A stretch of 64,000 nucleotides of DNA from Rhodospirillaceae bacterium (lineage in GTDB: Bacteria; Pseudomonadota; Gammaproteobacteria; Burkholderiales; SG8-41). Positions 1-64,000 of this stretch are shown here, piece by piece (within the stretch, counting starts at the first letter, position 1; every line of letters begins with the position of its first letter). Below the pieces are notes generated by a model. The model was given only the letters and a program-made list of their open reading frames with translations. It had not been told where the DNA came from and made no database searches. Location of the stretch: contig JBLNBW010000107.1 in assembly GCA_050260255.1 (NCBI GenBank), positions 1,848 through 65,847 of the forward strand, given 5' to 3'. Position numbers and translations under genes: made by a program.

Positions 1-485
1 GCAACCAGTGTATCGGCGAGCAGCTCGCGTCCGCCGACGCCACGTACGACGAGGACACGCTTGCCGGCGACCTCGGTGAGCGGCGGCATGGCGAGCAGGC
101 TTTCGCTGTCATAACGGTCGGCAGGAAGCAAAACCCGGGACACGCCGCGCGCTGTCAGTGCCCGGGCCGTGCCGGCACCCACTGCGGCGACGATCGCGGA
201 CGCGGGCAGCGACTCGCCCGGCGGCATCAATGCAAGCCCGTGCTCCACCGCATTGGCGCTGACGAACACGACGACATCGTAATCGCGCAGATGTGCAATA
301 CGATCGCGTGCCTGCCGCGCATCTGCGACAGCGCGTATCTCGATTGCCGGAAAGACGATGGGCGTGCCGCCGGCGGCGGCGATGAGGCGGACCAGGCGCT
401 CGCTTTGCCCCGCCGGGCGGGTGACGAGGATGCCGCGCCCGCGCAACGGCGCTTCGGCGGCCGGCTGCGGGTCAGTGGGTGCCAT
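1..485 (-). CDS. hemD: uroporphyrinogen-III synthase (N-terminal part; gene runs off the window start)
   Basis: Absent from the ORF track because it leaves the window. Reverse-strand ATG at 483-485 overlaps the hemC stop by 14 nt. Translation [50 protein letters not shown]... is HemD-like; hemC-hemD synteny. Confidence 0.8.
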
Positions 486-1431
486 CGAGTGCAGCCAGTA
501 TGTCGGCCGCGCCTCGTCGCATCATGTCCTCGGCGAGCTGCTGGCCGAGACGCTCGGCGGCCTCGGGCGCCGCGCGCATTTCCCCGCGCACGGCTCGCGT
601 GCCGTCCGGCGCGCCGACGTATCCGCGCAGTCTCAGCTCGCCTTCGTGCATGTCGGCATACCCGGCGAGCGGGACGGCGCAGCTTCCGGTGAGCGCGCGC
701 GAGAGCGCGCGCTCAGCCGTCACGCAATGCGCGGTGGTCGGGTCGTTGAGCGGCGCGAGCAGGGCTGTGATGTCGGCACGATCGCTGCGGCATTCGATGC
801 CGAGAGCGCCCTGCCCCACCGCGGGCAGACTCTCTTCCGGCGTGAGCACCGATGTGATGCGCTCGGCAAGTCCAAGCCGCTTGAGGCCTGCGGCAGCGAG
901 TATGACCGCATCGTATGTGCCTTCGTCGAGCTTGCGCAGACGCGTTTGCACATTGCCGCGCAAAGGCTGGACGTCGAGATGAGGATAGCGCGCGCGCAGC
1001 TGGCTTTCGCGGCGCAGGCTCGAGGTCCCGACCCGCGCGCCCGACGGCAGATCCGCGAGCGCACCATAACGCGCGGACACGAACGCATCGCGCGGATCGG
1101 CACGCTGGGTGATCGCGGCGAGCGTGAAGCCTTCCGGCAGGTGCATGGGCACGTCTTTGAGCGAGTGCACCGCGAGATCCGCGGTGCCGCGCATGAGCGC
1201 ATCTTCCAGCTCCTTGATGAAGAGGCCCTTGCCGCCTATGGTCGCGAGGGACACGCCGAGCTCACGATCGCCCTGCGTCGTCATGCCGACGATGGCCACT
1301 TCGGTGGCCGGATATAATTGCCTAAGCCGGCCCTGTATGTGTTCCGCCTGCCACATGGCGAGTGCGGACTCGCGGCTGGCGATGACGATACGCCGCGGAG
1401 GCACGATCGCCGCGGCTCGGGATTGGACCAT
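472..1431 (-). CDS. hemC: porphobilinogen deaminase (hydroxymethylbilane synthase)
   Basis: ORF 472..1791 trimmed to the internal Met ([29 protein letters not shown]...). HemC motifs present: [37 protein letters not shown]. 319 aa. Confidence 0.93.
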
Positions 1432-1918
1432 GATGGGAATCAGCTGGAAGCGCGTTTGGCTGCTTGCGATTTTAGCATGCGCGATGATGGCCGGCCCGGT
1501 GCGCGCGGCCGCTCCGCTCCCGATGGCGGACGACCTCGCGCGCATCGCAGTTGAAGCAAGCGAGCGGCGCGTTCCGGTGCTGCTCGCATTCATGCAACGG
1601 ACCTGTCCGTACTGCGCCCGTGCGCGGCGGCATCTCGAGCCGCTGCAGGCGAGCGCCGCCTGGTCCAACCAGGCCATCATGCTGGAGATAGATGTCGACA
1701 GCACGGAGCGCCTGCGCGATTTCGAGGGCAAGCTCACCACTGCGCAAGATTTCGCCCGACGCCAGGGCGTACGGATGGTGCCGACCATCATCGTGTTCGA
1801 CCAGCACGGGCGCGTGGCAGCCGATCCGGTGATCGGGATCGCATCGGACGACTTTTACACTTATTACGTCGAGGAAGCGCTGAAGGCCGCGGCTGCGAAA
1901 GTAAAGCGCGGAAGCTGA
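1430..1918 (+). CDS. exported thioredoxin-fold protein (CxxC)
   Basis: In-frame ATG inside ORF 1109..1918. Signal peptide [30 protein letters not shown] redox motif, PTIIVFD thioredoxin-fold strand. 162 aa. Confidence 0.72.
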
Positions 1919-1922
1919 ACGC

Positions 1923-2690
1923 TCAGCCGCTTTCCCGTCCCACTTCGCGGATCACGTGCTGCTGGCGGCGGCTGACGGGTATGCGATCATCGATACCCTT
2001 CAACACCACGCACCAGCCGCCTTCGCCACCGTCGCCGGTGCTCCGCTCGAATCCCCGTATGGCAGATCTCGCAACGAGGCAGCTGCGATGCACGCGGACA
2101 ACGCGCTCGGCGTACTCGTGCTCCAGGCGCGTCAACGATTCTTCCAGCAGGAATTCGCGCTCGGCCGTTCTTGCCGTGACGTACTTGAGCTCCGCGCGGA
2201 AGTAGATGACGTCCTCTATCGGGATGAGCGTGACCTTGCCCCGCTCCTGCGCCGAAAGAAAAGCCCGCGGCTTCGTGCGGGCCGCCTCCAGCGCTTCCTG
2301 GGAAATCGCGCGGGCGTTGCGAACGCGTGACAGCGCCTCCTTGAGACGGGCGAGCCGGATGGGCTTCAACAGATAATCCACCGCGTGCACTTCGAAAGCG
2401 CGAATCGCGTACTCGTCGTACGCGGTGGTAAAAATCACCGCTGGCGCGGGGTCAAGCCCGCGCAGGTGCTGCGCGAGCTCTACGCCATCCATCTCGGGCA
2501 TACGGATGTCGAGCAGCACGACGTCCGCCGGCGTCGCAGCGAGTATCGCAAGCGCGGCGCGCCCGGTCGCCGCTTCACCGATGACGGCGACGTCCGCCGT
2601 CTCGGCGCAATCGGAAAGCAGATCCCGCATGCGGCTGCGCGCCGGCGCCTCGTCGTCGACGATCAGCACGCGCAGCGGCCGGCCGCTCAT
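1923..2690 (-). CDS. algR: LytTR-family response regulator (AlgR-like)
   Basis: MSGRPLRVLIVDDE...LLDIRMPEMDG receiver plus C-terminal LytTR domain (IYFRAELKYVTART...VHRSCLVA). ATGA overlap with the upstream kinase. Position next to hemC as in Pseudomonas. Confidence 0.85.
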   Translation of the reverse strand: MSGRPLRVLIVDDEAPARSRMRDLLSDCAETADVAVIGEAATGRAALAILAATPADVVLLDIRMPEMDGVELAQHLRGLDPAPAVIFTTAYDEYAIRAFEVHAVDYLLKPIRLARLKEALSRVRNARAISQEALEAARTKPRAFLSAQERGKVTLIPIEDVIYFRAELKYVTARTAEREFLLEESLTRLEHEYAERVVRVHRSCLVARSAIRGFERSTGDGGEGGWCVVLKGIDDRIPVSRRQQHVIREVGRESG

Positions 2691-3703
2691 TGCCCGCGCT
2701 CCCGCACCCACGGCATCGCGATGTGCACCTCGTAGCTGTTGTCGCGCACGCGCGTCTCGAGACTCGCCTCCGCGTCGAAATGCAAAGCGAGCCGCTCGCG
2801 AATGTTCCCCAGCGCCATCTTGTTGCCGCCGTGGTGATTGCCGCTGCGCTCATACGGATTGCGCAGCCGTATGTGCAGCTGATCGCGGCGCGTGTAGATG
2901 TCGACCACGATAGGACCGGGGCTCACGTGCGGCTCTATGCCGTGATACACGGCGTTCTCGAGCAGCGGCTGCAGCACGAGCGGTGGGACGAGCGCGCTGC
3001 GGGGCATCTTGTCCACGTGCCACACAACCTGCAGCCGCTCGCCCAGCCGCAGCTGCTCGATGTCGAGATACTGCTTGCAGAGCTCGACCTCATGCGCGAG
3101 CGTCGTGAGCTCGCGATTGTCCGCCATCAGCACGCGAAAAAGACCGGCGAGATCTTCGAGCGCTGTCTCCGCACGGCGCGGATCTTGGCGTATCAGCGAC
3201 AGGACCGCATTGATGCTGTTGTAGAGGAAATGCGGGCGTATGCGCGCCTGGAGCGCCTGGAGTCGGGCTTCGCTCAGCGCGGGCGAGAGCGCGCGGCCGC
3301 GCAGGTCAAGGTAGAAGAGCAGCGCGACCGTGACCATGAACGTGAGCAGCAGCGCGCGCGGCAGCGGACCGAGTCCCAGCGCAAGCACGGGTTGGGCAGC
3401 CGCGTGAAGAGCAGCGGCGAGCGCGAGCTCGAGCACGATCACGGCCGCGAGCGCAAGCGAATACGGCAGTCGCTGCAGCACGCCGTTCAACGCCATCAGC
3501 AGAAGCAGGCTCGCGATGAGCAGCGGCTGAACCACCGCTGCGATCTCCGGCACTTCGCTCCAGAACTCGCGCCAGCTTGCGACGCTGACAATGGCGGCGG
3601 CGATGGCGAAGAGATTCGCCATCACGATGATGCGCAACAGAATGCCGAGGTTGCGGAAGTTCGGCAGGGCGCTGCTGTAAGCGTTTTGATTTATACTTGC
3701 CAT
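2687..3703 (-). CDS. algZ: LytS/YehU-type sensor histidine kinase (AlgZ/FimS-like)
   Basis: Multi-TM N-terminus, H box RIRPHFLYNSINAV, N box LQPLLENAVYHG. Start set at MASINQ (3703): the 18 extra upstream codons (to 3757) use rare codons. Start uncertain. Confidence 0.8.
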   Translation of the reverse strand: MASINQNAYSSALPNFRNLGILLRIIVMANLFAIAAAIVSVASWREFWSEVPEIAAVVQPLLIASLLLLMALNGVLQRLPYSLALAAVIVLELALAAALHAAAQPVLALGLGPLPRALLLTFMVTVALLFYLDLRGRALSPALSEARLQALQARIRPHFLYNSINAVLSLIRQDPRRAETALEDLAGLFRVLMADNRELTTLAHEVELCKQYLDIEQLRLGERLQVVWHVDKMPRSALVPPLVLQPLLENAVYHGIEPHVSPGPIVVDIYTRRDQLHIRLRNPYERSGNHHGGNKMALGNIRERLALHFDAEASLETRVRDNSYEVHIAMPWVRERGQ

Positions 3704-3792
3704 GCGGAAATACAACCCTAGCGCGGCTCGTTCTCCCACCGTTGTTCGACGGGACATGAGGTCCCGAGCGCGCGATCATTCTAGCAGGGCAT

Positions 3793-5193
3793 ATGTCTTC
3801 AGGTGAGAAGTCAGGCGTCAAGGCGAAGCCGTGGTCGGGCCGGTTCAAGGAGCCGGTGAGCGATCTCGTGAAACGTTACACGGCCTCGGTGCAGTTCGAT
3901 CAGAGGCTCGCCGAGTTCGACATCGACGGCTCGCTCGCACATGCGCGCATGCTGCAGGCGGTCGGCATACTGAACAAGGCCGACCTTGCCGCGATCGACA
4001 AAGGCATGGCGCAGATCCGTGACGAAATCCGCAGCGGCGCCTTCCCGTGGTCGCTCGATTACGAAGACGTGCATCTCAACATCGAGCGCCGTCTCACCGA
4101 TCTCATCGGAGACGCAGGCAAGCGCCTGCACACCGCCCGCTCGCGCAACGATCAGGTCGCGACCGACGTGCGCCTGTACGTGCGCACCGCGATCGATCAT
4201 GCCGTGGCGCTGATCAAGGATCTGCAGCGTACGCTCCTCGACATCGCGGAAAAGCACACCGACACCGTGATGCCGGGCTTCACGCATCTGCAGGTGGCGC
4301 AGCCGATTTCGTTCGGACATCACGTGCTCGCCTATTTCGAGATGTTTTCGCGCGATGCCCAGCGCTTTACCGATTGCCGCAAGCGCGTGAACCGCCTGCC
4401 CCTGGGTGCCGCAGCGCTCGCCGGCACATCGTTTCCCATCGATCGGCAGATGGTCGCCAAGGACCTCGGATTCGACGGCGTGTGCGAGAACTCCCTCGAC
4501 GCCGTGTCCGATCGCGACTTCGCGATCGAATTCACGAGCTGCGCCGCATTGCTGATGACGCACTTGTCGCGCTTTTGCGAGGAGATCGTGCTGTGGATGA
4601 GCCCGCGCTTCGGCTTCATCGATCTCGCGGATCGTTTCTGCACCGGCTCGTCCATCATGCCGCAGAAGAAGAATCCCGACGTCGCAGAGCTCGTGCGCGG
4701 CAAGACCGGACGCGTCAACGGTCATCTTGTCGCACTGCTCACGCTGATGAAGGGGCAGCCGCTCGCCTACAACAAGGACAATCAGGAAGACAAGGAGCCG
4801 CTGCTCGACACGGTGGACACCATCATGATGACGCTCGCCGTGTTCACCGAAATGCTCGGCGGGCTTAAAGTCAAGCCGCAGGCGATGCGTCGCGCCGCGC
4901 TGGAAGGGTATGCGACGGCGACCGACCTCGCCGACTACCTGGTCAAGAAAGGCGTACCGTTCCGCGAAGCGCACGAAATCGTCGCGCAGACGGTGCGTTA
5001 CGCCGAGTCGCGCGAGCGCGGCCTGGAGGATCTCAAGCTCGACGAGCTGAAGCAGTTCTCTTCGCTGATCGGCGAGGACGTATTCGACGCGCTCACGCTC
5101 GAGGGCTCGCTCGCCGCCCGCAGCCACATCGGCGGGACCGCGCCGGCGCGGGTCAAGGCCGCCATCGTCAAGGCGCGCAAAGCGCTCGGCTGA
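3793..5193 (+). CDS. argH: argininosuccinate lyase
   Basis: 466 aa. WSGRF N-terminus and the fumarate-lyase signature [16 protein letters not shown]. Divergent from algZ as in Pseudomonas. Confidence 0.95.
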
Positions 5194-5212
5194 TCCGGCC
5201 CGACCTTGCGGC

Positions 5213-6088
5213 GTGTGGACCGACATCGCACGCGACATCAGCGCTGCCACCGGTGATCCGTTCACGGTCCGCACGCGTCGCGAGGTGAGTGGCGGGTGCA
5301 TCAATGCGGGACACGCCGTGAGCGATGGACGCCGCACTTACTTCGTGAAGACCAATGCCGCACCCGCGCACGCGATGTTTGCCGCAGAAGCCGCAGCGCT
5401 CACGGCGATCGCCGGCACGCGCAGCGTGCGCGTGCCGTGCCCGATCTGCCATGGGCGCAACGCCGCCGCTGCATGGCTCGTCCTCGAGCACGTGAATCTT
5501 CATCCGCTTTCGCAAGCGGCGGCGGGCGCTTTGGGTGAGCAGCTCGCCGAACTGCACCGATGCACCGCGGCGCGGTACGGCTGGGATCGCGACAACACGA
5601 TAGGCAGCACACCGCAGGCGAATGCGTGGTGCAGCAACTGGGTGGAATTCTGGCGCGAGCGCCGCCTGCGCCCGCAATACGCGCTCGCCCTTCGGAACGG
5701 TTATGGCGGCGCGCTGCAGGAGAACGGAGAGCGGCTGATGGAGCGGCTCCAGCGCTTCTTCCCGGGCAACATGCCGCCCGCATCACTGCTGCACGGCGAT
5801 CTGTGGTCCGGCAATGCGGCATGCGACATGTCCGATGCGCCGGTCGTGTTCGATCCCGCCAGCTATTACGGCGACCGCGAAGCGGACGTCGCGATGACCG
5901 AGCTCTTCGGCGGCTATCCGCAGGGGTTCTACGCGGCGTATCAAGCATCGTATCGGCTCGATCCGGGCTACCGCGAACGCAGCACGCTGTACAACCTGTA
6001 CCACGTGCTCAACCACCTCAACCTCTTCGGCGGACGCTATCTCGAGCAGGCCGAAGCGATGACGATGCGATTGCTCGCCCTAGCCTAA
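5213..6088 (+). CDS. fructosamine/ketosamine kinase family protein
   Basis: GTG start, 291 aa. LLHGDLWSGN catalytic motif and a kinase-like fold pattern (TYFVKTN..., DPASYYGDRE). Confidence 0.85.
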   Translation: MWTDIARDISAATGDPFTVRTRREVSGGCINAGHAVSDGRRTYFVKTNAAPAHAMFAAEAAALTAIAGTRSVRVPCPICHGRNAAAAWLVLEHVNLHPLSQAAAGALGEQLAELHRCTAARYGWDRDNTIGSTPQANAWCSNWVEFWRERRLRPQYALALRNGYGGALQENGERLMERLQRFFPGNMPPASLLHGDLWSGNAACDMSDAPVVFDPASYYGDREADVAMTELFGGYPQGFYAAYQASYRLDPGYRERSTLYNLYHVLNHLNLFGGRYLEQAEAMTMRLLALA

Positions 6089-7121
6089 GAGCGCGCTTGG
6101 GCGGCGCCGTGCTCTCGCGCACGACCAGCTCGACCGGCAGCTCGCGCCGCTGCGGAACGGTCTTTCCCGTGAGCCGCGCAAGCAGATGTTGGGCCGCCAG
6201 CGTGCCGAGCTCTGCCGTGGGAAACCGCACGGTTGTAAGGCTCGGGGTAATGAGCGCCGCGATTTCCATGTCGTCGAAGCCCGTCACGGAAATATCGTGC
6301 GGCACGCGCAGGCCCCGCGCGTGGCACTCTGCCATCGCGCCTATCGCGAGCACGTCGTTGCCGCAAATCACTGCCGTGGGCGCCGGTTCGCGGCCGTCGA
6401 GCAGCTCGGCAAGCCCTTCGCGTCCCGCGCGCAGGTGGAACGGCTTCTCCACCAGGCGCGTCGCGGGCAGGTTGATGCCGCGTGCGGCGAGGGCGTCGCG
6501 CACGGCCTCGCGCCGCTCCCGCGCGCGCTCGTTGTTGAGCGTGATGCCGGAGATCATTGCAAAGCGCCGGTGTCCGAGCTCGAGCAGGTACTTCACGAGC
6601 CGCGTCGCCGCGGCGCGGTTGTCGAAGCCCACGCAGGGATGACGCCCGGCCTTGTCGAGCGCCCACGACAGCACGTACGGAACACCCTGCGACTCGATCA
6701 TTCGGAACAGCTCCGGATGGTGCGCCGTCCCGACCAGCACGAGTCCGTCGACGCCGCGGGCCATCAGCGCACGCGTCACGCGCAGCTCGGTGTCCGGATC
6801 GAATTCGTGGCTCGCGAGCAGCAGCGTGTAGCCGGCGTCGTCCAGCGCCTTCTGTAGCGCGTGCGTGGTGTTGGCGAAGATCGCGTTGTCCAGCGTCGGT
6901 ATCACCGCGCCTATCGTATGCGTACGACGTGTGGCGAGCGCACGCGCCGCACCGTGAGCGACGTAGCCCAGCGCTTTCACCGCTTCCTCGATGCGCTTCA
7001 ACGTGTCGGCGCGCACCTTGTGCGGCAACGTGAGCGCGCGCGACACCGTAGCGGTCGACACGTGCGCCATGCGCGCGACGTCGGAGAGCTTGGCTGTCGA
7101 TCGGGGCTCTGTCGTTTTCAT
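6018..7121 (-). CDS. LacI-family transcriptional regulator
   Basis: N-terminal HTH AKLSDVARMAHVSTATVSRAL plus a periplasmic-binding-protein-like core. The C-terminal ~28 aa tail overlaps the convergent kinase gene by 71 nt. Confidence 0.9.
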   Translation of the reverse strand: MKTTEPRSTAKLSDVARMAHVSTATVSRALTLPHKVRADTLKRIEEAVKALGYVAHGAARALATRRTHTIGAVIPTLDNAIFANTTHALQKALDDAGYTLLLASHEFDPDTELRVTRALMARGVDGLVLVGTAHHPELFRMIESQGVPYVLSWALDKAGRHPCVGFDNRAAATRLVKYLLELGHRRFAMISGITLNNERARERREAVRDALAARGINLPATRLVEKPFHLRAGREGLAELLDGREPAPTAVICGNDVLAIGAMAECHARGLRVPHDISVTGFDDMEIAALITPSLTTVRFPTAELGTLAAQHLLARLTGKTVPQRRELPVELVVRESTAPPKRALRLGRAIASSSLRPARDSVRRRG

Positions 7122-7127
7122 GAATGA

Positions 7128-7155
7128 AAGAAGCCGGCCTCACGGCCGGCTTCTT
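7128..7155 (-). terminator. 12-bp GC-rich hairpin between the xsc stop and the lacI-type start
   Basis: AAGAAGCCGGCC-tcac-GGCCGGCTTCTT. On the minus strand it is followed by TTTCATTCAT, and it ends 7 nt before the regulator ATG. Confidence 0.45.
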
Positions 7156-7212
7156 CGGTAACAGGGCGGGAAGAGTATCACAAACGCTTCATCGCCTCCC
7201 GCCTCACCCGCG

Positions 7213-8982
7213 TCAGCGGTATTCCTTCGCGCTGAACTTCTTGTATTTCGCCAGCAGGCGGCGCGGCTGGCGGAACGCATCCCGGCGGAACGGATCGCCG
7301 AGCTCCTGCGTGAGCAGGAGATTGATGACCGTGGGCTTGTTCGATTTCGCGGCACCGCGCAACGCGTCGCCGATCTCGTCGACATGATCGACGGTGATGC
7401 CGCTCGCGCCCATCGCTTCGGCCACCTCGGCGAAATTCGGGTTTTTCAGATTCGTCCCGAGGAAACGGTTCTCGAAGTAATCGATCTGGTTCTTCTTCTC
7501 CGCGCCCCACTGACCGTTGTTGAACACCACCGCAACGACCGGGATGTTCTCGCGCACGCAGGTCATCACTTCGTTGAGGCTCATCCCCCACGCCCCGTCG
7601 CCGACATAGGCGATCGCCGGGCGGTCGGGACGGCCGACTTTCGCGCCCATCGCCGCGGGATAGGCATAGCCGCAGTTGCCGAAGCTCATCGCCGCGAGGA
7701 ACGACGGCGCCTGCTCGAAGTGCAGGTAGCTGTTCGACACCGAGCATACGTTGCCGATGTCGGTGGACACCATCGCGTTCTTGGGCATCGCTTTGGCGAG
7801 CGCCGCAAGCGCCTGACGCGGACCGATCCGTCCTTTTTCATTGGGGGAGGCCCACTTCGCGAGCTCTTCGGTCCATGCCTTCCTTTCTTTCGCCACTTCG
7901 GCAAGGCGCGCCTTGTTCGGCGCGAGCTTCACCTGCGCCTTCAGGCGCTCGAGCAGCGCGACGGCGGCAAGACGCGCGTCGCCGCAGATGCCTATGCTTA
8001 CTTTCTTCACGAGACCCAGCATGCGCGGATCGGCATCGACCTGGATGATCTTCGCGTCCTTGGGCCAGTAGTCGAGACCATGCTGCGGCAGCGTGCCGAA
8101 CGGGCCGAGCCGCGAGCCGAGCGCAAGCACCACGTCGGCTTTCGAGATGAGCTGCATCGCGGCCTTCGAGCCCTGGTAGCCCAGCGGGCCACAGGACAGC
8201 GGGTGACTCGCCGGGAACGAGTCGTTGTGCAGATACGAGTTGACCACGGGTGCGGTCAGATACTCGGCGAGCGCGACGCATTCCTTGATGCCGTCGGCCA
8301 TCACCACGCCGCCGCCGGAGAGGATAACGGGGAACTTCGCTTTCGCGAGCAGCTTGGCGGCCGCATCGAGCGATTCCGGTCCGCCGGGGCCGCGCTCGAG
8401 CTTTTGCGGCTGCGGAATCTCGAAGTCGCCCTCGCCATAGAAGTAGTCGCGCGGAATGTTCACTTGCACGGGGCCGCGCTCGGCCATCGCGATGTCGAAC
8501 GCGCGACCGGTGAGCTCCGCGATGCGCAGCGGCGAGTTCACGTGCACCTGCCATTTCGTGATCTTGGAGAAGATCGGCATCTGCTCGGTTTCCTGGAAAC
8601 CGCCCAGCCCCATCGTCATGCTGCCCGATTCCGGCGTGATGGCGACGACCGGCGAATGCGCCCAGTACGCGGCCGCAATGCCGGTCACGAAGTTCGTGAT
8701 GCCCGGGCCGTTCTGGGCGATGCACACACCATGCTTGCCGGTGACGCGCGAATAGCCGTCCGCCATATGCGCCGCGTTTTGCTCGTGCGCGACCGAAATG
8801 AAACGTATGCCGGCGAGCGGAAAGAGATCGTGCGCGTCCATGTAGGCCGAACCCACGATGCCGAACGTGTCCTTTACCCCTTGCGCAACCAGCGTCTCCA
8901 CGAACGCCTCGCTGGGCGTCATGCGTAGTTTTCCTCCCGCCTGCTGCTTGGCGAGACTCTTGGTGTCGGTCATCGTGTTCAT
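7213..8982 (-). CDS. xsc: sulfoacetaldehyde acetyltransferase (ThDP-dependent)
   Basis: ORF trimmed to MNTMTDTK, preceded by AGGAGG. Strong by-eye match to Xsc: MTPSEAFVETLVAQGV, NGPGITNFVTGIAAAYWAHSPVV, GPVQVNIPRDYFYGE, NSYLHNDSFPASHPL, ELGDPFRRDA. Confidence 0.88.
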   Translation of the reverse strand: MNTMTDTKSLAKQQAGGKLRMTPSEAFVETLVAQGVKDTFGIVGSAYMDAHDLFPLAGIRFISVAHEQNAAHMADGYSRVTGKHGVCIAQNGPGITNFVTGIAAAYWAHSPVVAITPESGSMTMGLGGFQETEQMPIFSKITKWQVHVNSPLRIAELTGRAFDIAMAERGPVQVNIPRDYFYGEGDFEIPQPQKLERGPGGPESLDAAAKLLAKAKFPVILSGGGVVMADGIKECVALAEYLTAPVVNSYLHNDSFPASHPLSCGPLGYQGSKAAMQLISKADVVLALGSRLGPFGTLPQHGLDYWPKDAKIIQVDADPRMLGLVKKVSIGICGDARLAAVALLERLKAQVKLAPNKARLAEVAKERKAWTEELAKWASPNEKGRIGPRQALAALAKAMPKNAMVSTDIGNVCSVSNSYLHFEQAPSFLAAMSFGNCGYAYPAAMGAKVGRPDRPAIAYVGDGAWGMSLNEVMTCVRENIPVVAVVFNNGQWGAEKKNQIDYFENRFLGTNLKNPNFAEVAEAMGASGITVDHVDEIGDALRGAAKSNKPTVINLLLTQELGDPFRRDAFRQPRRLLAKYKKFSAKEYR

Positions 8983-9066
8983 GAATATCCTCCTGGTGTA
9001 GCCGGCATGCGGGTAACGGATAAAGTCACGGGCGAACGAGGCGCCCATTATACGCGGCGACGTCGC

Positions 9067-9086
9067 TCGTGCAAGCGCTTGCACGA
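9067..9086. promoter_or_regulatory. candidate LacI-family operator (20-bp perfect palindrome)
   Basis: TCGTGCAAGCGCTTGCACGA is its own reverse complement. The core TGCAAGCGCTTGCA fits the LacI-family TGnAAnCGnTTnCA pattern. It lies in the divergent xsc / FAD-FeS gene intergenic region. Confidence 0.7.
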
Positions 9087-9147
9087 AACCGCCGGAGCAG
9101 CGCCCTGATGCAGTTACAATACCGGCGCCCCGAAGCCGAGCGAGCTC

Positions 9148-12072
9148 ATGCCCGACCAGACCGTCCCGCCGACCGCCCTATCGCTGCCGCCGCACGCACA
9201 ACGCGAACTCGCCGTCGAAATCGCCCGGCGCACAACGGCCGAAGTCCTGTTCGACGCCGGCAACCGCGCGGCGTATTCGGCCGACGCCTCCAACTATCGG
9301 CAGATTCCCATAGGCGTGGTCGTTCCCCGGACGGTCGATGACGTGGTCGCCACCATGGCGATCTGCCGCGAGCGCGACGTTCCGGTCCTCGCGCGCGGCG
9401 GCGGCACATCGCAGTGCGGCCAGTGCGTGAACGTGGCCGTCGTCATCGACAATTCGAAATACCTCAGTCGCGTCCTCGACATCGATCCGCAGGCAGCGAC
9501 TGCGCGCGTCGAGCCCGGCATCGTATGCGATGCGCTGCGCGATGCCGCAGAGCTGCATGGCCTTACTTTCGGTCCCGACCCGGCGACGCATAGCCGCTGC
9601 ACGCTGGGCGGCATGATAGGGAATAACTCCTGCGGTGCGCACTCGGTGATGGCGGGCAAGACCGTCGAGAATATCGAAGCGCTGGAAGTCCTGACGTACG
9701 ACGGCGCGCGCATGTGGGTGGAGGCCACGACCGACGCGCAACTCGAAGAAATCATCCGCGCCGGCGGGCGTCGCGGCGAGATTTACGCCCGGCTGCGCGC
9801 GCTGCGCGACCGTTATGCCGATCTCATCCGGGCGCAATTCCCGCGCATCAAACGTCGCGTGTCGGGCTACAACCTCGATCAGCTCTTGCCGGAGAACGGC
9901 TTCAACGTCGCGCGGGCGCTCGTCGGCTCCGAGGGCACGTGCGCATACACCTTGCAAGCAGTGACGCGGCTGGTGCGCAGCCCGCCCCATCGCGTGCTGC
10001 TGATCCTGGGCTTTCGCGACATCTATGCGGCGGGCGACGCGGTGCCGCACGTCTTGCCGTTCCAGCCGATTGCCACCGAAGGATTGGACGAGCGCCTCAT
10101 CGGTGGCCTGCGCGAGCGCGGACTGCGGCTTGCCGACATCGCCGCGCTGCCCGCCGGCCGCGCCTGGCTCATGATCGAATTCGGCGGCGAAACGCCGGGG
10201 GCGGCCGCCGTGCAGGCGAACGCACTCGTTCGGTCGTACGAAGCGAGCCCGCATGCGCCCAGTGCGTCGCTCATCACCGATCCTCAGCTGTGCGAGCGCA
10301 TGTGGTCGATACGCGAAACGGCGGCCTCCGCCACGGCGCTCTCGCGCACGCCGGGCGCGGTCGACCCGACGATCGGTTGGGAAGATGCGGCCGTCGATCC
10401 CTTGCGACTCGGCGACTATTTGCGCGAGTTCCAGGCGCTCGTCGACCGCTACGGCTATGAGACTTCCCTCTACGGCCATTTCGGCGACGGCTGCATACAC
10501 GCGCGCATCACCTTCGACCTGCGTTCCGACGGCGGCGTCGCGACATGGAAGTCTTTTCTGCGCGACGCGGCGCGGCTCGTGGTCGCGTACGGCGGCTCGC
10601 TCTCGGGCGAGCATGGCGACGGCCAGGCGCGCGCGGAATTCCTGCCGCTCATGTACGGCCCGGAGCTCATGGAAGCCTTCCGCGAGTTCAAGCGCATCTG
10701 GGATCCGGGCAATCGCATGAATCCGGGCAAGCTAATCGATGCGTACCGCGTGGACGAACACCTGCGCCTGGGCCCCGACTACCGTCCGGCGCGGCCTGTG
10801 TCTCACTTCGCCTTCCGTACGCCGGAGGGCAGCGGCTTCACGCGAGCGGTCGAGCGCTGCGTCGGCATGGGCAAGTGCCGCTCGCACGAGGGCGGCGTCA
10901 TGTGTCCGAGCTTTCGCGCGACGGGCGACGAGCGCAACTCGACGCGCGGACGCGCACGCCTTCTCTCCGAGATGCTGCGCGGCGACGTGATCGCCGACGG
11001 CTGGCGCAGCGATGCGGTCCGCGAAGCGCTGGAGCTGTGCTTTGCATGCAAGGGCTGCAAAAGCGACTGCCCCACCCATACCGACATGGCGACGTACAAA
11101 GCGGAGTTCATGGCGCACTATTACGCCGGCCGCAGACGTCCGGTGCAGGCGTACAGCATGGGCCTTATCCATCGCTGGGCTCGGCTCGCATCGCGCGCGC
11201 CGCGGTTCGTGAACACGCTCACCCATACACCGGGAATCGCCGCATTGGCGAAGCGGCTGGCGGGCATCGCGCCCGAGCGCGACATCCCACGCTTTGCGCG
11301 GCGGAGTTTTCGCGAGCAGTACGCGAAGCGCGCATCGCCGGGGACACGTTCCGAACGCGTCGTCTTATGGGCGGACACGTTCAACGATCACTTTCATCCG
11401 CATGCCGCCATGGCGGCCGTGCGCGTCCTGGAAGCGCTCGGGTGCATGGTCGTCGTGCCTGCGCGCAAGCTGTGCTGCGGCCGCCCGTTGTACGACTTCG
11501 GGATGATCGAGCTCGCGCGCCGTCAGCTCCTCGACATATTGGACGCGCTCGCGCCCGAGATCGAAGCCGGCACGCCGATCATCGGGCTCGAGCCCGCGTG
11601 CCTCTCGGTGTTCCGCGACGAAATGCCAAACCTGCTGCCGGACGATGCGAGAGCGGCAAAGCTCGCTGCTCAGGCGCGCCTGTTCAGCGACTTCGTGGTG
11701 ACGCACCCGCGTTGGCCGAAGCGCGGCGGATTGAGCGGCGCCGCGCTGGTCCACGGCCATTGCCATCAGAAAGCCCTGTTCGGCATGGACAGCGATCTTG
11801 CCTTGTTGCGCTCGACAGGTCTTACCGCGTCGCTCATCCCATCGAGCTGCTGCGGCATGGCGGGCTCGTTCGGATTCCATCCGCAGCATTACGCCATCTC
11901 GATGAAAGCCGGCGAAGCGAGCGTGCTGCCCGCGGTACGAAACGCGGCATCCGATACGCTGATCGTCGCATCCGGGTACAGCTGCCGCGAGCAAATCGAG
12001 CACGGCGCGGCGCGCGAGACGGTGCACATCGCGCAAGTCGCAGCGCGCGCACTCGACACCCCGGCAAGCTGA
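9148..12072 (+). CDS. FAD-linked oxidase fused to an Fe-S/CCG domain (GlcD-GlcF / YdiJ-type 2-hydroxyacid dehydrogenase)
   Basis: 974 aa. FAD_binding_4 region (PVLARGGGTSQCGQ), two Cys clusters (CVGMGKCRSHEGGVMCP; CFACKGCKSDCP) and two CCG motifs (KLCCGRPL; SCCGMAGSFG). Confidence 0.9.
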   Translation: MPDQTVPPTALSLPPHAQRELAVEIARRTTAEVLFDAGNRAAYSADASNYRQIPIGVVVPRTVDDVVATMAICRERDVPVLARGGGTSQCGQCVNVAVVIDNSKYLSRVLDIDPQAATARVEPGIVCDALRDAAELHGLTFGPDPATHSRCTLGGMIGNNSCGAHSVMAGKTVENIEALEVLTYDGARMWVEATTDAQLEEIIRAGGRRGEIYARLRALRDRYADLIRAQFPRIKRRVSGYNLDQLLPENGFNVARALVGSEGTCAYTLQAVTRLVRSPPHRVLLILGFRDIYAAGDAVPHVLPFQPIATEGLDERLIGGLRERGLRLADIAALPAGRAWLMIEFGGETPGAAAVQANALVRSYEASPHAPSASLITDPQLCERMWSIRETAASATALSRTPGAVDPTIGWEDAAVDPLRLGDYLREFQALVDRYGYETSLYGHFGDGCIHARITFDLRSDGGVATWKSFLRDAARLVVAYGGSLSGEHGDGQARAEFLPLMYGPELMEAFREFKRIWDPGNRMNPGKLIDAYRVDEHLRLGPDYRPARPVSHFAFRTPEGSGFTRAVERCVGMGKCRSHEGGVMCPSFRATGDERNSTRGRARLLSEMLRGDVIADGWRSDAVREALELCFACKGCKSDCPTHTDMATYKAEFMAHYYAGRRRPVQAYSMGLIHRWARLASRAPRFVNTLTHTPGIAALAKRLAGIAPERDIPRFARRSFREQYAKRASPGTRSERVVLWADTFNDHFHPHAAMAAVRVLEALGCMVVVPARKLCCGRPLYDFGMIELARRQLLDILDALAPEIEAGTPIIGLEPACLSVFRDEMPNLLPDDARAAKLAAQARLFSDFVVTHPRWPKRGGLSGAALVHGHCHQKALFGMDSDLALLRSTGLTASLIPSSCCGMAGSFGFHPQHYAISMKAGEASVLPAVRNAASDTLIVASGYSCREQIEHGAARETVHIAQVAARALDTPAS

Positions 12073-12076
12073 AGGG

Positions 12077-12847
12077 ATGCCGGGCTTCGAAACCATCACG
12101 CCTGCAACGCTCGCCTGGATCGTGCTCGTGATGGCCTTATCCGGCGCGATGCAAGGCGCTCTCGGTCTCGGCTTTCCGACCGTCGCGACGCCGCTCATAA
12201 CGATGGTGACCGACATCCGTACGGCCGTCGTGCTGGTGTTGCTGCCGTGCCTTGCGACCGTCGCGCTCAATCTCTTCCGCGGCGGCCCCATGCGGCCGGT
12301 GCTCGCACAGTTCTGGATGATGCCGATCTACATGCTGATCGGCGCGGCCACGGGAACCCGGCTGTTCGTCGCGTATCCGGAGTTTCCGTACGCATTGCTG
12401 CTCGCCGTGGTGATCTTCGTGTATCTTAATCTCGATCGCCTCGGCCGGACCGATTGGCCCGCGATGCAGCGTTATCGCCATGGATACGCGGCGCTGTTCG
12501 GGGTCATGGCCGGCGTGTCGGAGGGCACGGCCAACGTGGCCGCGCCGCCGCTCATCGTGTACTACCTCGGCATAGGCACATCGCCGCTGCTACTCGTTCA
12601 GGCGCTCAATTTGTGCTTCTTCACCGGCAAGACGACCCAGTTTCTGACCCTCGCGACGGCCGGCGGCGTCAATGCAACGCAGTGGCTCGTGACCATCCCA
12701 CTTGCGGCGATCGCCGCGGCCGGCGCCTGGATAGGGATACGCCTGCGCAGCCGCATCGCTGCGGAGACCTATCGCCGCTGGCTTAAATGGGCGCTGTTCG
12801 CGATTGCCATCGTGCTCGTCGCGCAGCAGGTGTGGCGGTGGTCGTGA
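12077..12847 (+). CDS. tauE: TauE/SafE-family sulfite (anion) exporter
   Basis: 256-aa polytopic membrane protein starting 4 nt after the upstream stop. Two-repeat TauE-like organisation (ALSGAMQGALGLGF... / GVSEGTANVAAPPL...). Confidence 0.75.
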   Translation: MPGFETITPATLAWIVLVMALSGAMQGALGLGFPTVATPLITMVTDIRTAVVLVLLPCLATVALNLFRGGPMRPVLAQFWMMPIYMLIGAATGTRLFVAYPEFPYALLLAVVIFVYLNLDRLGRTDWPAMQRYRHGYAALFGVMAGVSEGTANVAAPPLIVYYLGIGTSPLLLVQALNLCFFTGKTTQFLTLATAGGVNATQWLVTIPLAAIAAAGAWIGIRLRSRIAAETYRRWLKWALFAIAIVLVAQQVWRWS

Positions 12848-12856
12848 CGGCGCGCT

Positions 12857-12886
12857 AAAAAGAAAACAGGCCGCCTGGCGGCGGCC
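12857..12886 (-). terminator. rho-independent terminator of grxD
   Basis: Minus-strand GGCCGCC-gcca-GGCGGCC stem followed by TGTTTTCTTTTT, just downstream of the grxD stop. Confidence 0.7.
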
Positions 12887-12910
12887 CGTCGAGATGCAGC
12901 GTCAAACGTA

Positions 12911-13219
12911 TCAGGACTTCAACAGCTGCGCGAGCTCGCCGCTCTTGTACATCTCCGTCATGATGTCCGACCCGCCGACGAATTCGCCGTTCACGTACAG
13001 CTGGGGGATCGTCGGCCAGTTGGCGTATTCCTTGATGCCCTGACGGATTTCCGGATCTTCCAGCACGTTCACGGTGAACACGTCTTCCGCGCCGCATGCG
13101 CGCAGAATATTCACGGCGTTGGCGGAAAAGCCGCACTGGGGAAAGTCGGGCGAGCCCTTCATGTAAAGCACGACCTTGTGCTTGGTGACCTGGTCTCTGA
13201 TGGTGTCTTGGGTGCTCAT
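12911..13219 (-). CDS. grxD: monothiol glutaredoxin (Grx4 type)
   Basis: 102 aa. CGFS active site ([10 protein letters not shown]) and [16 protein letters not shown]. Confidence 0.95.
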
Positions 13220-13291
13220 AGCGTTCCGTTAAAAAACTTGAGTGCTTTTGTCGGGTTAAGTGTAACTTTGGTGCTGTGCAGCGTCAACCGC

Positions 13292-14125
13292 TCATATTCT
13301 GCGTCCGCCGGTCACACGCTCGATGCCGGCAAGATCGCGGTGTGTGGCGATCGCCGTATAGCCTGCCTGCCGCAACAGTGCGCGACATGCCGCGCCCTGA
13401 TCGTAGCCGTGCTCGAACCATAGCGAGCCGCCAGGCCTCAGGTGATCGACGCTCGCGCGTACGATGTGGCGGATCGCGTCCAGCCCGTCCCCGCCCGGTG
13501 TCAGCGCCGCGCGCGGCTCATAACGCAGGTCGCCACGCATGAGATGCTCGTCGTTTCCCGCGACATAAGGCGGATTGGAGACGATCACCTCGTAGCTGGT
13601 CGTGCCCAATGCATCGAACCAATTGCTCACGCGCCATTCGACGCGGTCGATGCCGAGCCGGGCGGCGTTGCTGCGCGCCACGGCGAGCGCCGCCTCGGAG
13701 GCGTCCACGCCGGTAATGTGAGCGCCGACACACTCCGCCGCGAGCGTAAGGCCAATGCAACCGCTGCCAGTGCCGAGATCGAGCACCCGCGCTGCGCTGA
13801 AGCCGCGCAGCTGCGCCAACGCAACATCGACGAGCAGCTCCGTTTCCGGACGTGGAATCAGCACATCGGCCGTGACGCGAAACGTTCGGCCGTAGAACTC
13901 GCGCCACCCGGTGATGTAGGCGACCGGTTCGCCGGCGGCGCGCCGCTGCACCCACGCCTCGAAGGTGAGCGCCTGCTCCGCCGGCATACCGTCTTCGGCG
14001 TGCGCGATCAGGTAAGCGGCATCGCGACCGAGCACGGCGCAAAGCAGTGCCTTTGCGTCCACTGCATCGATGCGCCGGCGTGCGTTGGCAAGCGCTGACT
14101 GTACGGTAATGGCGTCCGCCGCCAC
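13292..14125 (-). CDS. prmC: release-factor glutamine N5-methyltransferase
   Basis: SAM motif LDLGTGSGCIG and NPPY motif (VSNPPYV). Immediately downstream of prfA. Confidence 0.92.
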   Translation of the reverse strand: MAADAITVQSALANARRRIDAVDAKALLCAVLGRDAAYLIAHAEDGMPAEQALTFEAWVQRRAAGEPVAYITGWREFYGRTFRVTADVLIPRPETELLVDVALAQLRGFSAARVLDLGTGSGCIGLTLAAECVGAHITGVDASEAALAVARSNAARLGIDRVEWRVSNWFDALGTTSYEVIVSNPPYVAGNDEHLMRGDLRYEPRAALTPGGDGLDAIRHIVRASVDHLRPGGSLWFEHGYDQGAACRALLRQAGYTAIATHRDLAGIERVTGGRRI

Positions 14126-14131
14126 GAGGGA

Positions 14132-15220
14132 TTACGCCGCCGCGTCTTCCGCGAGCTGGGCGAGCTGCTCGGCCTGATGCTCGGCCACGAGCGCGTCGGT
14201 CAGCTCGAACAGATCGCCATCCATGATCGCAGCGATCTTGTAGAGCGTGAGATTGATGCGATGATCGGTGACGCGCCCCTGCGGAAAATTGTACGTGCGG
14301 ATGCGCTCGGAACGGTCGCCGCTGCCGACCAGCGACTTGCGCTCCGCGGCCGTCTTCGCCTGCTGTTCGCGCACCTGCTTGTCCTTGATGCGCGCGGCGA
14401 GCACCGCCATCGCCCGCGCCTTGTTCTTGTGCTGCGAGCGGTCGTCCTGGCACTCCACCACGGTGCCGGTCGGAATGTGCGTGATGCGTACCGCGGAGTC
14501 GGTCTTGTTGATGTGCTGCCCGCCGGCACCCGAGGCGCGGAACGTATCGATCTTCAAGTCCGCCGGATTGAGGACGATGTCGGCGACTTCATCGGCTTCC
14601 GGCAGGACGGCCACCGTGCACGCCGACGTGTGTATGCGCCCCTGCGTCTCGGTCGCCGGCACGCGCTGCACACGATGTGCGCCGGATTCGAACTTGAGCC
14701 TCGAATACGCGCCCTGGCCTATGATCTTGGCGATGATCTCGCGGTAGCCGCCCAGATCCGAAGGACTTTGCGAAATGATCTCCACCTGCCAGCGGTTGCG
14801 CTCCGCAAAGCGCGCGTACATGCGGAAAAGATCGCCGGCGAACAGCGCCGACTCGTCGCCGCCCGTTCCGGCGCGAATCTCCAGGAAGATGTTGCGCTCG
14901 TCGTTGGGGTCCTTGGGTAACAGCGCCTTCTGCACCTCGGTCTCTATCTTCGCGAGGCGCTCGCGCGTGTCGCGGATTTCGTCCTCCGCAAAAGCGCGCA
15001 TCTCGGGATCCGCGGTCATTTCCTGAGCGGCGGCGAGATCGCTTTCGCCCTGGCGGTACGCACGATAGAGGTCGACCACCGGGCCGATGTCCGCGTGCTC
15101 GCGTGTGAGCCGGCGATACGTTTCCATGTCCGACGTGACGTCCTCTGCGGACAGCAGCCGGTTCAATTCTTCCAATCGGGACGTGAGCTGCGTGAGCTTC
15201 GCAGCGATGCTGGGTTTCAT
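14132..15220 (-). CDS. prfA: peptide chain release factor 1
   Basis: 362 aa. GGQ motif ([11 protein letters not shown]) and RF1 PAT tripeptide ([10 protein letters not shown]). Confidence 0.96.
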
Positions 15221-15256
15221 CGGATTCCGGAACGGAGCGCCGGCACGGTAGGCCGG

Positions 15257-16510
15257 CTACTCAGGAGTTTGGAGGCGGTAAAGTCGGGCGAGCGCCGCGC
15301 TCAGCGCTTCGCGCTCGTCGGGTGTCGCATGATGCAGCGCGTGAGTGGGCCCGTGCAAGAGCTTGTTGGTCAACGCGTGCGAGAGCTGCTCCATCACGAG
15401 CTGCGGATCGTCGCCTTTCGCGAGGCGGCGTATCGCGCGCTCCAGTTCGTGCCGGCGCGCCCGGTCGGCGTTGTCGCGCAGCGCGCGTATCGTCGGCACC
15501 AGCTCGCGATTGGCCAGCCAGTGCATGAAATCGGTGGCCTGGTTTTCGATGATCACCTCGGCCTGCGCGACCGCTTTCTGCCGTATGTCGCGCCCTTCGC
15601 GGGCGATCTTGCCCAGATCATCCACGCCATACATGAACACGTCGTCCAGCGTCGACACCTCGGCCTCGATGTCGCGCGGCACGGCGAGATCGAACAGCAG
15701 CATAGGGCGGTGTTTGCGCGCCTTGAGTGCGCTTTCGACCACGCCTTTTCCGATGATCGGCAGCGGGCTTGCCGTGCAGGACACGACGATGTCATACAGC
15801 GGCAGCTGTGCCGCCATGTCGTTGAGCGATGCCACGCGACCGACGAAACGCTCGGCGAGCTGCTGGGCCTTCGCTTCCGTGCGGTTCGCGAACGTCATGT
15901 TGCGCGGATGGCGTGCAGCGAAGTGCGCTGCGCAGAGCTCGATCATTTCTCCCGCGCCGACGAACAGCACGTTCTGACCGGCGACACTGGGATAGATGCG
16001 CTCGGCGAGCTCCACCGCCGCAGAGGCCATCGACACGGTGCTCGCGCCGATGTCCGTTTCGGTGCGCACGCACTTCGCGACCGAGAACGTCCGCTGGAAC
16101 AGCTTGTTGAGCAACAGCCCGAGCGTGCCCGCCGTCTCCGCCGTGCGCACCGCCTGCTTGAACTGCCCGAGGATCTGCGGCTCGCCGAGCACCATCGAAT
16201 CAAGACCGCTCGCGACGCGGAACGCATGCTTTACCGCGTCGGCGCTCGTATAGCGATACAGGTACGGCTCGATGTGCTGCGTCTTGAGACGGTGGTAGCT
16301 CGCAAGCCAGTCGACGGCCGCGCGCGGCTCTTCGGTATTGCAATAGACCTCGGTGCGATTGCAGGTGGAGATGATCGCCGCTTCCTGTATCGGGCGCCGG
16401 TCTACGAGATCGCGCAGCGCCTGAACCAGATTTTCGGCGTGAAAAACCACCTGCTCCCTTACCGAGAGGGGGGCGGTCTGGTGATTGACGCCGAAAGTGA
16501 AGAGATGCAT
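15257..16510 (-). CDS. hemA: glutamyl-tRNA reductase
   Basis: [19 protein letters not shown]..., active-site region [14 protein letters not shown]-binding GAGEMIEL. hemA-prfA-prmC order. Confidence 0.95.
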
Positions 16511-16621
16511 GGGGACGGGCGTGTGCGCTGTAAGCGCGCTTATTTTATAACCGCCCGCAGGGGTACGACAAATCGAAAATCATTGATTTGTAGGAATAAT
16601 CCTACACGCGCAAGTACCGTC

Positions 16622-17617
16622 CTACGCGTCGCGCCGGTTCCTGAGCGGCTCGTTGTGCGCCCAGTGCACGATGTTCTCCATAAAGATGTCCGCCGCCCGC
16701 CGTTCGTTGCCGGCAGAGACGGCGGCACTGTGCGGGCTCACGATGACGCCCGGCATATCCCAAAGCGGGGAGGCGGCCGGCAAAGGCTCCGTTTCGAAGA
16801 CGTCCAGATACGCACCGCCGATATGACCGTTGCGCAGCGCCTCGATCAGCGCGCGCTCGTCGATGCAGCCGCCGCGAGCGACGTTGACGATCTGCGCGCC
16901 GCGAGGGAGCAGTACGAGCGTTTCGGCGTTCAGCAAGCGGCGCGTTTCTTCCGTGAGCGGGCACGCGAGGACCACCCATTGACAGCGGGGCAGCACACCG
17001 CGCAGCGCCGATATCGGCAGCACTTCGTCGGCCGGATCGCCCGGCTGGAGCGGCGTGCGCCGCATGCCGATGACGTGCATGCCGATCGTGCGACAGAAGC
17101 GCGCGACCGCCCCGCCGATTGCGCCCATACCGACGATCAGAATGGTCTGTCCGCGCAGGTCGGGCGGCAAGGCCGGTCCGCGCAAGGGCTCCCAGGCATG
17201 GCGGCGCTGCGCCTGCATCCAGTGCGGAAACCGTCGCGCGAGCATGAGAAGCCCGGTGATCGCCGTCTGCGCCACCGGCTCGGCATTGGTGCCCGAGGAC
17301 GTGGTGAGGCGCACGCCGCGCTCCCGGAGGGCAGCGAGAAACGGATGCTGGTCGATGCCGGCGCTCGCGAAGTGCACCCATTCGAGGTGCGACGCAGCAG
17401 TCACCGCCGCGCCGAACGCTTCGTAGAGCCGGGAAAATCGCAGGTCGCGCGAGAGGTAAGCGATCTTTATGCGGTCGCAGGTGGCCGGGTCAAGCGCGAC
17501 GTTCGGCTCATCGGGCAGATGAATGATGTCAGGCTCGCGGCCGACGGACGCGAGCGTCGCCGCCAGCCGGTCACCGAAACGCGCAACGAACCCCGTCGAG
17601 AGCAGCACTCCCGTCAT
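16622..17617 (-). CDS. D-isomer-specific 2-hydroxyacid dehydrogenase family, NAD(P)-binding
   Basis: 331 aa. GMGAIGGAVARF Rossmann motif; ...NVARGGCIDE...LDVFETEPLP...SPHSA pattern. Starts 14 nt downstream of the PrpB-like gene. Confidence 0.85.
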   Translation of the reverse strand: MTGVLLSTGFVARFGDRLAATLASVGREPDIIHLPDEPNVALDPATCDRIKIAYLSRDLRFSRLYEAFGAAVTAASHLEWVHFASAGIDQHPFLAALRERGVRLTTSSGTNAEPVAQTAITGLLMLARRFPHWMQAQRRHAWEPLRGPALPPDLRGQTILIVGMGAIGGAVARFCRTIGMHVIGMRRTPLQPGDPADEVLPISALRGVLPRCQWVVLACPLTEETRRLLNAETLVLLPRGAQIVNVARGGCIDERALIEALRNGHIGGAYLDVFETEPLPAASPLWDMPGVIVSPHSAAVSAGNERRAADIFMENIVHWAHNEPLRNRRDA

Positions 17618-17631
17618 GCCGGAGCCAGCGC

Positions 17632-18543
17632 TTATTTCTTCTGCTTCTCGCGGGCGAACAGCGTGTCGAGCTTCTTCTCGTACGCGTGGTAGTCCAGGTA
17701 ATCGTACAGGTCGTCGCGCGTCTGCATGAGATCCACCACGCTTTTCGCGCTGCCTTCCTTACGGATCGCCTGGAACACTTTCAGCGCGGCGGCATTCATC
17801 GCGCGCCACGCCGAGAGCGGATAGAGCGCCATCGCGACGTTCGCGCTCGCAAGCTCCTGGGTGGTGAAGAGCGGCGTTTTGCCGAATTCGGTGATGTTGG
17901 CGAGGATCGGCACTTTCACCGCGTCGGCGAACTTCTTGTACATCGAGAGCTCGGTGATCGCTTCCGGGAAAATCATGTCCGCGCCGGCTTCCACGCAGGC
18001 GCACGCCCGCTCCACCGCGGCGTCCAGGCCTTCGACGGCGAGCGCGTCAGTGCGCGCGATGATCACGAAGTCGCGGTCGGTCTTCGCATCGGCGGCCGCC
18101 TTGATGCGGTCGACCATCTCGTCCTTGCTGACGATTTCCTTGTTGGGGCGGTGGCCGCAGCGCTTTTGCAGCACCTGGTCTTCGATGTGCATCGCACCGG
18201 CGCCGAACTTGATGAGCGACTTCACCGTGCGCGCGATGTTGAACGCGCCGCCGAAACCGGTGTCGACGTCCACCAGCAGCGGCAGGTTGCACACGTCGGT
18301 GATGCGGCGCACATCGGTGAGCACGTCGTCGAGAGTGCTGATGCCGAGATCGGGCAGCCCCAGCGAGCCGGCCGCAACGCCGCCGCCGGACAGATAGATC
18401 GCGCGAAAGCCCGTGCGCTCGGCGAGGCGGGCTGCGTACGCGTTGATGGCGCCGACGATCTGCAGCGGCTTTTCCTGCGCTACCGCCGCGCGGAAACGCG
18501 CGCCCGCACTGGCGGCAAGCGCCGGATTCGACAAATCGGTCAT
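17632..18543 (-). CDS. isocitrate lyase/PEP mutase superfamily lyase (methylisocitrate lyase PrpB-like)
   Basis: ORF trimmed to MTDLSNPAL, preceded by AAGGAG. Family signature [15 protein letters not shown], and [12 protein letters not shown]. Confidence 0.85.
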
Positions 18544-18721
18544 GGAGTGCTCCTTGTGTGCGCGGCGTCGCCGACAACGGTGCCGTCGCGTGAAGTTGTC
18601 CGTGATGTGGACGGCTGTTTTGCCGTCCGAAACAGGCCGCCACACTAGCATAAACGCAGCTATTTCTCCAGAGCGTGGACAGTGGCATAATGACGGCTCT
18701 CACGATTCGGACTTCGATATC

Positions 18722-19525
18722 ATGGTGAAAAAGAACCCGGAGGACGAGGCCGTCCGCCTGTCCGGCACCCAAAGCATAGAGCGCGCGCTGTTACTGCTGC
18801 GCGAGATCGCCGCTCATAACCGCGCAGGCTCGCGCCTGCTGGACCTCGCAACGCGCACGGGACTGCAGCGTCCCACCGTGCACCGCATGCTGAAGTGCCT
18901 GACGCTGGAAGGCATGGTTCAGCAGGACCCGGACACCCATCGCTACTACCTCGGCTCGATGGTGTTCGAGCTCGGCCTCACCGCCGCGCCGCGCTTCAAT
19001 CTGCGCGATATCTGCCATCCCTCGATGACGCGCATCGCCGACGCGACCGGCGACACGGTGTTCCTCACGCAACGTAGCGGCCTCGATGCCGTTTGCGTGG
19101 ACCGCCACGAAGGGACCTTCCCCATCAAGACCTTCACGCTCGATGTCGGCGTACGCCGCCCGCTCGGCGTCGGCACCGGAAGCCTTGCGATACTGTCCGC
19201 ACTGTCGGAGGACGAAGTAAAAAGCGTGGTCAACAGCAACACCGCCCGCCTCACCGAATACGGCCTTACGCCCGCGAGCCTGCTCACGCAAGTAAAGCGC
19301 GCCCAGAAACTCGGCTATGCCGTGCGCGAGATGCCGACGCTCGCCGGCGTGCGTTCCATCGGCCAGGCCGTGCACAATCACAGCGGCGTGGCGTTCGCCG
19401 CGCTGTCGGTGTCCGCCATCTCGAGCCGCATGACCGAGAAGCGCGTGAGCGAGCTCGCGACGCTGCTCAAGAACGAAACACGCCTCATCGAAAAACAACT
19501 GGCGTCCGGCGGGGACCTGCGCTAA
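18722..19525 (+). CDS. IclR-family transcriptional regulator
   Basis: MVKKNPEDEA... start inside ORF 18413..19525. wHTH LLDLATRTGLQRPTVHRMLKCL plus an IclR effector domain. Divergent from the PrpB-like operon. Confidence 0.9.
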   Translation: MVKKNPEDEAVRLSGTQSIERALLLLREIAAHNRAGSRLLDLATRTGLQRPTVHRMLKCLTLEGMVQQDPDTHRYYLGSMVFELGLTAAPRFNLRDICHPSMTRIADATGDTVFLTQRSGLDAVCVDRHEGTFPIKTFTLDVGVRRPLGVGTGSLAILSALSEDEVKSVVNSNTARLTEYGLTPASLLTQVKRAQKLGYAVREMPTLAGVRSIGQAVHNHSGVAFAALSVSAISSRMTEKRVSELATLLKNETRLIEKQLASGGDLR

Positions 19526-19563
19526 AAGCGCGGCACCGCTCCCGCCATTACGAGGAGTCCACC

Positions 19564-20535
19564 ATGCACCGCCCGTCGCGTATCGCGCTCGTGCTGCTCG
19601 CGCTCGCCTGCCCGGTCGCCGCCCACGCGCAAAGCAGCGCGTACCCCGTCAAGCCGATACGTTTCGTCGTCCCTTATCCGCCGGGCGGCAGCAACGACGT
19701 GCTCTCGCGCATCACGGCGCAGGCGATGAGCGCGGGTCTCGGCCAACAGGTCATCATCGACAACCGCGGCGGGGCAGGCGGCATGATCGGCGCGGACAAC
19801 GTCGCGAAATCTCCACCCGACGGCTACTCGCTGGTCAACGTGCAGGCGTCGTTCACGGCCAACGCGGCGCTGCGCACCAAGATGCCCTACGATCCCATGG
19901 GCGACTTCGCTTATATCGGCATGATGGCGCGCGGCCCGCTGCTCGTCGTCGTTCACCCGTCGCTGCCGGTAAAGACGATGAAGGAATTCATAGCGTTCGC
20001 GCGCGCGAAACCCGGTCAGGTGCTGTACGGATCCACCGGTACCGGCGGTCACAATCATCTCGCCACCGAGCTCTTCAAGCGCATGGCGAAGGTCGACATC
20101 GTCCACGTGCCCTACAAGGGCGTGGCGCCCGCGCTCACCGACCTCATGGGCGGCCACACGCAGCTCGTGATGACCAGCCTGCCTTCCGCGATGACGCAGG
20201 TGCACGCGGGACGGCTGAAAGCGCTCGCCGTCGGCAGCGAGCAGCGCTCGTCATTCATGCCGGAGCTGCCCACGATCGCGGAATCGGGCGTGCCCGGTTA
20301 CATGGCCGAATTCTGGTGGGGCATAGCGGCGCCCGCGAAGACGCCGGTCGAGATCGTGAACCGCCTTGCCGCCGAGTTGAGCAAGGCATTGCAGTCGGCC
20401 GACGTGAAGCAGCGCTTCGCGGCAGAAGGCGCGGAGCCGGCGGCCATGTCGCGCGAACAATTCACCAAGTTCGTCTCCAACGAAATCACGCGCTGGCGCA
20501 AAGTAGCGCAAGAGGCGAACATCAAGCCCGAGTAG
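19564..20535 (+). CDS. Bug/TctC-family tripartite tricarboxylate transporter substrate-binding protein
   Basis: Signal peptide MHRPSRIALVLLALACPVAAHA, then the YPVKPIRFVVPYPPGGSND family motif. 323 aa. Confidence 0.9.
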   Translation: MHRPSRIALVLLALACPVAAHAQSSAYPVKPIRFVVPYPPGGSNDVLSRITAQAMSAGLGQQVIIDNRGGAGGMIGADNVAKSPPDGYSLVNVQASFTANAALRTKMPYDPMGDFAYIGMMARGPLLVVVHPSLPVKTMKEFIAFARAKPGQVLYGSTGTGGHNHLATELFKRMAKVDIVHVPYKGVAPALTDLMGGHTQLVMTSLPSAMTQVHAGRLKALAVGSEQRSSFMPELPTIAESGVPGYMAEFWWGIAAPAKTPVEIVNRLAAELSKALQSADVKQRFAAEGAEPAAMSREQFTKFVSNEITRWRKVAQEANIKPE

Positions 20536-20595
20536 CTCTCGACACCTCGGGCGCCGCCGGAGCTCGCGTTCCGGCCACCCACTCCGGAGAATCGT

Positions 20596-21507
20596 ATGCC
20601 TAAAGAACTGCCCGTCTGGCGCTCGCTCATGTATGTGCCCGTCAACGTCGAAAAATACGTCGACAAGGCCCACACGCGCGGCGCCGATGTCATACAGCTC
20701 GACCTCGAAGACAGCGTTCCGCCTGCCGAGAAGGCGAACGCGCGCAAGCTGGTGGAGAAAGCCGCTGCACGGGTGCGGCGCGGCGGCGCCGACGTCGTCG
20801 TGCGCATCAACCAGCCGCTGTCGCTCGCGGTGCGCGACCTGGAGCATTCCATCTGCCCCGACGTGAACGGCATTGCCTGCACCAAGATCGACAGTGCGTC
20901 GCACCTGCGTCTACTCGACGAGCTCGTGACCGAGCTGGAAGAAAAGCGCGGCATGGCAGTCCGTCACACGAAGTTCATTGCGATGATAGAGACGCCGCAG
21001 GCGTTCACCCGCATCGATGAGATTCCGGGCGCAAGCGACCGCGTGGTGGCGATCAACATCGGCGGCGAGGACTTCGCCCTCAACTGCAACATGCAGCCGA
21101 CCGGCGAGGCGCTGTTCTATCCCAAGCAACGCATGATCATCGCCGCGAATGCCGCCGGCGTGATGCCGCTCGGCTTCATCGACAGCGTCGCGGGCTTCGG
21201 CGACTGGGAGGCTTTCCGCAAAATGGTGCGCCGCTCGCGCGACTTCGGCTTCATGGGCGCGGGCTGCATCCATCCCGGCCAGGTAACGATCGTGAACGAG
21301 GAATACACGCCCACCGCGGCCGAAGTGGAGTACGCCCAGCGCGTCATCGCGCTCGACAAGGAAGCGGCGGCGAGCGGCCGCGGCTCGTTTTCGCTCGACG
21401 GCAAGATGATCGATATACCCATCATCGTACGCGCGCAGAAGCTGATCCGCCGCTTTGAAGCGATCAAGGCGCGCGAAGCGAAGACGCTGGCCGCCGCTGC
21501 GCAGTGA
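20596..21507 (+). CDS. HpcH/HpaI aldolase / CitE-like acyl-CoA lyase (malyl-/citramalyl-CoA lyase family)
   Basis: RSLMYVPVN..., GADVIQLDLEDSV, AMIETPQA, GGEDFA, CIHPGQV: the CitE family pattern. GGAGA SD. Confidence 0.85.
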   Translation: MPKELPVWRSLMYVPVNVEKYVDKAHTRGADVIQLDLEDSVPPAEKANARKLVEKAAARVRRGGADVVVRINQPLSLAVRDLEHSICPDVNGIACTKIDSASHLRLLDELVTELEEKRGMAVRHTKFIAMIETPQAFTRIDEIPGASDRVVAINIGGEDFALNCNMQPTGEALFYPKQRMIIAANAAGVMPLGFIDSVAGFGDWEAFRKMVRRSRDFGFMGAGCIHPGQVTIVNEEYTPTAAEVEYAQRVIALDKEAAASGRGSFSLDGKMIDIPIIVRAQKLIRRFEAIKAREAKTLAAAAQ

Positions 21508-21729
21508 GGCGGCGGGCGCAAAACCGTTAACCATCCGGGACGCGACGCATCGGCTGCTCGGCGCCCATCCCGCCAAGCCCGACACCTTACGCCCCGCGCG
21601 CAATGGCTCCGCGCCCACTGAGGACGTTCGCCGCCATGCCATTGGTGATAGGCTGCAACCCGACGTCACGGTTCCGCGCGCTCCATTAGGAGTGCCGCTG
21701 TGGCATCGAAGCCGATGGAGGAGAAAAGC

Positions 21730-22698
21730 ATGCGTCGCACGCTCATCGCTGCACTGTCTGCCCTTGCATGCTGCATCGCTGCGGCGCAGGCGGCCGACAC
21801 GTCCTATCCCGCACGCCCGATACGCATCATCGTGCAGTTCACGCCCGGCACCTCGACCGACATTCTGGCGCGGCTCATCGGCCAGAAGATGAGCGAGGAC
21901 TGGGGACAGCAGGTCATCGTCGACAACCGCCCCGGGGCCGGCGCGATTGTGGGCACCGAGCTCGGCGCCAAGGCGAACCCCGACGGCTATACGCTCACCA
22001 TGGCGGTATCGAGCGCCTTCGGCATCAACCCGACGCTCTACAGCAAGCTGCCGTACGACGTGCTGCGCGACTTCGCGCCCATCTCGAATCTCGGCCTTAC
22101 GCCACAGACCCTGGTCGCGAACCCGTCGGCGTTCAAGACGGCACAGGAATTCGTCGCGGCCGCGCGCGAGCGACCGGGGCAGATCAACTTCGCGTCCCTC
22201 GGCACGGGATCGACCAGCCATCTCACGATGGAAATGTTTCGCGCGGCGGCGGGCGCGAAGCTCAACCACGTGCCGTTCAAGGGCAGCGCCGACGCGCACA
22301 CGCAGCTGATCGGCGGCCAGGTGCCGGTGATGTTCGACGCCATCCCAGCGACACTGCCGCATATGAAGTCGGGCAAGCTCCTGGGCCTGGGCATCGCCAC
22401 CTTGAAGCGTTCGCCGTATGCGCCCGACCTGCCGACGCTGCACGAACAAGGCTTCAAGGATTTCGAGGCCGTGGGCTGGATAGGCATCGCGGCGCCAGCG
22501 AAGACGCCTGCCGCGATACTCGACAAGCTCAATGCCGAAATGAACGCGATACTCAACAAGCCCGACGTGAAGGAGAGGCTCGCCACACTTGCATTCACGC
22601 CGGCGGGGGACACGCGCGCGCAATTCACCGCCTACATCAAGTCCGAGATCGAAAAATGGGGCAAGGCAGTGAAAGACTCCGGCGCGAGAGCCGACTGA
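21730..22698 (+). CDS. Bug/TctC-family substrate-binding protein
   Basis: Start at MRRTLIAALSALACCIAAAQA (GGAGGAG upstream). YPARPIRIIVQFTPGTSTD motif. Confidence 0.9.
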   Translation: MRRTLIAALSALACCIAAAQAADTSYPARPIRIIVQFTPGTSTDILARLIGQKMSEDWGQQVIVDNRPGAGAIVGTELGAKANPDGYTLTMAVSSAFGINPTLYSKLPYDVLRDFAPISNLGLTPQTLVANPSAFKTAQEFVAAARERPGQINFASLGTGSTSHLTMEMFRAAAGAKLNHVPFKGSADAHTQLIGGQVPVMFDAIPATLPHMKSGKLLGLGIATLKRSPYAPDLPTLHEQGFKDFEAVGWIGIAAPAKTPAAILDKLNAEMNAILNKPDVKERLATLAFTPAGDTRAQFTAYIKSEIEKWGKAVKDSGARAD

Positions 22699-22703
22699 CA
22701 GAT

Positions 22704-24080
22704 ATGAAAGCGAATAAAACGGACCACGCAACGCTTACCGGAGACTTCGTCGATCGCGTGCGCGAACTGCGCTACGCAACGCTTCCCGCTGCAGCGGTCG
22801 ACGTGGCGAAACAGGTGACGCTCGACGGTCTCGCCGTCATGCTGGCCGGGGCCACCGAGCCGCTCGGTGTCGGCCGCATCAGCATCGAGTACGTCAAGGC
22901 GATGGGCGGCGCACCGCAGGCGAGCGTCATCGGCGGCGGCTTCAAGACGTCGATGCTGGGCGCCGCGTACGCGAACGGGACGATGGCGCACGCGCTCGAC
23001 TACGACAACACCTGGTATCCGCTCAACCACCCGACCTCGCCCACGCTGCCGGCGATCCTGGCGATTGCCGAGCATCACGCGCTGTCCGGAGAGCGTGTCA
23101 TCGAGGCGATCGTCGCCGCGTTCGAAGTGCAAGGCCGCCTGCGTCTCGCGGCCACCGGCATGGAAACGGGCTCGGGCTTTCACAAGCCCGGCATGACGGG
23201 AACGTTCGGGGCCACGGCCGCCGCCGCGCGCCTGCTGGATCTCGACCGCGAGCAGACGCTGATGGCCTTCGGCCTCGCCGGCTCGCGCGCGGGCAGCATC
23301 GCCATCAACACCGGCACCATGACGAAGTCCTCGCACTCCGGGCATGCGGCGCGCATGGGCGTGGAATGCGGCGTGCTCGCGAGCATGGGCTGGACCGCCT
23401 CCCGCGACGTATTCGGCCGCGGCGGCTTCTTCGACACGTTCTTTCGCGGCGAAGGCAAGCCGGAACTGCTGCTTCAGAATTTCGCCTCGCCGCTGCGCAT
23501 GGTGGATCCGGGCGTCGGCTTCAAAAAGCACCCGAGCAATTATTTCACTCACCGGCCGATCGATGCCGCGCTTGCGCTGCGCGAGCAGCACGGTCTCGCG
23601 CCGCACGACATCGAGCGCGTGCATGTGCTGTTTCCGCGCTTCGACTACGTGAACCGGCCGGCCCCGCGCACCGGCCTCGACGGCAAGTTCAGCGTGCAAT
23701 ACACCACTGCGGTGGCGTTGCTCGATGGCGAGGTCACGATAGACTCGTTCACCAACGAGCGCCGTTTCGCGGCGGATGTCGAAGCGCTGCTGCCGCGCGT
23801 GGCGCTCGAAACGGATCCCGCGATACCGAACGACTTCGATGCCATGCACACCGTCGTAACGGTGACGCTGCGTGACGATCGGCAGTTCTCGCAGCGCGTC
23901 GACAAGCTGTCCGGATGGCTCGGCTCGCCGCTCACGCGCGAGCAGCGGCTGAAGAAGTTCCACACCTGCGCGCGGCGCGTGCTGTCGCGCGCTGCGGCCG
24001 ATCGCGTGGTGGAGCTGGTCGAGCGACTCGAAACACTGCGCGACGTGCGCGCGATCATGGACATCGTCCGCGCCGGCTAA
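22704..24080 (+). CDS. MmgE/PrpD-family protein (2-methylcitrate dehydratase-like)
   Basis: 458 aa. MKANKTDHATLTGDFVDRV... start within ORF 21768..24080. PrpD-like pattern (GATEPLG..., TKSSHSGHAARMG, GKFSVQYTTAVALLDG). Confidence 0.85.
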   Translation: MKANKTDHATLTGDFVDRVRELRYATLPAAAVDVAKQVTLDGLAVMLAGATEPLGVGRISIEYVKAMGGAPQASVIGGGFKTSMLGAAYANGTMAHALDYDNTWYPLNHPTSPTLPAILAIAEHHALSGERVIEAIVAAFEVQGRLRLAATGMETGSGFHKPGMTGTFGATAAAARLLDLDREQTLMAFGLAGSRAGSIAINTGTMTKSSHSGHAARMGVECGVLASMGWTASRDVFGRGGFFDTFFRGEGKPELLLQNFASPLRMVDPGVGFKKHPSNYFTHRPIDAALALREQHGLAPHDIERVHVLFPRFDYVNRPAPRTGLDGKFSVQYTTAVALLDGEVTIDSFTNERRFAADVEALLPRVALETDPAIPNDFDAMHTVVTVTLRDDRQFSQRVDKLSGWLGSPLTREQRLKKFHTCARRVLSRAAADRVVELVERLETLRDVRAIMDIVRAG

Positions 24081-24093
24081 CGGAGGAGCAGCA

Positions 24094-25398
24094 ATGGCGA
24101 CACAAGAAAAGCACAAGCCCTGGCACCAATCGGGGCGCTGGCTCGTCAACCCCGCATACTGGGACGACGAAGCGCAGAAGGCGCGCTCGCGTGCGCCGCG
24201 CCGCATACGCTTCATCGACTGCACGGTGAGCGAAGGTGACGACTGCGTCGGCCATCAGCTCAACTGGAACACGCGGCTCGGCGTCATCGAGCGGCTGGAT
24301 GCCATCGGCGTGGGCGAGATCACCATGCCGAGCCATGTCACCTTCAGCGAGGAACGCGATCTCATCAAGGCATGCCGCCGCATGGGCATCAAGACGCCGC
24401 TGGTGGCGAAGGGCCCCGGTGTGGTGGCGCCGCTGTGCGGCGACTGGAAAGGCATCATCGACCGCCACATCGACCTCGGCACCGAAGTGATCAGCCCGAT
24501 CTTCAAATGGAGCTACGAGGACACGCTGTCCGACTTCGGCGGCGCGCTGTCGAAGGAAACGGTGGTCGAGGCGATCGGCGAAAGCATACGCTACATGAAG
24601 CGCCAGAACGTGCGCGTCGTGCCGTGGATGGTGGACAGCATGAGAAGCCCGATCGATACCGCGTGCCGGTTCTTCAAGGCGATGGCCGATGCCGGGACCG
24701 ACGGCGTGTACGTGGTCGACAGCCGCGGCAACAGCACCCCGCTCGCTACGCGCGTGTTCATTTCGCGCATCCGCGAGGCCATCGGCGATCGATGCGACGT
24801 GTACGTGCAGCATCACAACGATCTGGGCGTCGCGACGGCAAATGCCATGGCGGCTGCCGAAGGCGGCGCGAACTGGATAGATGCGTCGGTCATCGGCATC
24901 GGCGATCGCGGCGGCTGCGTGGCGCTGGAAGAAGCCGCAGCGCTGTTCGAGATGTACGGAATAGAGACGGGCATCAAGCTCGAGGCGCTGTACGAGCTGT
25001 GCCGCTATGTGCAGCAGGCGTACGGCATCGCGCTGCCACCGTGGAAGCCCATTGTCGGGGCGAACTGGAACAAGGAAGAAGGCGTCGGTCACCTGGAAGG
25101 CAGCGCGAACGCGGAGGCGACGATCGGCATAGCGCCGCAGGTGGTGGGACGCGAGTTCGAAGCGGTCGTCGGCGCGAAAATACTTTTCGGCCGCGAGCGC
25201 AGCAGCGCGCACACCGACGAGCCGGTGTTCCTGCGTAAGCTCATCGCCGACTGGGGCATGCACGCGAGCGACGAGCAATTTCAGACGATTCTGCTGCGGT
25301 CGCGCGCGGCGGTCGCGACGAATTACGGACGCCATTACCTCACGTTCGACGAATTCCGTTCGATCGCCGAGGGCGTGGTGCTCGCCGGCCGCGGCTAG
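24094..25398 (+). CDS. DRE-TIM metallolyase superfamily protein (LeuA/HMG-CoA-lyase-like) with divergent active-site motifs
   Basis: 434 aa. IRFIDCTVSEGDDCVG (versus the canonical DTTLRDGEQ) and VYVQHHNDLGVATANAMAAAEGGA (versus HxHNDxG). GGAGGAG SD. Confidence 0.7.
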   Translation: MATQEKHKPWHQSGRWLVNPAYWDDEAQKARSRAPRRIRFIDCTVSEGDDCVGHQLNWNTRLGVIERLDAIGVGEITMPSHVTFSEERDLIKACRRMGIKTPLVAKGPGVVAPLCGDWKGIIDRHIDLGTEVISPIFKWSYEDTLSDFGGALSKETVVEAIGESIRYMKRQNVRVVPWMVDSMRSPIDTACRFFKAMADAGTDGVYVVDSRGNSTPLATRVFISRIREAIGDRCDVYVQHHNDLGVATANAMAAAEGGANWIDASVIGIGDRGGCVALEEAAALFEMYGIETGIKLEALYELCRYVQQAYGIALPPWKPIVGANWNKEEGVGHLEGSANAEATIGIAPQVVGREFEAVVGAKILFGRERSSAHTDEPVFLRKLIADWGMHASDEQFQTILLRSRAAVATNYGRHYLTFDEFRSIAEGVVLAGRG

Positions 25399-25408
25399 GA
25401 GACCCGCC

Positions 25409-26374
25409 ATGCGTGCAAGCACAGTACTGGTTGCGATCGCGCTCAGCGTTGCCTGTCCGGCACAGGCAGCCGACTCCTATCCGTCGCGGCCCATACGGTT
25501 CATCATGCCTTACCCGGTGGGCGGCACCATCGACCTGTCCGGACGCGCCGTCGCGCTCGAGCTGGGCGAGCGTCTCGGCCAGCAGCTCGTCGTCGACAAC
25601 CGCACCGGTGCCGGCGGCACGCTGGGCGCCGAAATGGGCGCGCATTCGCCGCCCGACGGTTACACCGTTGTCATGGGCGGCACTGGCACGCTCGCCATCA
25701 GCCCGGGGCTCGATCGACGGTTGGGCTACGATCCCGAGAAGGACTTCGCACCGATCACGCTGCTTGCGACTACGCCTTACGTTCTCGTCGCGCATCCCTC
25801 GGTCGCCGCGTCCAATGTGCGCGAGCTCATCGCGCTGGCGAAGGCCAAGCCGGGCGCGCTCATCTATGCCTCGGGCGGCAGCGGCAGCGCGCCGCATCTC
25901 ATCGGCGAAGTGTTCAAGAAGAGTGCGGACCTCGACATCCTCCACGTGCCCTATAAAGGCAGCACGCCGGCCAAGATCGATCTCATGGCCGGCCGGGCGC
26001 AGCTGTTCTTCACCGGCATACCGCCCGTCGCCACGGAGATACGTGCCGGCCGGTTGAAAGCGCTCGGCGTAACGAGCGCGCGCCGCACGCCCGCGTTGCC
26101 CGACGTGCCGACCATTGCGGAATCCGGCGTGCCGGGCTTCGACGTGAGTCCGTGGTTCGGCATGCTCGCGCCGGCCCGCACACCGCCCGTAATCGTGAAG
26201 CGCCTGCATGACGAGATCGTGGCAATACTGCAGCGGCCCGCAATGCGCGACCGCTTCGTGCGCGAGGGGGTCGACCCGGTCGGCAATACGCCGTCGGAAT
26301 TCGCGGCGTTCATACGCATCGAGCGCCAGAAATGGGCGAAGGCCGTACGCGACTCCGGCGCAAAGGCGGAATGA
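25409..26374 (+). CDS. Bug/TctC-family substrate-binding protein
   Basis: Signal peptide MRASTVLVAIALSVACPAQA, then the YPSRPIRFIMPYPVGGTID motif. 321 aa. Confidence 0.9.
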   Translation: MRASTVLVAIALSVACPAQAADSYPSRPIRFIMPYPVGGTIDLSGRAVALELGERLGQQLVVDNRTGAGGTLGAEMGAHSPPDGYTVVMGGTGTLAISPGLDRRLGYDPEKDFAPITLLATTPYVLVAHPSVAASNVRELIALAKAKPGALIYASGGSGSAPHLIGEVFKKSADLDILHVPYKGSTPAKIDLMAGRAQLFFTGIPPVATEIRAGRLKALGVTSARRTPALPDVPTIAESGVPGFDVSPWFGMLAPARTPPVIVKRLHDEIVAILQRPAMRDRFVREGVDPVGNTPSEFAAFIRIERQKWAKAVRDSGAKAE

Positions 26375-26392
26375 AAGAAATTCCCGAAGCTT

Positions 26393-26574
26393 TACCGCGA
26401 AGGACTCGAAGGACGCCAAGGAAAAGCGCAAAGCCGTACCGCGAAGGACTCGAAGGACGCAAAGGTATCGAAGTTAAAACCAATCGGTTCCTTCGTGCGC
26501 CTCGACATTACCCAAGCCGCATCCATCAGCAGCTTTTACTTTAGATCCTTCGCGTCCTTTGTGCCCTTCGTGGT
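26393..26574. repeat. REP/MITE-like extragenic repeat cluster (two direct copies and one inverted copy of a ~30-nt unit)
   Basis: Perfect 24-nt direct repeat TACCGCGAAGGACTCGAAGGACGC at 26393-26416 and 26437-26460. An inverted, ~80% identical copy lies at 26544-26574. Built from a 9-nt NCGAAGGAC period, in a lower-GC convergent intergenic region. Confidence 0.75.
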
Positions 26575-26592
26575 GAAGCTTTTGAACGGTCG

Positions 26593-27615
26593 TCACCGCT
26601 TCGCCAGCGCCGCCCCCAGCCGCGGATACACGCGCAGCGCATTGCGCTCGAAGATCCGCGCGCGGTCCACATCGCTTAAGTGCGCGGCCGCGTCGATGTA
26701 GCGCTTCGTATCGTCGTAGTAATGTCCCGTCTCCGGATCGATGCCGCGCACGGCGCCGACCATCTCCGAGGCGAACAGGATGTTGTCCAGCGGTATCACC
26801 TTGAGCAGCAAGTCTATACCCGGCTGGTGATAGACGCAGGTGTCGAAGTACACGTTGTTCAGCAGCAGCTCGTTGAGCGGCGGTCGCCCCATGTCTTGCG
26901 CGATGCCGCGATAGCGCCCCCAGTGATACGGCACCGCGCCGCCGCCATGCGGAATGATGAAGCGCAGCGTCGGAAAATCCTTGAAGAGATCCGACGTCAC
27001 GAATTGCATGAACGCGGTCGTGTCGGCGTTGAGATAGTGGGCGCCGGTGAAATGAAAGCACGGATTGCACGAGGCCGAGACGTGCACCATTGCCGGCACG
27101 TCGAGCTCCACCATTTTTTCGTACAGCGGATACCACCACCTGTCGGTGAGCGGCGGATCGGTCCAGTAGCCGCCCGAAGGATCGGGATTCAAGTTGCACC
27201 CGACGAAGCCGTACTCCTTCACGCAGCGCTCGAGCTCCGCTATGCAGTTGTCCGGACGTACTCCCGGGCTTTGCGGGAGCTGGCACACGCCGATGAAATT
27301 CTGCGGGTACAGGGTGCAGATGCGGTGGATGAGCTCGTTGCATACCGCCGACCATTCGGCGCTGGTATCGGCGTCGCCGATGTGGTGACCCATGCCGCCC
27401 GCGCGCGGCGAGAAGATCGTAAGGTCCGTGCCGCGCTCGCGCTGCAGCTTGAGCTGCGCGCCCTCGAGGCTCTGCCGCAGCTCGTCGTCGGAAATCGACA
27501 GAGATCCTTTCTTCGGCGCGCGCCCGGCATCTTTCAACGCGGCGATCTGCGCCTGCCGGAAGTTTTCCAGCGCCTTCGGCGCGGTGGTGTAGTGACCGTG
27601 ACAATCGATGATCAT
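26593..27615 (-). CDS. amidohydrolase-2 (PF04909-type) family enzyme, most like 4-oxalomesaconate hydratase LigJ
   Basis: ORF trimmed to MIIDCHGHYTTAPKA (GGAGAG upstream), 340 aa. Patterns CNLNPDPSGGYWTDPPLTDRWWYPLYEKMVELDVPAMVHVS and LRFIIPHGGGAVPYHWGR recall LigJ as I remember it. The subfamily call is unverified. Confidence 0.7.
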   Translation of the reverse strand: MIIDCHGHYTTAPKALENFRQAQIAALKDAGRAPKKGSLSISDDELRQSLEGAQLKLQRERGTDLTIFSPRAGGMGHHIGDADTSAEWSAVCNELIHRICTLYPQNFIGVCQLPQSPGVRPDNCIAELERCVKEYGFVGCNLNPDPSGGYWTDPPLTDRWWYPLYEKMVELDVPAMVHVSASCNPCFHFTGAHYLNADTTAFMQFVTSDLFKDFPTLRFIIPHGGGAVPYHWGRYRGIAQDMGRPPLNELLLNNVYFDTCVYHQPGIDLLLKVIPLDNILFASEMVGAVRGIDPETGHYYDDTKRYIDAAAHLSDVDRARIFERNALRVYPRLGAALAKR

Positions 27616-27981
27616 GTTGCTGCTCTCCGTGAGGCAACTGTGCCGGCCGTTCGCCGCGCGCGATGTCGTCGCAAAGCGCGTTTGCGCACCCAGCACCACG
27701 GCGTCATGCGTTGCGCTACACGGAGTCTATCGCGACTTCGAGATGGCGCACGAGCGGCTCGGTATGTGAGTACACGTCCTTCGTGCCTGCCATGTCGAAG
27801 GCCCTGAGCGGCCGCTGGACGGCAACTCGCTTCACCGATGCGCGTGGCGGCGCAACCGCCGCACAGCCCGCGGGCCTCATGCCGTATCGACATGGTGGGC
27901 GGCCGCGCATGCCGCGGGTGCTGCGCCGGTGCAAAGTCCGATCCGGTCTGACCCATAGGAGAATGGCATTTCTGGGAAAAT

Positions 27982-28004
27982 CGATATGCCTTTGCCGCAT
28001 ATCG
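27982..28004. promoter_or_regulatory. candidate LysR-type binding site
   Basis: Perfect 8-bp inverted repeat CGATATGC-N7-GCATATCG (contains an ATATGC-N7-GCATAT, T-N11-A-type core), 36 nt upstream of the LysR start. Confidence 0.45.
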
Positions 28005-28039
28005 TTATATACTCGCGCCTGCGCCCCCGGCGCCGCTCT

Positions 28040-28954
28040 ATGGACGTCAAGCAACTCACCTATTTCGTGCGTATCGCGGAGCTCGGCAGCCTCACCGGCG
28101 CGGCGACGACGCTTGGCGTATCGCAGCCGGTGTTGAGCCGGCAGATCGGTCGTCTCGAGCGCGAGCTCGGCAAGCACCTGCTGTATCGCCACGGGCGTGG
28201 AGTGCGCCTCACGGACAGCGGCAAGCGACTGCTCGCGCATGGCAAAGGCATACTGCATCAGGTCCAGCTCGCGCGGCAGGAGATCGAGGGCCAGCATGCA
28301 TCGCCCGTCGGCCGGGTGATCGTCGGCCTGCCGCCCAGCCTCTGCAAGCACGTGGCCGTTCCGCTCGTCGCCGCGTTCCGCCGGCGCTTTCCCCAGGCAT
28401 CGATCGGGATCGTGGAAGGCATGACGGTCTCCATGCAGGAATGGCTCGCGCTCGGCCGACTCGACTGCGCGCTGCTGCACGATCCGTCGCCCATGACGCC
28501 GCTCGAGTACACGCATTTATGGGCCGAACAGCTGTGCCTGGTGAGCCGCGCACGGGCGGCGAAGCTGCCCGCCACCGTGCGGATGAAAGACCTGGTGCAC
28601 TACCCGCTGATCGTTCCGAGCCGCCCCAACGCGGTTCGCAATCTGATCGAGATGGAAGCGGCAGCGCAGGGCATAGCGCTCGACGTGGCGCTCGAAATCG
28701 ACGCGATTTCGTCGGTCATCGATCTCGTCGCGCGCGGTTACGGGCACGCGATACTGTCGCGGATCGCGGTCGAAAGCTGGGCGAAGAACGGCGCGCTGCG
28801 CGCGACGTCGATCGTGCGGCCTGCGATCACGAGCCGTGTCGTGCTTGCGACGAGCCGCGAACGTCCGCTGACGGCGCTCGCGCAAGGCACCCTGGAGCTG
28901 ATGCACACCGACATCGTGCCCGACGTGCGCCGCATCGTGCGTGCGCGCGACTGA
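28040..28954 (+). CDS. LysR-family transcriptional regulator
   Basis: MDVKQLTYFVRIAELGSLTGAATTLGVSQPVLSRQIGRLE HTH, then a LysR substrate-binding domain. Divergent from the LigJ-like gene and upstream of the hydratase/CoA-transferase genes. Confidence 0.92.
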   Translation: MDVKQLTYFVRIAELGSLTGAATTLGVSQPVLSRQIGRLERELGKHLLYRHGRGVRLTDSGKRLLAHGKGILHQVQLARQEIEGQHASPVGRVIVGLPPSLCKHVAVPLVAAFRRRFPQASIGIVEGMTVSMQEWLALGRLDCALLHDPSPMTPLEYTHLWAEQLCLVSRARAAKLPATVRMKDLVHYPLIVPSRPNAVRNLIEMEAAAQGIALDVALEIDAISSVIDLVARGYGHAILSRIAVESWAKNGALRATSIVRPAITSRVVLATSRERPLTALAQGTLELMHTDIVPDVRRIVRARD

Positions 28955-28995
28955 AGCGCGACGTCAACGTTACGCCTACTTGCAAGGAGAACATC

Positions 28996-29847
28996 GTGTC
29001 GCAAGACCTGGAGAAGCTGAAGGACTGGATAGGCCAGAAGGAATCGGACGTCGACCACGTGACCGTGCCGTCGGTGCACCGGCTCGCATGCACGCTCGAT
29101 CGCGACGATCCCATGCCGCGTGTCGGCGACGACCTGCCGATCGGCTGGCACTCCATACTCTTCCCGCGCGTCGTGCGTCAGTCACAGATCGGCCCCGACG
29201 GCCATCCGAAGCGCGGCGACTTCCTGCCCCCGGTGCCGCTGCCGCGCCGCATGTTCGCCGGCAAACGGATCCGCTTTCACGCCCCGCTCAAGGTTGGCGA
29301 CGAAGTGCGCCGCGAGTCCGTCATCAAGGATGTGACGCTGAAGACCGGGCGTACCGGCCAGATGGTCTTCGTCACGGTGCAGACCGACATCATGAGCCCG
29401 CGCGGCCTTGCGATCACCGAGGAGCAGGACATCGTGTATCGCGGCGAGCCGGAGGCCGGCGCACCGGCACCGGCGCCGCAACCGGCGCCCGGCAAGGCGG
29501 TGTGGACGAACACCGTCACGCCCGATCAAGTGATGTTGTTTCGCTACTCCGCGCTCACGTTCAACGGCCACCGCATCCACTACGATTACCCGTATGTGAC
29601 GCAGGTCGAAAAATATCCGAACCTCGTGATGAACGGCGGGCTCACCACCGTCCTCGTCTTCGAGCTGGCGCGCGCCAACGCCAAATCGCTCCTCACGTAC
29701 ATCAGCTCGCGCAACGTGCGTCCGCTGTTCGTGGGTCGCGCGATCACGCTGTGCGGCGAGCCGGCTGCCGACGGCAAGACGGCGAAGCTCTGGGCGCAGG
29801 ACGATACCGGCGCGCTCGCGCTCAACGCCACGGCGGAGTTCGCCTGA
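28996..29847 (+). CDS. MaoC/hot-dog family enoyl-CoA hydratase (itaconyl-CoA / mesaconyl-C4-CoA hydratase-like)
   Basis: GTG start after AAGGAGA, 283 aa. FRYSALTFNGHRIHYDYPY and MNGGLT motifs typical of the Ich/HTD2-like group. Stop overlaps the next start (TGATG). Confidence 0.65.
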   Translation: MSQDLEKLKDWIGQKESDVDHVTVPSVHRLACTLDRDDPMPRVGDDLPIGWHSILFPRVVRQSQIGPDGHPKRGDFLPPVPLPRRMFAGKRIRFHAPLKVGDEVRRESVIKDVTLKTGRTGQMVFVTVQTDIMSPRGLAITEEQDIVYRGEPEAGAPAPAPQPAPGKAVWTNTVTPDQVMLFRYSALTFNGHRIHYDYPYVTQVEKYPNLVMNGGLTTVLVFELARANAKSLLTYISSRNVRPLFVGRAITLCGEPAADGKTAKLWAQDDTGALALNATAEFA

Positions 29848-31061
29848 TGGCCGGCGGTCCGCTCGAAGGCGTCACGGTGGTCGACCTCACGTCAGTGGTG
29901 GTCGGCCCGCTCGCCACGCAAATCCTCGCCGATCACGGCGCCACGGTCATCAAGATCGAATCGAAGACCGGCGATCTCATCCGCCACATGAACGGAAAAT
30001 CGGTGACCCCGGGCATGGGCGCGAAGTTCCTGCATCTTAACCGCAACAAGCGCTCCATCGTGCTCGATCTCAAGAACCCCGAGGGACATGCGGCGCTGAT
30101 GAAGCTCGTGGAACGCGCCGACGTGCTCGTGTGGAATGTGCGTCCGCCGGCGATGGCGCGCTTGAAGCTCTCCTACGACGACGTGCGCGCCGTCAATCCA
30201 AAGATCATCTATTGCGGCATGTTCGGCTTCGGCCAGGACGGCCGGTATCGCGACAAGCCTGCGTACGACACCATCATCCAAGGCTCGGGCGGCATGGCCG
30301 CCTTGCATCACCGGGCGACGGGCGAGCCGCGTTTCGTGCCGATGGTGGTTGCGGACAAGACGGTCGGCCTCATCGCGGTGCAAATGATCGTGATGGCGCT
30401 GTATCGGCGCACGCAGACCGGCGAAGGCTGCTCGATCGAGATTCCAATGTTCGAGAACCTCGTGAAGTTCGTGCTCGAAGAGCACATGTATCTCAAGACG
30501 TTCGAGCCGCCGCTCGGCGAAACGGGCGATCCGCGCCTGCTCGATCCGCTGGGCAAGCCCATACCGACGAAGGACGGCTGGATCTGCATCTCGGCCAACA
30601 CGAACGACCAGGCGTTCGGCTTTTTCGATGCGATCGGACGCCCCGAGCTCAAGACCGATCCGCGCTTTTGCAGCGTGCAGGCCCGCTTTGCGAACGTGAA
30701 AGAGTACTTCGAGATCCGCATGGCGGCGCTCAAGACGAAGACCACCGCCGAATGGCTTGAAATCTTCGATGCCGCCGACGTGCCTGCGATGCCGTACCAC
30801 ACGCTGGACAGCGTGCTCGAGGATCCGCACTTGAAGGAAATCGGCTTCTTCGAGCTCAAGAACCATCCCACCGAAGGCAAGACGCGCAACATGCGCCTGC
30901 CCAACAAGTGGTCGTGCGGCGTACGCCAGGAATGGATACCGGCGCCCAAGCTCGGTCAGGACAGCGTCGACATCCTGCACGAGCTCGGCTATCGCGACGA
31001 GGAGATCGCCGCGCTGATCCAGCAGGGCGTCACCGTCGACGGACGGCTCGGCAAGCAGTGA
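29847..31061 (+). CDS. family III (CaiB/BaiF) acyl-CoA transferase
   Basis: MAGGPLEGVTVVDLTSVVVGPLATQILADHGATVIKIE... N-terminus typical of family III CoA-transferases. 404 aa. Confidence 0.9.
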   Translation: MAGGPLEGVTVVDLTSVVVGPLATQILADHGATVIKIESKTGDLIRHMNGKSVTPGMGAKFLHLNRNKRSIVLDLKNPEGHAALMKLVERADVLVWNVRPPAMARLKLSYDDVRAVNPKIIYCGMFGFGQDGRYRDKPAYDTIIQGSGGMAALHHRATGEPRFVPMVVADKTVGLIAVQMIVMALYRRTQTGEGCSIEIPMFENLVKFVLEEHMYLKTFEPPLGETGDPRLLDPLGKPIPTKDGWICISANTNDQAFGFFDAIGRPELKTDPRFCSVQARFANVKEYFEIRMAALKTKTTAEWLEIFDAADVPAMPYHTLDSVLEDPHLKEIGFFELKNHPTEGKTRNMRLPNKWSCGVRQEWIPAPKLGQDSVDILHELGYRDEEIAALIQQGVTVDGRLGKQ

Positions 31062-31170
31062 CCCGGTGAACGGCAAGCGGTGAATGGTGAACGCGAGAAG
31101 ACATCATCGTCTTCCGGCGTACGGCTCATCGCTCGCCAGGCACCCCTTACAAACAGAAACCTCTGAGGAC

Positions 31171-32148
31171 ATGAACATGCGCAAGACTATCTTAGCCTGC
31201 CTGATGGCAGCGGCAGCACTCCCTGCAGCGGCGGCGGAAAACGTGAACGACTATCCCAGCAAACCGATCAGGCTCGTCGTGCCCTTCACGCCCGGCGGCA
31301 GCACGGACATTCTTGCGCGGGTGATCGGACAGAAGCTCACCGAAGCGTGGGGCAAGCAAGTGGTCATCGACAACCGCCCCGGTGCCGGCGGCAATATCGG
31401 CGTCGATCTCGTCGCGAAGTCGCCCGCCGACGGCTACACGCTCGTCATGGGCCACATCGGCACGTTCGGCGTGAATCCCACGCTCTATCCGAAGTTGCCG
31501 TACGATCCGATCAAGGACTTCCAGCCCATCACGCTCGTCGCACTGGTGCCCAACATGCTGAGCGTGAATCCGGCGCTGCCTGCGAAATCGGTGAAGGAGC
31601 TCGTTGCGCTCGCGAAAGCGAAGCCGGGGACGATCAACTTCGGCTCCGGCGGCAACGGCTCGGCTGCGCATCTCGCGGGCGAGTACTTCAAGCTCATGAC
31701 GAAGACCGAGATCACCCATATTCCGTATCGCGGCACCTCGCCTGCCGTCACGGATCTCATCGCCGGCCAGATCCAGATGATGATCACCGGCGTGCCGCCG
31801 ACGCTCACGTTCGCGAAAAGCGGCAAGTTGCGCGCGCTCGCTGTTGCAACGTCCAAGCGTCTGCCCCTGCTGCCGGATCTGCCCACCATCGCCGAAGCCG
31901 GTGTGCCGGGCTACGAGGCCACGCAGTGGTACGGGGTGCTCGCGCCTGCGGGAACGCCCAAGCCGATCGTGGCCAAGTTGAACGCGGAGATGGCGAAGGC
32001 GATCAAGGGTCCCGACGTGCGCGAGAAGCTCGCCGCCGATGCGGCCGAACCGGTGGGCAACTCCCCGGAAGAGTTCGGTGCATTCATCAAGAAGGAAATC
32101 GCCCGCTGGGCGCCCGTCGTGAAGGCGTCCGGGGCGCGGCCCGAATGA
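31171..32148 (+). CDS. Bug/TctC-family substrate-binding protein
   Basis: MNMRKTILACLMAAAALPAAAA signal peptide and the YPSKPIRLVVPFTPGGSTD motif. GAGGA SD. Confidence 0.9.
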   Translation: MNMRKTILACLMAAAALPAAAAENVNDYPSKPIRLVVPFTPGGSTDILARVIGQKLTEAWGKQVVIDNRPGAGGNIGVDLVAKSPADGYTLVMGHIGTFGVNPTLYPKLPYDPIKDFQPITLVALVPNMLSVNPALPAKSVKELVALAKAKPGTINFGSGGNGSAAHLAGEYFKLMTKTEITHIPYRGTSPAVTDLIAGQIQMMITGVPPTLTFAKSGKLRALAVATSKRLPLLPDLPTIAEAGVPGYEATQWYGVLAPAGTPKPIVAKLNAEMAKAIKGPDVREKLAADAAEPVGNSPEEFGAFIKKEIARWAPVVKASGARPE

Positions 32149-32184
32149 GGTAAAGTCGCGTTTCCAACCTCATAGGAGAGGCGC

Positions 32185-33024
32185 ATGAAGTCGGTACATG
32201 GAAAACGGCTGACGGCTGCCGCGGCGCTCCTCGCTGCGGCATTCACGGTCGCCGGTGCGGAGGCGGCACAATCCGCCGGCCCGTATACGCCGTCGGTCGG
32301 TCAGGAGGGCAAGGACGTCATCTGGGTCCCCACGCCCCAAGCGCTCGTCGAGCGCATGCTCACCATCGCGAAAGTCACGCCCAACGATTTCGTGGTCGAT
32401 TTAGGCTCGGGCGATGGTCGGACGGTGATTACCGCGGCCAAGAAATTCGGTGCGCGTGCGCTGGGGCTCGAGTACAACCCGGACATGGTCGCGCTTTCGA
32501 AGCGCAACGCCGAGAAGGAAGGCGTCGCCGATCGGGCCCAATTCCAGCGTGCCGACATTTTCGCGACGGACTTCAGCCACGCCACGGTGGTCACGATGTA
32601 TCTCCTGCCGTCGCTCAACCTCAAGCTGCGCCCGACGCTGCTCGCGATGAAGCCCGGCACGCGCGTCGTCTCGCATGCATTTACGATGGACGATTGGAAT
32701 CCGGACCAGACGGAGAACGTCGAGGGCCGGACGGCTTATCTGTGGATAGTGCCGGCCAAAGCCGAAGGCCAGTGGCGCATCGATATGGCCGGCGCGAATC
32801 CTTCCCGATATGACGTCGAGCTGAAGCAGAAATATCAGATGCTGGAAGGCCAGGCGCGAAGCGACGGGCAAGTGATCCCGGTACGCGACGGCAAGCTGCG
32901 CGGCGACGAAATCACGTTCAGCGTCGGCGAGAAGATCTTCACAGGCAAGCTCGCCGGCGACCGCATGGAAGGCACCGCCAAGGCGAGCGGCGAAGTGAAA
33001 TGGACTGCCACGCGCGTGAAGTGA
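32185..33024 (+). CDS. class I SAM-dependent methyltransferase with an N-terminal signal peptide
   Basis: MKSVHGKRLTAAAALLAAAFTVAGAEA signal-like N-terminus. Motif I VVDLGSGDGRTVI, plus a ~90-aa C-terminal beta-rich extension. AGGAGAG SD. Confidence 0.75.
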   Translation: MKSVHGKRLTAAAALLAAAFTVAGAEAAQSAGPYTPSVGQEGKDVIWVPTPQALVERMLTIAKVTPNDFVVDLGSGDGRTVITAAKKFGARALGLEYNPDMVALSKRNAEKEGVADRAQFQRADIFATDFSHATVVTMYLLPSLNLKLRPTLLAMKPGTRVVSHAFTMDDWNPDQTENVEGRTAYLWIVPAKAEGQWRIDMAGANPSRYDVELKQKYQMLEGQARSDGQVIPVRDGKLRGDEITFSVGEKIFTGKLAGDRMEGTAKASGEVKWTATRVK

Positions 33025-33046
33025 GCTGATCTTCCGCGCGCATCGC

Positions 33047-33078
33047 GAAAAGGCGCAGCGACCGGCTGCGCCTTTTTT
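33047..33078 (+). terminator. rho-independent terminator
   Basis: GGCGCAGC-gacc(g)-GCTGCGCC stem followed by TTTTTT, 23 nt after the methyltransferase stop. Confidence 0.8.
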
Positions 33079-33165
33079 ACGCGCGGGGCGGCTGCGCGGC
33101 GTGATCTATAATGCCGCGGTCGGTCATTTCTACATCAATTACGCATTTCAACCGGAGTTCGGTAC

Positions 33166-34095
33166 ATGGCACAAGCAGCATCGGAAGCCGTCATCATCGG
33201 CGGTGGCATCATGGGCGGCGACATCGCGATCATCTTTGCCGCGGCCGGGTGGAAGGTCCACGTGATGAGCCCTTCGCAGAAGACGCGCGATGCGTTGCCC
33301 GCGCGCATGGCCGCCGGACTCGGCAAGCTCGGCGCCGGCGCTGCCGCGGCGAGCAACGTCAAGGCGTACGAGAAGCTCGAAGACATACCGTGGAAGAACG
33401 TGAAGTTCGTGGTCGAAGCGGTGACCGAGGACCTCGCGCTGAAGCAGGGCATCTTCGCGCAACTCGAGCAGCTCGCCGGGCCCGATGTACCCCTTACCAG
33501 CAACACGTCGAATTTTCCGATCGGCGAGGTCGGCAAGCACCTCAAGCACCGCAACCGCGTGCTCGGATTGCATTTCTTCATGCCGGCGCATCTGGTGCCG
33601 CTCGTCGAAGTCGTCAGCGCGGACGCGACCGATCCCAACATCGCCGAAAGCACCGTGGAACTCATGAGGCAGCTCGGCAAGGCGCCGATCTGGGTGAAGA
33701 AGGACGTGCCGGGCTTCGTCGGCAACCGCATCCAGCACGCAATGATGCGCGAAGCGCTCTATCTCATCAACGACGGGATCGTGTCGCCGGAAGGCGTGGA
33801 CACTGCGGTGCGCTACGGCTTCGGCTTCCGGTTCATCGCGTGCGGGCCCATCATGCAGAAGGAAATGTCGGGCTGGGACACGAACTACTACGTCGCCGGG
33901 GCGCTGTATCCGCATCTTTACAACAATACGGAAGCCGCACCGGTGGTGAAGAACATGATCGAGCAGGGCCACATCGGCATGAAGACCAAGCGTGGCTTCT
34001 GGGAATGGACCGACGAGTCGATCGCCAAGGAGAAAGCGCGCATCGAGCAGGCGCTGCAGGCCGGCATGGCGATCCTCAAGGCGGACAGCAAGTAG
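33166..34095 (+). CDS. 3-hydroxyacyl-CoA dehydrogenase family protein (NAD-binding)
   Basis: VIIGGGIMGGDIAIIFAAAG Rossmann motif; EAVTEDLALKQ, GLHFFMPAHLVPLVEV, GFVGNRIQ: the 3HCDH pattern. Confidence 0.88.
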   Translation: MAQAASEAVIIGGGIMGGDIAIIFAAAGWKVHVMSPSQKTRDALPARMAAGLGKLGAGAAAASNVKAYEKLEDIPWKNVKFVVEAVTEDLALKQGIFAQLEQLAGPDVPLTSNTSNFPIGEVGKHLKHRNRVLGLHFFMPAHLVPLVEVVSADATDPNIAESTVELMRQLGKAPIWVKKDVPGFVGNRIQHAMMREALYLINDGIVSPEGVDTAVRYGFGFRFIACGPIMQKEMSGWDTNYYVAGALYPHLYNNTEAAPVVKNMIEQGHIGMKTKRGFWEWTDESIAKEKARIEQALQAGMAILKADSK

Positions 34096-34122
34096 CGCCT
34101 GCCGCCCTGCCTGGGCAGCGCA

Positions 34123-34524
34123 TCAGCGGCCGGGTCGTGTAGCCCTATGGAGTGCGACCGCCACCGCCGGCGCTGAATGCAGCGCTTTCGGGGCCATCGC
34201 CAGGGCGCCTGCGACGGGCAGGAACGGCTCGGCGTGCGCCGCGGGCGCACGCACGGGCGCTACGCCAAGCGCGGGCTCCGCACGTCGTGGCTTCTCTTTT
34301 GCGGCAAGCTCCCGCCTGCGCTTCGCTGCGAGAACATCGCGCTCCCATCCATTCAGCATGCTGACAAGCCCGATCACCATGAGACCGAAGGCCCCGCCCG
34401 ATGCACCGGACAAGGCGAGGAAGCCGATAAACGGCCGGCATGCGGGATCGGTCGCCGAAGCGCAGTAAGCGAGATAACCGAACCATTGCGATACGTACGA
34501 CCAGAGCGTCATTTGCGCCTGCAC
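34123..34524 (-). CDS. hypothetical small membrane protein
   Basis: GTG (34524) or ATG (34512) start. Two hydrophobic segments, then a basic Ala/Pro-rich tail; moderately high GC3. No recognisable family. Confidence 0.4.
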   Translation of the reverse strand: MQAQMTLWSYVSQWFGYLAYCASATDPACRPFIGFLALSGASGGAFGLMVIGLVSMLNGWERDVLAAKRRRELAAKEKPRRAEPALGVAPVRAPAAHAEPFLPVAGALAMAPKALHSAPAVAVALHRATRPGR

Positions 34525-34586
34525 TGCGATGGGGTGTTCATGTATCTGCCGTCGTTGAATGTTGTCGTTGCACGCCGCATGCCCGT

Positions 34587-34614
34587 CAAAAAGAACCCGG
34601 CACCAGGCCGGGTT
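34587..34614 (-). terminator. rho-independent terminator-like hairpin (minus strand)
   Basis: AACCCGGC-ctggt-GCCGGGTT followed by CTTTTTG on the minus strand. No protein gene ends here. Confidence 0.5.
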
Positions 34615-34947
34615 TAAGAACGCCCAAGAGGAATGCGTGCACCCATGGGAAACGGGGGAGTTCCCGGGCTACGGATGCACGGTCGCTGTAGTGCAATGGA
34701 CGTGCCGGGTCCGGCACGACACGGCATGGGCCGGCATATCCCCAGCGGCTGCGTCGTGCCGGCGAGGGTGGCAAGCCGCATAGCGAGAACGAGTAACTTT
34801 CACCGCGCCACTGCGCTCCGACCGCGTATATACTTCCCGCCCGGCACGCGGGTCGCCTCGCCGACTTCCGTGTTGCAGGACGCAGCGGCGCGCGCAGAGT
34901 ACGGCCGCGTGGCCGCAAATACATCGAACAACGAGCAAAGGTTCAGA

Positions 34948-35262
34948 GTGACACCCGAAAAACACCACGGCGCACGCACGCCGCGCGGGGAAGCCGAAGG
35001 CAACGGCACCGAGTTCGCGTCGTTTCGCGCATTGTCGGAGCACGACCGGCAGGCGATCAACGCCATCATCCAGAACAAAGACCGCATCAAGCTCGCGCAG
35101 GCCCAGTTGCGCGACGACGTGAAGACCGTGGCGGAGCGCCTCGGTATGAAGACGAGCGAGCTCAACCGTATCGTGCGACTCGCTATGCAGGAGCAGGAGC
35201 GGGGCAACGCGCTGCTCCATGAGAAGGCGCTGATCGAGGTCGCGGAGCAGCTCGTATCCTGA
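34948..35262 (+). CDS. small alpha-helical protein, possible GapR/DUF2312-like DNA-binding protein
   Basis: Only the last 104 codons of ORF 34633..35262 show strong GC3 bias. GTG start 7 nt after AAAGG. By-eye similarity of ...INAIIQNKDRIKLAQAQLRDDVKTVAERLGMKTSELNRIVRLAMQEQ... to the GapR core. Confidence 0.6.
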   Translation: MTPEKHHGARTPRGEAEGNGTEFASFRALSEHDRQAINAIIQNKDRIKLAQAQLRDDVKTVAERLGMKTSELNRIVRLAMQEQERGNALLHEKALIEVAEQLVS

Positions 35263-35345
35263 TGCAGGCCGCTGCCTGATCTAAGGCACCCCCACATACC
35301 GTCGGCATTGCGCTTGCTCTAGGCGATCAACCCCTGGAGCCGCCG

Positions 35346-36344
35346 ATGGTCCGTTACCGCCGCTTCCCGTCCGCCTTACGGGCGGCACTCAGTGTCCTGT
35401 GCACGGTCGCGGCGCTTGCCCCCCAGCGCCCCGCCGACGCGCAAACGCTTACTTTGTACGGCGGCACCGTGCATGCCCCCGAGCTGCGGAGGAGCCAGTC
35501 GTTCACCTTCGCTCTCGATTACGTCGAGCCCGTGAGCGACCATCTCGCGGTCGGGGTGATGTACCTGAACGAGGGTCACCACGACGATCATCACCGCGAC
35601 GGCTACGCTGCCCAGCTCTGGTGGCGTACTGCGCCGCTTGCGCGCGGCCTGCGGCTCGCGGTCGGCGCCGGTCCTTATTATCACTTTGACACCGCAACAG
35701 TACAGGGGCCGGAGTACGCGAATCGCCACGGTTGGGGCGTTGTGTACAGTGTGGCGGCAAGCGTCCCGTTCGCCCAGCGCTGGTCGGCACAGTTGCGGTT
35801 CAATCGCGTCGTGGCACGCGACCGCTTCGATACCAACATCGCTCTGCTCGGTATCGGCTATCAGTTCGACGCCAAAGCGGACGAGCGCGCTACGGCGGAC
35901 ATCGGCCGTCGCCGCCATCGCGAGATCACGCTCCTCGCCGGCCAAACGATACTCAACAGCTTCGAGTCCGAGCGCGACACGGCGCTGAGCCTCGAGTACC
36001 GGCACACCGTGTCGTCGTGGTTCGATTGGTCCGCCGCCTGGCTCAACGAAGGCGAGCCCCGATTCATCGATCGCAAGGGCCTGGCTGCGCAGGGGTGGCT
36101 TGCGCGCTCGGCGTTCGATAACAGACTGCGCTTCGGCATCGGCCTCGGGCCGTATTTTGCCCTCGACCGGCGTCACGCCGCCCTCACCGGCGAAAGTCAG
36201 CGGCAGCTGGCGGGCCTCGTATCGCTCACCGCGCGTTACCGCATCGCCCCGCAATGGCACGTGCGTGCGACCTGGCATCGCGTGCTCGCCGATTATCATC
36301 GCGACACCGACGTAGTCCTCCTGGGCGCCGGCTACAGCTTTTAG
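35346..36344 (+). CDS. outer-membrane beta-barrel protein with internal tandem duplication
   Basis: Signal peptide ending ADA-QT. Alternating beta-strand pattern and a C-terminal GAGYSF (terminal Phe). The first half ends with the homologous LLGIGYQF. Confidence 0.8.
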   Translation: MVRYRRFPSALRAALSVLCTVAALAPQRPADAQTLTLYGGTVHAPELRRSQSFTFALDYVEPVSDHLAVGVMYLNEGHHDDHHRDGYAAQLWWRTAPLARGLRLAVGAGPYYHFDTATVQGPEYANRHGWGVVYSVAASVPFAQRWSAQLRFNRVVARDRFDTNIALLGIGYQFDAKADERATADIGRRRHREITLLAGQTILNSFESERDTALSLEYRHTVSSWFDWSAAWLNEGEPRFIDRKGLAAQGWLARSAFDNRLRFGIGLGPYFALDRRHAALTGESQRQLAGLVSLTARYRIAPQWHVRATWHRVLADYHRDTDVVLLGAGYSF

Positions 36345-36454
36345 CCACGCAGCGCTTACTCGTGTGCTGCAAAAATGTTACAGTGCCCGCTCACGAGACG
36401 GCCACAGCGCTCCGCATGACGGACGCGCATATGAGCACCCACCAAGGAGGAAGT

Positions 36455-36688
36455 ATGAGCACCGTAGTTTGGCGTTTTTTCGTCGGTGACGACCAGCGCT
36501 GGCGCTGGCAGACTCTCACGCCCGGTCGGGTGGTTCTTTCGGAATCCCACGCCTCGTATCCCGCTTACGACCAGTGCATTTCCGCCGCGAAGGCGGAAGG
36601 CTATCTGTTCCAGGACGCACAGACGAACGCGCCCTGGCACGGCGCAACGCACCGCAGCCCGCCCAAGGAGCACGCGCACCGCCGTTGA
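36455..36688 (+). CDS. small hypothetical protein (YegP/DUF1508-like pattern)
   Basis: ATG preceded by AAGGAGGAAGT. MSTVVWRFFVGDDQRWRWQTLTPGRVVLSESHASYPAYDQCISAAKAEGY resembles the FRFxLxAxNGxxIxxSExYxS repeat by eye. 77 aa. Confidence 0.55.
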   Translation: MSTVVWRFFVGDDQRWRWQTLTPGRVVLSESHASYPAYDQCISAAKAEGYLFQDAQTNAPWHGATHRSPPKEHAHRR

Positions 36689-36812
36689 CACGCCGACCGG
36701 ACGCGGCATGAAGCGCGTCCGGCCACGCCGCGCCAACAGCGCAAAGCGCTGATGCAGCAGGAACCGTAGTCACCGCCGATCACAAGAAGCATACCCGGCA
36801 AGGAGGAGGTTC

Positions 36813-36884
36813 ATGTTCGTGTCGCTTCGCGCGTGTCACGGGACAAGTCGCGCGGCCTCGGCGATTCGCCGCCGCGGGCCGTGA
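36813..36884 (+). other. 23-codon upstream ORF with the only strong SD of the region, stop overlapping an in-frame GTG of the GGDEF-EAL gene
   Basis: AAGGAGGAGGttcATG...; MFVSLRACHGTSRAASAIRRRGP*. The TGA at 36882-36884 overlaps the GTG at 36881-36883 (GTGA). Confidence 0.4.
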
Positions 36885-39739
36885 CGGTGCTCGAGCTGGT
36901 TCTCGCCGGCGGTGTTGCGGCCGCAGCTACCGCCTGGCTGCAGCGGCGCCTGGCGCAATTCACCGCGGACCGGCAGCAACGCGAGCACGAGCTCGTACTG
37001 CTGCTCGGCAATCTCGCCGCAGCCGCAAACGAGGCAAACAGCCCGTCGCAGGCGTTGCAGGCATCGCTAAATCTCGTCTGCAAGTATGGCGGCTGGTCAT
37101 GCGGCCACGTCGTGATATTCGTCCCCGGCACTGCGCTCAAGAACGTTGCCAATTCCCTGTGGGAACACACGCGCTCGGGGGCCTACGAGGCGTTCGCCGA
37201 ACGCACGCGAGCGTACGATTACTCCACCGCGCAGGGCAGCTTCCTGGGCCGTGCGCTGCGCGAGCAGATGCCGGTGTGGATGAAAGACCTCACGCGCAGC
37301 ACGCAGGGTCCGCGCACCGCGATGCTGTGCGGCCTGGGAACGCGCGCGGCACTCGTTTTTCCCGTCATGCTGCGCGGCGAGGTCGTCGCGATGCTCGAAT
37401 TCTTCAGCGAAGAGGTGCGCGAGCCCGATCAGCTCTTCCTCGCGAACATCGCCCATATCGCCGCGCAGTTGTCCCGCCCCATGGAACGCTATCACGGCGC
37501 GAGCACGGATGCGCGCCTTGCGGCGATCGTCGATAGCTCCGAAGACGCGGTGATCAGCCGCGGGCTCGACTACCGGATCGTGTCCTGGAATCCGGCGGCC
37601 GAGCGCATGTTCGGCTACACCGCGCGGGAGGCCATAGGCCAGGACATCGGCATCCTCATACCGCCCGAGCTGCACCACGAGGTGAGCCGGAATCGGCAGC
37701 TGCTCATGCGGGGCGGGATGGTGAAAACGTACGACACCGTGCGCGTCGGCAAGGATGGACGACGCATACCCGTCTCGCTCACGCTTTCGCCCATACGCGA
37801 CGCCACCGGCGCGATGATCGGCAATTCGCTCATTCTGCGCGACATCAGCGAGCGGCGCGACGCGGAGCGGCGGATTGAGCGGCTCACGCGCTTTTATGCC
37901 GCGCTCAATGAGACCAACGAAGCGATCATGCGCATCACCGATCGCGAAGCCCTGTTTGCGCGTGTGTGCGAGATCGCTGCGACGAAGGGGCAGCTCGCGC
38001 TTGCGTGGATAGCGGTAGTTGATTGGGACGAGCGCTCCGTGCGCTGCGCTGCCGCCGCCGGCGCAGAAGTCTCCTACGTACCGGGAGCGTGCGAGCGCAT
38101 CAATGCGTCGCGCATGCAGGGCGATAGCCCGACCGCCACGAGCCTGCGCAACAACTGTGCGGTGATCTTCAACCAGGCGCCGCCCGACGGCGCTGCACCC
38201 TGGCGCGCGGTCTGCGCACGCCACGACATGCACGCGCTCGCCACCATTCCGCTCACGCAGTCCGGCAAAGCGTTCGGCGCGCTATGCCTGTACGCGCGGG
38301 AGTTCGGCTACTTCGATCCGGAGCTCGTGCTGCTGCTGCGCAAGATGGCAGACAACGTCTCCTTCGCGCTCGACAACTACGTGCGCGAAGCGAAGCGCCG
38401 CCAGGCCGAGCAGCACGTGCGCCACCTCGCACACCATGACGTGCTGACCGCGCTGCCCAACCGTTCGCTGCTCGCGGAGCGCGTCGAATCGGCAATCGCG
38501 CACGCGCGCCGCGGCGGCACACAGCTCGCGCTGCTGTTCGTCGATCTGGACCGCTTCAAGCTCATCAACGATTCATTGGGTCACCTCATCGGCGATCAGG
38601 TGCTCAAAAACGTCGCCGAGCGGCTGCTGCGCTGCGTACGCTCTTCCGATACCGTGGGCCGCCAGGGCGGCGACGAGTTCCTCGTGCTGCTGCCGGATAT
38701 CGGCCATGTCGACGATGCGGCGCGGGTCGCCGAGAAGATCATCGCCGAAGTGACGCGCCCCTGTTTCGTCGGACAGCACGAGCTCGCGACGGGGGCGAGC
38801 ATAGGGATTGCGATCTACCCGGAGAACGGCGCCGACATGGTGGAGCTCGTGCGCAACGCCGATGCTGCGATGTACGCCGCGAAGCAGGCCGGCCGCAACG
38901 GCTACCGGTTTTACTCGCACAACATGAATGCGCGCGCAAGCGAGCGGCTGCAGCTCGAGCACGATCTGCGCTACGCCGTGGAGCGCGGCGAGCTGCATCT
39001 TACCTATCAGCCGCAGATCGAGCTCGCCACGGGGGCAGTCGTCGGCATCGAAGCGCTGGTGCGCTGGCATCATCCGAAGCTCGGGATCGTATCTCCCGAC
39101 CGCTTCATACCGCTCGCGGAAGAAAGCGGCTTGATTGTCCCGATCGGCGAGTGGGTGCTGCGCGAAGCATGCCGCCAGAGAAGCGCGTGGCATGCCTTGC
39201 CGGCCGGCGTGCGGATGTGCATCAACGTCTCGGCGATCCAGTTCCGGCAGCCCGATTTTGAAAAGCTGCTCACCGGCGTGCTGCGGGAGACGGGTCTTGC
39301 TGCGGCGAGCGTCGAGCTGGAGCTTACCGAGAGCGTGGTGATGCAGGGCGTGCAGGCGGTCACTGCCGCGCTGTCAGGCCTGAGCGCGGAAGGCCTCACG
39401 CTCGCGATCGACGACTTCGGCGCCGGATATTCGAGCTTGAGCTACCTGCGCCATCTGCCGATACAGCGCCTCAAGGTGGACCGCTCGTTCATCAGCGATC
39501 TTGCCACGAGCGACGATGCGGTCGCGATCACGCGGGCGATACTGAGCATGGGACATACGCTCGGCCTGGAGATCATTGCCGAAGGCGTGGAGACGCCGGC
39601 GCAGGCCGAGCTGCTGCGCGCCGCGGCATGCGACCGCGCTCAAGGCTTCCTGTACTGCAGGCCGCTGGAGAGCGCGGCGCTGGAAGCGTGGCTCGCCGCG
39701 CGCGAGAGCATGGCGGGCCGCGCACACGGCGTGGCGTAA
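36833..39739 (+). CDS. GAF/PAS sensor diguanylate cyclase-phosphodiesterase (GGDEF-EAL)
   Basis: 968-aa ORF. PAS (ISRGLDYRIVSWNPAAERMFGY), intact GGDEF with an RxxD I-site (RSSDTVGRQGGDEF), EAL (GIEALVRWHHP, DDFGAGYSSL). True start may be the GTG at 36881. Confidence 0.9.
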   Translation: MSRDKSRGLGDSPPRAVTVLELVLAGGVAAAATAWLQRRLAQFTADRQQREHELVLLLGNLAAAANEANSPSQALQASLNLVCKYGGWSCGHVVIFVPGTALKNVANSLWEHTRSGAYEAFAERTRAYDYSTAQGSFLGRALREQMPVWMKDLTRSTQGPRTAMLCGLGTRAALVFPVMLRGEVVAMLEFFSEEVREPDQLFLANIAHIAAQLSRPMERYHGASTDARLAAIVDSSEDAVISRGLDYRIVSWNPAAERMFGYTAREAIGQDIGILIPPELHHEVSRNRQLLMRGGMVKTYDTVRVGKDGRRIPVSLTLSPIRDATGAMIGNSLILRDISERRDAERRIERLTRFYAALNETNEAIMRITDREALFARVCEIAATKGQLALAWIAVVDWDERSVRCAAAAGAEVSYVPGACERINASRMQGDSPTATSLRNNCAVIFNQAPPDGAAPWRAVCARHDMHALATIPLTQSGKAFGALCLYAREFGYFDPELVLLLRKMADNVSFALDNYVREAKRRQAEQHVRHLAHHDVLTALPNRSLLAERVESAIAHARRGGTQLALLFVDLDRFKLINDSLGHLIGDQVLKNVAERLLRCVRSSDTVGRQGGDEFLVLLPDIGHVDDAARVAEKIIAEVTRPCFVGQHELATGASIGIAIYPENGADMVELVRNADAAMYAAKQAGRNGYRFYSHNMNARASERLQLEHDLRYAVERGELHLTYQPQIELATGAVVGIEALVRWHHPKLGIVSPDRFIPLAEESGLIVPIGEWVLREACRQRSAWHALPAGVRMCINVSAIQFRQPDFEKLLTGVLRETGLAAASVELELTESVVMQGVQAVTAALSGLSAEGLTLAIDDFGAGYSSLSYLRHLPIQRLKVDRSFISDLATSDDAVAITRAILSMGHTLGLEIIAEGVETPAQAELLRAAACDRAQGFLYCRPLESAALEAWLAARESMAGRAHGVA

Positions 39740-39752
39740 ACGCCGGCGCAAC

Positions 39753-41384
39753 TTATGCTCGTCGCCCGCCGCTCAGCATGCGTGGACGGGCGGCTACCGG
39801 GGCGCTTTCGTACTCATTTTTGACCGGATGCGACACGAGCTCGCGAAGCTCGTCCGGCTCGATCGGCTTCACCACGTGCATGTCGAAACCGGCCGCGAGC
39901 GCGTTGTCCCGGTCGGCGTCCGAGCCGTAGCCGGTGAGCGCAACGAGCACGATATCCCGACCTTCGCGCGCAGCCCGTATGCGGCGCGCCACCTCGAAGC
40001 CATCGATCCCCGGCAGCCCGAGATCGATCAATGCGATGTCGGGACGTTTGCGCAACGCCAATGCTATACCGCCCGGTCCGTCCTTCGCGGTATCCACCTC
40101 GTGCCCCCACAGCTCTAGCAGCATGGTGAGCACGGTCTGCGCGTCCTCGTTGTCCTCGACGATCAGAATGCGCTTCCGTTCCGACGCACACGCCCCGGAT
40201 GGGGCCGGCGATACGCTGTGGACGGCGTTCACGCGCGGCTTCTCGTTGAGCGGGAGTCGGACGGTAAAGGTGCTTCCCTGCCCTAGCCCGGCGCTTGCTG
40301 CCTGCACTTCCCCGCCGTGCATTTCCACGAGGCGCCGCACGAGCGTAAGTCCCACGCCCAATCCACCGCGGGAGCGGGCGAGCGGCACATCGGCCTGGGA
40401 GAACAAGCCGAAGATCGATTGCAGCGATTCGGGCGCAAGGCCTATGCCCGAGTCGCGCACGCTGATGATGGCCGTGCCTGCCGCCGCATCGCTCTCTTCA
40501 TACTGCAAGTCCAGATGCACGCGTCCGCCGTGGTCGGTGTACTTCGAAGCGTTGTCGAGCAGGTTCATGACGATCTGCTCCAGGCGCGCCTCGTCCGCAT
40601 ACACGCACAGCGCACACGGCGGCACGCTCACCTCCAGCGTCTGGCTGCGCGGAACCATCTTGGACCAGCGCGCGTTGTCCGCGACGCGTTTCACGAGGCC
40701 GGTGAGGTCCACGATGCGCTGCTGGAGATCGATTTTGCCTTGCGTCACGCGCGCGACATCGAGCAGATCGTCCACGAGCCTCGTGAGCTGCGCGCTTTGA
40801 CGCCGCATGACGTCGCGCGCCGTGATTTCCGCCTCATCCGCCGGCGGACGGCGCTCTAGGAGCGGCAGCGACGCCACGATCGCAGCGAGCGGATTGCGGA
40901 GCTCGTGCGCGAGCATGGCGAGAAATTCGTGGGTGCGGCGGTTCGCTTCGTCGAGCTGGTCAGCGCGGTCGCGCAGCGCCTGCTCCGTATCGGTGAGGCG
41001 CAGCAGGGAACGCACTGTCGCCACCAGTTCCTCCTGCTCGAACGGCTGGCTTAAATAGCCGTCGGCCCCCGACTCGAGACTATGCACTTTGCTTTCAGTC
41101 GCGATGTACACCGCCGAGGTGTGCAGCACCTTGAGATGTTGCGTGTCGGGATCCGCCTTGATCCGCCGGCACACCTCCAGCCCGTCGATGTCGGGCAGCT
41201 CGATGTCGAGCACCACCAGACGAGGCCGATCGGACGCGACGCGGCTCAACGCTTCGGCGCCCGTTGCTGCGGCGACCACTGAGAAGCCGGAACGCTCGAG
41301 CATGCGGGTGATCACATAGCGCGCACCCTGTGCAGCGTTCACTACCAGTATGCGAGCGGGCGCGGTCGGTGCGGCTGTGCTCAT
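39753..41384 (-). CDS. hybrid sensor histidine kinase (REC-HisKA-HATPase-REC)
   Basis: Start at MSTAAPTAPARILVV. H box LAMLAHELRNPLAAI, HATPase (VRDSGIGL, GGLGVGL). Canonical C-terminal receiver (ILIVEDNED...IDLGLPGIDG...VKP); atypical N-terminal receiver. Confidence 0.9.
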   Translation of the reverse strand: MSTAAPTAPARILVVNAAQGARYVITRMLERSGFSVVAAATGAEALSRVASDRPRLVVLDIELPDIDGLEVCRRIKADPDTQHLKVLHTSAVYIATESKVHSLESGADGYLSQPFEQEELVATVRSLLRLTDTEQALRDRADQLDEANRRTHEFLAMLAHELRNPLAAIVASLPLLERRPPADEAEITARDVMRRQSAQLTRLVDDLLDVARVTQGKIDLQQRIVDLTGLVKRVADNARWSKMVPRSQTLEVSVPPCALCVYADEARLEQIVMNLLDNASKYTDHGGRVHLDLQYEESDAAAGTAIISVRDSGIGLAPESLQSIFGLFSQADVPLARSRGGLGVGLTLVRRLVEMHGGEVQAASAGLGQGSTFTVRLPLNEKPRVNAVHSVSPAPSGACASERKRILIVEDNEDAQTVLTMLLELWGHEVDTAKDGPGGIALALRKRPDIALIDLGLPGIDGFEVARRIRAAREGRDIVLVALTGYGSDADRDNALAAGFDMHVVKPIEPDELRELVSHPVKNEYESAPVAARPRMLSGGRRA

Positions 41385-41700
41385 CGGGCAAGCCGTGTCG
41401 AGGACGCACGCTGCACGCCAGTCGACCGGTGCCCCAGTACACACGCGGGAAATACGAACATGACGATCTGCAACTTTCGGGATGGTGGGTAATGCCTCAA
41501 GCGCCGGCGGCCGCACGGCGCCGAATGGGTACAGCAACAACTCGGCTGTGCAACAACCGTACCGAACTAGCTGACGTCACCGGACGACACACGCGACCGG
41601 AGTGTTACCATGGTCCACTGCGGACGACGGCGGGAACGCGTCCGCAAGATAGCGAACGAGAAGCTGGCGCCACGCGCCAACCGGACGGAGGCGAACGACT

Positions 41701-42657
41701 ATGCTGGCACGCTGGGCGGCACTCATCGCGATGGTATGCGCGACCGCGTGCGCGGCCGCTTATCCGGAACGCCCTGTCCGACTCATCGTGCCCGCCGCGC
41801 CCGGGGGCGCCATCGATGTCGTCGGGCGCATCATGGGCGCGAAGCTCGCCGAGGTCCTCGGGCAGAATATCGTGATCGACAATCGGGCCGGCGCGAACAA
41901 CATCATCGGCACCGAGCTCGCCGCGCGCGCCGCACCCGATGGCTACACGCTGCTCATCACCGCCGGGGCCCACACCATCAACCCGTCCGTGTACCGCAAG
42001 CTGCCGTACGACGCGCTGCGCGATTTCACGCCGGTGAGCCATATCGCGAATTCGGGCGGGCTCGTGGTCGTGGTGCACCCGTCTTTCAGCGCACGCAGCT
42101 TGCCGCAGCTCGTCGAGCAGGCGAAGGCGGCGCCCGGCAAGATCAGTTATGCCTCGGCAGGATACGGTAACGCCACCCACCTCGCGGGCGAGCTCTTCAA
42201 CATCATGGCGCGCGTGCAGCTGCTCCACGTTCCCTACAAGGCAGCAGGCCCCGCCGTGAACGATCTTCTCGGCGGCCATGTCCCGCTCATGTTCGGCCCC
42301 AGCCCCGTGGTCGTGCCCATGGTGCAAGCGGGAAGGCTGAGAGCGCTCGCGTTCACCGGCGTGAGGCGTTCGCCTCAGCTGCCGGACGTGCCGACGGTCG
42401 ACGAAGCAGGCGTGAAAGGCTACGAGATGACCGGCTGGTATGGGCTGTACGGCCCGCGCGGAATGCCGAAAGCCATCGCCGACAAGCTGAGTGCGAGCGT
42501 GCGCGAGATCGTTACGATGTCGGACACCCTGGCGCGTTTCGCCGCGCTCAACCTGGAAGCGGTCGGCAGCACGCCCCGCGAATTCGCCGACTTCCTGGCA
42601 AAGGACTTGCGCAAGTATGCCGAGATCGCGAGACAAGCGGGCATAGCGCCGCAGTAA
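41701..42657 (+). CDS. Bug/TctC-family substrate-binding protein
   Basis: MLARWAALIAMVCATACAAA signal peptide and the YPERPVRLIVPAAPGGAID motif. 318 aa. Confidence 0.9.
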   Translation: MLARWAALIAMVCATACAAAYPERPVRLIVPAAPGGAIDVVGRIMGAKLAEVLGQNIVIDNRAGANNIIGTELAARAAPDGYTLLITAGAHTINPSVYRKLPYDALRDFTPVSHIANSGGLVVVVHPSFSARSLPQLVEQAKAAPGKISYASAGYGNATHLAGELFNIMARVQLLHVPYKAAGPAVNDLLGGHVPLMFGPSPVVVPMVQAGRLRALAFTGVRRSPQLPDVPTVDEAGVKGYEMTGWYGLYGPRGMPKAIADKLSASVREIVTMSDTLARFAALNLEAVGSTPREFADFLAKDLRKYAEIARQAGIAPQ

Positions 42658-42675
42658 CGCGTGTAAGCGCGCGTC

Positions 42676-43053
42676 TTAGCGCTTGGCGTTGCCGAACCCG
42701 GTACCGGCTTTTTTGTACTCGGCGCGCGGCGGGCTGAAAATGTCGAGTATCGTGCAGCCTATGGCGCCGGTCCGCACGCCGTGCGGCACGCCGCCCGGCG
42801 TGCACCAGAAATCGCCGGCCTTCGCCTGTATTTCCTCGCCGTTCTGAATGCGCACGCATTCGCCTTCCAGCAAGACGCCCCACTGCTCCTCGGGATGGCT
42901 GTGCACCGCCCCGGTCGAATGCGGCTCCACGTGCACCACCGACAGCATGACGTTCTCGCCGGGGAATATGGACGCGTTGATGCCCTTCGCAAGCTCGCGT
43001 GCGATGCCGCGCGGATCGTCTTTCAAATTGAACATCCATGATGCCTTGCTCAT
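42676..43053 (-). CDS. cupin-domain protein
   Basis: 125 aa. GAVHSHPEEQWGVLLEGE ... GDFWCTPGGVPHGV: the two cupin motifs. ACGGAGAC SD. Confidence 0.85.
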   Translation of the reverse strand: MSKASWMFNLKDDPRGIARELAKGINASIFPGENVMLSVVHVEPHSTGAVHSHPEEQWGVLLEGECVRIQNGEEIQAKAGDFWCTPGGVPHGVRTGAIGCTILDIFSPPRAEYKKAGTGFGNAKR

Positions 43054-43077
43054 CGGCGTCTCCGTGATATCGGCGCT

Positions 43078-44265
43078 TCAATCGAACAGCGTCGGCTCGG
43101 CACGGCTGCGCACCGCGACCGGCGCATCCCTCCCGTTGCCCGGCTTGCTCAATGACCCGACGCGCACCCCGAGCAGCCGGATGCGCCGCTCGAGCGGCAC
43201 GCGCTTGAGACACGCACCGGCCGCCTTGCGTATGGCGCCTGCATCAGCGGTCGGGACGGGGAGCGTGTGATCGCGCGTGACGGTTTTGAAATTATCGTAA
43301 CGCAGCTTGATGCCTATCGTCCTGCCCACGTAGCCCTTGCGCTTCAGGTCTTCCGCGACTCGCACGCACAGATCGGTGAAGATGCGCGTGAGCTGCGATC
43401 GGTCGCGCACCGCATGCAAGTCGCTCTCGAAGGTCGTCTCGCGGCTGATGGATTTCGGCTCGCTGTAGGTCACCACCGGCCGCTCGTCGCGACCATGTGC
43501 CGCCTCGTGCATCCATGCGCCGTAGCTGCCGCCGAAATGCCGCACGAGGAGCGCCGGCGACGAGGCGGCGAGCTCGCCTATCGTGCTGATGCCGAGGTCC
43601 GCGAGCTTGGCGCCAGCCTTGGGTCCTATGCCGTTGATCTTGCGCACCGGCAGCGGCCAGATACGTGCCGGCACGTCCTCCATGCGGACGATCGTGAGCC
43701 CGCCGGGTTTTTCAAGATCCGATGCGATCTTCGAGAGCAGCTTGTTGGGCGTGATGCCCAGCGAGCACGACAGACCGGTCGCATCACGCACTGTCCGCCG
43801 TATCGATGCGCCGATATCGCGCGCTCGGGTCCACACGCCGCGCGGGTCATCGGCAGCGTCCGACAGCACCAGCTCAGTGAGGTCGATATAGATCTCGTCG
43901 ATGCCGCGGTCCTCGATCTGTGGTGCGATGCTGCGCACCGCAGCCTTGAAGAGGCGGGAATAACGGCGGTACTGATCGAAGTCGGCAGGCAGCAGCAGCG
44001 CATCCGGAGCGAGCTGTGCCGCTTTCATGAGTCCCATGCCGGAATGCACGCCGAGCGCGCGCGCTTCGTAAGTGGCGGTCGTGATGACGCCACGCCCGGT
44101 GTAGCCGCGCAGCGTCGGCATCGCAGCGTCGACAGGATCGTGCTCTGCGGCTCGACGCCGACCACCGACGACGACCGGACGCCCGCGCAGCTGCGGATAA
44201 CGGAGCAGTTCCACCGACGCGTAAAACGCGTCCATGTCGAGATGGGCTATGAAGCGGCGTTGCAT
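43078..44265 (-). CDS. dinB: DNA polymerase IV (Y-family)
   Basis: MQRRFIAHLDMDAFYASVELLRYPQLRGRPVVVGG..., SIDEIYIDLT-type motif (GIDEIYIDLTE), GIGPKAGAKL. Confidence 0.93.
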   Translation of the reverse strand: MQRRFIAHLDMDAFYASVELLRYPQLRGRPVVVGGRRRAAEHDPVDAAMPTLRGYTGRGVITTATYEARALGVHSGMGLMKAAQLAPDALLLPADFDQYRRYSRLFKAAVRSIAPQIEDRGIDEIYIDLTELVLSDAADDPRGVWTRARDIGASIRRTVRDATGLSCSLGITPNKLLSKIASDLEKPGGLTIVRMEDVPARIWPLPVRKINGIGPKAGAKLADLGISTIGELAASSPALLVRHFGGSYGAWMHEAAHGRDERPVVTYSEPKSISRETTFESDLHAVRDRSQLTRIFTDLCVRVAEDLKRKGYVGRTIGIKLRYDNFKTVTRDHTLPVPTADAGAIRKAAGACLKRVPLERRIRLLGVRVGSLSKPGNGRDAPVAVRSRAEPTLFD

Positions 44266-44338
44266 GCGGACGAAATCATACCGTGCAGCGCGTATCGTGG
44301 TACGTTACGGCTCCGCCACCGCTTGAATCCGATTACTG

Positions 44339-45241
44339 GTGTCCGCCGCCCTGCTGCTGTTTCCGGATTTTGCGCTGATCCTGCTCGGCGTCGCGCTGCG
44401 CCGCTGGTTCGAAGGCAGCAGCGATTTCTGGGGCGGACTCGAGCGGCTCATCTACTACGTGCTGTTTCCCGCGCTGCTGTTCATGGCCAATGCGCGGTCA
44501 CAGATCGACTTTTCCGCGGCCGCGCCGATGCTCGCGGCCGGTGTCGCAGCGACCGTCGCCGGCATCGCGGCGGCCTGGTTTGCGCGTCCCGTCTTCCGCC
44601 CGCCTGCCGCCACCTTCGCGGGCGGCTTCCAGTGCGCTTTCCGGTTCAACAGCTACCTCGGCCTCGCGCTCATCGGGCAATTGCACGGCGAGGCCGGCCT
44701 GGCGAGCATGAGTCTCATGCTGGGTGTGGCGATTCCGCTCGTCAACGTGGTGGCGATCTGGTCCCTCGCTCACCGCACCGGCCACATCGGGCGCGAACTG
44801 GGTCGCAATCCCCTCATCATAGGCACCGTGTCGGGCATCGCATTCAGCATGGCCGGCCTCGACCTTCCGCCGTTCGGCTGGGAAGTGCTCCGCCGGCTCG
44901 GCAGCGCAACGTTGCCCCTTGCGCTCCTTGCCGTAGGCGCCGGGCTGCGGCTCGAAGGCGGGCACGAGCGCCGTGGACTCATCGCTTGGCTGACCGCGGT
45001 GAAGCTCATCGTCATACCGGCCGCCGCATGGGCGCTCGGACATGCCCTGCAACTGGACCCGGTGTCGCTGCATGCGGTCGTGCTGTTCGCTGCACTGCCG
45101 CCGGCGACCTCGGCTTACATCCTCGCCGTGCGCATGAACGCTGACGCCGCCATATCCGCAGTGCTGATTTCCGCCGGCACTGTCATCGCGATGGCGACAC
45201 TGCCCATCTGGCTCATGATCATCGGCGCCGCGGCGGGATGA
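44339..45241 (+). CDS. AEC (auxin efflux carrier) family transporter
   Basis: GTG start. 300-aa polytopic membrane protein with a two-half organisation typical of AEC/Mem_trans proteins. Confidence 0.75.
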   Translation: MSAALLLFPDFALILLGVALRRWFEGSSDFWGGLERLIYYVLFPALLFMANARSQIDFSAAAPMLAAGVAATVAGIAAAWFARPVFRPPAATFAGGFQCAFRFNSYLGLALIGQLHGEAGLASMSLMLGVAIPLVNVVAIWSLAHRTGHIGRELGRNPLIIGTVSGIAFSMAGLDLPPFGWEVLRRLGSATLPLALLAVGAGLRLEGGHERRGLIAWLTAVKLIVIPAAAWALGHALQLDPVSLHAVVLFAALPPATSAYILAVRMNADAAISAVLISAGTVIAMATLPIWLMIIGAAAG

Positions 45242-45245
45242 GATA

Positions 45246-45860
45246 ATGCCGGCCATCATGGACACGCCCGCTCGCCGCTCCGGCATCTCCCGGGAACAGA
45301 TCGCCGACCTGCCCCTTCGTCGCTATGAAGGCGAAGTACGCCTCGTCGAGACCGCCGCGGACATCGAGCTCGCCATGGCCGACATGACCGCCGAGACTGT
45401 CGTCGGCTTCGATACCGAGACGCGCCCCGCCTTCAGGCGGGGCGAAGTGTATCTGCCGGCGCTGGTCCAGGCCGCCACGGCGCAGCGCGTGTATCTCTTC
45501 CAGCTGCGACACACGGCGGTGCACGATGCCGTCGCCCAGCTGCTCGGATCACCACGCGTGGTCAAAGCCGGGGTTGCCGTCGCTCACGATTTGCGCACGC
45601 TGAAGGGCGTGTTTCCCTTCGAGCCGCGCAACGTCGTCGATCTCGGCGTGCTGGCGCGCCGCCGCGGTATGGAGCAGACCGGCTTGCGCAATCTCGCCGG
45701 GCTGCTGCTCGGCTATCGCATTCCCAAGGGCGCGAAGACCACCAACTGGGCGGCCCATCGCCTTTCCGACGCGCAAGTCGCATATGCGGCGACCGACGCG
45801 TGGGCATGCCGCGAGCTGTACCTGCGCTTCGCAACGCTGGGCCTCATCGAGGATGTATGA
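45246..45860 (+). CDS. 3'-5' exonuclease (DEDDy, RNase D/WRN-like domain)
   Basis: VVGFDTETRP (ExoI), VKAGVAVAHDLRTL (ExoII), AYAATDAWACRELY (ExoIII with Tyr). 204 aa. Confidence 0.85.
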   Translation: MPAIMDTPARRSGISREQIADLPLRRYEGEVRLVETAADIELAMADMTAETVVGFDTETRPAFRRGEVYLPALVQAATAQRVYLFQLRHTAVHDAVAQLLGSPRVVKAGVAVAHDLRTLKGVFPFEPRNVVDLGVLARRRGMEQTGLRNLAGLLLGYRIPKGAKTTNWAAHRLSDAQVAYAATDAWACRELYLRFATLGLIEDV

Positions 45861-45939
45861 CATCGCGGGACGTGCAGCGCGCAGCACCACCCGCATGCCA
45901 TAATCCCGGCCACACGACGAGCTGAAAGGAGGCAGCCCC

Positions 45940-47010
45940 ATGTCCATGCAGCGCGGCACCGACGCGCCCGACATCGTCTTCACCGGATGCAGCGTAACCA
46001 ATTCCAACGCGGCGCCCTTCACCCCGGCCCCGGGCGCCAAGCGCCGCGAAGTGGTGGTGAAAGGCAAGCGCATCAAAACCGTCGACGTGCATGCCCACTG
46101 CCTCATACCCGAGGCGGTGAAGCTTGCGACGCAATCCGTCACCGAAGTGCACCGGCCGGGCATGATCCTCGGCGAAGAGCGCATACGACAGATGGATCAC
46201 ATGGGCATAGATGTCGAAGCGCTGTCCATCAATCCCTACTGGTATCGCACCGAGCGCGAGGTCGCCACCGAGATCGTTCGTATCCAGAACGAAAAGCTCG
46301 CGGAATTTTGCGGGCAGCATCCCGACCGCTTCGTCGCCTTCGCGTCCGTCGCTTTGCAGTATCCCGATCTCGCGGTACAGCAGCTCGAGCACGCCGTGAA
46401 GAAGCTCGGGCTGCGCGGTGCCGCCGTCGGCGCAAGCGTGGCGGGCGATGAATTCGCAAACGCGAAGTTCCATCCCTTCTGGGCGAAGTGCGAAGAACTC
46501 GACGTGCTCGTCTTCCTGCACCCGCAAAGCACGCCCGAGCTCGCCGGCCGCTTCAACGGCAACGGCTGGCTCTCGAACGTGATCGGCAATCCGCTCGACA
46601 CGACGATCGCGCTGGCGCATCTGATTTTCGAGGGCACGCTCGACAAGTTCCCCGGGCTCAAGATCTGCGCGGCTCACGGCGGCGGCTTCCTCGGCTCATA
46701 CAAGAACCGCATGGATCACGGGTGCCGTATCACACCCTCGGAGTGCAATCCGGCGATCAAGCTGAAGAAAAAGCCATCCGAATACATGAACGATCTCTAT
46801 TTCGATTCGCTCGTTTTCACCAGCGAAGCGCTGCGCCATCTCGCCGCGGAAGTGGGCAGCAGCCAGATCGTGATCGGTACGGACCACCCGATCCCGTGGA
46901 ATCCGAATCCCGTCGATCACATCATGAGCACCGACTCGCTCACCGACGACGAGAAAATCGCCATCCTCGGCGGGACGGCGGCGAAGCTGCTCAAGATCAG
47001 TGACGCATGA
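45940..47010 (+). CDS. amidohydrolase-2 family protein (ACMSD-like decarboxylase/hydratase)
   Basis: AAAGGAGG SD. VDVHAHCLIPE metal motif, ...FLHPQ..., ICAAHGGG, IVIGTDHP: the PF04909 pattern. Confidence 0.85.
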   Translation: MSMQRGTDAPDIVFTGCSVTNSNAAPFTPAPGAKRREVVVKGKRIKTVDVHAHCLIPEAVKLATQSVTEVHRPGMILGEERIRQMDHMGIDVEALSINPYWYRTEREVATEIVRIQNEKLAEFCGQHPDRFVAFASVALQYPDLAVQQLEHAVKKLGLRGAAVGASVAGDEFANAKFHPFWAKCEELDVLVFLHPQSTPELAGRFNGNGWLSNVIGNPLDTTIALAHLIFEGTLDKFPGLKICAAHGGGFLGSYKNRMDHGCRITPSECNPAIKLKKKPSEYMNDLYFDSLVFTSEALRHLAAEVGSSQIVIGTDHPIPWNPNPVDHIMSTDSLTDDEKIAILGGTAAKLLKISDA

Positions 47011-47012
47011 CC

Positions 47013-47070
47013 GGTTACTCGCGACTCGTTAAGCGGTTTTCCGATTAACGAGTAACCAGTAACAGTAACG
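47013..47070 (+). repeat. AT-richer interrupted hairpin plus AGTAAC triple repeat
   Basis: GGTTA(ctcgcga)CTCGTTAA-loop-TTAACGAGTAACC, then CAGTAACAGTAAC. No U-tract, so only a weak terminator candidate. Confidence 0.35.
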
Positions 47071-47094
47071 AGCAGCCATCAAAATGGAAGCGTC

Positions 47095-47739
47095 ATGAAA
47101 CTCAAGCTGTATTACGCGCCCATGACGTGCGCGCTGGTCCCTTACGTCGCGCTGACGGAAGCCGGCGCGCCGTTCGAGGTCGAAAACCTCAATACGCGCA
47201 CCAATGCGCATCGCACGCCGGAATTCCTCGCCGTAAATCCCAAGCACAAGGTGCCGGTGCTGGTGATCGATGGCGAGCCGCTCACCGAGAACCTCGCGAT
47301 ACAGATATGGATCGCGCGGCAGTTTCCTCACGCGCGGTTGCTGCCCGAGGATCCGAAGGCTGGGATCAGGGCGATCTCGCTCATGAGTTGGATCACTTCG
47401 ACGATACATCCGCATCTCACCCACCATCCGCGGCCGGAGAACCATTGCGACATGCCCGGTTCCGAGGAAGGCGTGAGACGCGTAGGCAGGCGGCTGCTGC
47501 TCGAGGACTTCAAGATCGCCGACGCCATGCTCGCCGGCCGAGCATGGTTCTTCGATCATTTTACGACAGTGGACACCTACTTCTACTGGGCTTTCCGTCG
47601 TGCGCTGTCGTTCAAGCTGGATCTGTCGCAATTCGTGCATTGCGCCGCGCATCTTCATCGCGTGGAGCAGCGCGTCAGCGTGCAGAACGTGCTGGCGCAC
47701 GAAAAGCAGGTGCTCGAGGCCTTCGCGCGAGCCGCGTAA
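47095..47739 (+). CDS. glutathione S-transferase family protein
   Basis: MKLKLYYAPMTCALVPYVAL..., NPKHKVPVLVIDGEPLTENLAI (GST N-domain), alpha-helical C-domain. 214 aa. Confidence 0.88.
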   Translation: MKLKLYYAPMTCALVPYVALTEAGAPFEVENLNTRTNAHRTPEFLAVNPKHKVPVLVIDGEPLTENLAIQIWIARQFPHARLLPEDPKAGIRAISLMSWITSTIHPHLTHHPRPENHCDMPGSEEGVRRVGRRLLLEDFKIADAMLAGRAWFFDHFTTVDTYFYWAFRRALSFKLDLSQFVHCAAHLHRVEQRVSVQNVLAHEKQVLEAFARAA

Positions 47740-47746
47740 CGGCGCG

Positions 47747-49036
47747 CTACAACGCGCGCGCCATGCAGGTCTGATAGCGTCCGTCCACGCGCCGCGCGAA
47801 CCAGTCGGTGGTGAGCTTGCGCGTGATCTTGGGACTCTTGAGATCGATCCGGGGCAGCATGGCCCGCGGCAGCGGCCTGCGTGCAACGTTGTCGGCCAGC
47901 ACGTACAGCCTGAAGTACAGCCGGCTGCGTTCGAACTCCGCCGTGCGGGAACGCTCCAGGTCCCGCCGTATCTCCGCATGGCTCATCTTGAGGCGGCTCG
48001 CGAGCACGCGCAGTGCGCGCTCGGTGCTGCCCGGCTCCTTCACCGGTTGTCCTTCCTCGTAACGCAGCAGATCGCCGTCGAGGGCGAGCAGGATGCCGCT
48101 TACCTGCGTGACCGCGTGCTGGAACGCCGCGTTACGGCTCGCGTAATGACCCGCGTTGAAATCGGCGTAGCGATAAATGTGCGAATCGTACGACGCCGCG
48201 TAGTCCAGCAGATGCGCGATGCCGAAATACATGCCGCCGCGCCGCCTGAACACTTCGTGCCGTATGCTTCCCTGCACGGGATACGGATAGGGCCGCGCCG
48301 CCGCATGGCTTTCTGCGAACGCAACGCTCACCTGCATGGGGCCGCCGGTTCGCACCGGGTTGCGGTTCGCGAGAAACGGCTTCGCGAGCGGCACCATGCC
48401 GATGAAATCCTCGAATATCTCGGAGAGCTCGCGCTCGGTCTTCACCGCGTCGAGCCGCGCGCTATAACTTTTCCCGTTCGGTGATTTCAGTGCGAGCGCC
48501 CCCCACAGCACGACTTTCGGTATGCCCGAGCGGCTGCGCTGCCGTTCGATCTCCTTCCACGCGATGCGAGACAACCCCGGGACTCGCGGATCCGCGTGGA
48601 AATTCGATTCCTGCTCGGTCACGGCTACCACAGCGCAGATGTTCTCCGGTGTCGGTGCGATCTCCATCGCGGCGAAAGCGGCGTAAATGTCGGTCGCCCA
48701 GCCGTAGCGATCGGCTATGCCCGGTGGCAGGAGGCGCGCCACCAGCGCACGCCCGTCCGCCGCGCTTACGCTCGGCGTCGGAATCGGTTGCGGCGGCAAC
48801 GGAACGGGCTGCGCGCCCCCAGTCGGCGCGGGTGGCGGCGCAGCGGTCGGCGCGGATACGACGGGCGGCTGCTCCGGCGGTGCGATGGCGCCTGGCGCAC
48901 TCTCGCGCACGGGCGGGGCCGTGGCGACCGGTGCACGCTGTCCGCCTTGTACTGCACACCCGGCGAGGACGGCGAATGCGGTAATCGGCAGCCAGTGGCT
49001 GAGCAACCGGTACGGTGTCGTGTTGCGAGGGGACAT
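47747..49036 (-). CDS. lipoprotein with a Pro/Ala-rich linker (possibly DUF1615 family)
   Basis: Start at MSPRNTTPYRLLSHWLPITAFAVLAGC (lipobox LAGC). ~60-aa P/A-rich linker, then a conserved-looking globular domain (AVVAVTEQESNFHADP...GGPMQVSV). Confidence 0.8.
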   Translation of the reverse strand: MSPRNTTPYRLLSHWLPITAFAVLAGCAVQGGQRAPVATAPPVRESAPGAIAPPEQPPVVSAPTAAPPPAPTGGAQPVPLPPQPIPTPSVSAADGRALVARLLPPGIADRYGWATDIYAAFAAMEIAPTPENICAVVAVTEQESNFHADPRVPGLSRIAWKEIERQRSRSGIPKVVLWGALALKSPNGKSYSARLDAVKTERELSEIFEDFIGMVPLAKPFLANRNPVRTGGPMQVSVAFAESHAAARPYPYPVQGSIRHEVFRRRGGMYFGIAHLLDYAASYDSHIYRYADFNAGHYASRNAAFQHAVTQVSGILLALDGDLLRYEEGQPVKEPGSTERALRVLASRLKMSHAEIRRDLERSRTAEFERSRLYFRLYVLADNVARRPLPRAMLPRIDLKSPKITRKLTTDWFARRVDGRYQTCMARAL

Positions 49037-49108
49037 TGGCGCTATGCAGCAGGCCCGCGGGCCATCCATGGCGTGCAAAGGGCGACATTGTATCGATTCG
49101 GCAATCGC

Positions 49109-49146
49109 AGAAAAGGAAAACGCCGGGCACCCGTAGATACCCGGCG
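49109..49146 (-). terminator. rho-independent terminator-like hairpin (minus strand)
   Basis: Minus strand: CGCCGGG-12 nt-CCCGGCG followed by TTTTCCTTTTCT, 70 nt upstream of the lipoprotein ATG. Confidence 0.55.
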
Positions 49147-49350
49147 TCAGCCGATACCTGCCTGCTGCACTGCCGTTTACACCCTCGACCGGGCTACCGG
49201 CGCCGTTGCAGCGCCGGTCGGCACTCGCTACAGCTACCGAAGAGGTAGTTGGGTTGCCCGTGAGAGGCGTTCACCTCGCCGGGTCGCATCTTCGCGCCGC
49301 GGTGGTCCACAAGATCGGCGGGCCGGAACTCCGCTCGACTCGCGAAGCAC
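49109..49350 (-). ncRNA. candidate structured RNA (sRNA or 5' leader), family unknown
   Basis: Bounded by a sigma70-like promoter (TTGAAA-N17-TAAAAG, 49384-49356 minus) and the terminator. Several perfect 5-8 bp stems (CTACC/GGTAG, CCGGCGC/GCGCCGG). No plausible ORF. Confidence 0.3.
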
Positions 49351-49482
49351 TTTTACTTTTACGCTTCGCGCAGCAACTTTTCAAGATCGATGCTTTCTGA
49401 CTGATGCGGTCGCGCGGGCCCGAGCGATCCTTGCAACCGTGATTCATGTTATTTATCGCGATCATCCAACGAGGAAGCCCTT

Positions 49483-51105
49483 TTGAATCTCACTGCTGCC
49501 GCCCCCCGGGTCGAGGCGCGCGATCTCGCCGACGCGCAGTACGACAATAGCTTCGTGCGCGAGCTTCCCGGCGACCAGTCGAGCGACAACGTCGTTCGCG
49601 CCGTACGCAATGCCTGCTACACGCGCGTGGATCCGACGCCGGTGCGCAGCCCACGGCTGCTCGGCTGGTCCGATGCCGTTGCCGACATGCTCGGCATAGC
49701 GCACCCGACATCGGCGACCGGACTCACCGTGCAAGTGCTGGCCGGCAATCGCGTGCTTCCCGGCATGCAGCCCTATGCCGCGCGCTACGGCGGCCACCAG
49801 TTCGGCGTCTGGGCAGGACAGCTCGGCGACGGACGCGCGATCACGCTTGCCGAAGTGATTGCGCCGGACGGCGGCCGCTACGACCTGCAGCTGAAAGGCG
49901 CAGGCCGTACGCCGTATTCGCGCACCGCGGACGGTCGCGCCGTGCTCCGTTCGTCGTTGCGTGAATTCCTGTGCAGCGAAGCGATGCACTCCCTCGGCGT
50001 GCCCACCACGCGCGCGCTCAGTCTCGTGGGTACAGGGGAAACGGTGATCCGCGACATGTTCTACAACGGCAATCCACGGGCCGAGCCGGGCGCCATCGTA
50101 TGCCGCGTGGCGCCCTCCTTCGTGCGATTCGGCAATTTCGAAATCCTGGCCGCGCAGCAGGAGTATGAAAACCTTCGGCGGCTTGCCGATTACGTCATCG
50201 GAATGCATTTTCCCGAGCTCGGTGCGCCATCGCGCGAGACCTACGTTCGCTGGTTCGAGGAGATCTGCCGTCGCACTGCCACGATGGTCGTCGAATGGAT
50301 GCGCGTGGGCTTCGTGCACGGCGTGATGAACACCGACAACATGTCCATCCTTGGACTCACCATCGATTACGGTCCGTACGGCTGGCTGGAAGGCTACGAC
50401 CTCACGTGGACGCCGAACACCACCGACGCCGAAGGCCGGCGTTACTGCTATGGCAACCAGCCTGGCATTGCGCAATGGAATCTCGTGCGGCTGGCAAACG
50501 CGATCTATCCGCTGATAGAGGACAAGGCTGCGCTGGAGCAGGCGCTCGGTGTTTTTGCGAACACGTTCGAGAGCGAGTCGGCACGCATGCTCGCGAACAA
50601 GCTGGGACTCCAGGCCATCGACCGGGAAGGCGACGACGCGATCGTCGCCGAGCTCTTCGAAGTGCTGCAGGCGGTCGAGACGGACACGACGCTGTTCTTT
50701 CGCGGACTGGCCGACGTGCCGCTCGCGGAGCAGGCGACGGACGAAGCGCTCGTCGCGCCGCTTGCGCGCGCGTTCTACGACGAGCTCGGCACGGCTGCGG
50801 AGCACCAAGAGCGCCTCGCGAAATGGCTGCGCGCCTATATCACACGGGCTCGCGCCGACGGCGCGCCGGCAGCGGAGCGCCGCGCTCGCATGAACCGCAC
50901 GAACCCGAAGTATGTGCTGCGCAACTATCTCGCGCAGGAAGCGATAGACGCCTTGTCGGCAGGCGACGCATCGGTGATGGAACGGCTGATGAAAGTCCTC
51001 GAGCGGCCGTACGACGAGCAGCCGGAGCACGAAGCGCTCGCCGACCGTCGTCCCGAGTGGGCGCGCAACAAGCCCGGGTGCTCGGCGCTTTCGTGCAGCT
51101 CGTGA
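49483..51105 (+). CDS. selO: protein adenylyltransferase SelO (YdiU/UPF0061)
   Basis: TTG start 8 nt after GAGG. YAARYGGHQFGVWAGQLGDGRAI, GVMNTDNMSILGLTIDYGPYGW, NPKYVLRNYLAQ. 540 aa, ending ...CSALSCSS. Confidence 0.92.
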   Translation: MNLTAAAPRVEARDLADAQYDNSFVRELPGDQSSDNVVRAVRNACYTRVDPTPVRSPRLLGWSDAVADMLGIAHPTSATGLTVQVLAGNRVLPGMQPYAARYGGHQFGVWAGQLGDGRAITLAEVIAPDGGRYDLQLKGAGRTPYSRTADGRAVLRSSLREFLCSEAMHSLGVPTTRALSLVGTGETVIRDMFYNGNPRAEPGAIVCRVAPSFVRFGNFEILAAQQEYENLRRLADYVIGMHFPELGAPSRETYVRWFEEICRRTATMVVEWMRVGFVHGVMNTDNMSILGLTIDYGPYGWLEGYDLTWTPNTTDAEGRRYCYGNQPGIAQWNLVRLANAIYPLIEDKAALEQALGVFANTFESESARMLANKLGLQAIDREGDDAIVAELFEVLQAVETDTTLFFRGLADVPLAEQATDEALVAPLARAFYDELGTAAEHQERLAKWLRAYITRARADGAPAAERRARMNRTNPKYVLRNYLAQEAIDALSAGDASVMERLMKVLERPYDEQPEHEALADRRPEWARNKPGCSALSCSS

Positions 51106-51178
51106 ATCGTTAGGACGCGCTGCTTACCGTTGCGGCGATGGAACGCGAGCACGGCGCTCCTTGGACGCTGGTCCGCGC

Positions 51179-51634
51179 CTAGCGTTTGCTGGCGAGCAGC
51201 GTGCCGCGGCACTGACGCGTGCCGCATCCGCATGCGTATTGGCGCTTCAACGCCGCGGTATATCGCGCTTCGAGATACAGGTTGTAGTCGATGGTGATCT
51301 CGTCGCCGGCGTGTATGTCGATCAGTGCGTCTATGAATACCCGCCCGTCTTCCTCGCTCGCTTCGCAGTTCGGCTCGCAGCTGTGATTGATCCACCGTGC
51401 GGTGTTGCCGTTGCGGCTGCCGTCGATCACTTCATTGTTGTCGAGCATGAACAGGAAGGTGTGCGTCGTCTCGGTGTAGAGGAAGGCGCTCTCCTCGTCG
51501 GTGATGCGCTCGCCTTTGTACTCGATGAGCCGAGTGCCGGCGGATATGTCGGTCGTCGCGAATACGCCCTTGCCGTGTATGGCGGAACGGCGCACGACGA
51601 TGCGACGCGTGCTTTTCGATTTTTGTGGGTGCAT
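51179..51634 (-). CDS. SET-domain protein (putative protein-lysine methyltransferase)
   Basis: Start at MHPQKSKS. GKGVFATTDISAGTRLIEYKGE, ARWINHSCEPNC (NHSC motif), ITIDY, post-SET CGCGTRQC. 151 aa. Confidence 0.85.
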   Translation of the reverse strand: MHPQKSKSTRRIVVRRSAIHGKGVFATTDISAGTRLIEYKGERITDEESAFLYTETTHTFLFMLDNNEVIDGSRNGNTARWINHSCEPNCEASEEDGRVFIDALIDIHAGDEITIDYNLYLEARYTAALKRQYACGCGTRQCRGTLLASKR

Positions 51635-51765
51635 CGATGCGGAATGCGCTGCGAAAAAAGCTGCGTATTTTAAAGAAGACCGGCACACCCAGCCACTCCG
51701 TACATGCTGATGTGAGGCAGTTGCACACGCGGGTGTCGAGATGAGGTACGGCCGTACGAATCGCT

Positions 51766-52590
51766 TCAGTGTTGCGCGTCCCCACCCTTGATGAACGCGC
51801 GCGGACTGATGCGCAGCGCGCGCCGGAACATCGTCGAGAACGCGCTGGCGCTCTCGTAGCCGAGATCCAGCGCAACGCGCGTGACCGGGGCGCCCGCCGA
51901 AAGGCGCCGTACCGATTCGAGCAGCCGCGCCTGCTGCTTCCAGCGCGCGAAGCTGATGCCGGTCTCCCGCAGAAAGCGCCGATACAAGGTGCGCGCGCTC
52001 GTGTTCGCGGCTGCGGCGTCATCGCCGCAGGGACGGCGCGTGGCAAGATCCGCGAGGATGCGCTCGCACAGCGCAGCGAGATCCGCACTTGCCGGCAGCG
52101 GCAATTCGAGGGCGCAATGTGGCAAGCGCCGCAGTTCCGCAAGCAGCAGACGCATGAGCAGACCATCGTCGCCGGCCTCGTCGTAATACGCCGGCACCGC
52201 AGCTGCGCGTACTACGAGCTCCCGCAAGAGCGGCGTCACCGCGAGCACTGCACACGACGGCGGCATGCCGGGTACCGTCTCGTCGATGTACAGGCTGCGC
52301 ATTTCGACCAACCCGCTCATCTCGATCTCGTGCACCGTGCGCGCCGGGACCCAAACCGCGCGGCTCGTCGGCACGATCCATACGCGGCGCAGTGCCCGCA
52401 CCGTCATCGTCCCCTCGACGGCGAAGATGAACTGTCCTCGCGCATGCCAGTGCGGGCGGATATGGTGGCCGGCCGCATACGTGGCGCGGCGCGTGACGAT
52501 GGCGCGTGGAACCTGCGCCACCGGGCTCTCGGGTGCAGCGCCGGGTTGCTCCGTATCCCGCACTGCGCGTGCGCCGCCGCGACTGTCCAT
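51766..52590 (-). CDS. AraC-family transcriptional regulator with an N-terminal cupin domain
   Basis: ORF 51766..53028 trimmed to MDSRGGARAV. Cupin (HWHARGQFIFAVEG) plus a C-terminal AraC HTH (VALDLGYESASAFSTMFRRAL). Confidence 0.85.
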   Translation of the reverse strand: MDSRGGARAVRDTEQPGAAPESPVAQVPRAIVTRRATYAAGHHIRPHWHARGQFIFAVEGTMTVRALRRVWIVPTSRAVWVPARTVHEIEMSGLVEMRSLYIDETVPGMPPSCAVLAVTPLLRELVVRAAAVPAYYDEAGDDGLLMRLLLAELRRLPHCALELPLPASADLAALCERILADLATRRPCGDDAAAANTSARTLYRRFLRETGISFARWKQQARLLESVRRLSAGAPVTRVALDLGYESASAFSTMFRRALRISPRAFIKGGDAQH

Positions 52591-52653
52591 TTTTCGAAAG
52601 TGAAAGGTAAAACTGCGAAAGACAGACGATTGTAGCTCAAGCACACTGCGCGC

Positions 52654-53859
52654 ATGAATGCACACTCCGATGCAGTGCTGCCGGTAAGCGACCGGCACCC
52701 GCGGGTCGTGTCGCTGCTGCTCAACGTGGCGCACGGCATTGACCACATGTTCCTGCTCATCTTCGCCACCGCAGTGGCATCGATCGCAGTCGACTTCGGT
52801 TATGCGAGCTGGAGCGATCTCATGCCGTACGGGATAGGCGCGTTCGCCCTGTTCGGCCTGGGCGCGCTGCCGGCGGGGCGGCTCGGCGACCTGTGGGGGC
52901 GGCGCGCGATGATGCTCATCTTTTTCTTCGGCATCGGTGCGGCCTCGCTCATCACCTCGATGGCGCACAACGCGTGGCAATTGGCGGCGGGGCTTACGCT
53001 GATGGGCGCCTTCGCGGCGATCTATCATCCGGTAGGCATACCGATGCTAGTGCAGAACGTGCCCAATCCGGGCGAAGTGATCGGTGTCAACGGGCTGTTC
53101 GGCAATCTCGGCATTGCCGTTGCCGCAGTCGTCACCGGTTTTCTCATCAAGTGGATAGGCTGGCGAGCGGCCTACGTGGTGCCCGGTTTGCTGGCCATCG
53201 CATGCGGCATCGTGTTCGCGCGCGTGTGCCCGCCCGAGCACGAAGCGCCGTCCAAACGCAAAGGCAAAGCCAAGGTGAGCCTTTCGCCCGCCATGCTGAT
53301 ACGCGCCTTCACCGTCATGACGGCCGCGGCCGCCACCAGCACGCTGATCTTCAACTTCACGACCAATGGCAATTCGCAGCTGCTGTCCGAGCGTTTTCGC
53401 GGCCTGATCGAAGACCCGGCCGTGCTCGGCGCGATGCTGGCCGCGATTTACGTGATCGCCTCGTTTGCGCAGCTCGTCGTCGGCCGATTGATCGACCGTA
53501 TGCCGTTCAAGCCGCTGCAGCTCTGGATGTCGGTGATTCAGGTGCCGCTGCTGATCATTGCCGCGCACACGCACCAGTGGGCGCTGTTTGCCGCCCTGCT
53601 TGCGGTGATGATCTTCGTGTTCGGCTCCATCCCGTTCACCGACGCGATGATCGTGCGCTACGTGGACGACCGGCTGCGTTCCCGCGTGGCCGGCATGCGG
53701 CTCACGGTGGCATTCGGTATCAGCTCGTTCGCGGTGTGGCTGCTGGGGCCCGTCGTCAAGGGCGTCGGGTTCGCCACACTGCTGTGGGCCATGGCCGGCG
53801 TGGCGGCTGTGAAGGCGCTCATCGTCGCGTGGCTTCCCGACGAGGAGTCGGCGACATAA
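52654..53859 (+). CDS. MFS transporter
   Basis: 401 aa, ~12 TM. MFS motif A-like GRLGDLWGRRAMM. Divergent from the AraC gene. Confidence 0.88.
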   Translation: MNAHSDAVLPVSDRHPRVVSLLLNVAHGIDHMFLLIFATAVASIAVDFGYASWSDLMPYGIGAFALFGLGALPAGRLGDLWGRRAMMLIFFFGIGAASLITSMAHNAWQLAAGLTLMGAFAAIYHPVGIPMLVQNVPNPGEVIGVNGLFGNLGIAVAAVVTGFLIKWIGWRAAYVVPGLLAIACGIVFARVCPPEHEAPSKRKGKAKVSLSPAMLIRAFTVMTAAAATSTLIFNFTTNGNSQLLSERFRGLIEDPAVLGAMLAAIYVIASFAQLVVGRLIDRMPFKPLQLWMSVIQVPLLIIAAHTHQWALFAALLAVMIFVFGSIPFTDAMIVRYVDDRLRSRVAGMRLTVAFGISSFAVWLLGPVVKGVGFATLLWAMAGVAAVKALIVAWLPDEESAT

Positions 53860-53875
53860 CGACGATGCAGGACTC

Positions 53876-54694
53876 TTAGGCCACCGCGCGCTTGCGACGC
53901 CGGACGTAGGTCATTGCGGAGAAAATGACGGCCAACGTGGTGACGTAGAACAGCACCTGCACGCCAGCCGGTGCCGCGTCATAGCCCACCAGCGCGTGCA
54001 TCACCGCGCCGAATGCCGAATCCATCGGCAATTGCCTGGAGAGGTCCCACAGCGGACTTCCCAGCGGCGGCAGCACATCCGCCTGCACCAGAAACTCGGC
54101 CATGCGCGAGGCCATGCCGGCGGCGAGAAACAGGATCAGCGCGGTCGTGACCCCGAACAGCCACTTGAGCGGTATGCGGATCATGCCCCAGTACAGCAGT
54201 GCGCCGACCAGGGCGCCGCCAAGCAGTCCGAGCGTGGCGCCTGACAGCGCGCTCAGGACGCTCACTTCGCCGCCCGAGAGCATGCCGTAAACGAACAGCA
54301 CGGATTCCGCGCCTTCGCGCAGTACGGCGATCGCAACCAGAATCGCAACGGCCGACAGTTCGGCTTTGCCTTCGCTTACGTTGCGGCTCACGCGCTTTGC
54401 GTCCGAGGCGAGCTCGGCGCCGTGCGAACTCATCCACACGCTATGCCACGCCAGCATCAGCACGGCGATGCCGAGCACAGCGGCATTGAACAGCTCCTGC
54501 CCCATCCCCTCGAACAGCCCGGCGATAGTACTCGTCATGGCAGCCACGACGGCCGCGCCCAATGCGCCGGCCACCACACCGCCTATCAGCCAGCGACTGC
54601 GTCCCCGAATCGTGCGCGTTGCCGCCGCGATGATACCGATGATCAACGCCGCTTCCAGCGTTTCTCTGAATACGATGATGGCCGAGCCCAGCAT
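53876..54694 (-). CDS. FTR1-family high-affinity iron permease (FtrC/EfeU-like)
   Basis: Two REXXE motifs (FRETLEAALI; LREGAESVLF). 272-aa, 7-TM type. Confidence 0.9.
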   Translation of the reverse strand: MLGSAIIVFRETLEAALIIGIIAAATRTIRGRSRWLIGGVVAGALGAAVVAAMTSTIAGLFEGMGQELFNAAVLGIAVLMLAWHSVWMSSHGAELASDAKRVSRNVSEGKAELSAVAILVAIAVLREGAESVLFVYGMLSGGEVSVLSALSGATLGLLGGALVGALLYWGMIRIPLKWLFGVTTALILFLAAGMASRMAEFLVQADVLPPLGSPLWDLSRQLPMDSAFGAVMHALVGYDAAPAGVQVLFYVTTLAVIFSAMTYVRRRKRAVA

Positions 54695-54699
54695 GCGGC

Positions 54700-55023
54700 T
54701 TACTCCGCGATGATCACGCCCTTCGCCGTCTTCTCGTTGAACTCGCCGACGAAGGGATAGCGGCCTTTTTTCAGCGGGCCTACGGTAATGGTCGCCTTCG
54801 ACTTGCCGGGGATGACCTTCTCGCGCTTCAAGGCGTGACTCTCGAACTCTTCGGCGCTCGCGTCCTGGTTGTCGACGACGAGCTTCACTTTCTTGCCGGC
54901 CGGCACTTTGACTTCCGACGGCTCGAACTTGTGCTCGCGGATGACGATGGTGAACTCAGGATCGGCAGCCTGCACGACCCAGGACGCCATCGCCAATGCG
55001 ACTGCACACAACAGCTTTTTCAT
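54700..55023 (-). CDS. periplasmic cupredoxin-fold protein (FtrB-like) lacking Cys
   Basis: ORF trimmed to MKKLLCAVALAMASWVVQA (GAGGAG SD). EFTIVIREHKFEPSEVKVPAGKKVKLVVDN cupredoxin pattern. Stop 5 nt before the permease start. Confidence 0.8.
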   Translation of the reverse strand: MKKLLCAVALAMASWVVQAADPEFTIVIREHKFEPSEVKVPAGKKVKLVVDNQDASAEEFESHALKREKVIPGKSKATITVGPLKKGRYPFVGEFNEKTAKGVIIAE

Positions 55024-55144
55024 CGCAGCTCCTCTTCGTTGACCGCGTTCACTCCAACGTTCGATTCGGGCGCCGGGCTCTGTGACGCGCGGCCGGAGCG
55101 AGTTGCCGGACGCGGCCGTGGCCCATTCTGACTGGCAATGCCTG

Positions 55145-55163
55145 AGAAATGATAATGATTCTC
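55145..55163. promoter_or_regulatory. Fur box
   Basis: AGAAATGATAATGATTCTC: 14/19 match to GATAATGATAATCATTATC, with an intact AATGATAAT core, about 120 nt upstream of the cupredoxin/FTR1 operon. Confidence 0.7.
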
Positions 55164-55222
55164 GATACCGCTGTAAACCGGCCGGGTTTCGGCCTTTTCG
55201 CATCCCGAGCGCACTCGCCCGA

Positions 55223-56710
55223 TTACGAATCGGGCGGCCGATCGGCCGGCGTCTGCGGCGTTTCGGCGTCCTCGTCGGAAGGTATGGCGTCCGCGATGCT
55301 TTCTTCGGCGAGCACTTCATCCACGGGCGCCGCGGCGCGCCGACGGGGCAAGGCAAAGCTCACCACAGCCGAAAGCGCCCACAGCCCGCAGCCGATCCCG
55401 GCAATCGCGTCATACCCGCGGTCGAGCGGCAGCATGCGGCCCGCCGGCGTATACGCGTCCAGTACCGCGGCACTCAGCGCGCTTCCAGTCGAATAGCCGA
55501 TGTAGCGCAGCACGAGATTGAAGCTCATGGCAGAGCCCGTCTCGTGCACCGGCACCGCGCGCACGATCAGCGCCGGCATGGCCGCAAACGTGCAGCTCAC
55601 GCCCAGGCCCGCTACCGCCATGACCACGAAGACCTGCCACAGGCTCGACCGCGCGTAGGTAAACGTCAGCATCGCCATGACGAACATCACGCAGCCGATA
55701 GGCAGCACGAGCTCGGCAGAGGTCCGTTTGGCGATCCACGGCGCCAGTCGGCTGGCCGCAACACTCGCTGCCGAAAACGGCAACAGCACGAGACCGGCCA
55801 GAACGATGGACGCGCCGAAACCGTAACCCGCGTCGGTCGGCGTTTGCACGTAGCGCACGATCGTCGCCAGCAGCAAGTACATTCCCACGCCGGCCAGCAG
55901 CGCCGTCACATCGGCCGTAAGGACCGAGCGGTGCCGCGCGAGCCGCAGGTCGACGAGCGGATGCGGCGTGCGCAACTCGTGGCGCACCCATGACGCAAGC
56001 AGCACGACCGATGCAGCGACCAGCGCGACGAATGGCAACGAGTCCCATCCCCAATGCTTGCCCTGTGTAATCGCGAGCAACAGTGCGGCAAGGCCTCCGC
56101 CCAGCAAGATTGCGCTCAGCACGTCGAGCCGCGACGCTTGCTGCACGGACGATGCGGGCAACACGGCAATCGCGGCGGCAAGGGCAGCGCCGCTCACCAT
56201 CGCGCCGAACTGAAAGCCGGCGTGCAACCCGAATTGTTGTGCAATAAAGCCAGTGATCGGATAACCGAGTCCGACACCGGCCACGGTCGTGATCGACAAC
56301 AGCGCGATCGCGGAGCGCGACCGATCGTGCGGCAGAGCGCTGCGCGCAGTCGCCATGGCAAGCGGCGTGAGTCCTATGCCCAAGCCCTGCAGTCCTCGTC
56401 CGATGATCAGGGCGGGAAAGCCGAGAGGCAGCGCCGCGAGCATGCTGCCCGCCACCACGCCGATGAGGGCGATCAGTATGACCGCCTTTCGGCGCGGGCC
56501 ATCGCCCAGCCGTCCTATCGTCGGCGTCGCAAGCGCACCGACGAGCAGCGTGATCGTCAATGACCACTGCGCCGCGCCCAGTGAAACACCATAAGTGCTC
56601 GCGATCGCCGGGATCAGCGGCGCGCCCAGGCTGCTCACCACAGCGACGACCATGCCGAGGAAGACGAGGGTCGGCACGAGCGCACGCACGCGCCAAGATG
56701 GCGCCGGCAT
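55223..56710 (-). CDS. MFS transporter, 14-TMS drug:H+ antiporter (EmrB/QacA-like)
   Basis: Long polytopic ORF 55223..56776. Start placed at MPAPSWRVRAL (alternative at 56776). Acidic C-terminal tail. Confidence 0.85.
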   Translation of the reverse strand: MPAPSWRVRALVPTLVFLGMVVAVVSSLGAPLIPAIASTYGVSLGAAQWSLTITLLVGALATPTIGRLGDGPRRKAVILIALIGVVAGSMLAALPLGFPALIIGRGLQGLGIGLTPLAMATARSALPHDRSRSAIALLSITTVAGVGLGYPITGFIAQQFGLHAGFQFGAMVSGAALAAAIAVLPASSVQQASRLDVLSAILLGGGLAALLLAITQGKHWGWDSLPFVALVAASVVLLASWVRHELRTPHPLVDLRLARHRSVLTADVTALLAGVGMYLLLATIVRYVQTPTDAGYGFGASIVLAGLVLLPFSAASVAASRLAPWIAKRTSAELVLPIGCVMFVMAMLTFTYARSSLWQVFVVMAVAGLGVSCTFAAMPALIVRAVPVHETGSAMSFNLVLRYIGYSTGSALSAAVLDAYTPAGRMLPLDRGYDAIAGIGCGLWALSAVVSFALPRRRAAAPVDEVLAEESIADAIPSDEDAETPQTPADRPPDS

Positions 56711-57041
56711 GTCAGGCAATGAGCTCACCAATGATCGGTTGCGGGATGTCGGAAAAAGGCCCTGCGGCACATGCAAGAAGCGGCCCGGACTTTAACGCAT
56801 GCGCACGCACGTGCACGGCCGGTCGGGACCGCCGGCCCGTGGGTGCGTCCCGATCCCATGGCTGTGCTCCGAGCGACATGGCATAAAATGGTCGGCACAC
56901 GGGTTCGATCGTCACAATAATGGATCTCTGCACATCCGCCCATTTTTCATTGCACGTCTGCCGATATGTCGGGCGCCGACATGTATGGACCCGCGCCGTG
57001 AAGGGCTGTCCACGCCGGTCTTCTCGTGATGCGCTGATGTC

Positions 57042-58295
57042 ATGAGCGATACAGCGACGGACAAGGCGCGCGAGGCGGCCGAGCGACTCTATCGAACCGA
57101 GTCGCGGCGCGTCCTCGCGACACTGATACGGCTGCTCGGCAGCTTCGACCTCGCCGAAGAAGCGCTGCACGATGCATTCGCGGCGGCGGTCGAGCAATGG
57201 CCAATCGAAGGCATCCCGCACAACCCGCGCGCCTGGCTCGTGTCCGCCGGACGATTCAAGGCTATCGACCGAATACGTCGCCGCGCGAAATTCGATGCGA
57301 CGCTTGCCGAGCTTGCGCGCGAGCTCGACGAGGATGCGGAAATCGCGCCGGAGCCCGATGCGGACAGCGTGCAGGACGATCGTCTGCGCCTTGTATTCAC
57401 GTGCTGCCATCCGGCGCTGCCCCCCGATGCGCAGGTCGCGCTCACGTTGCGCGAGGTATGCGGCCTCACCACGGAGGAAATCGCCCACGCATTCCTCACC
57501 GCGCCGTCCACGCTCGCGCAGCGCATCGTGCGCGCCAAGAACAAGATACGCGCCGCGCGCATTCCCTATCGAGTGCCCACGCAGGAGGATTTGCCCGAAC
57601 GCCTAGACGCCGTGCTGCGCGTGATCTACCTTGTATTCAACGAAGGTTATTCGGCGTCGTCGGGCGAATTGGTCACGCGCCACGATCTCTCGGGCGAAGC
57701 GATCCGTCTCGGCCGGCTGCTGGTGGAGCTTCTGCCCGAGCCCGAAGTGCTGGGACTGCTCGCGCTCATGCTGCTCCAGGAATCGCGACGCGCGGCCCGC
57801 ACGTCCGCCGAGGGTGAAATCATTCTGCTCGCCGATCAGGATCGCACGCTGTGGAACCGTGAGCAGATCGCCGAAGGCCATGCGCTGGTGCAACGCGCGC
57901 TGTCGTCTCAGCGGATCGGGCCCTATGCATTGCAAGCCGCCATCGCAGCGGTACATGCCGAAGCGGCGAGCGAGGCCGACACCGACTGGCCGCAGATCGT
58001 TGCGCTGTACGATGTGCTCATGCGCGTGCATCCCACACCGGTGGTCGCACTCAACCGCGCGGTCGCCGTCGCGATGCGGGATGGCCCGCAAGCGGGTCTT
58101 GTCATCGTCGACGCTCTTCTCGCCGCAGGCGATCTCTCCGATTATCACTTGGCACATGCGGCCCGCGCCGATCTCTGCCGTCGGCTCGGCCGGAAAGCCG
58201 AAGCCCGCGCATCGTATCGGCGCGCGCTCTCGCTCGTACGCCAGGCGCCCGAACGGCGCTTTCTCGAACGCCGGCTCGCCGAACTCGCCGGCTGA
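57042..58295 (+). CDS. ECF sigma factor with a long C-terminal TPR-like extension (ECF42-type)
   Basis: 417 aa. Sigma2 (NPRAWLVSAGRFKAIDRIRR), sigma4 (ALTLREVCGLTTEEIAHAFL...AQRIVRAKNKI), then a ~230-aa extension (VIYLVFNEGY...). Adjacent YCII/DGPF genes. Confidence 0.88.
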   Translation: MSDTATDKAREAAERLYRTESRRVLATLIRLLGSFDLAEEALHDAFAAAVEQWPIEGIPHNPRAWLVSAGRFKAIDRIRRRAKFDATLAELARELDEDAEIAPEPDADSVQDDRLRLVFTCCHPALPPDAQVALTLREVCGLTTEEIAHAFLTAPSTLAQRIVRAKNKIRAARIPYRVPTQEDLPERLDAVLRVIYLVFNEGYSASSGELVTRHDLSGEAIRLGRLLVELLPEPEVLGLLALMLLQESRRAARTSAEGEIILLADQDRTLWNREQIAEGHALVQRALSSQRIGPYALQAAIAAVHAEAASEADTDWPQIVALYDVLMRVHPTPVVALNRAVAVAMRDGPQAGLVIVDALLAAGDLSDYHLAHAARADLCRRLGRKAEARASYRRALSLVRQAPERRFLERRLAELAG

Positions 58296-58313
58296 CCACC
58301 GCTTCTCGCCCGA

Positions 58314-58340
58314 TGTCGATTTGCGGGAGCGCCATTCGAC
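58314..58340 (+). promoter_or_regulatory. candidate ECF42-dependent promoter P1 (TGTCGA-N17-CGAC)
   Basis: cgATGTCGATTTgcgggaGCGCCAttCGACTA, 34 nt upstream of the YCII gene ATG. Nearly identical block at 58772-58798. Confidence 0.6.
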
Positions 58341-58373
58341 TAGGATAGTGTCCCGCTCACTTTGGAGAACCCC

Positions 58374-58757
58374 ATGAAGTTCCTGTGTTTGATCTGCGCG
58401 GAAAAGGTCATGGAACAGATGCCGGAAGCCGATGCGGCGGCGCATTACCGCGAATATGCTGACTTTACGGAATCGATACGCCGCAGCGGCCATTTCATAG
58501 ATTGCAATCGCTTGCTGCCTGCAGCGACGGCCACGACAATACGGGTGCGCAAAGGCGCGATCACCGCGACCGACGGCCCGTTTGCCGAAACGAAGGAACA
58601 GTTCGGCGGCTATTACGTGATCCGAGCGCGCGATTTGAACGAGGCTATCCTGGTCGCCTCCAGGATTCCCGGCGCGGCGCGTGGTTGCGTGGAAATCCGG
58701 GCGATCGCTGATGATCAGCAGACGGTGCAGGCGCTCGGATTGCCCGGCGCCGCCTAG
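58374..58757 (+). CDS. YCII-related (DGPF) domain protein
   Basis: MKFLCLICAEK..., TDGPFAETKEQFGGYYVIRARDLNEAILVASRIP: the classic YCII/DGPF pattern. 127 aa. Confidence 0.88.
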   Translation: MKFLCLICAEKVMEQMPEADAAAHYREYADFTESIRRSGHFIDCNRLLPAATATTIRVRKGAITATDGPFAETKEQFGGYYVIRARDLNEAILVASRIPGAARGCVEIRAIADDQQTVQALGLPGAA

Positions 58758-58771
58758 GCCGACGTTTACGA

Positions 58772-58798
58772 TGTCGATTTCGGCATGCGCCAAACGAC
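58772..58798 (+). promoter_or_regulatory. candidate ECF42-dependent promoter P2 (TGTCGA-N17-CGAC)
   Basis: cgATGTCGATTTcggcatGCGCCAaaCGACTA, 32 nt upstream of the second YCII ATG. Same spacing as P1. Confidence 0.6.
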
Positions 58799-58829
58799 TA
58801 CAAGCAGCTAACCCATTGGAGGAGAACGC

Positions 58830-59207
58830 ATGAAGTATCTTTGCCTGGTCTATCTGGACGAGCGCCGTTTGGACGAGCTGCCGGACGAAGACTGCGTCGC
58901 TTACGACGCATCGATACGGGCGAGCGGCCACTGCATTGCGTCCGAAGCGCTCGAATCCGTGCAGACCGCCACAACGGTCCGCGTGCGCGACGGCAGGGTG
59001 TCGGTCACCGACGGGCCGTTCGCCGAAACCAAGGAACAGCTCGCCGGCTTCTACATGATCGATGCGCGCGACCTCGACGAAGCCATCCACATCGCGTCGA
59101 AAATCCCGCCGGCGCGCGTCGGCAGCATCGAAGTTCGTCCCGTGCGGCCGATACGCGAGACGGTCGCCCAACGCAAAGCGCCCGCTGTGGCAAAGGAGGC
59201 ATCATGA
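58830..59207 (+). CDS. YCII-related (DGPF) domain protein
   Basis: MKYLCLVYLDE..., TDGPFAETKEQLAGFYMIDARDLDEAIHIASKIP. GGAGGAG SD. Stop overlaps the next start (ATGA). Confidence 0.9.
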   Translation: MKYLCLVYLDERRLDELPDEDCVAYDASIRASGHCIASEALESVQTATTVRVRDGRVSVTDGPFAETKEQLAGFYMIDARDLDEAIHIASKIPPARVGSIEVRPVRPIRETVAQRKAPAVAKEAS

Positions 59208-60328
59208 AACTCTTGATCACCGTAGCCACGCGCAAGGGCGCGTGGCTGTATCACGGCACTTCTGCGCGCGATACCTGGCGTGTAGACGGCCCGCATTTCC
59301 TCGGCCACGTGATCAGCCAGGTGGTGCTCGATCCGCGCGATCGCACGACGCTGCTTGCAGCGGCTAAAACCGGGCATCTGGGCCCCACGATCTTCCGCTC
59401 CACCGATCTCGGTCGTACCTGGAAAGAAGCCGCACAGCCGCCGGCTTTCGCCAAGGCGACGGCCGGTGCGCAGGGCCGCTCGGTCGATCACACGTTCTGG
59501 CTGACGCCGGGGCCGGCGAGCGAGCGCAACGTGTGGTACGCAGGCACCTCGCCGCAAGGTCTTTTCCGCTCCGAAGACGGCGGCGTGACGTGGCAGCCGT
59601 TTTCCACCATCAACGAGGACCCGCAGTACCGCAAATGGATGGGCACCGTGCAGGACGGAACGCCCGATGGGCCCAAGCTGCACTCCATCATCGTCGATCC
59701 GCGCGATCCGGCGCACATGTACTTTGCGATGTCGGGCGGCGGCGTTCACGAGACGCGCGACCGCGGGCGCACGTGGACTCCGCTGCTCAAGGGACTCGAG
59801 GTAGTCGAAGGTTTCGATCGCAGCGAGCCGACCTTTCACGACCCGCATTGCATTCGCATGTGTCCGACCAATCCGGACCGTCTCTATCAGCAGAATCACT
59901 GCGGCATTTACCGCATCGACCGCCCGTCCGACGTGTGGCTGCGCATCGGCAAAAACATGCCGGCGCACGTCGGAGACATCGGCTTTCCACTGGTCGTCCA
60001 TCCGCGCGATGCGAACGCCGCGTGGGTGTTTCCGATGGACGGCACGACGGTATGGCCGCGCACGAGCCCGGACGGCAAACCGGCGGTGTACGGCACGCGC
60101 AATGCCGGTGAAACGTGGGATCGGCTCGATGCAGGCTTGCCGCGCGAGCAGGCATGGTGGACCGTGAAGCGTCAGGCCATGACGGCCGATGCAGCCGATC
60201 CCGTCGGGCTTTATTTCGGCACGACGAGCGGCGAGCTCTGGGCGAGCCGCGACGAAGGTCGGAACTGGGCGTGCATGGCGCAGCATCTGCCGGAGATCTA
60301 CGCAGTGGACGCGGCGCAACTCGAGTAG
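59204..60328 (+). CDS. BNR/Asp-box beta-propeller protein (sialidase-fold, Ycf48-like), cytoplasmic
   Basis: AAGGAGG SD. Repeated S/T-x-D-x-G-x-T-W boxes (STDLGRTWK, SEDGGVTWQ, TRDRGRTWT, NAGETWD, SRDEGRNWA). No signal peptide. 374 aa. Confidence 0.8.
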   Translation: MKLLITVATRKGAWLYHGTSARDTWRVDGPHFLGHVISQVVLDPRDRTTLLAAAKTGHLGPTIFRSTDLGRTWKEAAQPPAFAKATAGAQGRSVDHTFWLTPGPASERNVWYAGTSPQGLFRSEDGGVTWQPFSTINEDPQYRKWMGTVQDGTPDGPKLHSIIVDPRDPAHMYFAMSGGGVHETRDRGRTWTPLLKGLEVVEGFDRSEPTFHDPHCIRMCPTNPDRLYQQNHCGIYRIDRPSDVWLRIGKNMPAHVGDIGFPLVVHPRDANAAWVFPMDGTTVWPRTSPDGKPAVYGTRNAGETWDRLDAGLPREQAWWTVKRQAMTADAADPVGLYFGTTSGELWASRDEGRNWACMAQHLPEIYAVDAAQLE

Positions 60329-60337
60329 CCGTCGGCG

Positions 60338-60595
60338 ATGAAAGTACTGATACCGAGCGCGCTGCGGTCCTACACCGAAAGCAGCATCGCCGAAGCGAGC
60401 GGCGCGACGCTCGCCGAAGTGCTGGCCGACCTGGATCGCCGCTACGCAGGCATACGGTTCCGCATGGTCGATGAGCAGGATCGCATACGGCGTCATATCC
60501 GCGTGTTCGTAAACGGCGAGCAGGTGCACGACCTCGCCCGAACCCTGGCGCCGGCCGATGAAGTCGTCATCGTGCAGGCCTTGAGCGGCGGCTAG
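60338..60595 (+). CDS. MoaD/ThiS-family ubiquitin-like beta-grasp protein ending in Gly-Gly
   Basis: 85 aa. ...HIRVFVNGEQVHDLARTLAPADEVVIVQALSGG*. Starts 9 nt after the propeller gene stop. Confidence 0.78.
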   Translation: MKVLIPSALRSYTESSIAEASGATLAEVLADLDRRYAGIRFRMVDEQDRIRRHIRVFVNGEQVHDLARTLAPADEVVIVQALSGG

Positions 60596-60667
60596 CGGCC
60601 GAATCGCGCGCGACACCATCGACTCGAGGCAAGCGTCCGATCGACGCGACACCGAAGGGAGAACACC

Positions 60668-61084
60668 ATGCGATACATGATCCTCGTGAAAGCGACCAAG
60701 GATTCGGAAGCCGGCGTGATGCCTCCCGAGCATCTCATCGCCCAGATGGCGGCCTTCCACGAAGAACTCGCGCAAGCCGGCGTGCTCGTCGACGCATCCG
60801 GGCTGCAGGCGAGCTCGAAAGGATGGCGCGTACGCTACAACGGGAGCGAGCGGACGCTAATCGACGGTCCGTTCACCGAGACCAAAGAACTGATTGCGGG
60901 CTACACGATCATCCGCGTGAACTCGCCAGAAGAAGCGCTGGAATGGTCCTTGCGCTTTCCCAATCCGTCCATCGACGGCAGACACGCAGAAATCGAAGTG
61001 CGGCGCTTCTTCGAGCTGGACGATTTCGGTCGCAGCAAGGCGGTAGACCGCTTTCGCGAGCTCGAAGCGAGCAGGGCCGCGTAA
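60668..61084 (+). CDS. YCII-related (DGPF) domain protein
   Basis: MRYMILVKATKDSEAGVMP..., IDGPFTETKELIAGYTIIRVNSPEEALEW. GGGAGA SD. 138 aa. Confidence 0.9.
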   Translation: MRYMILVKATKDSEAGVMPPEHLIAQMAAFHEELAQAGVLVDASGLQASSKGWRVRYNGSERTLIDGPFTETKELIAGYTIIRVNSPEEALEWSLRFPNPSIDGRHAEIEVRRFFELDDFGRSKAVDRFRELEASRAA

Positions 61085-61109
61085 CGAGCGCACCACCGGA
61101 GAGACGAAT

Positions 61110-61532
61110 ATGAAAATCGAGCCTTATCTTTTTTTCGAAGGTCGCTGTGAAGAAGCCATCGAGTTCTACCGCAACGCGGTCGGCGCGGAAGTTTTGATGC
61201 TGATGCGCTACAAGGACAGTCCCGAAACGCCGCCGCCAGGCCAATTGCCGCCCGGTTCCGAGCAGAAGATCATGCATGCGTCGCTGCGCATCGGCGAAAC
61301 GAACGTCATGGCCTCCGACGGCTTCTGCAGTGGAGCGACGAAATTCCAGGGGTTTTCGCTGTCGCTTACCGCAAAGAACGAAGGCGAAGCGGACAAGCTG
61401 TTCGCTGCGCTGAGCGATGGCGGGCAGGTTCAGATGCCGCTTGGGAAGACGTTCTTTTCGACGCGTTTCGGCATGCTGGTCGATCGCTACGGGGTGTCGT
61501 GGATGATCATCGTGCCCGCCCCCGAACGCTGA
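61110..61532 (+). CDS. VOC/glyoxalase-fold protein (PhnB-like)
   Basis: MKIEPYLFFEGRCEEAIEFYRNAVGAEV...IMHASLRIGETNVMASDG...DRYGVSWMI: the PhnB/3-demethylubiquinone-MTase-like family pattern. Confidence 0.88.
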   Translation: MKIEPYLFFEGRCEEAIEFYRNAVGAEVLMLMRYKDSPETPPPGQLPPGSEQKIMHASLRIGETNVMASDGFCSGATKFQGFSLSLTAKNEGEADKLFAALSDGGQVQMPLGKTFFSTRFGMLVDRYGVSWMIIVPAPER

Positions 61533-61549
61533 CCGCAGCGAAGCGGCGC

Positions 61550-61583
61550 AAAAAAAAAGCAGGGCGAACGCCCTGCTTTTTTT
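61550..61583. terminator. bidirectional rho-independent terminator
   Basis: AAAAAAAAA-GCAGGGCG-aa-CGCCCTGC-TTTTTTT, between convergent genes. Confidence 0.9.
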
Positions 61584-61599
61584 CGCGTGCGACCCGCGC

Positions 61600-61785
61600 T
61601 TAGCGCTTGGTCTTGGACTTTGTTTTCGACTTGTCCGATTTGTGCATGTCGTCGCTGCCTTTTTTCGCGTCCTTGGTCGCGGCCGGCTTCTTCGTCTCTT
61701 TAGCGGTATCCGCAGCGAAGCCGGAAACGGATGAGAAGGCAAACGCACCGGCAATGGCAATGGCAATGGCAATGAGCTTGTTCAT
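61600..61785 (-). CDS. small secreted Lys-rich low-complexity protein
   Basis: AGGAGGAG SD. Signal peptide MNKLIAIAIAIAGAFAFSSVSGFA, then a KETKKPAATKDAKKGSDDMHKSDKSKTKSKTKR tail. 61 aa. Confidence 0.7.
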   Translation of the reverse strand: MNKLIAIAIAIAGAFAFSSVSGFAADTAKETKKPAATKDAKKGSDDMHKSDKSKTKSKTKR

Positions 61786-61884
61786 GATCGGTCTCCTCCT
61801 TTGGGTTTATGGTGGTACTGCACGGCTAGGATACGCTTTTTTTTGAAAATCGGCGCAAGCGGCGCGACAGGCTCCATGCCGGCG

Positions 61885-62883
61885 TCATTGCGGCTGGATG
61901 CCGGCGCTTTTCACCACCTTCGCCCATTTGGCGGTCTCGCTGCGAATGAACGCCCCGAATTCCTCAGGCGAGGCGCTGGGCATCGGCTCGGCACCGTCGC
62001 TTATGAAGCGCTTGCTGACGGTTTCGTCCCGCACGGCCTGAACGATCGCCTCGTGCACCTTGTTCACGATTTCGCGCGGCGTGCCGGCTGGTGCCAGCAC
62101 GCCATACCAGGTCGTCGCCTCATAGCCCGGGAATCCCACTTCGGCGATCGCCGGAATCTCGGGCGCGGTCTTCACGCGGTTCGCGCTCGTCACCCCGAGC
62201 GCCCGCACCCGCCCGGAGCGCACGTGCTGCAGCGAGCTCATCACATTGCCGAACATGATGGGCGCGTGCCCGGCGACCACGTCGAGAAACGCCGCCCCGC
62301 CGCTCTTGTAGGGAATGTGCACGATCTTGATGTCCGTCATGCTGATGAGGAGCTCCATCGCGAGATGCGCCGTGCTGCCAACGCCCGGCGACGCATAATT
62401 GATCTGTCCCGGCCGCGCTTTGGCGAGCGCCACGAAGCCCTTCACCGATTCGACGGGCAGCGAAGGGTGGACAATCATCATATTGGGCATCACCACGGCC
62501 AGTGACACCGGCGCGAAATCCCGCTCCAGGCTGAAAGGAATGTTTTTCATCAGCGCCGGATTGCTTGCGTTCGACGCGATCATGGCCGCGAGCGTGTATC
62601 CGTCGGCCGGCGCACGCGCAGCGATTTCGAGCCCGATGTTGCCGGCCTGTCCGGGCCGGTTGTCGATCACGATGCGTTGACCCAGGATGTCGCCGAGCTT
62701 GGGCGTAATGATGCGCATCGTCGTGTCGGTGCCGCCGCCCGGCGAAGAAGGCACGACGAGACGCACCGGCTTTTCCGGATATGCGCCGAACGCCGGCATG
62801 GCAGCGCCAGCGAGCGCGAGACCGCCCAAAAGAAGGCCGCATTGGGACGTGCGTGCGAGACGGTGCAGCGTGTTCCACGACAT
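61885..62883 (-). CDS. Bug/TctC-family substrate-binding protein
   Basis: ORF trimmed to MSWNTLHRLARTS... (GGAGGAG SD). YPEKPVRLVVPSSPGGGTD motif. 332 aa. Confidence 0.9.
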   Translation of the reverse strand: MSWNTLHRLARTSQCGLLLGGLALAGAAMPAFGAYPEKPVRLVVPSSPGGGTDTTMRIITPKLGDILGQRIVIDNRPGQAGNIGLEIAARAPADGYTLAAMIASNASNPALMKNIPFSLERDFAPVSLAVVMPNMMIVHPSLPVESVKGFVALAKARPGQINYASPGVGSTAHLAMELLISMTDIKIVHIPYKSGGAAFLDVVAGHAPIMFGNVMSSLQHVRSGRVRALGVTSANRVKTAPEIPAIAEVGFPGYEATTWYGVLAPAGTPREIVNKVHEAIVQAVRDETVSKRFISDGAEPMPSASPEEFGAFIRSETAKWAKVVKSAGIQPQ

Positions 62884-62930
62884 GAGGCTCCTCCTATATT
62901 GTGTCGACGTGACGGATCGATGTCCGCTTG

Positions 62931-64000
62931 CTACGTTTCTTCCATCACCAGCCCGGCGGTAGACGGTGACGCAAGCGCGCGTGCGAGCTCGCCGATGTCC
63001 TGCAACCTCTCGGTACGACGGCACAGTGCGAGCACGCGCTCGGCGCCACGTGGCCCGAGCGTGCGCGCAACACAGTCCATGAACTTGGCCTTGCGATCCT
63101 CTTTCGTAAGCGGCCATGCCGGCGAGCCGGGCACGCGATCGACACGCAGCGCAAACGCTCCTCGCGTGGTGTCGAGCTCGATATCCAGAAAGCCGGCGAT
63201 GCCGGAATACACCTTGTCATCCGGGATGCGGTAACGCCGCACTTTCTTCATGAATGCGCGCAGCTCATGCCGCTGCACCATCGCATCGGTAAACGTGTCG
63301 AGCGTGAGCGCGCCGTCGATGAACACGGCCGCCGCGACGTACTCGATGCTGAACTTGCCTTCCAAACCCGTCTGGGGATTGGTGCTCACCAGCGCCGTGT
63401 CGCCGCCGGGCAGGAACCCGATGGCGATTTCGTTTACGTGCGCGGCGCGCAGCTCGTGCTGCGCAATGAGCTGAAAGAGACCGCCGACCGCCCGATGATT
63501 CGAATAGCAGCACGGCCACCGCTTCACGTACACGCCCGGCTCGATGATTTCCCATGGCTTGCCCAGCGATGCGGCCAGATCCCCAGGCAATTCGCCATCG
63601 CCGCCGCCATACGTGTCCAGCACGCCGCCCTCGCCCTCGAAGACCGCCTCGTCTGCGGTAAAGCCCAAGCGTGCGAGCGACGCAGCGGTCACGCCATTGC
63701 GTGCCGCATGCCCCGCGTGGAAGGGTTTCGCCATGGTGCCGAAGTTGCGCACGAGGCCGCTCATCTGCGACGCCGCGATGCCCCATGCACGCCGCAACAC
63801 TGCTGCATCGAGCTTCCACAAGCGTGCCGCGACGGCGGTGCTCGCCAGCGTGCCGATCGACGCGGTGGTATGCCAGCCGCGGATGAAATGGCCATGACCC
63901 AGCGCACGCGACAGCTTGCCGGCCACTTCGAGACCGAGCGCGTACGCTGCCAGCACTTCGGCGCCGGACGAACGCGCGACTTCGCCCACCGCGAGAGCCG
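62931..64000 (-). CDS. MmgE/PrpD-family protein (C-terminal ~350 aa; 5' end beyond the window)
   Basis: Open to the window edge. KPFHAGHAARNGV, GKFSIEYVAAAVFIDG are paralogous to the 22704..24080 product. Confidence 0.85.
   Translation of the reverse strand, partial: ALAVGEVARSSGAEVLAAYALGLEVAGKLSRALGHGHFIRGWHTTASIGTLASTAVAARLWKLDAAVLRRAWGIAASQMSGLVRNFGTMAKPFHAGHAARNGVTAASLARLGFTADEAVFEGEGGVLDTYGGGDGELPGDLAASLGKPWEIIEPGVYVKRWPCCYSNHRAVGGLFQLIAQHELRAAHVNEIAIGFLPGGDTALVSTNPQTGLEGKFSIEYVAAAVFIDGALTLDTFTDAMVQRHELRAFMKKVRRYRIPDDKVYSGIAGFLDIELDTTRGAFALRVDRVPGSPAWPLTKEDRKAKFMDCVARTLGPRGAERVLALCRRTERLQDIGELARALASPSTAGLVMEET

Follow-up and report, generated by a model that had tools for sequence, protein, structure and literature searches.

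What supplies sulfoacetaldehyde to Xsc when xsc stands beside an FAD/Fe-S dehydrogenase and a TauE-type exporter? The window, a 64,000-nucleotide stretch of Burkholderiales DNA, contains such an arrangement, and the original prediction was that the dehydrogenase oxidizes a hydroxy-sulfonate and in this way feeds Xsc. Our comparisons point elsewhere. Two or three independent units probably lie side by side here, xsc and its lacI gene being separate from the dehydrogenase, which is most likely an older neighbor with another job. As it stands, the locus represents ordinary C2-sulfonate catabolism beside an unrelated gene.

Gene content of the locus

All four genes of the cluster stood up to open reading frame and domain searches. 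On the minus strand, xsc (7213-8982, 589 aa) is followed 91 nt downstream, in the same direction, by lacI (6018-7121), whose product carries the Pfam LacI HTH and Peripla_BP_1/3 domains. Across an intergenic region of 165 nt common to both lies the plus-strand gene for a 974-aa dehydrogenase in which GlcD and GlpC are fused (9148-12072). Its stop codon comes exactly 4 nt before the start of tauE (12077-12847, plus strand), which encodes a TauE/SafE (TSUP) membrane protein. A terminator-like hairpin (12865-12890) and the minus-strand grx gene (12911-13219; glutaredoxin of 102 aa, PF00462, 75 bits) come next. The flanking genes, argH, fructosamine kinase, grx, prmC, prfA, and hemA, are housekeeping genes; grx adjoins tauE and prmC, an arrangement kept in relatives, and the glutaredoxin is a backbone neighbor outside the sulfonate unit.

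The ThDP enzyme is the desulfonating Xsc, as predicted, passing both curated equivalog cut-offs (NF005713, 925 bits against 620; TIGR03457, 901 bits against 676) and containing all three ThDP domains, PF02776 (N-terminal), PF00205 (central), and PF02775 (C-terminal). Its frame is open from 7213 to 9084, and we chose the ATG at 8982 as the start because AGGAGG stands 6 nt ahead of it. This is the single Xsc above cut-off in the whole genome, and 14 control genomes yielded none above cut-off. The enzyme would split sulfoacetaldehyde into acetyl phosphate and sulfite. For pta, the best match to TIGR00651 in the genome reached 180 bits against a cut-off of 311, within an 844-aa frame, and for ackA (TIGR00016) the genome gave no match, in an assembly of 350 contigs whose gaps may hide either gene; neither of the partners that usually take up acetyl phosphate thus scores above cut-off.

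TauE matches PF01925 at 70 bits (cut-off 32.6) and none of the NCBIfam equivalogs. The PF01925/TSUP family is functionally broad, and tauE is kept in genomes without xsc: it adjoins grx whether xsc or the dehydrogenase is there or not, as part of a tauE-grx-prmC-prfA-hemA backbone. The protein is a probable sulfite/anion exporter, and the export of sulfite proposed earlier is plausible; tauE remains the neighbor of xsc in genomes that lack the dehydrogenase, such as G010.

The 974-aa dehydrogenase

The FAD_binding_4, FAD-oxidase_C, Fer4_8/17, and CCG domains of the dehydrogenase form a fused GlcD and GlpC architecture; a GlcD-GlcF/YdiJ-type fusion had been predicted, but the assignment to the YdiJ type did not hold. 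On the YdiJ model (NF049975), which has a cut-off of 1350 bits, the protein reaches 470, in an alignment that covers the GlcD half only, whereas the Pseudomonas putida YdiJ/PP4493 orthologue scores 1599 bits; the two proteins are 26.6% identical, as are the dehydrogenase and a third P. putida paralogue. P. putida also has a member of the dehydrogenase's own family (53% identity), with a PucR-type neighbor. By these sequence comparisons the enzyme belongs to a separate, third, and widespread GlcD-GlpC family without a characterized member, a possible point of interest for specialists.

Two other GlcD and GlpC fusions have been characterized: YdiJ/PP4493 as a D-2-hydroxyglutarate dehydrogenase and PP4737 as a D-lactate dehydrogenase (PMC12297413). 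The enzyme here has in common with them the FAD_binding_4, FAD-oxidase_C, 4Fe-4S dicluster, and CCG domains, and probably catalyzes the same chemistry, oxidizing a D-2-hydroxy acid to a 2-oxo acid and passing electrons to quinone; it is probably a quinone-linked D-2-hydroxy-acid dehydrogenase. Our best guess for the substrate is a D-2-hydroxy-dicarboxylate, such as D-2-hydroxyglutarate. In Paraburkholderia, the orthologues (62% identity) come after LysR and HglS-like (PF07063) genes; the product of HglS is D-2-hydroxyglutarate, and its gene often adjoins genes of the "glycolate dehydrogenase" type (bioRxiv 10.1101/450254). A tree combined with gene contexts places sister clades beside HglS-like, aldehyde dehydrogenase, or PucR genes and no sulfonate genes. 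Proteins linked to xsc and proteins from loci without it fall in one clade of that tree, with 99% support.

A LacI-type repressor with a conserved predicted operator

The palindrome TGCAAGCGCTTGCA (14 bp, 9070-9083) is perfect, occurs once in the window against 0.02 matches expected, and is the sole exact copy in the 5.06-Mb genome. It recurs as TGYAARCGCTTGCA ahead of xsc in all of the related loci compared (20/20), with or without the dehydrogenase, and its center always falls 68 to 230 nt before the start of xsc. The distance from its center to the dehydrogenase start ranges from 72 to 5894 nt where that gene is present, and half of the loci (10/20) lack it. In loci without lacI-xsc, the operator was not found upstream of the dehydrogenase. 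The presence of the operator goes with xsc rather than with the dehydrogenase.

The LacI protein has the HTH and sugar-binding fold of its family, and the CG-centered palindrome at the target promoter is its predicted operator. Among NCBIfam models the protein comes closest to GntR, the gluconate repressor of P. aeruginosa (255 bits, under the cut-off of 400), its orthologues adjoin xsc in nearly all of the related xsc loci that were fetched, and a genome search with it as query found one further LacI paralogue. By eye, a putative xsc promoter can be read on the minus strand (9047-9074), with a -35 of TTGCAC at 9074-9069, a 16-nt spacer, and a -10 of TATAAT at 9052-9047; this -35 falls within the operator. 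A consensus scan of the intergenic region at a threshold of at least four of six matches per hexamer returned nothing, the by-eye xsc promoter included, and so identified no promoter belonging to the dehydrogenase. We propose that lacI and xsc form an autoregulated operon, in which the repressor would bind the palindrome overlapping the xsc -35 until an effector relieves repression. Since only 64 nt separate the operator from the start codon of the dehydrogenase, joint regulation of this gene with xsc is likely here, and LacI may co-repress the dehydrogenase and tauE as one operon, which would be sensible for tauE alone.

Known regulators of C2-sulfonate pathways include TauR, IseR, SauR, and NaaR. 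The LacI-type control of xsc that had been suggested gains substance from the conserved palindrome predicted at the xsc promoter, and a LacI-type repressor with a well-defined putative operator for xsc in this Burkholderiales family may be of interest to specialists.

Independent gain and loss of the neighboring units

We compared the locus across 121 genomes of the family, counting as close orthologues of the dehydrogenase proteins of at least 65% identity. The position proved to be a variable spot, argH-[lacI-xsc]-X-tauE-grx-prmC-prfA-hemA, where the place marked X is taken by the dehydrogenase, taken by a GMC oxidoreductase together with TRAP transporter genes, or left empty, and the units within it have been gained and lost independently. 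GMC oxidoreductase and TRAP genes neighbor xsc in four genomes (G019, G040, G009, and G003), together with sulfatases and an Fe-ADH in G003; in G009 they are inserted between the xsc unit and the dehydrogenase unit. In G010, lacI-xsc and the operator are followed directly by tauE, and in G003, G037, and G008 tauE is near xsc and the dehydrogenase is absent. At one locus (L076), the dehydrogenase and tauE keep the argH...grx-prmC synteny without xsc, and no Xsc was found in that genome or in the genome of a second locus (L085).

Xsc is encoded in 82 of the 121 genomes (68%), plus a frameshifted copy in G047, and the dehydrogenase has close orthologues in 34. Since 25 of these 34 genomes (74%) encode Xsc, against 68% overall, dehydrogenase presence does not predict xsc; 58 Xsc genomes lack a dehydrogenase orthologue. 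The divergent layout that the original prediction proposed to look for does recur, in about 22 of the 121 genomes and in several genera, but this recurrence reflects shared synteny within one lineage. Divergent gene pairs kept by lineage synteny alone do not prove a pathway.

The source of sulfoacetaldehyde

Domain and model searches found no taurine, isethionate, sulfoacetate, or sulfopyruvate enzymes and no pta in the cluster or on its contig. The earlier remark that the known suppliers and pta are missing from the cluster was thus correct, and a conventional IseJ-like supplier lies on other contigs. Its genes, for a GMC dehydrogenase resembling IseJ, a TRAP transporter, and an IclR regulator, are split over the ends of contigs C219 and C105; the two contigs have 25 nt in common, and the missing GMC N terminus is encoded at the C219 end, beside dctPQM and the IclR gene. 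The GMC protein is 70 to 76% identical to xsc-adjacent GMC proteins of relatives and 53 to 54% identical to the GMC of clusters arranged as IclR-GMC-MFS-xsc-yeiH-pta (S. meliloti pSymA and Caballeronia pNK83), with a matching layout. In eight relatives, GMC orthologues (71 to 85% identical to the query GMC of G019) adjoin xsc or lie within 25 kb of it. Proximity to xsc in relatives, an isethionate-type transporter, and a regulator together give the gene the context of an iseJ and make IseJ its candidate activity. This ise-like locus has no LacI operator and carries an IclR-like palindrome instead.

Among the closest known systems is the IseJ and Xsc isethionate pathway (iseR, iseJ, iseU or iseKLM, and xsc), known from the annotation of Ruegeria pomeroyi (PMC4334477) and from a further description (PMC6453916). 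Like that pathway, the genome combines an Xsc above cut-offs with a flavoenzyme of the GMC type, a transporter of the TRAP type, and a regulator of the IclR family, and GMC orthologues adjoin xsc in relatives. Unlike it, the genome keeps xsc apart from the ise-like genes and places it under a LacI-family repressor that has a putative operator of its own, in place of IseR, TauR, or SauR; no pta or ackA scores above cut-off, and the exporter is of the TauE rather than the YeiH/TauZ type. Sulfoacetaldehyde here most likely comes from isethionate: the TRAP transporter would import it and the GMC flavoenzyme oxidize it, both encoded at the separate locus with the IclR regulator, and the sulfite released by Xsc would probably leave through the backbone TauE.

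Two further genes were considered as suppliers. NaaS, an N-acetyltaurine amidohydrolase, is paired with the metallochaperone NaaT, and an amidohydrolase on contig C313 was considered as NaaS since a CobW-type GTPase before it parallels that pairing; it is dissimilar to the amidohydrolase adjoining xsc in Caballeronia. A TauY-like gene on contig C263 (42% identical to TauY of C. sphaeroides) was not accepted as a taurine dehydrogenase: it lies beside CoA ligase and enoyl-CoA hydratase genes, without TauX, and its product scores best on aminophosphonate/pipecolate oxidase models.

The layout is most constant in the genomes of genus g10. Most of them have no orthologue of the IseJ-like GMC protein. 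Five were tested further: none has an orthologue of the TRAP binding protein of the IseJ-like locus, and four have no intact TauY-like gene, G046 having a broken copy only. Some relatives are without every feeder searched for.

Alternative roles for the dehydrogenase

These g10 genomes bear on the proposal that the dehydrogenase is induced together with xsc and acts on a sulfonate; it would convert isethionate directly to sulfoacetaldehyde, or (R)-sulfolactate to sulfopyruvate, as SlcD does, ahead of a decarboxylase, with TauE exporting the sulfite. We consider this unlikely, although several features fit it: the intergenic region with its LacI operator is common to both genes, the dehydrogenase is coupled to tauE by 4 nt, about 22 genomes retain the layout, and most g10 genomes with it lack an IseJ-like orthologue, the five tested further also the TRAP orthologue, and four of these an intact TauY-like gene. 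The absence of a characterized member in the enzyme family also leaves a sulfonated 2-hydroxy acid possible as substrate. A route from sulfolactate dehydrogenase through ComDE to Xsc is known (PMC11382572), and SlcD, the membrane-bound sulfolactate dehydrogenase feeding ComDE and Xsc in Roseovarius nubinhibens and Ruegeria (PMC11382572, PMC4334477), would be closest to the original idea by its reaction, as a non-NAD 2-hydroxy-acid dehydrogenase upstream of Xsc. Known SlcD genes, however, sit with hpsNOP, which the cluster here lacks. The genome contains two ComDE-like ThDP gene sets, but no ComDE above cut-off: the best ComE-like protein reaches 85 of the 221 bits required and the best ComD-like protein 72 of 148, and the ComE-like proteins score about equally on a phosphonopyruvate decarboxylase model. 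Isethionate is a primary alcohol and no 2-hydroxy acid, whereas characterized GlcD-type relatives use 2-hydroxy acids (PMC12297413; bioRxiv 10.1101/450254), and the neighbors in sister clades are those listed above. The distribution of the genes also weighs against a feeding role. The dehydrogenase and tauE stay together in genomes without any Xsc, xsc and its operator persist in 58 genomes without the dehydrogenase, the presence of the dehydrogenase does not predict Xsc, and GMC and TRAP genes separate the two units in G009. Two genomes with xsc, G010 and G026, have neither a dehydrogenase orthologue nor an IseJ-like orthologue, so another feeder must exist in the family.

A second explanation, doubtful but with a somewhat better chance than the first, makes the dehydrogenase a passenger. 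The selected order would be xsc-operator-tauE, with LacI coordinating desulfonation and sulfite export, and the dehydrogenase would be under the operator as the first gene of an ancestral dehydrogenase-tauE operon. The direct succession of xsc, operator, and tauE in G010 agrees with this, as do the three genomes with tauE near xsc and no dehydrogenase and the gap of 3 to 190 nt between dehydrogenase and tauE in relatives. Yet tauE is equally conserved beside grx without xsc, and its position may be backbone synteny. Also unlikely is that the dehydrogenase-tauE operon was captured under the LacI operator of xsc and that the enzyme gained, or had from the outset, an ability to act on a hydroxy-sulfonate, either (R)-sulfolactate or, unusually, isethionate; if true, it would supply Xsc in the many relatives, especially the g10 genomes, that have no IseJ-like GMC orthologue. 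Under the model of independent units that we prefer, the 974-aa protein would predate the xsc neighborhood and make no sulfoacetaldehyde. The pattern of gene loss on both sides, an operator that tracks xsc, and the IseJ-like supplier elsewhere in the genome all argue for this model over a feeding role. Points on the other side are the likely co-regulation from one intergenic region, the divergent layout of about 22 genomes, the g10 genomes described above, the ise-like locus with no LacI operator, and pta and ackA missing above cut-off.

Other operator-like sites

A copy of the operator with one mismatch, on contig C210, stands before an operon whose genes encode an L-arabinonate dehydratase (1000 bits against a cut-off of 882) along with an aldolase of the HpaI type and a DASS transporter. 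The idea that sulfoacetaldehyde arises from a sulfo-sugar acid through this operon was dropped because g10 genomes have the same variant site ahead of unrelated genes, among them a set resembling 2-oxoacid:ferredoxin oxidoreductase. The same operator as at xsc also marks a second operon, of amidohydrolase, cupin, TctC, and acyl-CoA dehydrogenase genes, which may be a pointer to an undescribed source of sulfoacetaldehyde.

Gene identities and predicted control of xsc

The four genes lie where the original prediction placed them, and their identities were borne out by Pfam and NCBIfam. On the minus strand are lacI (6018-7121; LacI helix-turn-helix and sugar-binding fold) and xsc (7213-8982, 589 aa, starting at the ATG at 8982 preceded by AGGAGG; full ORF 7213-9084). 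On the plus strand are the 974-aa dehydrogenase (9148-12072; FAD_binding_4, FAD-oxidase_C, 4Fe-4S dicluster, and CCG domains) and a 256-aa TauE-family protein (12077-12847) that begins 4 nt past the dehydrogenase stop. Xsc exceeded both NCBIfam cut-offs (901 bits against 676, and 925 against 620) and was the only protein to do so in the whole genome (5.06 Mb, 350 contigs, 100% complete by markers), while the dehydrogenase scored 470 bits on the YdiJ model, below the cut-off of 1350. Housekeeping genes flank the cluster: argH and fructosamine kinase beyond lacI, and glutaredoxin, prmC, prfA, and hemA beyond tauE. The fructosamine-kinase-family gene (5213-6088) is convergent with lacI, with a 3' overlap of 71 nt if full ORFs are used.

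A candidate LacI operator, the perfect palindrome TGCAAGCGCTTGCA (9070-9083), lies in the 165-nt intergenic region between xsc and the dehydrogenase. It matches once in the window, against 0.02 expected, and has no other exact copy in the entire genome. A putative promoter on the minus strand, read by eye, has a -35 (TTGCAC) that the palindrome overlaps and a perfect TATAAT (9052-9047); a simple consensus scan did not return this promoter. The form TGYAARCGCTTGCA was found in 44 of 121 family genomes, nearly always directly before xsc, and its reversed control pattern was rare in the same set. In 20 loci the operator centre preceded the xsc start by 68-230 nt; its distance from the dehydrogenase start ranged from 72 to 5894 nt where that gene was present, and half of the loci (10/20) lacked it. 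No operator preceded the dehydrogenase in loci without lacI-xsc, and the only other LacI paralogue found in the genome has different candidate sites. Because the operator has no other exact copy in the genome, is conserved before xsc across related loci, and tracks xsc rather than the dehydrogenase, the predicted control of xsc by LacI is well supported at the sequence level. With just 64 nt separating the operator from the dehydrogenase start, repression by LacI may in this genome extend to the dehydrogenase-tauE operon, which would be sensible for tauE and imply nothing certain for the dehydrogenase.

Linkage of the dehydrogenase to xsc

The expected conservation of the dehydrogenase beside xsc and tauE held in part. 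Among 121 genomes of the same family, the divergent adjacent layout recurs in 22, but in 80 loci from named genomes it is confined to one syntenic block, argH-lacI-xsc-dehydrogenase-tauE-grx-prmC-prfA, and the dehydrogenase and tauE persist without xsc. One locus (L076) has the same block minus lacI-xsc, and four others (L013, L014, L016, and L085) retain the dehydrogenase and tauE with xsc not nearby; the L076 and L085 genomes yielded no Xsc, and in the other three genomes it lies on a different contig. Counting proteins of at least 65% identity as close orthologues, the 974-aa dehydrogenase had one in 34 of the 121 genomes, and Xsc scored above cut-off in 81, with a truncated match in one further genome and a frameshifted copy in G047. 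Xsc accompanied the orthologue in 25 of those 34 genomes (74%, versus 68% overall), and 58 Xsc genomes had no dehydrogenase orthologue. In a tree of 77 family members, xsc-linked and xsc-less dehydrogenases formed one clade with 99% support; its sister comprised M48-linked proteins together with those from Paraburkholderia that have an HglS-like gene beside them.

Twenty further xsc loci fetched from relatives kept a constant argH-lacI-xsc-operator core with differing adjoining genes. The neighbor of xsc was the dehydrogenase in this genome and in one related genus (g10), a GMC oxidoreductase with TRAP dctP and dctM genes in G019, G040, G009, and G003, unrelated genes in G016 and G004, and tauE directly in G010. 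In G009 the GMC and TRAP genes are inserted between xsc and the dehydrogenase, and tauE is beside grx in all these xsc loci. The xsc locus is a variable spot where three units come and go independently. In G003 (L124, G003:C3:82000-100000), two sulfatases, an IseJ-like GMC protein, and an Fe-dependent alcohol dehydrogenase are encoded ahead of xsc and its operator on the same strand, a gene set that might serve the breakdown of a C2 sulfonate carrying a sulfate or some other modification.

Candidate suppliers of sulfoacetaldehyde

At one end, contig C105 of this genome encodes a protein 70-76% identical to the GMC proteins found beside xsc in relatives. One end of C219 encodes proteins that share 78-81% identity with the TRAP proteins of those relatives, with an IclR regulator gene after them. 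Because these ends overlap by 25 nt and C219 encodes the first 40 GMC residues missing from C105, they are a single locus split by a contig break, in which IclR, dctM, dctQ, and dctP genes diverge from an IseJ-like GMC gene (C219:19362-23567 and C105:32108-33656). Its intergenic region has no LacI operator; a palindrome there, TGGAAC-N5-GTTCCA, is a candidate IclR site. S. meliloti pSymA and Caballeronia pNK83 carry IclR-GMC-MFS-xsc-yeiH-pta clusters whose GMC proteins share 53-54% identity with the one encoded here, and in R. pomeroyi the IseJ gene is accompanied by iseKLM TRAP genes and iseR (PMC4334477). Of the 121 genomes, 20 encoded close GMC relatives (71-85% identical to the G019 query); Xsc was present in 17 of these, and the three without it are 84-92% complete. 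Judged by homology, a conventional feeder for Xsc exists in this genome, with a predicted isethionate-type activity.

The original prediction was that the dehydrogenase oxidises a 2-hydroxy-sulfonate and thereby feeds sulfoacetaldehyde to Xsc. With the units separate and a conventional feeder elsewhere, such a new route is unsupported for this genome, and we consider it improbable. Neither a convincing TauXY nor a ComDE above cut-off was found in the genome. In g10, where the layout is most constant, most genomes lack an IseJ-like GMC orthologue; all five g10 genomes tested lack an orthologue of the TRAP binding protein of the GMC locus, and four of the five lack an intact TauY-like gene, with only a broken copy in G046. 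Because G010 and G026 have xsc with neither an IseJ-like nor a dehydrogenase orthologue, some further feeder exists in the family regardless. Acetyl phosphate is a product of Xsc; no pta above the curated cut-off was found in the genome (the best match is a 180-bit PTA-like stretch in an 844-aa frame on C116), and ackA gave no match. Two ThDP gene sets related to ComDE and phosphonopyruvate decarboxylase (C196:1074-2359 and C117:1-702), distant two-subunit relatives scoring 72 and 85 bits, well below the ComD and ComE cut-offs, probably belong to a sister family yet to be studied.

Probable nature of the dehydrogenase

Characterised GlcD+GlpC fusions are of two kinds, dehydrogenases for D-2-hydroxyglutarate (E. 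coli YdiJ, P. putida PP4493) and for D-lactate (PP4737) (PMC12297413). The YdiJ model picked out a single gene in a P. putida genome (1599 bits). Because the dehydrogenase is 26.6% identical to this YdiJ-type protein and to a third P. putida paralogue, but 53% identical to yet another that adjoins a PucR-type regulator, we assign it by sequence to a third, uncharacterised GlcD-GlpC family. Its Paraburkholderia orthologues (62% identity) adjoin a LysR gene and an HglS-like gene, relatives elsewhere adjoin aldehyde dehydrogenases or PucR regulators, and a sister group at 55% identity, which includes a second copy in this genome, occurs with a ThDP enzyme and an enolase-superfamily protein. HglS produces D-2-hydroxyglutarate, and its gene often adjoins "glycolate dehydrogenase"-type genes (bioRxiv 10.1101/450254); no HglS gene was found in this genome. 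Our best guess is that the dehydrogenase would pass electrons from a D-2-hydroxy acid, perhaps a D-2-hydroxy-dicarboxylate, to quinone.

At C122:10999-16811, a 56%-identical paralogue follows a ThDP enzyme ~26% identical to Xsc. A dozen distant genomes have the same pairing, accompanied in several by a mandelate-racemase/enolase-family gene, which suggests a pathway of racemase, D-2-hydroxy-acid dehydrogenase, and 2-oxo-acid decarboxylase.

Further operator copies

Outside the window, a second LacI operator copy, TGTAAGCGCTTGCA (C313:5773, in locus C313:1851-6951), has a CobW-type GTPase gene on one side and, on the other, an operon encoding an amidohydrolase, a cupin, two TctC binding proteins, and an acyl-CoA dehydrogenase. 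This conserved second operon follows the same operator in more than 10 relatives, some with AcnX genes, and may belong to the xsc regulon. By analogy, the pairing of CobW-type GTPase and amidohydrolase recalls that of NaaT and NaaS in N-acetyltaurine catabolism. A one-mismatch copy, TGCAAGCGATTGCA (in C210:4583-9831), lies 63 nt before an operon for L-arabinonate dehydratase (1000 bits, above cut-off), an HpaI/GarL-type aldolase, a DASS transporter, and an OYE-type reductase. This copy, which is not conserved at the operon in g10, could mark another LacI target or be due to chance.

Follow-up and report, generated by a model that had tools for sequence, protein, structure and literature searches.

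An ECF42-type sigma factor locus with three DGPF/YCII genes and a recurrent beta-propeller–ThiS-like gene pair

Comparison with described ECF42 systems

Known ECF42 sigma factors include SVEN_0747 and SVEN_4377 of S. venezuelae, RpoE10 of S. meliloti, ECF-10 of P. putida and the uncharacterised PA1351 of P. aeruginosa. The published definition of the family comprises a TPR extension of ~200 aa, C or CC in sigma-4, a promoter of the form TGTCGAT-Xn-CGTC and a neighbouring YCII gene, canonically at position -1 relative to the sigma factor gene. Mapped RpoE10 promoters of S. meliloti have the geometry TGTCGN-N17-CGNC, and RpoE10 is already known as an ECF42 sigma factor with VOC/glyoxalase targets (PMC6180224). 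The conserved ECF42 contexts in the 2019/2021 ECF reclassification do not contain a gene pair encoding a beta-propeller and a ThiS-like protein, and no link between such a pair and the ECF42 family was found in the literature searched.

The locus described here (57042–61532) lies within a 64-kb stretch of DNA (64,000 nucleotides; the window) and consists of seven genes, all on the + strand, in the order sigma factor, YCII-1, YCII-2, propeller, ThiS-like, YCII-3 and PhnB-like, in agreement with the first-pass annotation in gene content, order, strand and coordinates. Features common to the known ECF42 sigma factors and the window sigma factor are a sigma-2/sigma-4 core, a TPR-type extension of ~200 aa and the lack of an anti-sigma gene; the systems also have in common DGPF/YCII neighbours and a TGTCGAT...CG(T/A)C promoter. 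RpoE10 shares two further features with the locus: its targets are of the VOC/glyoxalase type (presumptive here), and no autoregulation motif precedes the sigma factor gene. The locus differs from these systems in the position of its YCII genes (+1, +2 and +5, not -1), in having three YCII paralogues and in the addition of the propeller–ThiS-like pair to the presumptive regulon. This is a system of known kind (ECF42 with DGPF/YCII and VOC genes) carrying a recurrent and seemingly undescribed extra module.

The sigma factor gene (57042–58295, + strand) encodes 417 aa, with Pfam Sigma70_r2 at residues 16–83, Sigma70_r4_2 at residues 119–169 and a match to NCBIfam TIGR02937 above the cut-off. Sigma-4 carries CC (FTCCHPAL, residues about 118–125). 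The long TPR-like extension that had been proposed was confirmed in its length (residues about 187–417, ~200–230 aa) and contains DUF6596 (Pfam, E=5e-39), but the TPR_2 match at residues 370–398 is below threshold (20.9 bits; Pfam cut-off 27), and comparison with the PDB found no solved structure for this part of the protein. A P. aeruginosa sigma factor (locus L093; probably PA1351) is 72% identical to the window sigma factor over 406 aa, and the two extensions align end to end. As first reported, there is no anti-sigma gene nearby: the sigma factor gene is flanked by a divergent MFS transporter gene upstream and YCII-1 downstream, no flanking ORF encodes an anti-sigma domain, and the P. aeruginosa sigma factor likewise lacks an anti-sigma partner. 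Because domain layout, extension, sigma-4 CC, YCII neighbours, absence of an anti-sigma gene and promoter match (see below) all agree with the definition of the family, the initial ECF42 assignment was upheld, and the gene probably encodes an ECF42 sigma factor with its regulon in cis.

YCII-1 (58374–58757, +; 127 aa; Pfam YCII E=1.5e-17), for which an ATG start is preferred over TTG at 58362, has orthologues with 61–76% identity in related loci. YCII-2 (58830–59207, +; 125 aa; E=6e-23) is the first gene of an operon with the propeller and ThiS-like genes; in the PDB its product is most similar to 1s7i (P. aeruginosa PA1349; E=8e-38). YCII-3 (60668–61084, +; 138 aa; E=6e-15) follows the ThiS-like gene. 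All three products are of the DGPF type, with matches above the Pfam YCII cut-off and the motif DGPF(A/T)ETKE, consistent with the three YCII/DGPF genes counted initially. The last gene (61110–61532, +) encodes a 140-aa PhnB/YjdN-like protein of the VOC superfamily (Pfam 3-dmu-9_3-mt and Glyoxalase; NCBIfam YjdN below cut-off), related to PDB entries 1u6l and 3oms.

Promoter motifs and predicted transcripts

The two candidate promoters noticed on first inspection were recovered as near-identical motifs, P1 (58314–58340, +; 36 bits; -35 TGTCGA(T) and -10 CGAC with 17 nt between) and P2 (58772–58798, +; 32.8 bits; ATGTCGATTT...CGACTA). Both read ATGTCGATTT-N13-(A/T)(A/T)CGACTA, with the shared form TGTCGAT-N16-CGAC, and the distance from the end of the -10 element to the ATG downstream is ~34 nt for P1 (YCII-1) and ~32 nt for P2 (YCII-2). 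Their geometry matches that of the RpoE10 promoters mapped in S. meliloti and the ECF42 consensus; the -10 reads CGAC where the consensus has CGTC, and both variants are present in related loci. P1 and P2 were the only strong sites in a weight-matrix scan of the window, which found no ECF42-type promoter upstream of the sigma factor gene itself; this gene is therefore probably not autoregulated.

Across a comparison set of 85 related loci (2.2 Mb), 49 strong sites (at least 16 bits) were found. Of these, 40 precede a YCII, VOC/PhnB or propeller gene on the same strand by 200 nt or less, although only 1.6% of the positions searched are so placed; the 26 that precede YCII or PhnB genes had no part in building the matrix. 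The motif most often precedes members of the YCII-3 family (16 sites). Between the ThiS-like gene and YCII-3 the window has a decayed copy of the motif (60593–60629, +; GGCCGA-N17-CGAC; -1.3 bits), probably weak or inactive, while strong sites are found in the same gap in loci L007, L023 and L052. Beyond the PhnB-like gene, a strong hairpin with an A-run on one side and a T-run on the other (61552–61583; -28.7 kcal/mol, z-score -3.3; none of 200 shuffles folded equally well) is likely to be a bidirectional intrinsic terminator marking the end of the cluster.

By analogy with studied ECF42 members, activity of the sigma factor may be governed by its DUF6596/TPR extension. Once active, it would direct RNA polymerase to the two TGTCGAT-N16-CGAC promoters, producing a YCII-1 transcript from P1 and, from P2, the translationally coupled YCII-2/propeller/ThiS operon; P2 transcription most likely would continue through YCII-3 and the PhnB-like VOC gene as far as the hairpin.

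TPR domains commonly bind C-terminal peptides, a habit that would suit a different role for the small proteins, in which YCII and/or the ThiS-like protein are not effectors but regulatory partners that bind the TPR extension as an on/off switch and close a feedback loop. The three YCII paralogues at the locus, and a review proposing that protein contacts made by the extension control ECF42 sigma factors, with involvement of the conserved YCII protein, point the same way. However, the YCII genes are themselves the main predicted targets of the sigma factor and the ThiS-like gene is absent from many ECF42 loci, and we consider such a switch improbable.

The propeller and its ThiS-like neighbour

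The start codon of the propeller gene (59204–60328, +) overlaps the YCII-2 stop codon (ATGA) and is preceded by an AAGGAGG Shine-Dalgarno sequence, and the ThiS-like gene begins 9 nt downstream of the propeller stop; the overlap and the gap were both as first described. The 374-aa product is a seven-bladed Asp-box (BNR) beta-propeller (Pfam; AlphaFold2 model, pLDDT 93) with >8000 homologues, the best above 80% identity. PDB 3b7f (Reut_B4987/YP_299179.1 of Cupriavidus/Ralstonia JMP134; 58% identity, TM-score 0.93) belongs to the same family and is likewise a single seven-bladed Asp-box propeller, annotated by structural genomics as a ‘putative glycosyl hydrolase with BNR repeats’ with its function entered as ‘not known’. 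The window protein has no signal peptide, its N-terminus being strand 1 of the propeller, and orthologues have a basic, non-hydrophobic N-terminal tail. Outside the Asp-boxes only H160, H215, Q230 and R323 are nearly invariant; the Cys residues conserved in the close subfamily have not been retained in distant members.

The same Asp-box fold is found in propeller domains of GH74 xyloglucanase, Ycf48/HCF136 (Ycf48 is a photosystem II assembly factor) and sortilin Vps10, but similarity to these is remote (10–19% identity, TM-score 0.35–0.67). Taken at face value, the database names for the pair (‘glycosyl hydrolase’ or ‘exo-alpha-sialidase’; ‘molybdopterin converting factor small subunit’) would make the propeller a glycoside hydrolase or sialidase and its neighbour a MoaD for molybdopterin synthesis, a reading to which the Asp-box repeats and the remote GH74-domain similarity lend some colour. 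GH74 enzymes, however, have two seven-bladed propellers that form the active-site cleft between them, whereas the window protein, soluble, cytoplasmic and paired with a ThiS-like gene, has one; the GH74 matches (TM-score about 0.65, 17–19% identity) cover one GH74 domain only. GH74 and GH33 enzymes are typically secreted or periplasmic, the NCBIfam glycosylhydrolase match falls well short of its cut-off (68 bits; cut-off 175), and 3b7f, as noted, has no function on record. A glycosidase role is unlikely because this is a single-domain cytoplasmic protein with one seven-bladed Asp-box propeller and, with no moaE or other moa gene nearby and a small protein closer to CysO than to MoaD, the two names together are very probably wrong.

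The ThiS-like gene (60338–60595, +) encodes an 85-aa beta-grasp protein of the ThiS/MoaD family (Pfam ThiS, E=2.4e-12, above cut-off) that ends in SGG. All 120 homologues listed are of 85 aa with a GG end; GG is also found in 77 of the 81 ThiS-like copies of the surveyed loci and is invariant in distant ThiS-like partners. Among solved structures, those nearest in sequence are of CysO proteins (4n6e_B and 3dwg_C). The carriers of the CysO systems (CysO/CysM/Mec/MoeZ of M. tuberculosis and CysO/BexX of A. orientalis) are likewise small beta-grasp ThiS-family proteins with a C-terminal GG, and there, as here, the ThiS-family gene lies directly beside that of a dedicated partner. The partner in those systems is a PLP enzyme or a ThiG-like enzyme, in contrast to the propeller at this locus, where no E1, JAMM or rhodanese gene lies in cis. 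Genes for E1 (ThiF/MoeB), JAMM protease or rhodanese were not found anywhere in the 64-kb window, nor did they recur near the pair in the 85-locus survey, and none of the known sulfur-acceptor partners (MoaE, ThiG, CysM, TtuA) is encoded near the ThiS-like gene. E1 enzymes for sulfur carriers are often encoded elsewhere in the genome. To our knowledge, no sulfur-carrier partner enzyme is a beta-propeller.

A protein with an invariant C-terminal GG might act as a ubiquitin-like protein modifier similar to TtuB, SAMP or Urm1, with the propeller as substrate-recognition adaptor or main target and ECF42 induction leading to protein conjugation under stress. The best named NCBIfam match is SAMP1, although below cut-off, and a subfamily with the ThiS-like gene upstream has a short extension after the GG (L086, L088), as in precursors that need processing. 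One ThiS-propeller fusion (P0302) is predicted, and propellers often act as protein-binding modules; a Ser/Thr kinase-propeller fusion (P0291), which also agrees with this idea, is a hint of binding or sensing, not of catalysis. Set against these points are the absence of any E1, E2-like or JAMM gene linked to the pair, the relationship to the sulfur carriers CysO and the chance that the sole fusion P0302 is a gene-calling or sequencing artefact, and the modifier role seems unlikely.

In the sulfur-carrier reading, which we prefer to the other two, the 85-aa protein would most likely be a CysO/MoaD-type carrier, whose C-terminal GG would be adenylated and thiocarboxylated by an E1 encoded elsewhere. 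The propeller would be the dedicated partner, binding the GG tail and either using the activated C-terminus or being served by it. MoaE, ThiG, CysM and BexX are the partners of other sulfur carriers, and the role of the propeller would parallel theirs. This carrier-plus-partner mechanism is put forward tentatively; the points noted above on E1, JAMM and rhodanese genes, on partner types, on the Cys residues and on the kinase fusion count against it.

Conserved linkage of the pair and its place in the regulon

In 84 of the 85 related loci the ThiS-like gene lies directly 3′ of the propeller gene (median gap 12 nt, range -4 to 84), and propeller homologues with 27–40% identity are still paired with a GG-bearing ThiS-like gene. 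The arrangement recurs in many Burkholderiales and in other MAGs, and the pair is an ancient two-gene module. Its only recurrent neighbours are YCII, sigma factor, VOC, PhnB, DUF1428, SRPBCC and TctC genes; products of sister loci also include DUF1428, SRPBCC and DUF899 proteins.

Conservation of the neighbourhood in related genomes, which the first-pass annotation had proposed as a check, was borne out in part: the order YCII-2/propeller/ThiS is found in 15 of the 85 loci, with a YCII-2 orthologue (81–88% identity) immediately 5′ of the propeller gene, but most pairs are without sigma factor, YCII gene or motif nearby. In 17/85 loci (about one fifth) the motif precedes the propeller operon; about 50/85 lack any ECF42-type site, and in most of the loci neither a sigma factor nor a YCII gene lies within 8 kb. 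The pair is thus a facultative rather than an obligate target of ECF42. That a ThiS/ubiquitin-like module belongs to the presumptive regulon, as first suggested, is supported by the position of P2 before the operon and by these 17 loci.

The scarcity of sigma factor, YCII genes and motif around most surveyed pairs, with flanks that are otherwise unrelated, could also mean that the pair is an independent mobile module that landed in an ECF42/YCII island, in which case P2 would be the promoter of YCII-2 and there would be no functional tie between the pair and the sigma factor. Against this are the ATGA overlap with YCII-2, the repetition of the three-gene order, and 14 strong ECF42-type sites directly 5′ of propeller genes that lack YCII-2, some in loci without a sigma factor gene within 8 kb. 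Fragments of the sigma factor and YCII-2 genes that persist upstream of the propeller gene in L025 and L017 also speak against it. In P. aeruginosa, a distant paralogous pair (about 33% identity) independently adjoins the orthologous sigma factor gene (72% identity), with YciI and VOC genes; a point on the other side is that the motif there is upstream of the divergent YciI-VOC genes, not of ThiS-propeller. A chance landing is thus a rather improbable account, and at the present locus the pair is probably under control of this sigma factor, as judged from motif and gene order.

The explanation as a whole, in which an ECF42 sigma factor gene heads a small regulon of its own with the carrier-plus-propeller pair as a part, is the one we favour, with moderate confidence. 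Gene content, the identity of the motif, the conserved linkage and the fold were observed directly, whereas use of the promoters, read-through and the carrier chemistry are inferred. All products are small cytoplasmic proteins typical of the surroundings of ECF42 sigma factors; a response to cytoplasmic chemical, electrophile or thiol stress would fit this. More speculatively, and with considerable doubt, the pair may represent an undescribed carrier system, in which a propeller is the partner of a CysO-like/ubiquitin-like protein, switched on by ECF42 as part of a thiol/electrophile stress response. In a bolder variant, the C-terminus of the ThiS-like protein, or a YCII protein, would be the ligand that has long been sought for the TPR extension of ECF42 sigma factors. 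If true, a carrier system under ECF42 control would provide the first biochemical handle on the function of the ECF42/DGPF regulon.

The sigma factor gene cluster

The ORF list and family scans bore out the seven co-directional genes (57042-61532, all plus strand) proposed in the first-pass annotation. The first encodes a 417-aa sigma factor (57042-58295), with matches to Sigma70_r2, Sigma70_r4_2 and DUF6596 (E=5e-39) and a sub-threshold TPR_2 match at 370-398. It is followed by YCII-1 (58374-58757; Pfam YCII), YCII-2 (58830-59207; Pfam YCII), a BNR/Asp-box propeller gene (59204-60328; Pfam BNR, Sortilin-Vps10), a gene for an 85-aa ThiS-family protein ending in GG (60338-60595; Pfam ThiS), YCII-3 (60668-61084; Pfam YCII) and a gene for a PhnB/YjdN-like VOC protein (61110-61532; Pfam 3-dmu-9_3-mt, Glyoxalase). 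DGPF(A/T)ETKE occurs in each of the three YCII proteins. The ATGA overlap between YCII-2 and the propeller gene and the 9-nt gap before the ThiS-like gene, both described earlier, were found in the sequence, and the propeller gene is preceded by an AAGGAGG ribosome-binding site. The cluster ends in a strong hairpin with A- and T-run flanks (61552-61583; -28.7 kcal/mol, z = -3.3), missed by a simple terminator scan (run with a sigma-70 promoter scan, which was uninformative) and confirmed by folding; an Rfam search gave sub-threshold matches only, on this terminator. Two very long antisense ORFs (57603-59171, 522 aa, and 59051-60775, 574 aa; both minus strand) were dismissed as artefacts of high GC: they resemble the open frames commonly seen opposite GC-rich coding sequence and have no support as genes, whereas strong family matches and conserved homologues back the overlapped plus-strand genes.

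The ECF reclassification preprint, in its supplement, counts ECF42 among the largest ECF sigma groups (>10,000 sequences). Its members are described there as having a C-terminal extension (~200 aa) with TPRs, which is required for activity, one or two conserved Cys residues (C or CC) in sigma-4, an adjoining YCII gene, no anti-sigma factor and a predicted promoter, TGTCGAT-Xn-CGTC. The sigma factor here carries the extension, FTCCHP in sigma-4 and three YCII neighbours, and no anti-sigma-like ORF was present near it in the ORF list or family scans, in agreement with both the ECF42-type call and the lack of an anti-sigma gene in the first-pass annotation. This core of ECF42 sigma plus DGPF/YCII genes is already known, with VOC targets also in Sinorhizobium meliloti (PMC6180224). 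The conserved ECF42 contexts given in the reclassification supplement do not include the propeller-ThiS pair.

Upstream, the sigma gene is adjoined by a divergent MFS transporter gene, and the window otherwise consists of ordinary chromosomal genes (hemC, argH, prfA, hemA, several TctC receptors, SelO and others), with Burkholderiales MAGs as closest relatives. Paralogous genes for TctC (Bug-family) solute receptors number at least six at 19093-42657, with a seventh at 61885-63117, and have amidohydrolase, aldolase and HMGL-like genes between them, an arrangement typical for Burkholderiales; at 47747-51688, a DUF1615 gene, the gene for the SelO protein adenylyltransferase and one for a small SET-domain protein are found side by side.

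Candidate promoters P1 and P2

Two near-identical motifs each lie upstream of a presumed target gene: ATGTCGATTTGCGGGAGCGCCATTCGACTA (58312-58343; P1 proper at 58314-58340), in which CGAC ends 34 nt before the start codon of YCII-1, and ATGTCGATTTCGGCATGCGCCAAACGACTA (58770-58801; P2 proper at 58772-58798), in which CGAC ends 32 nt before that of YCII-2. Their spacing, TGTCGN-N17-CGNC, is that of mapped S. meliloti RpoE10 promoters (PMC6180224). When the two sites were combined with 12 regex matches from in front of propeller genes into a weight matrix, no further site >13 bits was identified anywhere in the 64 kb of the window, the region upstream of the sigma gene included; RpoE10 is likewise reported to lack autoregulation (S. 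meliloti, PMC6180224). The sole other plus-strand match in the window (51730-51766; 12 bits, TGTCGA...CGAA), ~115 nt upstream of an ORF without a Pfam match (51881-52186, 101 aa), is probably due to chance. Between the ThiS-like gene and YCII-3 the motif is present only in decayed form (GGCCGA-N17-CGAC, -1.3 bits), so that YCII-3 and PhnB are probably expressed by read-through from P2 or weakly on their own; a strong site occupies this position in three sister loci (L007, L023, L052).

A perfect 7-bp inverted repeat (ATGTCGG-GCG-CCGACAT; 56966-56982) precedes the sigma start codon by ~60 nt. It includes a half-site, TGTCGG, that looks like the ECF42 -35 but has no matching -10, and could be an operator for a regulator of the sigma gene. 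The sigma-gene upstream regions of 16 related loci share no common motif, and the palindrome is therefore not conserved.

The mechanism best supported by these sequence features is one in which the sigma factor, controlled via its C-terminal extension, would transcribe YCII-1 from P1 and YCII-2/propeller/ThiS, and probably also YCII-3/PhnB, from P2. A regulatory role for a YCII protein or the ThiS-like protein at the TPR extension, which would make one of these neighbours part of that control, is very unlikely.

Conservation of the propeller-ThiS pair and its linkage to ECF42

The propeller has >8000 database homologues, the best 120 of which are 80-100% identical, and all 120 listed homologues of the ThiS-like protein are 85 aa long with a GG end. 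A genome scan seeded by a five-sequence alignment (a 38-sequence alignment, A2, was too divergent as seed) returned 80 loci at 73-83% identity, from MAGs labelled beta-, gamma- and alphaproteobacteria, Gemmatimonadota, Acidobacteriota and Nitrospinota; addition of five metagenome loci gave the 85 surveyed. In 84 of these the propeller gene is immediately followed by the ThiS-like gene (the exception stops at a contig edge), with a median gap of 12 nt (range -4 to 84 nt). Distant propellers (33-51% identical) also pair with a GG-bearing ThiS-like gene (product 27-40% identical), sometimes located upstream and with a short extension after GG. One homologue, P0302 (454 aa), is a predicted ThiS-propeller fusion in which SGG is internal and a linker of 9 residues comes after it; this fusion may be real or a gene-calling artefact and is weak evidence alone. 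In another, P0291 (704 aa), a Ser/Thr protein kinase is fused to a propeller of the same family; P0258 and P0334, considered as N-terminal fusions, were rejected as frameshifted translations. Most close propeller orthologues have a Lys/Arg-rich, non-hydrophobic N-terminal tail of ~20-25 residues (alignment A1), absent from the window propeller and its nearest relatives (374 aa).

An ECF42-like sigma gene was found in 16/85 loci, a YCII gene in 29/85 and a PhnB/VOC gene in 21/85, counted over 8 kb around the propeller gene. A YCII-2 orthologue (81-88% identity) is directly upstream of the propeller gene in 15/85 loci, and an ECF42-type site precedes the (YCII-2-)propeller operon in 17/85. When all neighbouring ORFs were clustered, the sole recurrent neighbours of the pair were YCII, sigma, glyoxalase/VOC, PhnB-type, DUF1428, SRPBCC and TctC genes. 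Across 2.2 Mb of related loci the weight matrix identified 49 sites of ≥16 bits, of which 40 are on the same strand as, and ≤200 nt upstream of, a YCII (23), PhnB (3) or propeller (14) gene, positions that make up 1.6% of those searched; 12 of the 14 propeller sites had gone into the matrix, but none of the 26 YCII and PhnB sites. Several propeller-proximal sites have no sigma gene within 8 kb (e.g. L019, L031, L045, L056, L057, L072, L076 and L081).

In locus L025, a 33-residue fragment of the sigma N-terminus fused to a YCII-2 fragment (7694-7909) lies just upstream of an intact propeller-ThiS pair, as do YCII-2 fragments in L017 (3385-3501). The regulatory and YCII part appears to have decayed here with retention of the pair, which suggests that the sigma/YCII linkage predates these loci. 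That a mobile pair inserted by chance next to the sigma/YCII genes, to be set against these remnants and the recurrent sites on one side and the many pairs outside an ECF42 context on the other, is quite unlikely. About 50 of the 85 loci lack an ECF42-type site, and most have neither a sigma nor a YCII gene nearby. The neighbourhood comparison proposed in the first-pass annotation thus showed the association of the pair with ECF42 to be recurrent but facultative.

In Pseudomonas aeruginosa, a paralogous propeller-ThiS pair (34% and 32% identical to the window proteins, respectively) adjoins an orthologous sigma gene, whose product is 72% identical to the window sigma over 406 residues. Judging from its neighbours, pmpM and a YciI protein matching PDB 1s7i (PA1349), this sigma is probably PA1351. 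PA1351 is among the few P. aeruginosa ECF sigmas with neither an anti-sigma partner nor an assigned function. The neighbourhood also includes two YciI, two VOC and one DUF899 gene, and the ECF42-type site precedes divergent YciI-VOC genes, not the pair. The record examined (L093, NZ_CP133752.1, 1-7054; genes YciI, DUF899, sigma, MFS, VOC, YciI, ThiS, propeller, YbaK, VOC) is labelled as a plasmid, with an apparently chromosomal PA1349-PA1358 region beside pmpM.

Structure and possible function of the pair

An AlphaFold2 model of the propeller from a diverse alignment (pLDDT 93; a run with 17 close homologues, pLDDT 61, was discarded) matches PDB 3b7f (Reut_B4987; 58% identity, TM-score 0.93), the function entry of which is 'not known'; matches to single GH74, Ycf48 and sortilin propellers are remote only. 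As the propeller is single and cytoplasmic, it does not fit GH74 or sialidase database names, and the names 'glycosyl hydrolase / exo-alpha-sialidase' and 'molybdopterin converting factor' on thousands of such genes are probably wrong. Literal glycosidase and MoaD functions for the propeller and the small protein, as these names would have it, are extremely improbable.

The closest solved relatives of the ThiS-like protein are the sulfur carriers CysO of Amycolatopsis orientalis and Mycobacterium tuberculosis. No E1, JAMM or rhodanese domain was found among all ~55 ORFs of the window, and no such gene recurs among neighbours of the pair in related loci. A ubiquitin-like conjugation role, in which the GG terminus would be joined to target proteins, is unlikely. 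We tentatively favour a carrier-plus-partner system, since genes adjoining ThiS-like carriers as a rule encode the enzyme that uses the carrier: the GG terminus, activated by an E1 enzyme encoded elsewhere, would be docked by the propeller. Nearly invariant propeller residues outside the Asp-boxes (H160, H215, Q230, R323) are candidate site residues.

In a Rhodobacter sp. CZR27 plasmid (L095, 2589-6116), a solitary propeller homologue without ThiS is divergent from the ergothioneine genes egtB and egtD, and the Burkholderia pair (L094) has cysS, DJ-1/PfpI and DUF899 genes in its vicinity; such anecdotal contexts hint at a sulfur or thiol theme.

Literature searches returned no paper describing the propeller-ThiS pair, the function of 3b7f or the PA1351 (PA1351-PA1356) region. 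The recurrence under ECF42-type promoters of a very highly conserved pair, with propellers ~75-85% identical across MAGs that bear the labels of several phyla, provides a concrete biochemical lead, towards carrier-protein chemistry, and the P. aeruginosa locus is a ready model in a tractable organism. The findings are chiefly of value for this lead, which can be tested, and for providing a model organism in which to address the old question of the ECF42 signal and the role of the YCII proteins.

Follow-up and report, generated by a model that had tools for sequence, protein, structure and literature searches.

Two Repeated Blocks before YCII Genes Are Very Probably Promoters of an Adjacent ECF42-Type Sigma Factor

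In the window, by which we mean the whole 64,000-nucleotide stretch of DNA that was analysed, two similar blocks of 32 nt stand before two tandem YCII genes. Judged on sequence, these blocks are very probably promoters, here called P1 and P2, for RNA polymerase with the ECF42-type sigma factor whose gene lies next to them (57042–58295). The promoter pair is a further instance of the published ECF42 module. Only two points about it are mildly new: the extended conservation of WTT and CCR, and a -10 form that follows the subfamily of the sigma factor.

The Gene Cluster and Its Repeated Blocks

The cluster, with the predicted promoters and the terminator at its end, is laid out as follows.

57042–58295, + strand: gene for an ECF42-type sigma factor of 417 aa, with sigma2, sigma4, DUF6596 and a TPR-like C-terminal extension (Pfam, NCBIfam, AlphaFold, Foldseek)
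58314–58342, + strand: predicted promoter P1, with -35 TGTCGA at 58314–58319 (and TTT to 58322), extended -10 CCATT at 58332–58336, -10 CGAC at 58337–58340 and TA at 58341–58342
58374–58757, + strand: YCII-1, 127 aa (Pfam YCII, E = 1.5e-17), with a DGPF motif seen in the translation
58772–58800, + strand: predicted promoter P2, with -35 TGTCGA at 58772–58777 (and TTT to 58780), extended -10 CCAAA at 58790–58794, -10 CGAC at 58795–58798 and TA at 58799–58800
58830–59207, + strand: YCII-2, 125 aa, with a DGPF motif (Pfam YCII, E = 6.4e-23)
59204–60328, + strand: BNR/Asp-box beta-propeller protein, 374 aa, placed in the same operon as YCII-2 (Pfam Sortilin-Vps10, BNR)
60338–60595, + strand: ThiS/MoaD-like protein, 85 aa, with a C-terminal GG (Pfam ThiS, E = 2.4e-12)
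60668–61084, + strand: YCII-3, a DGPF-motif protein of 138 aa (Pfam YCII)
61110–61532, + strand: PhnB/YjdN-like VOC (glyoxalase-fold) protein, 140 aa, last in the unit (Pfam 3-dmu-9_3-mt, Glyoxalase; NCBIfam YjdN-like)
61550–61583, no strand assigned: strong bidirectional intrinsic terminator (A9, GC-rich hairpin, U7)

Read directly from the sequence, block 1 is CGATGTCGATTTGCGGGAGCGCCATTCGACTA (58311–58342) and block 2 is CGATGTCGATTTCGGCATGCGCCAAACGACTA (58769–58800). They are identical at 25 of 32 bases, are picked up by a repeat search of the window as family D7 (32 nt, 78% identity), and have three exact sub-blocks of 12, 6 and 6 nt in common, namely CGATGTCGATTT, GCGCCA and CGACTA. The pattern TGTCGA-N17-CGAC is equally spaced in the two. 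The initial annotation had called the blocks near-identical with the same 17-nt spacing, and this observation is confirmed. When the two intergenic regions were shuffled 5000 times, the best 32-mer match was at most 22 bases, and none of the 5000 shuffles reached the 25 observed. Across the window as a whole, the loose pattern TGTCGA-N15-19-CGAC has three matches against 1.65 expected, which is not significant; the third of them, at 3061–3088, is at chance level. P1 lies 19 nt past the sigma stop codon, and P2 within the 72-nt gap that separates YCII-1 and YCII-2. The blocks do precede the two YCII genes, as had been noted, P1 before the ATG at 58374 and P2 before the ATG at 58830. The distance from block end to ATG is 31 nt and 29 nt, respectively, and not the 32–34 nt given at first.

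YCII-1 and YCII-2 are tandem paralogues with the blocks in equivalent positions (repeat families D1 and D7), and a tandem duplication might have left the similarity of the blocks behind as a functionless remnant. We regard this as practically out of the question. The duplication is an old one: the two proteins agree at 49% of their amino acids and the third codon positions at 40%, which is near saturation, and the intergenic regions can be aligned solely in the blocks and the ribosome-binding sites. Since the paralogues are old and the flanks unalignable, the identity of the blocks is kept by selection rather than left over from a recent duplication. The 24 of 24 bases kept in the three sub-blocks are more than neutral sequence of such age would retain. 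A remnant is further contradicted by the occurrence of the motif in unrelated genomes and in unlinked loci of the same genome, described below. An RNA element was also considered and rejected: there is no Rfam match in 56500–61500, and the folds of the two intergenic regions do not surpass those of shuffled sequence (z = −0.97 and +0.12).

The Sigma Factor

The gene at 57042–58295 encodes the only ECF42-type sigma factor of the genome; a genome search finds it to be the sole DUF6596 sigma factor of the 5.06-Mb assembly. Pfam places Sigma70_r2 at residues 16–83 and Sigma70_r4_2 at residues 119–169. The protein thus has regions 2 and 4 only, the ECF type, and NCBIfam assigns it to TIGR02937 sigma70-ECF. 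Beyond this core, Pfam detects DUF6596 at residues 187–286 (133 bits) and, under the curated cut-off, a weak TPR_2 match at residues 370–398; there is no Pfam match to a SnoaL domain. The AlphaFold model has a mean pLDDT of 84, with residues 220–417 mostly above 90, and its C-terminal half consists of paired helices. The top Foldseek matches of the model are the consensus-TPR, TTC0263 and PEX5 TPR domains, and ECF sigma factors are matched too. By sequence, the PDB matches are ECF SigE, SigH and related factors, and no solved structure in the PDB was found to cover the C-terminal extension. The same architecture of a sigma core and a TPR-like extension has been described for ECF42 (PMC8999054, PMC9023288, PMC7826278), and YCII-related (DGPF) genes are conserved near ECF42 sigma genes (PMC8999054). 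Here, the sigma gene is flanked by a divergent MFS transporter gene upstream and by the YCII genes downstream, and Pfam finds no anti-sigma domain in eight neighbouring proteins. At the start of sigma4 is a CCHP motif (C121 C122 H123 P124; 57402–57413) that is invariant in 33 of 33 aligned homologues; it could make the protein sensitive to redox state or to metals.

There is no ECF42 site upstream of the sigma gene, where the best score of the weight matrix described below is −11. We therefore rejected autoregulation of the gene through this motif. A consensus scan of the upstream region gives only a weak sigma-70-like match at 56892–56921. Downstream of that match, 60 nt before the sigma start codon, lies a 17-nt palindrome, ATGTCGG-GCG-CCGACAT (56966–56982). 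With a matrix score below 0 it does not qualify as an ECF42 site, but expression of the sigma gene could be controlled from it as an operator.

Recurrence of the Motif beside Homologous Sigma Genes

The motif was sought in 80 foreign loci with sigma homologues, which have 66–78% protein identity to the sigma factor of the window and come from genomes assigned to no fewer than 12 phyla. In 66 of these loci the sigma strand carries one or more strict TGTCGA-N17-CGAC sites, and 14 loci are without any. Altogether the loci, 514 kb in length, hold 86 strict sites on the sigma strand, where about 0.6 per strand would be expected from base composition. Fifty-two of them lie 9–187 nt past the sigma stop codon, and another 15 lie 410–640 nt before the sigma start, which is space for one YCII-sized gene. 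When both strands are counted, a YCII gene comes directly after 58 of 90 sites, and BNR or VOC homologues come after others.

The consensus of the 86 foreign sites is TGTCGAWTT-N9-CCRWW-CGACTA. Positions outside the search pattern are conserved in it: WTT after TGTCGA, CCRWW before CGAC, and TA after CGAC, with the final A in 84 of the 86 sites. Both P1 and P2 match this consensus throughout. Since both match CCRWW, part of the GCGCCA sub-block can be assigned to an extended -10 element.

The motif could also be seen as an operator. TGTCGA and TCGAC(A) make up an imperfect inverted repeat, in which GTCGA and TCGAC are reverse-complementary and about two helical turns apart, and the pattern is found on both strands in a few loci (L014, L044, L060 and contig C217 of the same genome). 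The blocks might then be bound by a dimeric transcription factor instead of serving as sigma promoters. That reading is extremely improbable given the details of the sites. The flanks are asymmetric, with WTT after the left half and CCR rather than AAW before the right half. A palindrome needs an A after CGAC, whereas the base there is A in 3 and T in 69 of the 86 sites. The asymmetric motif is always oriented with the downstream gene and stands at promoter distance from the start codon. Finally, the motif co-occurs and covaries with the sigma factor and not with any transcription-factor gene.

Tandem pairs of the motif, 70–165 nt apart within one intergenic region and before one gene, are seen at L029:4300/4368, L037:4278/4386 and L042:4226/4391. 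It follows that doubled promoters recur in the ECF42 regulon.

The sigma subfamily itself is unusually conserved, at 66–78% identity across bins of at least 12 phyla, which include Pseudomonadota, Planctomycetota, Gemmatimonadota, Acidobacteriota, Chloroflexota and Cyanobacteriota. The tree built from 81 sigma proteins resolves poorly: its shape is that of a star, just 10 branches are well supported, and the phyla are intermixed. The conservation across phyla could reflect very strong constraint or frequent transfer of a cassette of sigma gene, promoter and YCII gene.

Sites in the Rest of the Genome

A 29-nt weight matrix was made from the 86 foreign sites only, and both strands of the genome containing the window (10 Mb) were scanned with it. 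The sites, with their scores and the genes that follow them, are given here.

P2, window 58772: 37.4 bits, genome rank 1, then YCII-2
P1, window 58314: 34.3 bits, genome rank 2, then YCII-1
C283:1981: 33.6 bits, then AHSA1/SRPBCC
C283:3152: 31.3 bits, then AHSA1/SRPBCC
C217:6701: 27.0 bits, then PhnB-like VOC

A genome-wide search for the motif had been proposed along with the initial annotation, and this one returns the blocks of the window as the two best matrix sites of the whole 5.06-Mb genome. Nothing above 18 bits appears in the reversed-sequence control, and a weak match in the window at 51734 (14 bits) is at chance level. The exact 13 bases of ATGTCGA-N17-CGACTA are found four times in the genome, against about 0.07 expected. 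The C283 sites stand before three AHSA1/SRPBCC genes in total. The PhnB-like VOC gene at C217:6773–7300 has a premature stop after 95 codons, and its conserved C-terminal part (...GGQESACGWCKDKWGVNWQITP...) goes on in a different frame. A frameshift of one base seems to be the cause, so that the gene is a pseudogene or the assembly is in error.

Linkage of Motif and Sigma Factor across Genomes

We asked how the motif is distributed relative to the sigma factor by searching 121 genomes of the same order for the strict motif and for a DUF6596 sigma factor. The sigma factor is present in 32 of the genomes and the strict motif in 8, with 0 for the backwards control. All eight motif-positive genomes have the DUF6596 sigma factor, and the motif is found in 0 of the 89 genomes that lack it (hypergeometric p ~1e-5).

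Of the 24 sigma-positive genomes without the strict motif, 19 supplied a covariation set of 20 sigma loci. In six of these loci the sigma factor is 69–72% identical to that of the window. Five of the six are near TGTCGA...CGAC[T/C]A, one of them (L094) with GGTCGA as its -35, and the sixth, that of G055, is near neither. Where the sigma factor is 47–53% identical to that of the window, 9 of 10 loci show TGTCGA...CGTCGT. Sigma factors 69–78% identical to that of the window go with CGAC[T/C]A, and so each sigma subfamily has its own -10 form.

The linkage bears on whether the adjacent sigma factor is the one that reads the blocks. Related ECF groups have similar -35 and -10 cores (compare ECF41 and RpoE9), and the blocks might be real ECF promoters that are read by another ECF sigma factor of the genome, such as one with a related specificity of the GTC...CGTC type, the adjacency to ECF42 being incidental. 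We think this very improbable. The 52 downstream sites all fall no more than 250 nt past the stop codon of the same type of sigma factor in many phyla, the motif is missing from every one of the genomes without a DUF6596 sigma factor, and the -10 form switches with the subfamily of that same factor.

The linkage has exceptions. G055, which is of the same family and has the sigma factor, shows nothing recognisable as the motif up to 11 kb away from the sigma gene. Together with the foreign loci that lack the strict pattern, it indicates that sigma factor and motif are very commonly linked, yet not universally at such stringency. In G106 the one site present is 1.8 kb downstream from the sigma gene. 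G055 and G106, the nearest relatives, are thus of little use for footprinting. That the blocks are ECF42-type promoters, with TGTCGA as -35 and CGA/TC as -10, had been put forward at the start. The architecture of the sigma factor, the foreign-site matrix, the co-occurrence, the -10 covariation and the promoters of S. meliloti (see the last section) all agree with it.

The Proposed Transcription Unit and Mechanism

In a consensus scan, neither the gap from the sigma gene to YCII-1 nor that from YCII-1 to YCII-2 shows a terminator. Past the sigma gene, a single terminator is convincing, that at 61550–61583. It is central in a 101-nt stretch (61525–61625) that folds with −46.3 kcal/mol (z = −3.5), with the A9, the GC hairpin and the U7 in the middle. 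Since there is no terminator before 61550, P1 and P2 are expected to transcribe YCII-2-BNR-ThiS-YCII-3-VOC jointly. The probable output of the pair is thus YCII-1 and YCII-2-BNR-ThiS-YCII-3-VOC, ending at 61550–61583.

Within this unit, the YCII-2 stop overlaps the BNR start (ATGA), and all three YCII proteins contain a literal DGPF. The 72-nt gap before YCII-3 (60596–60667) has no ECF42 motif, the best matrix score being −2.9, and a separate ECF42 promoter for YCII-3 was rejected on that ground. The same gap contains CGCGACACC twice (60609–60617 and 60645–60653) and ATCGAC twice (60618–60623 and 60640–60645), and it has no significant fold. The BNR propeller lacks a signal peptide and is encoded 10 nt upstream of the ThiS/MoaD-like GG protein, inside the ECF42 operon. 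In L024 and L064, BNR homologues come directly after the ECF42 motif; this order shows that the pairing of BNR with the ECF42 regulon recurs.

The binding of the sigma factor to its sites, the start positions and the extent of the operon are what we infer in the following scheme. Sigma region 4 would read the -35 element TGTCGA(TTT), and sigma region 2 would read the -10 element CGAC(TA) plus the conserved CCR-WW just upstream of it, across a fixed 17-nt spacer between TGTCGA and CGAC. Transcription is predicted to begin about 9 nt past CGAC, near 58349 for P1 and near 58807, a G, for P2, which would give leaders of about 25 and 23 nt. These positions are taken from the S. meliloti SMc01149 start, which was mapped 9 nt after the -10. 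P1 would transcribe YCII-1, and P2 would reinforce YCII-2-BNR-ThiS-YCII-3-VOC up to the terminator. The three unlinked sites, before AHSA1/SRPBCC and PhnB-like VOC genes, would complete a small regulon, in which the sigma gene itself is not autoregulated through the motif. Presumably the TPR-like extension at its C-terminus gates the activity of the sigma factor, which has been proposed for ECF42 in general (PMC8999054, PMC9023288). A variant of the scheme is that WTT and CCR, the latter 3–5 bases upstream of CGAC, are contacts made by the sigma4-proximal DUF6596 and not by regions 2 and 4. We consider this variant unlikely; if it were true, it would explain why ECF42 factors need the extension for activity, and CGACTA and CGTCGT would then be two orthogonal specificities, traceable to identifiable residues of sigma2.

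If the promoter reading is correct, it would assign a regulator to a six-gene operon and three unlinked promoters of a Burkholderiales-like genome that is otherwise uncharacterised. A small and clean regulon is predicted, comprising YCII/DGPF proteins, AHSA1/SRPBCC proteins, PhnB-like VOC proteins, and the BNR propeller with the ThiS-like protein. It may lend itself to work on what ECF42 systems sense and do. For annotation and for the engineering of orthogonal switches, the matrix from many phyla and the subfamily-dependent -10 form should be useful.

Comparison with Known Systems

ECF41 promoters have the form TGTCACA...CGTC, and examples of the group are the ECF41 factors of R. sphaeroides and B. 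licheniformis, M. tuberculosis SigJ and S. meliloti RpoE9. As in the sigma factor of the window, it is a fused C-terminal domain that regulates and not an anti-sigma factor. The -35 also begins with TGTC in both, and the ECF41 -10 contains CGTC. The differences are in the nature of the extension, the rest of the -35 and the neighbouring genes. The ECF41 extension is a SnoaL_2/NTF2 fold, whereas that of the window is DUF6596 plus a TPR-like part with no SnoaL match. The -35 is TGTCACA in ECF41 and TGTCGA in the window. The neighbours of ECF41 genes are typically carboxymuconolactone decarboxylase or oxidoreductase genes, whereas here they are YCII genes. On the absence of SnoaL, the TPR-like C-terminus and the TGTCGA -35, we rejected membership of the window's sigma factor in ECF41. 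The promoter of S. meliloti RpoE9 reads CCATGTCACA...CGTC (PMC6180224).

With ECF42, as represented by S. meliloti RpoE10 and the ECF42 proteins of S. venezuelae, the window shares a sigma2–sigma4 core with an extension of about 200 aa that ends TPR-like. It also shares the lack of an anti-sigma gene, the adjoining YCII/DGPF genes, the bipartite promoter TGTCGR-N17-CG(A/T)C, and targets that are small YCII, SRPBCC-like and glyoxalase-fold proteins. For S. venezuelae, Liu, Pinto and Mascher are said to have described, in 2018, TGTCGA and CG(A/T)C before DGPF genes. A full-text literature search found no paper combining TGTCGA with ECF42.

In S. meliloti, over-expression of RpoE10 induces two operons, which encode a predicted hydrophobic-ligand-binding-domain protein, two glyoxylase-like-domain proteins and one protein without a predicted function (PMC6180224). 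The AHSA1/SRPBCC and PhnB-like VOC targets on C283 and C217 resemble these. RpoE10 promoters are TGTCGG-N17-CGTC, the start of SMc01149 being mapped 9 nt after CGTC, and one of them stands before the YCII gene beside rpoE10; the motif is present there, yet that gene did not respond to over-expression of RpoE10 (PMC6180224). The window differs from these systems in three ways. Its subfamily has CGACTA where S. meliloti RpoE10 has CGTC. Its sigma gene comes first and is without a motif of its own, whereas many homologues lie behind a motif-driven YCII gene. Finally, its operon adds the BNR propeller and the ThiS-like GG protein.

Follow-up and report, generated by a model that had tools for sequence, protein, structure and literature searches.

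In the sulfur-carrier pairs MoaD-MoaE, ThiS-ThiG, CysO-CysM and CysO-BexX, the gene of a small Gly-Gly protein of the ThiS/MoaD fold adjoins that of its user protein, and the E1 may be a common one from another locus. To our knowledge, such carriers feed only few acceptor enzymes, which belong to Moco, thiamin, cysteine/methionine, thiosugar and thio-cofactor synthesis and to tRNA thiolation. CysO works with the O-phosphoserine sulfhydrylase CysM, usually with a JAMM protease (Mec+) encoded at the locus. In MoaX of M. tuberculosis, carrier and acceptor (MoaD and MoaE) are fused, leaving the Gly-Gly internal, and cleavage after the GG is needed for activity. We know of no precedent for a propeller fold as sulfur-carrier acceptor.

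Asp-box propellers that bind peptide C-termini or protein fragments include the Vps10 domain of sortilin, Ycf48/HCF136 and DAIP, all of which are extracytoplasmic or lumenal and none of which has a ubiquitin-fold partner. A further Asp-box propeller, PDB 3B7F (Reut_B4987 / YP_299179.1 of Ralstonia eutropha (Cupriavidus) JMP134, named “glycosyl hydrolase, BNR repeat”), is a structural-genomics deposit solved without a ubiquitin-like (Ubl) partner. It consists of a single seven-bladed propeller with five Asp-boxes, and a survey of Asp-box propeller structures, the only paper in which the literature search met with it, gives its function as “not known” (PMC2716378).

The locus described here lies in a window of 64,000 nucleotides, the whole stretch of DNA that was analyzed, on contig C107. 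It resembles the ECF42/DGPF modules around Sven_0747 of S. venezuelae, ECF-10 of P. putida and PA1351 of P. aeruginosa, with which it shares a TPR-extended sigma factor without anti-sigma factor and neighboring YCII genes behind TGTCGA...CGAC/CGTC promoters. A consensus for ECF42 promoters was reportedly published by Liu, Pinto and Mascher in 2018. The cluster comprises the following features:

57042..58295, + strand: ECF42-type sigma factor with sigma-70 regions 2 and 4, DUF6596 and a TPR C-terminal extension
58314..58340, + strand: candidate promoter P1, TGTCGA-N17-CGAC, directly 3' of the sigma gene and 5' of YCII-1 (pattern scan of the sequence)
58374..58757, + strand: YCII/DGPF-family protein 1, YCII-1 (Pfam YCII, 64 bits)
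58772..58798, + strand: candidate promoter P2, TGTCGATTTCGGCATGCGCCAAACGAC, pattern TGTCGATTT-N-CGAC, 31 nt 5' of the YCII-2 start (pattern scan)
58830..59207, + strand: YCII/DGPF-family protein 2, YCII-2 (Pfam YCII, 81.5 bits), whose stop overlaps the propeller start (ATGA)
59204..60328, + strand: cytoplasmic, seven-bladed Asp-box beta-propeller of the 3B7F / Reut_B4987 family, 374 aa (PDB 3B7F match)
60338..60595, + strand: CysO-like beta-grasp protein of the ThiS/MoaD family, 85 aa, C-terminal QALSGG (Pfam ThiS)
60668..61084, + strand: YCII/DGPF-family protein 3 (Pfam YCII, 55.9 bits)
61110..61532, + strand: VOC-superfamily protein (PhnB/YjdN-like), with which the cluster ends (Pfam 3-dmu-9_3-mt 55 bits, Glyoxalase 34.5 bits)

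Within this cluster, the open reading frames of the propeller and the GG protein were located exactly where the initial annotation had placed them, and the two genes, separated by a spacer of 9 nt, are tightly coupled and strongly conserved in other genomes. The propeller ATG, which overlaps the stop codon of YCII-2, is preceded by AAGGAGG at a distance of 6 nt. For YCII-1, the likely start is the ATG at 58374 with a GGAGAA Shine-Dalgarno sequence, while the mechanical start of the ORF is a TTG at 58362. The VOC protein scores 99.8 bits against the NCBIfam model YjdN, below the cut-off of 122.

The propeller exhibits five clear SxDxGxxW Asp-boxes and matches Pfam BNR with 37.1 bits (cut-off 27). 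Full-length homology to 3B7F (E = 8.8e-155 across residues 4-371) was found at about 65% identity, counted by eye from the alignment, and the model of an 80%-identical homologue superimposes on 3B7F with a Foldseek TM-score of 0.94. Both proteins belong to one family without structural difference. The propeller does not represent an unknown fold family, as it has an orthologue of solved structure, though one with no assigned function. The proposed lack of a signal peptide holds: none is evident, since the alignment, which runs end to end along the crystallized chain, begins in the first beta-strand of 3B7F. Similarity to sortilin, Ycf48/HCF136 and DAIP is much more distant (11-17% identity, Foldseek TM-scores of 0.25-0.58), and sortilin has ten blades.

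The small protein terminates in VIVQALSGG followed directly by the stop codon, which places the Gly-Gly at the exact C-terminus. It matches Pfam ThiS (PF02597) over residues 3-85 with 47.6 bits, well above the cut-off of 22.5, and its earlier assignment as a genuine GG-terminated member of the ThiS/MoaD family is thereby upheld. Its best matches in the PDB are the CysO chains 4N6E_B (E = 7e-11) and 3DWG_C (E = 4e-10), which makes CysO of A. orientalis and of M. tuberculosis, both sulfur carriers, the closest relatives of solved structure. Among NCBIfam models, the best match is SAMP1 (NF041918) with 41.7 bits, below the cut-off of 60; the archaeal MoaD model (TIGR01687) gives 35.9 bits, likewise below its cut-off of 49.5. 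The ALSGG tail is present in 81 of 84 close loci, the remaining three being cut off by contig ends. All 17 paired diverged orthologues and the archaeal ThiS genes that were read also carry a C-terminal Gly-Gly in the form of SGG, AGG or TGG. This invariable position at the exact C-terminus fits chemistry at the terminus.

A co-occurrence survey revealed that a ThiS-family ORF directly follows the propeller gene in 80 of 80 related genome loci, where intergenic spacers are mostly -4 to +16 nt, and that the two genes adjoin, in either order, in 17 of 20 diverged orthologues and in all six archaeal loci. The possibility that the pair is not conserved elsewhere can thus be dismissed: in many bacteria and some archaea, propeller and GG carrier occur as a fixed unit of two genes. 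True ThiS-propeller fusions make up four protein clusters, in which, as in MoaX, the Gly-Gly is internal; two other apparent N-terminal fusions (P0138 and P0214) were rejected as low-complexity, out-of-frame gene calls. In about 15% of the sampled propeller family, no Ubl gene adjoins the propeller, and four of the genomes concerned contain just one ThiS-family gene in total. All-against-all ORF clustering of the 80 loci yielded no constant third gene; YCII, ECF42 sigma factor, VOC, DUF1428-like, TctC and SRPBCC-like genes each occur in a minority of loci. Similarly, a Pfam tally of 105 neighbors of 22 diverged loci revealed no conserved third gene and only background families, e.g., LysR and ABC transporters. 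The neighbors of three orphan propellers are mutually unrelated.

Residue conservation was assessed for 161 family representatives of 31-59% identity. T9, K11, H160, H215, Q230, N231, H232, H266, R286 and R323 are conserved throughout the family (polar set at least 91%), with K11 being conserved to 96% in a T-x-K-G turn. According to the secondary structure of the model, the conserved polar residues occupy B-C turns and the beginnings of A strands, i.e., one face of the propeller. Orphan propellers without a dedicated Ubl keep T9, K11, H160, H215, Q230, H232, R286 and R323, which suggests an intrinsic active or ligand site. The conserved set suggests a real binding or catalytic site.

The initial annotation had noted that E1, JAMM, MoaE, ThiG and CysM genes are missing from the window, and this is correct. 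The sole ThiF-family E1 of the genome, a MoeB-type protein (265 bits) without rhodanese domain, is encoded on contig C296, MoaE on C218 and ThiG on C152. Contig C107 shows no rhodanese or PALP (CysM/CysK) match, the genome as a whole contains 15 rhodanese-domain matches, and no Prok-JAB/JAMM gene was found anywhere in it. The missing E1 loses its anomalous character on comparison with the canonical pairs of the same genome: MoaD adjoins MoaE and ThiS adjoins ThiG, neither has a neighboring E1, and the single E1 lies on another contig, so that the absence of a linked E1 is ordinary. At least one ThiF-family E1 was detected in all 34 other pair-carrying genomes tested. Among the neighbors of about 100 loci, no E1, E2-like or JAMM genes were encountered, and the neighbor tallies contain no sulfurtransferase linked to the pair in bacteria and no recurrent sulfur-metabolism gene. 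One archaeal lineage has genes for ThiF and for a ThiI-like PP-loop protein beside ThiS-propeller, in divergent orientation. A role as CysO-type carrier in cysteine biosynthesis was rejected due to the lack of a PALP-family gene on C107 and of Prok-JAB in the genome and to a similarity to CysO of only E = 1e-10 to 1e-11. The linked E1, E2-like and JAMM genes of Bil-type or SAMP-type Ubl systems are thus missing around the pair, and a Ubl-based defence system was rejected, as PADLOC returned no match.

Several properties link the cluster to the ECF42 regulon. The sigma factor matches DUF6596 (133 bits), Sigma70_r2, Sigma70_r4_2 and TPR_2 in Pfam and the ECF superfamily in NCBIfam, YCII genes are adjacent, and motifs occur at 58314 and 58772. 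P. aeruginosa has the same ECF42 cluster layout (PMC3832394, PMC8999054). At least 13 related loci have the P1 motif immediately 3' of their sigma gene. P2, postulated earlier, was recovered by pattern scan and is the probable promoter of the operon of YCII-2, propeller and MoaD-like gene. Transcription from an ECF42-type promoter, likewise proposed before, gains comparative support from nine other loci in which an equivalent motif lies directly 5' of the propeller, compared with 0.6 expected by chance (P = 2e-8). In these nine loci there is no adjacent sigma gene, and the motif is situated 17-143 nt before candidate starts, at about 33-38 nt in five. Judged by these motifs, the propeller/GG pair is a predicted member of the ECF42 regulon, a membership that is new here; the ECF42 papers surveyed do not name the pair as an ECF42 target. 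In this organism, the pair would be transcribed with YCII/DGPF and VOC genes from ECF42-type promoters and so belong to the products of a stress response in the cytoplasm. It thus offers a concrete, testable member of the ECF42 / YCII(DGPF) / VOC stress regulon and a handle on the role of this regulon.

Taken as a whole, the evidence favors a thiocarboxylate system over a conjugation system or an adaptor pair, and we tentatively propose, as the best reading but with somewhat less than even odds, that the pair consists of a sulfur carrier together with a dedicated acceptor enzyme of a new type. In this model, the only MoeB-type E1 of the genome would act in trans and adenylate the CysO-like protein at its C-terminal Gly-Gly, which would then be charged with sulfur to yield a thiocarboxylate. 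The flexible carrier tail would dock in a pocket on one propeller face, putatively lined by the invariant or nearly invariant residues T9, K11, H160, H215, Q230, N231, H232, R286 and R323, where sulfur would be handed to a probably anionic substrate. The logic would be that of MoaD-MoaE, ThiS-ThiG and CysO-CysM with a new acceptor fold, as the partner is a seven-bladed Asp-box propeller rather than MoaE, ThiG or a PLP-dependent fold, and no CysM or BexX homologue is present at the locus. Arguments for such a carrier and acceptor are the ThiS/MoaD membership, the CysO relatives, the exact Gly-Gly terminus, the obligate adjacency, the MoaD and ThiS precedent within the genome, the E1 in all 34 other genomes and the archaeal ThiF/ThiI-like synteny, together with the conserved polar residues on one face, their retention in orphans and the structure predictions. 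For a read-through fusion (linker of 32 residues), AlphaFold2 reached a pTM of 0.84 despite the disordered linker, compared with an estimate of about 0.73 for a randomly placed small domain. Docking of the small domain on the propeller is thus suggested indirectly, by way of the predicted pTM. On the other side, a natural ThiS-propeller fusion gave a pTM of 0.82, barely above the value for a freely placed ThiS domain, and in the read-through model residue 491, the last of the tail, has a pLDDT of 31, with a mean of 76 for residues 481-490. The lack of a recurrent sulfur-metabolism neighbor, the family members without adjacent Ubl, the non-enzymatic binding function of other Asp-box propellers (sortilin, Ycf48, DAIP) and the existence of kinase-propeller fusions also speak against a carrier and acceptor. 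Moreover, the internal GG of the natural fusions would require cleavage, yet no JAMM peptidase was seen.

An alternative is a non-covalent adaptor or sensor pair, which we regard as possible, if rather unlikely. Here, the propeller would bind a ligand or peptide, with the beta-grasp protein as its stoichiometric subunit or its regulator. Without E1 chemistry, the propeller would recognize the C-terminal tail, in the way that sortilin binds neurotensin's C-terminus or Ycf48 a D1 peptide, and the module may sense a small molecule or report the cellular state. Such a role would agree with the Foldseek neighbors found after 3B7F, which include Ycf48 with D1 peptide (5OJP), DAIP with a thermolysin fragment (6FHP) and sortilin with neurotensin (4PO7), and with a Ser/Thr-kinase-propeller fusion that is cytoplasmic and has no membrane segment; kinase-propeller fusions suggest a sensing or binding role for the propeller. 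The internal GG of the natural fusions and the absence of linked E1, sulfurtransferase or JAMM genes in bacteria point the same way, and short spacers with overlapping stop and start codons fit a 1:1 complex. However, a Gly-Gly at the exact C-terminus persists from Burkholderiales to Thermoplasmatota, whereas it is usually lost by beta-grasp adaptors that do no chemistry there (Iyer et al., 2006; PMC1779556). The Thr/Lys/His/Gln/Arg set retained in partnerless propellers looks less like an interface with a partner than like a catalytic or ligand site, and the archaeal ThiF and ThiI-like genes beside the pair are also difficult to reconcile with an adaptor. A more novel proposal, which we consider doubtful, is that the propeller, rather than being a passive acceptor, may be a new enzyme or sensor that acts directly on or reads the state of the Ubl Gly-Gly, e.g., carboxylate versus thiocarboxylate. 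It would couple sulfur or redox status to signaling, which the kinase-propeller fusions and the stress sigma regulon would fit, and would represent an unrecognized prokaryotic Ubl module, spread over bacteria and archaea and independent of E2, E3 and JAMM.

Equally doubtful is protein tagging in the manner of SAMP, TtuB or Urm1, in which the GG terminus would be conjugated under stress to lysines of the propeller itself (candidate K11) or of propeller-recruited substrates. The invariant GG, the near-invariant K11 in its turn, the predicted placement in a stress regulon and the SAMP1 model as best NCBIfam match are compatible with tagging, and dual sulfur-carrier/modifier Ubls exist in archaea and Thermus (PMC2948915). 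Yet the SAMP1 score is below the cut-off, a Prok-JAB/JAMM deconjugase is missing from the genome, the pair has no linked E2-like or E1 gene, and PADLOC did not match Ubl-based defence systems. It was also considered that the pair might be the missing protein partner that controls the ECF42 sigma factor via its TPR extension, e.g., by binding of the GG tail or the propeller to the TPR. ECF42 sigma factors need this extension, regulation by protein interaction was proposed (PMC8999054), the pair lies in ECF42 clusters both here and in P. aeruginosa, and ECF42 is enriched among pair-carrying genomes (odds ratio 7.4, P = 6e-8). This role appears very unlikely nevertheless: an ECF42 sigma factor is lacking in 12 of 35 pair-carrying genomes, 75 of 98 ECF42-positive genomes have no pair, archaeal pairs occur without such a sigma factor, and an ECF42 promoter before the pair marks it as a target rather than a regulator. 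Finally, labels in the databases (“exo-alpha-sialidase”, “glycosyl hydrolase, BNR repeat” and the like) imply a glycoside hydrolase or sialidase with the small protein as unrelated neighbor, and Foldseek ranks GH74 enzymes next after 3B7F. This labeling is almost certainly misleading. The propeller scores 20.6 bits against BNR_2 (sialidase; cut-off 31.4) and 68 against the NCBIfam glycosylhydrolase model (cut-off 175), no signal peptide is evident whereas sialidases are secreted or surface proteins, and the pairing with a Ubl in 80 of 80 loci is not chance. In the clade of P. aeruginosa and Ralstonia, R22, Y337 and E116, the candidate Arg/Tyr/Glu residues, have disappeared, while the Thr/Lys/His/Gln/Arg core is kept. 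A sialidase (GH33) identity was rejected on these scores, the lack of a signal peptide and the presence of seven blades instead of six, and a GH74 xyloglucanase identity because the 374-aa protein is a single propeller while two tandem seven-bladed propellers form the GH74 catalytic cleft (PMC2716378); TM-scores to GH74 enzymes are 0.29-0.51 at 15-19% identity.

A literature search on sulfur carriers or thiocarboxylates with propellers found no paper describing the propeller/GG pair, and a ThiS/MoaD-propeller link is absent from two beta-grasp surveys of the Aravind group, one of which contains “propeller” only as a figure abbreviation, while the other lacks the word. The pair is also carried by Cupriavidus pinatubonensis JMP134, C. 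metallidurans CH34 and P. aeruginosa PAO1, in the last probably as PA1355 and PA1356. No functional study of PA1355 or PA1356 was found in the literature. A transcriptome paper states that PA1356 favors colonization and adhesion as well as the formation of biofilms (PMC11538994), which we read as a consequence of its “sialidase” label. If the proposal of a carrier and acceptor is true, the propeller would be a new and widespread acceptor fold, probably with a new sulfur-containing product or repair reaction. It would also provide a function for the structural-genomics orphan 3B7F and for “sialidase”-labeled genes in P. aeruginosa, Ralstonia, Cupriavidus, Burkholderia and Streptomyces.

Individual neighborhoods contain further genes, each as a single case that is possibly coincidental: egtB-egtD adjoin an orphan propeller on a Rhodobacter plasmid, CysRS adjoins one archaeal pair, and YbaK is located near the pair in P. 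aeruginosa.

The propeller and its small partner lie in a compact cluster of seven genes, all on the plus strand:

57042-58295, +, ECF sigma factor of ECF42 architecture, with DUF6596 (133 bits) and a TPR C-terminal extension
58374-58757, +, YCII-1
58830-59207, +, YCII-2
59204-60328, +, 374-aa Asp-box propeller
60338-60595, +, 85-aa ThiS/MoaD-family protein, C-terminus VIVQALSGG
60668-61084, +, YCII-3
61110-61532, +, VOC / PhnB-YjdN-like protein

The stop codon of YCII-2 is overlapped by the propeller ATG (ATGA), AAGGAGG is situated 6 nt upstream of the propeller start, and 9 nt separate the propeller stop from the start of the small gene. With this layout and both ORFs read, the position and description of the pair in the initial annotation were found to be correct. 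Terminator-like matches across the cluster showed no excess over shuffled sequence. The homologues P0008-P0120 are mostly 392-396 aa long and start with a basic stretch of about 20 residues that is missing in the window propeller, where its space is taken up by the overlapping YCII-2 gene.

A survey of co-occurrence revealed that the pair is conserved elsewhere. Among 8000 candidate propeller relatives scored, thousands were close and the best 120 all at least 80% identical; at E < 1e-30, the family comprises about 404 clusters (50% identity). A ThiS-family ORF is located directly 3' of the propeller in all 80 related loci, drawn from species genomes of Burkholderiales, Rhodocyclales, Alpha- and Gammaproteobacteria, Gemmatimonadota, Vicinamibacteria and Nitrospinota. 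The spacers peak at -4 nt (15 loci), with another group at +2 to +16 nt, and the small protein ends in ALSGG in 81 of 84 loci, the remaining three being interrupted by contig ends. Full-length propeller orthologues occur in 35 of 401 Pseudomonadota genomes, in single copy each. An adjacent GG-terminated ThiS-family gene was also identified for 17 of 20 diverged orthologues (34-73% identity), in either gene order, and Thermoplasmatota archaea exhibit the order ThiS-propeller with a 1-12 nt spacer (6/6 loci). True ThiS-propeller fusions, with a linker of 9-12 residues after the GG, form four 90%-identity clusters, mutually 69-76% identical. The other three of the 20 diverged propellers lack a neighboring ubiquitin-fold (Ubl) partner gene; four genomes of this orphan type (three of them sampled) each contain a single ThiS-family gene. 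In a gammaproteobacterial MAG, a partial second propeller and a full MoaD-like ORF (L041, 8789-9289) lie about 1.7 kb downstream of an intact pair and may represent its decayed duplicate. In one archaeal lineage (L090, 5493-5999), the ThiS-family partner was annotated with 168 aa, roughly double its normal size, and has an N-terminal extension.

Residues 4-371 of the propeller align with PDB 3B7F (Reut_B4987 of R. eutropha JMP134; E = 9e-155), and the model of an 80%-identical homologue matches this structure with a TM-score of 0.94. 3B7F has seven blades and five Asp-boxes, its function being listed as not known (PMC2716378). The structural matches ranked after it are GH74 enzymes (TM 0.3-0.5), Ycf48, DAIP and sortilin. 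The database label "exo-alpha-sialidase" is unsupported, since sialidase and glycosylhydrolase models score under their cut-offs. The nearest structures of the small protein are CysO chains 4N6E_B and 3DWG_C (E about 1e-10); its scores against the SAMP1 and archaeal MoaD NCBIfam models were under the cut-offs.

A read-through fusion of homologue L004, in which the intergenic region serves as a natural 32-residue linker, was modelled with 30 paired rows. Its pTM of 0.84, against about 0.73 estimated for a randomly placed small domain, suggests that the two domains share a defined interface in the predicted model; pLDDT is about 30 in the linker and 76-92 in the small domain, and confidence is low at the final residue of the tail. 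For a natural archaeal fusion, mean pLDDT is 94.9 and the linker is ordered (block means 72-92), and the pTM of 0.82 exceeds the free-domain expectation only slightly. Both models bear on an interface indirectly.

In a set of 161 full-length representatives of the family, which share 31-59% identity with the window propeller, the conserved polar residues are T9 (100%), H160, H215 and Q230 (98% each), K11, R22, H232, R286 and R323 (96% each), D329 (95%), Y337 and T340 (94% each), H266 (92%) and N231 (91%), with a Cys beside H215 at position 213 or 216. According to the strand pattern of the predicted model, T9/K11, H232, R286 and T340 map to B-C turns, and H160, H215 and F261 each occupy the second position of an innermost A strand. 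B-C turns and the starts of innermost A strands open, in propellers, on one face around the central channel, and topology would thus place the conserved polar residues there. The core T9, K11, H160, H215, Q230, H232, H266, R286 and R323 is retained in the P. aeruginosa/Ralstonia clade, archaea and orphan propellers. This retention speaks for a catalytic or ligand site intrinsic to the propeller, and the Lys and Arg of the set fit an anionic group, for example (thio)carboxylate or phosphate.

The ECF42 gene set recurs near the pair in a minority of the 80 loci, with YCII in 26, the ECF42 sigma factor in 18 and VOC in 17; DUF1428 was also found. The promoter motif TGTCGATTT-N-CGAC, with a 17-nt spacer, occurs twice in the window:

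58314-58340, +, copy P1, right behind the sigma gene and 5' of YCII-1
58772-58798, +, copy P2, 5' of YCII-2, the propeller and the MoaD-like gene

The motif recurs immediately 3' of the sigma gene in at least 13 other loci. In nine loci without an adjacent sigma gene, it occupies the 180 nt preceding the propeller (0.6 expected by chance; Poisson P = 2e-8). Its distance to candidate start codons is 17-143 nt there, five of these loci having it at about 33-38 nt, and the 73%-identical orthologue in L095 adds a tenth case. In P. aeruginosa, pmpM is neighbored by a group of genes for a sigma factor, MFS transporter, VOC, YciI, MoaD/ThiS, "exo-alpha-sialidase", YbaK and VOC, with the motif 5' of the YciI gene. 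The sequence record carries no PA numbers; counted back from PmpM (PA1361), this cluster is presumably PA1351-PA1358. PA1351 is an orphan ECF sigma factor. Both window copies and P. aeruginosa (L117, 3501-3527, minus strand) have in common an extended motif, (G)ATGTCGATTT...CGAC with fixed 17-nt spacer, which could serve genome-wide prediction of ECF42 regulons. The ECF42 marker domain was detected in 23 of 35 pair-carrying genomes versus 75 of 366 others (odds ratio 7.4, P = 6e-8); phylogeny and genome size are confounders in this comparison.

The initial annotation had stressed that no adenylating enzyme (E1) accompanies the pair. None lies beside it, but this is not unusual. The genome contains three stand-alone ThiS-family genes, one adjoining MoaE (contig C218), one adjoining ThiG (C152) and the window's adjoining the propeller. 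The single ThiF-family E1 (C296) overlaps the preceding S41 protease ORF, and its true product is therefore roughly 250-270 aa without a rhodanese domain. Each carrier thus adjoins its user, and the E1 would be shared in trans; the propeller pair fits the same grammar. Rhodanese and PALP genes are located only on contigs other than the window's. A ThiF-family E1 was present in 34 of 34 other pair-carrying genomes tested, and ThiS-propeller of one archaeal lineage adjoins, in divergent orientation, genes for ThiF and a ThiI-like PP-loop protein. A nitrile hydratase alpha-subunit gene adjoins thiS-thiG in the own genome (L087, 2109-3110).

We tentatively favor, at slightly under an even chance, the reading that the pair consists of a sulfur-carrier protein and an acceptor of a new type and is expressed within a cytoplasmic stress regulon. 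A non-covalent adaptor or sensor is rather unlikely, its support coming from peptide binding by the propeller's relatives, from the internal position of GG in the ThiS-propeller fusions and from P0171 (704 aa), in which a cytoplasmic Ser/Thr protein kinase precedes a propeller of the 3B7F family, the linker lacking a membrane segment. That the small protein is a Ubl tag seems distinctly improbable; no Prok-JAB gene was found in the genome. That the pair regulates the ECF42 sigma factor is very improbable. The marker domain is missing in 12 of the 35 pair-carrying genomes, and the link between the pair and ECF42 is therefore regulatory and facultative, not obligatory. A true glycosidase, as the database label would imply, is barely plausible. 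A literature search found no paper describing the propeller-Ubl pair. New in this analysis are the ECF42-promoter and phyletic link, the MoaD-MoaE and ThiS-ThiG precedent within the genome, the residue set common to paired and orphan propellers, and the archaeal ThiF/ThiI synteny.

No recurrent third enzyme gene emerged from ORF clustering of the 80 loci, nor a recurrent enzyme from a Pfam tally of 105 neighbors of diverged loci. On a Rhodobacter sp. CZR27 plasmid (L123, 1589-5116), an orphan propeller is divergent from the ergothioneine genes egtB-egtD, an arrangement seen once. Two further single observations touch cysteine, namely a cysteinyl-tRNA synthetase gene 3' of an archaeal ThiS-propeller pair (L090, 5493-8420) and a YbaK/EbsC (Cys-tRNA-Pro deacylase family) gene 3' of the P. 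aeruginosa pair (L117, 5164-5640). A VOC/glyoxalase gene directly 3' of a Thermoplasmatota ThiS-propeller pair (L120, 6243-6626) echoes the bacterial VOC association.
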